The position numbers were made by a program, and so were the translations under genes. A DNA stretch of 476 bases. Source: Escherichia coli (GTDB lineage: Bacteria > Pseudomonadota > Gammaproteobacteria > Enterobacterales > Enterobacteriaceae). Shown here piece after piece: positions 1 to 476 of the stretch. The stretch is taken from the NCBI RefSeq assembly GCF_003334255.1, contig NZ_QOWU01000233.1. The stretch is one strand, 5' to 3'. Positions within the stretch are counted from its first letter, which is position 1. Each line of letters starts with the position of its first letter. The notes beneath the pieces are model-generated. The model was not told the DNA's origin. It did no database searches and saw nothing but the letters and a program-made list of their open reading frames with translations.

Positions 1-72
1 TTGTAAATCCCCGTGAAGGCAGATGCGTGCCAGTGGCGGTGACGCCAGACAGAATGCGTTCGTCGTTGCCAT
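1..72 (-). CDS. I: Tail assembly protein I homologue, N-terminal 24 codons only; start codon at 72..70, continues past the window edge. It overlaps the 3' end of K in a different reading frame.
   Basis: ATG at 72..70 on the minus strand, followed by an open frame to position 1 encoding MATTNAFCLASPPLARICLHGDLQ. The ARICL(H/Y)GDLQ segment matches my recollection of the lambda gpI N-terminus (MAATHTLPLASPGMARICLYGDLQ...). A purine-rich Shine-Dalgarno-like sequence lies upstream. The out-of-frame overlap with K mirrors the arrangement in lambda. Confidence 0.75.
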   Translation of the reverse strand, partial: MATTNAFCLASPPLARICLHGDLQ

Positions 73-476
73 TTTTCAGAATACCTCTCCCGTTTGCTCA
101 GTTGTTCAGGAATATGGTGCAGCAGCTCGCCATCACCACAGTAAATGGCGGCATGATTCGGCACCGATGAACCAAAACAGCACAGCAGCACATCGCCCGG
201 TTGTGCTGATGACAACGGCACCTGATACAGCCCTGTGGCCTCCATATTGTCCAGGTAAAGGTTCTGACCGTTGCACCACCAGTCATCCTCACGGTGAAAA
301 TCCGGCATATCAATGCCTGCCAGATGGTATGCATCCCGGAACAGGGTGTAACAGTCCGTCACCCCGTGCGCAAAGCGCCGTCCGGTCAGGTGCGGAACGC
401 AGCGGAATTTGTGAATGTCACCCCGGCTGACCAGCCACCAGGGCAGTGCGCTTTTTATCTGCAGCCGCCGGTCAGC
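1..476 (-). CDS. K: Tail assembly protein K homologue, C-terminal NlpC/P60 (C40 family) peptidase domain; partial at both ends. The N-terminal MPN/JAB domain and the stop codon both lie outside the window.
   Basis: Manual translation of the reverse complement starting at 476 gives an uninterrupted frame: ADRRLQIKSALPWWLVSRGDIHKFRCVPHLTGRRFAHGVTDCYTLFRDAYHLAGIDMPDFHREDDWWCNGQNLYLDNMEATGLYQVPLSSAQPGDVLLCCFGSSVPNHAAIYCGDGELLHHIPEQLSKRERYSEKWQRRTHSVWRHRHWHASAFTGIY. It has the NlpC/P60 hallmarks: a catalytic Cys in the DCYTLF context (codon 353..351), a His in the NHAAIYCGDG context (155..153) and a downstream His pair (119..114). From memory it is near-identical to the C-terminal half of phage lambda gpK. 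There is no stop across 158 codons. Confidence 0.9.
84..91 (-). promoter_or_regulatory. Putative Shine-Dalgarno / ribosome-binding site for gene I, embedded in the K coding sequence
   Basis: Minus-strand sequence GGGAGAGG at 91..84 is followed by an 11-nt A-rich spacer (TATTCTGAAAA) and then the ATG at 72..70. It contains a GGAG/GAGG core complementary to the 16S rRNA 3' end. The spacing is at the long end of the typical range. Confidence 0.45.

Follow-up and report, generated by a model that had tools for sequence, protein, structure and literature searches.

The tail genes K and I of bacteriophage lambda overlap out of frame, and this overlap is known, already annotated and ordinary: in the lambda RefSeq record (NC_001416) K lies at 14276..14875 and I at 14773..15444, so that the two genes share 103 nt. 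A related junction is found in ES18-, mEp021- and vB_SosS_Oslo-like siphophages, where K (a C40 peptidase) and I again overlap in different frames, offset by +2 as in the DNA described here, over 58 nt rather than the 103 nt of the lambda type. The mEp021 record annotates this 58-nt K/I overlap together with an RBS feature. The ES18-like I start (ATG or GTG) precedes the K stop by 55 nt and falls right at strand beta1 of the I protein, without the 13-residue extension that precedes this strand in the lambda type, and it has its own GGAG(G/A) Shine-Dalgarno (SD) run inside K, 8–9 nt 5' of the start. ES18-like K tails are recognisably homologous to those of the lambda type (HS.WRH...GIY.D), and the ES18-like I proteins, which are ~30% identical to lambda-type I, have the same beta1 strand at their start. 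The out-of-frame K/I junction with the RBS of I placed inside K is old and general.

The two products have also been described as a functional pair. Iyer, Burroughs and Aravind (2006, PMC1779556) predicted from sequence a ubiquitin-like (Ubl) domain in I, and their TAPI/TAPK pair joins the same Ubl-containing I to the same JAB peptidase K; that paper is about protein function, with a predicted cleavage of I by K, and does not address the gene overlap. Cryo-EM of lambda virions resolves gpI residues 134/135–223 only, and gpI is present in three copies per virion (PMC10721106, PMC12617516). The protein gpK is absent from lambda virions. The resolved C-terminal part of gpI and the missing gpK would fit the proposal that K trims I (PMC1779556). 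A different kind of junction, the short (1–4 nt) stop/start overlap, likewise joins adjacent, overlapping operon genes and is the model that automated annotation applies to K and I, but it differs from the present case, in which 100 nt separate the supported I start from the K stop downstream.

We analysed a 476-nt stretch of Escherichia coli DNA, hereafter the window. Its minus strand, read from 476, is a single open frame across the entire window (...SEKWQRRTHSVWRHRHWHASAFTGIY). The frame begins at 476, its final full codon is 5..3 and its in-window end reads ...HIPEQLSKRERYSEKWQRRTHSVWRHRHWHASAFTGIY, with bases 2..1 left over to open the next codon, and the gene runs past both window ends. 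By translation, by its match to PHROG 30 (minor tail protein; E=7e-98) and by the annotation of relatives, this is a partial gene K (1..476, minus strand) encoding a homologue of tail tip assembly protein K. In relatives that are 93.7–96% identical, K is annotated either under that name or as a C40 family peptidase. Pfam NLPC_P60 (PF00877) aligns with residues 32–145 of the fragment over model positions 1–105 of 105 (E=2.1e-13), which places the NlpC/P60 (C40) peptidase domain at 42..383 on the minus strand. Within it, the Cys codon of the conserved HGVTDCYTLF motif (351..353, minus strand) presumably encodes the catalytic cysteine. In relatives the JAMM motif of K (HSHPGGLPWLSEAD) lies immediately upstream, and the window's second codon encodes the final Asp of this motif. 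The window represents the 3' part of a gene K of a lambda-type prophage or phage, encoding a JAB + NlpC/P60 tail-assembly peptidase. Its DNA shares 93.7% identity with Escherichia phage PhiR12_1 and as much as 96% with E. coli prophages, and similar sequence is present in 4,366 of 5,426 complete E. coli genomes. A scan of the window for promoters and terminators found none. An open reading frame of 135 aa on the plus strand (23..430) was considered as a gene and rejected, being interrupted by stops in 26/68 lambda-like and 30/30 ES18-like haplotypes of the sample described below.

The same minus strand read from 474 gives the I frame (...F*KMATTNAFCLASPPLARICLHGDLQ), which is the −1 (+2) frame relative to K. 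A TGA stop (78..76) is followed by a single codon and then by ATG 72..70, so that the frame after the stop reads K-M-ATTNAFCLASPPLARICLHGDLQ, open from the ATG out to the window edge. This ATG, which we assign as the start of gene I on sequence and translation, on its conservation among haplotypes and on the lambda RefSeq annotation, takes its A from the third position of a K Lys codon (AAA) and its TG from the start of a K Trp codon (TGG). An SD-like GGGAGAGG at 91..84, 11 nt 5' of the ATG, is written into the K codons Arg-Glu-Arg (CGG GAG AGG). On the two translations, the relatives and the lambda RefSeq layout, positions 72..1 form the in-window dual-coding segment, holding I codons 1–24. 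The preliminary description had stated that 72 nt of the window are translated in two minus-strand frames at once; both translations bear this out, with the detail that bases 2..1 belong to the next K codon, and the two peptides, the start at 72..70 and the SD at 91..84 that it gave all match the sequence.

On its own, a 24-codon open frame beside that of K carries no significance, and the support for I comes from homology. The 24-residue I peptide alone matches PHROG 4244 (tail protein) over profile positions 1–24 (E=2.6e-13) and forms the N-terminus of proteins that align with lambda gpI, which answers the earlier proposal to check this peptide for gpI homology. When extended by the sequence of the closest relative, the long form of I matches lambda gpI over its entire length (PDB 8iyk chain I; E=1.5e-96), its residues 1–224 pairing with gpI residues 1–223. 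The window and lambda K/I share the same two protein families, the frame offset, the placing of the I ATG on K Lys-Trp codons, the GAGAGG run 11 nt 5' of it and, going by the window's relatives, the length of the K tail, and the window-type I product is ~70% identical to lambda gpI. One difference bears on the choice of start: I codon 14 is ATG in lambda and CTG in the window, so the window lineage is without the second possible start of lambda.

The K stop lies outside the window. Viral contigs scanned with window bases 1–60 gave 92 loci, and in 93/93 fetched relatives sharing the terminal 60 nt of the window the K stop is found 31 nt past position 1: all 93 sequences with this 60-mer continue with nine further K codons (NDLAAASACM or close variants) and then TGA. 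Adding these 31 nt to the 72 nt of the window would make a full K/I overlap of 103 nt, a figure based on the K stop of relatives and on the lambda layout. The leftward extension that had been suggested for locating the K stop thus succeeded on the sequences of relatives, though not on the window's own flank: the whole window was present in none of the first 94 fetched loci, and an exact 200-nt window pattern had no match in genome contigs.

To compare the junction among phages we used a sample picked without reference to the overlap. A degenerate pattern on the Cys motif of K, far from the overlap, retrieved 120 viral contigs comprising 98 distinct haplotypes, 68 of them lambda-like and 30 ES18-/mEp021-/Oslo-like. 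Every lambda-like haplotype has an ATG at −100 (that is, 100 nt upstream of the K stop, the position of ATG 72..70), and the I frame is free of stops in all 68. The run GAGAGG or GAGGGG upstream of the I ATG is likewise invariant (68/68). Together with the same layout in the lambda RefSeq record, this upholds the earlier view that the K/I overlap is the conserved lambda architecture and nothing new. The conservation of the I ATG is not independent evidence for a start, since its bases are fixed by the K Lys-Trp codons. The SD is more informative. Its GAG and AGG codons show no synonymous variation among the 68 lambda-like haplotypes, and the adjacent CGN Arg codon uses cgg, cga, cgt and cgc; AGG is seldom used for Arg in E. 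coli. Invariant GAG and AGG codons beside a variable CGN codon point to selection for an RBS that serves the −100 ATG.

Raw diversity is 0.13 in the overlap, compared to 0.15 in the rest of K and 0.285 in downstream I, and the codon-position periodicity is flattened in the overlap. On these values the overlap is no conspicuous island of conservation, and a signal emerges only once substitutions are classed by their effect in each frame. We classed every possible single-base change in this way and scored it as seen or not seen among the 68 lambda-like haplotypes. Over the whole overlap, 13/145 changes that are non-synonymous in both frames were seen (9%), compared to 22/76 of those synonymous in I only (29%; p=2e-4). 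Changes synonymous in K only were seen in 30/67 cases (45%), fewer than the 116/171 (68%) of K-synonymous changes seen in the K-only region (p=2e-3). In the pseudo-frame control, run in the K-only region, pseudo-synonymous changes were not enriched.

Dividing the overlap at I codon 14 separates two regimes. In I codons 14–33, changes synonymous in I only were seen in 16/42 cases (38%) and changes non-synonymous in both frames in 9/97 (9%; p=1.6e-4), while those synonymous in K only were reduced to 14/39 (36%) from 110/158 (70%) in the K-only pseudo-frame control (p=1.6e-4). Window positions 33..1 and the 31 nt beyond are demonstrably dual-coding, with purifying selection in both frames. In I codons 2–13 the corresponding counts are 6/34 for changes synonymous in I only (18%), 4/48 for those non-synonymous in both (8%) and 15/25 for those synonymous in K only (60%), and neither substitution contrast is significant. 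Window positions 69..34 evolve essentially like sequence of K alone. That two proteins at once constrain every substitution in the overlap therefore holds in practice only from I codon 14 onward (33..1 and beyond), I codons 2–13 (69..34) showing no measurable constraint in the I frame.

The boundary at codon 14 is also where the predicted N-terminal domain of I begins. I codons 14–24 (33..1, minus strand) encode the start of the Lambda_tail_I (PF06805) beta-grasp domain, with strand beta1 (RICLHG), as judged by Pfam, by an AlphaFold2 model and by the substitution classes. PF06805 aligns with residues 15–97 of the long form of I over model positions 3–83 of 83 (E=7.6e-16), residues 25 onward in this test being those of the closest relative and not of the window. 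An AlphaFold2 model of I built from a 30-sequence alignment has pLDDT 70–80 over about residues 11–94, with strands at 14–19 (beta1) and 29–33 (beta2) followed by a helix and further strands. In Foldseek searches the model matched SAMP1, MoaD, ThiS and ubiquitin over their full lengths, with target-normalised TM-scores of 0.69–0.76. The N-terminal domain of I is thus predicted to be a ubiquitin-like beta-grasp, in line with what Iyer et al. (PMC1779556) had derived from sequence, and both of its N-terminal strands would be encoded inside the overlap. The domain ends in Gly-Gly (..GAGKGG), G96 is invariant, and a hydrophobic Gly-rich linker and a C-terminal domain follow. Residues G21, L23, R25 and L32 are nearly invariant, even in comparison with I proteins ~30% identical. 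On the K side, the last ~10 residues of the NlpC/P60 domain fall within the overlap.

Residues 2–13 of I, for which ATTNAFCLASPPLAR is an example peptide, form the part of I upstream of this domain. Their codons show no constraint in the I frame, and would look alike if they were untranslated in I. The 13-residue extension may be either a tolerant, disordered tail or, less likely in this window, an untranslated stretch.

Taking these observations together, we consider it very likely that I starts at ATG 72..70, inside a lambda-type K, by SD-led initiation, and that the overlap is read for both proteins. ATG 72..70 is the sole canonical start between the upstream TGA and the conserved domain. 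Codon 14 being CTG, it is also the only canonical start able to supply strand beta1 in the window lineage. That ribosomes do start at 72..70 we infer from these sequence features; literature searches for translation or ribosome-profiling data specific to K/I gave nothing usable, and N-terminal tryptic peptides of gpI were not found in the supplements of the lambda cryo-EM/mass-spectrometry paper, in which gpI was identified by one peptide.

Initiation at 72..70 would most likely occur de novo, guided by the purine-rich run at 91..84 as its SD. Both proteins would then be read from one RNA over 103 nt (72 nt within the window), a segment that would encode the end of the NlpC/P60 domain and the conserved C-terminal tail of K in one frame, and the 13-residue extension and the first two beta-strands of the ubiquitin-like domain of I in the other. 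An SD-to-ATG spacing of 10–11 nt is longer than optimal. This long spacing, and possibly the traffic of K ribosomes, may keep the output of I low, and a low output would fit the three copies of gpI per virion.

Termination-reinitiation is characterised by a start within a few nucleotides of the stop, whereas the supported I start precedes the K stop by 100 nt. A distance of 100 nt is beyond the understood range of this mechanism, and termination-reinitiation coupling over it is unlikely. A ribosome that has finished K would need to move a long way back to reach the I start, which leaves internal, SD-led initiation as the probable route. We also considered whether RNA structure masks the I RBS, and rejected this. 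The 101-nt RBS region has a minimum free energy (MFE) of −18.4 kcal/mol compared to a shuffle mean of −23.7 (z=+1.64), and 191/200 shuffles are at least as stable; in addition, the MFE partners of the SD vary from haplotype to haplotype. As no fold is shared at the I RBS, ribosomes on K have no conserved structure to open that would otherwise mask it. Coupling of I initiation to K translation, which the preliminary description had thought probable, is not supported by the computed features.

Two further ways of joining the frames were rejected. A programmed −1 frameshift, as in lambda G/GT, is countered by the TGA at 78..76 directly before the ATG, and no X XXY YYZ slippery heptamer was found in the K frame at GAA AAA TGG. 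K-I fusions occur in the databases as sporadic singletons in which the frame is switched at differing points, and were dismissed as a model for this locus. In this sequence the same TGA also excludes both an I ORF that extends upstream of the ATG and a fusion made by reading through from K into I.

A second reading of the overlap would see it as a regulatory device, in which K elongation and the long SD spacing throttle I and so fix the ratio of K to its predicted ubiquitin-like substrate I. We regard this as unlikely. Under such a reading the 13-residue extension is functionless in I, and exists because the nearest usable start 5' of beta1 sits in a K segment that cannot be changed.

Very unlikely is a start at I codon 14 (window 33..31), which would shorten the overlap to 64 nt and leave codons 1–13 untranslated. 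Several observations speak for it: codon 14 is the homologue of Met14 in lambda and of the initial Met or Val of I in ES18/mEp021-like phages, it is the exact point at which both the Pfam domain and the ES18-like proteins set in, and the absence of I-frame constraint on codons 2–13 is what an untranslated stretch would show. Among the 68 lambda-like haplotypes the codon is ATG in 36 and GTG in 2, but it is CTG in the remaining 30, the window's type included, and CTG initiates very poorly in E. coli. No SD-like run precedes codon 14; in contrast, all 68 haplotypes keep the −100 ATG with its SD.

A start often met in annotation is the GTG on the K stop (GTGA, a 4-nt overlap, Val34), from which I would be made by termination-reinitiation, the I-frame ORF at 72..1 being an untranslated by-product. 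This start gives a protein of 193 aa and is annotated in the two closest annotated relatives, one a phage record and the other a RefSeq PGAP record; NCBI protein clusters of 193, 204, 209 and 210 residues, corresponding to later I starts, have thousands of members. Among bacterial coupling arrangements the 4-nt overlap is the most frequent, and the GTG is present in 61/68 lambda-like haplotypes. Nevertheless, it is replaced by ATA or GTA in the other 7/68 and is absent from most ES18-like haplotypes, and the preceding 30 nt contain no SD-like purine-rich run. Starting at Val34 would drop Pfam model positions 1–21, about a quarter of Lambda_tail_I, and with them strands beta1 and beta2 of the predicted beta-grasp. 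It also conflicts with the I-frame purifying selection on codons 14–33 and with the conserved G21, L23, R25 and L32. We therefore hold the GTG start to be very improbable. The preliminary description had named a K stop immediately left of the window, combined with a better-supported I start elsewhere, as what would overturn its account; a K stop does lie just left in relatives, with a GTG annotated there, but this GTG is less well supported than ATG 72..70.

Use of both starts, the −100 ATG for a full, Ubl-containing I and an internal start for a shorter isoform, would follow the nested, dual-start genes of lambda (S107/S105, C/Nu3) and could draw on the several in-frame I starts held by many relatives (−100, −61, −34 and −1), but it is hardly credible, as no internal I start is conserved across the lambda-like set and none has an SD. 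That virions show only the C-terminal 90 residues of gpI (PMC10721106, PMC12617516) would be consistent with such an isoform, but is more simply explained by N-terminal disorder, or by proteolytic removal of the N-terminal part as predicted (PMC1779556).

The biological importance of the locus is small, as E. coli genomes contain thousands of lambda-type tail modules, of which this is a further one. For the overlap itself, the statement of dual constraint is refined, in that a two-frame selection signal can be measured only downstream of I codon 13. The locus is of practical use for annotation: automated pipelines often shorten I to the GTG or to other internal starts and so lose the first two strands of its Ubl domain, and the evidence favours the long form of I.

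Public records disagree on where gene I begins (window 72..1; relatives: 3504-4085 in phage PhiR12_1, L001, 3504-4085 in the E. coli prophage L094 and 1381-1728 in a further relative locus, L205). The start inside K is the one annotated in the lambda RefSeq record and in mEp021, whereas PGAP and phage annotation pipelines often call I from the GTG that lies on the K stop codon, or from other internal codons. Such later-start calls give rise to clusters of 193-, 204-, 209- and 210-aa proteins with thousands of NCBI members, and the annotated length of ES18 gp28 falls even below these. In the short forms of I the ubiquitin-like domain is left without strands β1 and β2.

Fusions of the K NlpC/P60 domain to I are also present among database proteins from relatives (P0007, P0018, P0079 and P0095). 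All are singletons and the point within the overlap at which the frame switches differs from protein to protein, and we therefore reject programmed frameshifting as their source. The fusions are sporadic indels or assembly errors.

An open reading frame of 135 codons antisense to K can be read on the plus strand of the window (23..430). Stop codons break it in 26 of the 68 lambda-like haplotypes and in all 30 of the ES18-like ones. Since the homologous frame is interrupted in relatives, we do not regard this ORF as a gene but as a by-product of the codon pattern of K.

Outside the window, the lambda reference NC_001416 carries a 1-nt gap relative to its relatives (L204 1134-1330, approximately lambda coordinate 14267), reading GGAGGC-TATTT where relatives have GGAGGCGTATTT. 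Because of this gap, K loses its frame over its initial 45 codons (MTQTESAIL...) in lambda, where the annotated protein is 199 aa long and starts at an internal Met; relatives encode 247 aa. The gap is either a true frameshift or an old sequencing error.

Upstream of K, PhiR12_1 carries an insertion of approximately 2 kb between L and K (L001 703-2715), in which one gene is antirepressor-like and three others are hypothetical, with two of the three lying on the other strand. No such insertion separates the two genes in lambda or in the E. coli prophage L094, where K comes directly after L.

Window positions 476..471 (minus strand) are the last two codons of the K JAMM metalloprotease motif (HSHPGGLPWLSEAD in relatives), with its final Asp as the second codon of the window. 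K (compare L094 2764-3507) is therefore a two-peptidase protein of which the second domain alone lies in the window.

Follow-up and report, generated by a model that had tools for sequence, protein, structure and literature searches.

The window, a 476-nt stretch of DNA that was analysed over its full length, contains most of the peptidase gene K and, opening inside K in another reading frame, the first part of the ubiquitin-like gene I (Table 1). Reverse-complement frame 1 was open over all 158 codons, and its product, ADRRLQIKSALPWWLV...RHRHWHASAFTGIY, was assigned to PHROG 30, 'minor tail protein' (E 7e-98). The residue numbering of K was taken from the K gene of the E. coli SW070917 prophage, which lies at 5764-6507 of that locus (L001), with the window matching at 6001-6476. 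The I frame, counted from its ATG at 72-70, provides 24 codons, MATTNAFCLASPPLARICLHGDLQ, before leaving the window at position 1, and lambda I reads MAATHTLPLASPGMARICLYGDLQ at the equivalent position. An earlier note on this DNA, made from the sequence alone, had described two reading frames on the minus strand, and translation together with comparison to lambda gpK and gpI placed both exactly there. That note had also described the window as the K-I junction. The overlap of the two genes does begin inside the window, but the K stop was found ~30 nt (10 codons) past position 1 in 94/94 close relatives, leaving the junction incomplete.

Table 1. Features of the window and of related loci. Positions refer to the window unless a locus is named.
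Feature	Position	Strand	Basis and remarks
Tail tip assembly gene K, internal part, residues 80-237 of 247 aa	1..476	-	Translation; lambda gpK identity; PHROG 30; neither start nor stop inside
Asp81 codon, last ligand of the JAB/MPN+ motif H-x-H-x7-S-x2-D	471..473	-	H68, H70, S78 and D81 invariant in the 11-sequence K alignment
NlpC/P60 (C40) papain-like peptidase domain of K	42..383	-	PF00877, fragment residues 32-145, model 1-105 of 105, E 2.1e-13
Catalytic Cys codon, TD-C-YT, C121	351..353	-	Invariant column in the 11-sequence K alignment
Catalytic His codon, PN-H-AAIY, H187	153..155	-	Invariant column in the K alignment
His-His pair, LL-HH-IP, H199 and H200	114..119	-	H199 invariant, H200 nearly invariant
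Recombination breakpoint between two K allele families	about 236..246		Mismatch map against L011-type and L001-type alleles
Shine-Dalgarno-like purine-rich GGGAGAGG	84..91	-	11 nt upstream of the I ATG; also codes for the conserved K-R-E-R of K
ATG start of tail assembly gene I	70..72	-	-1 frame relative to K, inside the K Lys-Trp codons (AAA TGG)
I codons 1-12 MATTNAFCLASP, lambda-type N-terminal extension	37..72	-	Missing from distant homologues; pLDDT 59; 5/12 residues differ from lambda
I codons 13-24 PLARICLHGDLQ, start of the ubiquitin-like (MoaD/ThiS-type beta-grasp) domain	1..36	-	Pfam, PHROG, homologue starts, AF2
Beta-grasp strand 1, I codons 14-19	33-16	-	AF2 strand at pLDDT ~95
Inconsistent I start	window 1-72; L001 6405-7085; L105 776-1348	- (window)	
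Small genes in phages without the K/I overlap	L098 1950-2174 and 2854-3033; L097 2070-2195; L100 2540-3028		

Relation to lambda and to E. coli prophages

The window aligned by blastn to lambda 14369-14844 with 86.2% nucleotide identity (E 1e-160). At the protein level, 143/158 residues of K were identical to lambda gpK (90.5%, 15 substitutions), as were 16/24 residues of the I start, with 8 different. The claim that both frames match gpK and gpI at near-identity was therefore right about the frames and overstated as to the degree, whereas the difference singled out in the same place, ARICLHGDLQ against ARICLYGDLQ in lambda, was real. E values of 1e-160 for lambda and of 0 for hundreds of lambdoid phages and for 4366/5426 complete E. 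coli genomes show that the match is far beyond chance. The BLAST comparison with lambda and Enterobacteriaceae that the earlier note had proposed thus led to lambdoid phage tail genes. That the window is phage lambda itself is refuted: the genes, the frames and the 103-nt overlap geometry are the same, but the nucleotide identity falls short of the ~95% or more of species-level near-identity to Lambdavirus lambda, and 15/158 K and 8/24 I residues differ. A lambda-like phage or enterobacterial prophage had been suggested instead of lambda, and this suggestion held, the best matches being E. coli prophages, metagenome contigs, and PhiR12 and Stx phages.

Among the 68 ungapped nucleotide differences between the window and lambda, 52 fell on third codon positions of K, which indicates that K is a protein-coding frame under purifying selection. 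The same substitutions bear on a plus-strand ORF of 135 aa (23-430, ATG), the longest complete ORF listed in the window, which could be read as a genuine gene on the strand opposite K. GC-rich coding sequence often has long ORFs on its antisense strand. In this case the substitution pattern tracks the K frame on the opposite strand, the ORF had no PHROG match and no promoter-like site was found for it, and the probability that it is a gene is practically negligible. Scans of the window for Rfam families, repeats, promoters and terminators were all negative.

The complete E. coli genomes with the segment carried a median of 3 copies, and up to 14, with a best identity of 96.0%. Matches to phages comprised 220 records with at most 93.7% identity (PhiR12 phages, Stx-converting phages and BP-4795), and the closest sequences overall were two metagenome contigs (97.9% and 96.4%). 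Mapping of mismatches in the sense of K revealed only 3 between positions 1-235 and the L011-type allele and 2 between positions 236-476 and the L001-type allele of SW070917, and each of these two K alleles was strongly divergent in the opposite half. The window thus reads as a recombinant of known K alleles, of the kind that is usual in the mosaicism of lambdoid prophages. A 71-mer across the breakpoint had no exact match in IMG/VR or in the GTDB species genomes (one genome per species), and it matched two metagenome contigs, those with 97.9% and 96.4% identity. A 42-mer from the window was present at 13 IMG/VR loci, which were overall only 91-92% identical, and the exact allele combination of the window was absent from every collection searched. 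The search for related loci returned only close relatives (94-98%); distant K/I junctions were examined one at a time.

The order tape measure (H)-M-L-K-I-J is annotated in the SW070917 prophage and in lambda, and it was also present in a metagenome contig (L003, from gene calls and Pfam) and in a human-gut contig (L103, from the ORF layout). In every related locus examined, these four, L and M lay upstream and I and J downstream of K, which for the minus-strand K of the window would mean higher and lower plus-strand coordinates, respectively, as the earlier note had expected. In SW070917, which is the closest complete E. coli genome, J is truncated and followed by an IS4 transposase (L001 7340-12067), and this prophage is probably defective.

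If the window stemmed from the decayed remains of a cryptic prophage, or from an element derived from a phage tail (an F-type tailocin, for instance), this would fit with the J gene cut by IS4 in this closest genome, with the many copies of the segment in E. coli, a good number of which reside in defective prophages, and with the presence of gpK and gpI homologues in F-pyocins. However, the K frame is intact over its 158 codons, the catalytic residues are all present, the I start is intact, and the window is 90-94% identical to inducible Stx and PhiR12 phages; as for tailocins, the Pseudomonas modules are far more distant. We regard an origin from such a non-functional element as possible but unlikely. 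Taken together, the window is very likely an unremarkable segment of the tail-tip assembly operon of a lambda-like prophage or phage, carried on the minus strand, from E. coli or a close relative. The lambdoid K/I region is a textbook tail-tip assembly region and is already known: its sequence dates back to 1982, an analysis of its domains followed in 2006, and cryo-EM showed the structural outcome in 2023-2025.

Peptidase domains of K and the ubiquitin-like domain of I

The NlpC/P60 domain of K lies complete inside the window, with full coverage of the PF00877 model. Its Cys-His-His residues C121, H187 and H199 (351-353, 153-155 and 117-119) are all encoded in the window and are invariant in the K alignment. 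We take C121 to be the catalytic residue on the basis of what is established for the NlpC/P60 family, and the H199/H200 pair probably supplies the remaining polar residue that completes the triad. The JAB domain, by comparison, is represented in the window by D81 only, and its remainder lies upstream, outside. Relatives with 95-96% nucleotide identity carry a full Prok-JAB, and in full-length 247-aa K relatives Prok-JAB is found at residues 3-105, followed by NLPC_P60. A search of NCBIfam gave only sub-threshold matches for K and no family for I. Within the same overall explanation, gpK is very likely a non-structural factor of tail-tip assembly that combines two peptidases, a JAB/MPN+ metallopeptidase and an NlpC/P60 cysteine peptidase.

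The I protein was analysed through the long-form I of SW070917 (L001 6405-7085), whose first 24 residues are equal to those of the window. PF06805 (Lambda_tail_I) matched this protein at residues 15-97 (model 3-83 of 83, E 7.6e-16), and the PHROG 32 match on I begins at residue 13. Distant full-length I homologues (35-47% identity), retrieved from 1.84 billion representative proteins, repeatedly aligned with their residues 2-5 to query residues 14-17. Alignment with MAFFT showed that these homologues start 1-4 residues before strand 1, with M-x-x-V-x-L-H/Y-G-x-L opposite LARICLHGDL. An AF2 model of I based on 61 sequences had a mean pLDDT of 84, with strand 1 formed by residues 14-19 and low confidence for residues 1-10; a single-sequence AF2 prediction of full-length I (mean pLDDT 51) had been dropped for this alignment-based model. 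Residues 14-33 were modelled with confidence as a strand-helix-strand that opens a MoaD-like fold, and Foldseek retrieved MoaD, SAMP1, CysO, Urm1 and ubiquitin with the model as query (probability 1.00, target TM 0.69-0.76). The N-terminal domain of I was thus recovered as a beta-grasp fold, of which the window codes for strand 1 only, most of the domain lying outside. We conclude that window positions 36-1 are real coding sequence for the start of the ubiquitin-like domain. Also outside the window, the beta-grasp domain is followed in I relatives by a Gly-rich segment, with G96 and G101 nearly invariant, and the C-terminal domain of I aligns to the lambda gpI chains of PDB 8iyk and 9e7m.

The start of I and its overlap with K

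The I ATG of the window is equivalent to the lambda I start at 14773 (lambda I is annotated at 14773-15444). A TGA lies one codon ahead of it in the I frame, and between this TGA and ARICLHGDLQ it is the only ATG, GTG or TTG, both in the window and in 94/94 close relatives. In lambda gpI, residue 14 is a further in-frame Met (GMARICLY), whereas the window has a CTG-Leu codon there, so that the upstream ATG is the sole canonical start in the window allele. The MA... N-terminus is kept in I homologues of Salmonella and Citrobacter. Conservation of the ATG is partly forced by the invariant Lys-Trp of K and hence is weak evidence when taken alone. The purine-rich GGGAGAGG may act as the ribosome-binding site of I, with a spacing that is longer than optimal, and since the K stop is downstream of the I start, ribosomes presumably initiate on I internally, inside K. 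Of the 12 substitutions relative to lambda in the first 72 nt of I, 8 fell on I first positions, which indicates that the 12-residue extension is poorly conserved as protein; in the AF2 model, residues 1-12 are probably disordered. We conclude that the extension (window 72-37) exists because the nearest usable start sits there.

The overlap of K and I measures 103 nt in the relatives and in lambda alike, and its first 72 nt lie inside the window. Third-position diversity of K fell ~6-fold, from 0.151 beyond the overlap to 0.029 and 0.025 within it, and the overlap was the least diverse 34-codon stretch of K (0.016 vs a minimum of 0.048 elsewhere), values that could partly reflect recombination history, since the sequences compared are related and mosaic.

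This collapse of K synonymous diversity across the whole overlap argues against a reading in which K alone codes in the window, I starts at a GTG that overlaps the K stop (193 aa), and the 24-codon I frame is a matter of chance. In favour of that reading, 'C40 family peptidase' is the sole RefSeq/PGAP annotation of the matching segment in the best 20 E. coli matches, I is placed at L001 6504-7085, a resequenced lambda record also starts I at GTG, and the 193-aa form of I is abundant (P0132, 4540 members); the poor conservation of the first 12 I residues is in keeping with it as well. However, the short form of I would cut ~20 residues from the Pfam domain, and strands 1 and 2 with them, distant I homologues begin exactly at the position of strand 1, and the confidently modelled residues 14-33 form the MoaD-like opening. 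The different starts chosen by gene callers, at least five in number, reflect uncertainty and provide no evidence for the short form. We therefore consider it improbable that K alone codes here, and retain the ATG inside K as the start of I.

The long overlap itself might be functional, either by setting the K:I ratio through elongating versus initiating ribosomes or by letting ribosomes slip by -1 now and then and so make a K-I fusion, but we judge this highly improbable. At window 76-84 on the minus strand, GAAAAATGG holds the K codons GAA-AAA-TGG with a run of A, where tRNA-Lys, on slipping by -1, would bring the ribosome precisely to the I ATG; in lambda these codons read GAC-AAA-TGG, and the A-run is not conserved.

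Database proteins in which the C-terminal part of K is fused to I were observed as well (P0117, P0127, P0138, P0199, P0215 and the family phrog_28576). Their frame switches vary, with RRTH/PLASPG in two lambda-type entries, HRAW/ARICLY, FTGI/QRFG and one internal deletion (the slash marks the switch). Programmed frameshifting from K to I was rejected as a general mechanism because the junctions differ, the fusions are mostly singletons and the A-run is missing in lambda. The database fusions are probably indels or assembly errors.

Proposed processing, annotation and known systems

Iyer, Burroughs and Aravind predicted in 2006 that the JAB domain of K, and perhaps NlpC/P60, would release the ubiquitin-like domain of I by a cut after its terminal glycine (PMC1779556). 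It has been reported that gpK is needed for assembly and is undetected in virions by mass spectrometry, and that the part of gpI resolved in virions is limited to residues 134/135-223, which form a trimer plug attached to the C-terminus of gpH (PMC10721106, PMC12617516). The F-pyocin homologues PA0640 and PA0639 give the same picture as gpK and gpI of lambda. The C-terminal domain of gpI thus becomes a trimeric plug in the lumen of the tail tip, where it grips the tape measure by its C-terminus. In the mechanism proposed here, the gpK peptidases would, while the tip is assembled, cleave the ubiquitin-like domain off gpI behind the conserved Gly-rich stretch that ends the beta-grasp. Such cleavage of I by K would explain the absence of K and of the N-terminal half of I from virions. 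In the accessible literature, we found no experimental demonstration of I cleavage by K.

The length of I is given inconsistently. Gene callers produce forms of 226, 223, 210, 204, 197 and 193 aa. In lambda NC_001416, I has 223 aa and starts inside K, whereas PGAP and some phage annotators give 190-193 aa with a start at the K stop, and forms of 197, 204 and 210 aa occur in thousands of E. coli entries. A 2020 review gives gpI 190 residues, and the cryo-EM papers number it to 223 (PMC10721106). The I start is called differently among thousands of E. coli prophages, and the short calls leave the ubiquitin-like domain without strands 1 and 2.

A further discrepancy was found in K. The classic lambda reference (NC_001416/J02459, about 14266; about 1767 in L002) is missing one G, with GAGGC-TATTT versus GAGGCGTATTT. 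The extra G is present in the resequenced lambdas LC730321.1 and PV340536.1 and, by match length, in DE3, HK629/630 and the imm21/imm434 derivatives. Without this G, the ATG at 14133 further upstream is no longer in frame, and K is consequently annotated with 199 aa. With the extra G, lambda K has 247 aa and a complete JAB domain, of which the classic annotation loses the greater part (48 residues of K in all). Both annotation errors affect the modelling and cloning of K and I for tests of the unproven idea that the deubiquitinase-like peptidases of K process I. The window is of little importance as a discovery, and the useful by-products of its analysis are those concerning the annotation of the I start and the length of lambda K.

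Among known systems, lambda gpK (TAPK of Iyer et al. 2006; 'C40 family peptidase' in RefSeq) shares with the window the catalytic residues and, judging from the related loci, the order of JAB and then NlpC/P60 and the place between L and I, the window being a recombinant allele with 15 substitutions in 158 residues. Lambda gpI (TAPI; PF06805) shares the ATG inside K and the 12-residue extension, followed by strand 1 with ARICL[HY]GDLQ. E. coli lambdoid prophages and the Stx and PhiR12 phages are closer still (90-96% nucleotide identity), with an identical I N-terminus, MATTNAFCLASPPLARICLHGDLQ, and the gene order expected for the window; the window differs from them by joining the 5' half of one K family to the 3' half of another.

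The same two proteins are found in HK022, the T1-like phage Sd1, Serratia, Mannheimia and Pseudomonas siphophages and the F-pyocins (PA0639/PA0640), with the same roles, a peptidase that acts in assembly and is missing from the particles and a plug protein seen only in its C-terminal part, but without the long overlap. In HK022 and the Mannheimia phage, a moron separates K from I (HK022 gp20 and a Mannheimia hypothetical protein, respectively), in the Serratia phage K and I abut, and in Sd1 they overlap by 20 nt. Sd1 also carries an HNH homing endonuclease between I and J. The I proteins of these phages (HK022, Sd1, Serratia and Mannheimia) lack the N-terminal extension. The lambda-type overlap, in contrast, rules out insertions between K and I. 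The 103-nt overlap is thus not a general feature of the K/I pair but is characteristic of the lambda-type module found in prophages of E. coli, Salmonella and Citrobacter.

Follow-up and report, generated by a model that had tools for sequence, protein, structure and literature searches.

The DNA stretch analyzed here, 476 nt in length and hereafter called the window, carries the coding sequence for residues 80-237 of a tail tip assembly protein K (gpK) of the lambda type with an apparently intact NlpC/P60 catalytic triad, and the reading that we prefer for this domain is that of a cytoplasmic peptidase acting at the time of tail assembly; taken as a whole, this account is in our view quite probable.

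Translation of the whole window on the minus strand, starting from base 476, gave 158 codons and zero stops, with both the start and the stop codon of K lying outside the window. It is an internal part of the K gene (1..476, -) that was recovered, namely codons 80-237 of a 247-codon gene, residue 1 of the window corresponding to residue 80 of the 247-residue K protein of the closest E. coli relative. The window protein and lambda K share 143 of 158 residues (90% protein identity), and PHROG 30 ('minor tail protein') was matched with an E-value of 7e-98. At the DNA level the window matched 220 phage records, the top one of which was 93.7% identical and annotated as 'tail tip assembly protein K', and the closest DNA matches (94-96%) were named K or 'C40 family peptidase' and located between L and I. 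The gene order in the nearest relatives, with K between L and I and upstream of J, is the same as in lambda. Among complete E. coli genomes, 4366 of 5426 contained matches named 'C40 family peptidase', the median copy number per genome being three. The routine annotation as 'C40 family peptidase' or tail tip assembly protein K was hereby confirmed for the window, and we assign its product on sequence grounds to the gpK/TAPK family, the JAB fusion and the synteny of this family being seen in the relatives.

The K frame is under strong purifying selection, dN/dS being 0.08 in the comparison with lambda, 0.10 with an E. coli prophage, and 0.15 with phage PhiR12_1. Antisense to K a further open reading frame of 135 codons with an ATG start is present on the plus strand (23..430), and lambda too has a similar antisense frame, which is unannotated there. 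That this plus-strand frame is the true gene and the motifs of the K frame are incidental is hardly conceivable: it is long and open and begins with ATG, but neither PHROG nor PADLOC gave a match to it, and the minus-strand K frame shows strong family matches and substitutions relative to its relatives that are overwhelmingly synonymous. It was rejected as a gene and most probably shadows the K frame. Searches of the window using Rfam (E-value up to 1), PADLOC, and a repeat search yielded no further element.

The NlpC/P60 (MEROPS C40) papain-like peptidase domain was located at 42..383 (-), corresponding to window residues 32-145, by means of Pfam, AlphaFold2, and Foldseek. A Pfam search had been proposed in the original prediction as a check of the domain, and the match to the NLPC_P60 model (PF00877) was significant and covered the full length of the model (E-value 2.1e-13, 50.6 bits, query positions 32-145 on model positions 1-105 of 105); the closest full-length relative gave the same PF00877 result. 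By sequence and fold criteria the window protein belongs to the NlpC/P60 superfamily, with a predicted peptidase activity, and a 2020 review had assigned a peptidase domain to gpK using HHpred. The TIGRFAM model TIGR02219 (phage_NlpC_fam, 'putative phage cell wall peptidase') was matched with an E-value of 9e-5 and 22.9 bits against a cut-off of 81.9 bits, and the window protein appears to be a distant relative of this family that stands outside it. Placement of the domain in the LRAT/H-REV107-like acyltransferase branch instead of the peptidase branch is very improbable: the Pfam LRAT model (E-value 0.08, over 46 residues) and the HRASLS3/LRAT chimera 4q95 (E-value 0.58) were weakly matched, each in the His-strand region only, but both matches are below significance, and Cys42 precedes His108 with the entire NLPC_P60 model matched in order. 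LRAT-like proteins are reportedly circularly permuted, with the Cys located after the His. The LRAT-like reading was ruled out by residue order and E-value.

The original prediction had located the putative catalytic residues in the motifs DCYTLFRDAY, NHAAIYCGDG, and GELLHHIPE and had given spacings of about 66 and 12 residues between them. Direct counting agreed with this in every respect, all three motifs being present in the K frame, with Cys42 at 353..351, His108 at 155..153, and His120/His121 at 119..114, and with spacings of 66 (Cys-His) and 12 (His-His) residues. The predicted nucleophile Cys42, which is Cys121 in the 247-residue protein, belongs to the Asp41-Cys42 'DC' motif (351..356, -), the predicted general base is His108 (153..155, -; His187 of the full protein), and the predicted third triad member is His120 (117..119, -; His199 of the full protein). 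His121 (114..116, -) is invariant in the gpK family and aligned to the non-catalytic Ala132 of MepS, while Asp95 of PGDVLL (192..194, -), on the canonical NlpC/P60 'GD' strand, is invariant in alignment A1 and aligned to TGDLVLF of MepS. As judged from the alignments, the predicted triad Cys42-His108-His120 is complete and in the canonical, non-permuted order.

For the conservation analysis an exhaustive homolog search of 1.84 billion cluster representatives was performed, which returned 1919 relatives at E-values up to 1e-3. Among the best 150 of these 1919 relatives Cys42 was present in 129 of 131 and His108 in 134 of 136, with 128 of 132 for His120 and the same count for His121. Alignment A1 was composed of the window and 59 homologs of 36-64% identity (60 sequences), and in this alignment D41, C42, D95, H108, and H121 were invariant and H120 was at least 90% conserved. 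The original claim that the domain is not degenerate was upheld, as the triad is complete, the C-H-H-H residues are kept in 107 of 114 core-covering representatives, and dN/dS in the K frame ranges from 0.08 to 0.15. Two findings had been named beforehand that would speak against an intact core, substituted catalytic positions and the lack of an NlpC/P60 hit, and neither was observed. We infer that the domain is catalytically competent, an intact triad being necessary for this and not proof of it.

A search of the PDB with the single window sequence gave marginal matches (best E-value 0.023), no gpK structure being seen among them, and a profile was therefore required for significance. With the A1 profile, E. 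coli MepS/Spr was found with an E-value of about 1e-6. In the profile alignment Cys42 (lDCytlv) falls on Cys68 of MepS (IDC68SGFV), His108 (pnHaaiY) on His119 (GRH119VGIY), His120 on His131, and His121 on Ala132, so that the alignment to characterised C40 peptidases suggested in the original prediction placed all three predicted triad residues on their MepS counterparts. His131 of MepS is said to be the third triad member. The spacing between the His and the third residue is 12 in gpK, in MepS, and in the C. difficile autolysin 9ubf, and CwlO has an Asn at this offset (12 after the His). Because of the 12-residue spacing and the alignment to His131, the third triad residue was assigned to His120 (119..117), and it is most probably this first His of the HH pair, and not His121, that would complete the triad. 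Since rare homologs have a Gln at either the H120 or the H121 position, the His120 assignment is probable and falls short of proof. His121 (116..114) is conserved more strictly than His120 and is aligned to Ala in MepS and to Asp in CwlO; as a residue invariant in this family in particular, it probably lies outside the canonical triad. An earlier study cites Cys68 and His119 of Spr as catalytic and gives the third residue wrongly (PMC4126393).

The AlphaFold2 model, built on the A1 alignment, had a mean pLDDT of 94.4 and a pTM of 0.88. In this model helix 42-52 begins with Cys42, strand 108-114 begins with His108, and the strand after it (117-120) ends with His120, and the predicted placement of His108 and His120 on adjacent strands and of Cys42 at a helix N-terminus corresponds to a papain-like arrangement. 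Structure prediction with fold comparison had also been proposed beforehand, and its outcome pointed in the same direction: at the top of the list the model matched only solved NlpC/P60 structures, these Foldseek matches in the PDB being 4hpe, 9ubf, MepS (8xud/8xup/7v6s), 2hbw, 3h41, and LytE, with a probability of 1.00 and TM values of 0.5-0.68. Foldseek also returned tail-associated NlpC/P60 examples from the diffocin and phi812 baseplates, and RipD (4jxb), a non-catalytic NlpC/P60 domain, was among the fold matches.

Among these proteins, E. coli MepS/Spr (2K1G, 8XUD) is a peptidoglycan DD-endopeptidase/LD-carboxypeptidase of the same fold (Foldseek probability 1.00, TM about 0.5-0.6). MepS and gpK both have a Cys-His-His triad, a spacing of exactly 12 residues from His to His, and the motifs DC and GD. 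However, their identity is about 19%, the Cys-His spacing is 51 in MepS and 66 in gpK, and MepS carries an Ala where gpK has the second His of the pair. As a lipoprotein, MepS resides in the periplasm, and its muropeptide substrate is known; gpK, predicted to be cytoplasmic, is fused to a JAB domain. Much closer to the window is lambda gpK (TAPK of Iyer et al., 2006), which has the same triad residues and the same HH pair and differs at 15 residues, none of them at conserved catalytic positions. Relatives have the same L-K-I-J order and the same JAB plus NlpC/P60 architecture.

The C-terminal end of the JAB/MPN domain was located at 399..476 (-), covering window residues 1-26, and was recognized through the Prok-JAB match of a full-length relative. 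The full-length K protein of the closest E. coli relative (L001) has 247 residues, with Prok-JAB at residues 3-105 (E-value 9.7e-16) followed by NLPC_P60 at residues 111-224. Of the JAB domain, the final 26 residues fall within the window; L001 has it in full, and so does L014, a human gut metagenome contig that is 100% identical to the window over 91..476. Window residues 1-2, Ala-Asp (471..476, -), end the JAMM motif HSHPGGLPWLSEAD, the closing Asp being encoded at 473..471, and the motif was found in 70 of 94 homologs of at least 220 residues.

In the lambda reference record K is annotated at 199 residues, without the JAB N-terminus and the JAMM Glu. At about position 1767 of the lambda sequence NC_001416 as analyzed here (L003), which is about 14267 of the record, one base is missing in GAGGC-TATTT compared to two prophage/phage K genes. 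This one-base difference lies upstream of the window-equivalent region, and the lambda JAB N-terminus (MTQTESAILAHARRCAPAESCGF...) is therefore found in another frame, in the open reading frame 1634..1864. The missing base may reflect an error in the old sequencing, a lesion of the laboratory strain, or a site of frameshifting. Among the homologs, the E. coli protein P0151 (277 aa) contains a 30-residue tandem duplication, SVANHAAIYCGNGELLHHLPEQLSKRERYS occurring twice at residues about 183-242, by which the His and His-His triad segments are repeated, and P0152 (275 aa), with a length and score near those of P0151, may carry a similar duplication.

In the mechanism proposed by analogy with the rest of the family, His108, oriented by His120, would deprotonate Cys42, the Cys42 thiolate would attack an amide bond to form a thioester intermediate, and water would resolve this intermediate. 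The protein would act in the cytoplasm during assembly on a component of the tail tip, either gpI or the tape measure protein gpH, the latter being converted to gpH*. We prefer such an assembly-time cytoplasmic peptidase over a virion-borne cell wall lysin because of the missing signal peptide, the JAB fusion, the adjacency to and overlap with the gpI gene, the need for gpK in assembly, and the failure to detect it in lambda virions, and we place its chance at even or a little below. The full-length relatives of the window protein are without a signal peptide. gpK is needed for tail assembly according to the lambda structural papers and is known as an assembly factor from genetics only; it was undetected in virions by mass spectrometry (PMC10721106) and not resolved in the lambda virion maps of 2023 and 2025, Ur-lambda included (PMC12617516). 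As to the substrate, TAPK was predicted to process the ubiquitin-like TAPI, and gpI has a conserved C-terminal Gly (Iyer et al., 2006; PMC1779556). In the lambda tail tip maps gpI is visible only from residue 101 or 134-135 onward, and the lambda tail tip literature leaves the catalyst of gpH cleavage unnamed. More specifically, NlpC/P60 and the fused JAB could form a deubiquitinase-like cytoplasmic protease that trims the N-terminal domain of gpI or cuts gpH to gpH*, with His121 in the protein-substrate site; this, the outline of which goes back to a prediction of 2006, we propose tentatively, as somewhat short of an even chance. The likeness of the gpK system to deubiquitinases lies in the linkage of two peptidases, a thiol peptidase of the papain fold and a metallopeptidase of the JAB type, to the ubiquitin-like beta-grasp protein gpI. 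With respect to the eukaryotic enzymes (papain-like DUBs and JAMM/MPN+ isopeptidases) it is a functional analogy only, the link being a prediction from 2006 and any conjugation or deconjugation chemistry in phage tails hypothetical. The literature searched contained no experiments on the catalytic residues or the enzymatic activity of gpK.

Several points can be raised against an assembly-time role. The absence of gpK from virion mass spectra could reflect a single copy per particle, the unseen N-terminus of gpI is equally explained by disorder, and by analogy the solved structural relatives, all peptidoglycan peptidases, would suggest another substrate. The corresponding alternative is that the domain is a virion-delivered peptidoglycan endopeptidase of the gamma-D-Glu-mDAP type, which would pass from the tail tip lumen to the periplasm at infection. 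The close structural matches are all cell wall DL-endopeptidases (MepS, LytE, CwlO, YkfC, and the C. difficile autolysins), for lambda the enzyme cutting the peptidoglycan during entry has yet to be named (PMC11101478), and a similar virion-delivered role was proposed for RcGTA g14 and for roseophage R4C. RcGTA g14 (Rcc01697), likewise an NlpC/P60 protein in the same gene position, being encoded between the gpL-like hub and gpJ-like megatron genes, was shown to degrade peptidoglycan, may be located in the tail lumen, and is required for tail formation (PMC7296036); this syntenic protein would by analogy favor the rival substrate. Unlike gpK, however, RcGTA g14 is a single domain of 150 residues without JAB, and a wall lysin leaves both the JAB isopeptidase fusion and the linkage to a ubiquitin-like protein unexplained. 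The weak match to the putative phage cell wall peptidase model TIGR02219 is in line with lytic activity, but its score is far under the cut-off, and mass spectrometry of purified lambda and the tail tip maps are without gpK. We therefore regard delivery of gpK as a wall endopeptidase as rather unlikely.

Still less probable is that the domain assists tail tip assembly as a scaffold or chaperone lacking catalysis, with the triad kept for structural reasons only. Non-catalytic NlpC/P60 domains are known, RipD being one that was also a fold match here, and gpK is known solely through genetics as an assembly factor. We rate this possibility low because the triad is lost in known pseudo-enzymes of the NlpC/P60 fold, RipD among them, whereas in the gpK family Cys-His-His is kept in all but seven of the 114 representatives, down to about 36% identity, and the K frame is under strong purifying selection.

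The gene is very common in prophages and ordinarily has its triad intact, and there is nothing new in this, the architecture having been published in 2006 and the RefSeq naming being in use in thousands of genomes. The wider relevance lies with lambda, where gpK is among the last tail proteins still to be assigned a location or a biochemical role. The lambda structural papers from 2023-2025 leave three questions, namely the protein that cuts gpH, the fate of the gpI N-terminal domain, and the opener of the peptidoglycan, and with its conserved Cys-His-His site and JAB fusion gpK is an obvious candidate in at least one of the three. The triad assignment supplies precise residues for mutation in gpK.

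The 3' part of K is overlapped in a different frame by an I open reading frame, the first 24 codons of which (MATTNAFCLASPPLARICLHGDLQ) are located at 1..72 (-) with the ATG at 72..70. By its sequence, MATTNAFCLASPPLARICLHGDLQ is the N-terminus of an I protein of the lambda type, the ubiquitin-like gpI. About 103 nt at the 3' end of K are shared with the 5' end of I; in lambda the annotated start of I (14773) precedes the K end by 103 nt, and L014 has the same overlap. RefSeq/PGAP annotation places the I start in an E. coli relative 33 codons later, by which the conserved ARICL(Y/H)GDLQRFG would be lost.

The window is a mosaic with a recombination junction at about 91..96. An exact 101-mer of the window was found in one contig, L014, which is 96.6% identical overall, and an exact 37-mer in 10 IMG/VR contigs, each at most 92.8% identical overall, while the same 37-mer search gave zero matches among the genome contigs searched. 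The 100% identity to L014 covers bases 91..476, and bases 1..95 resemble E. coli SW070917; there are two differences from SW070917 across bases 1..244 and 17 differences from L014 within 15..90. The C-terminal tail of K differs in ancestry from the catalytic core, as does the start of I that overlaps it, and every catalytic residue falls inside the L014-identical part. L014 carries H-M-L-K-I-J arranged as in lambda, its K being 247 codons long and its J frame staying open up to the contig end. As regards the functional prophage tail module expected in the original prediction, intact H-M-L-K-I-J modules were seen in the nearest relatives only. Two substitutions set the window apart from lambda and most relatives and are shared with L014: Arg to Cys at residue 68 (273..275, -) and Glu to Ala at residue 36 (369..371, -), five before the catalytic Cys, both of them in non-conserved columns.
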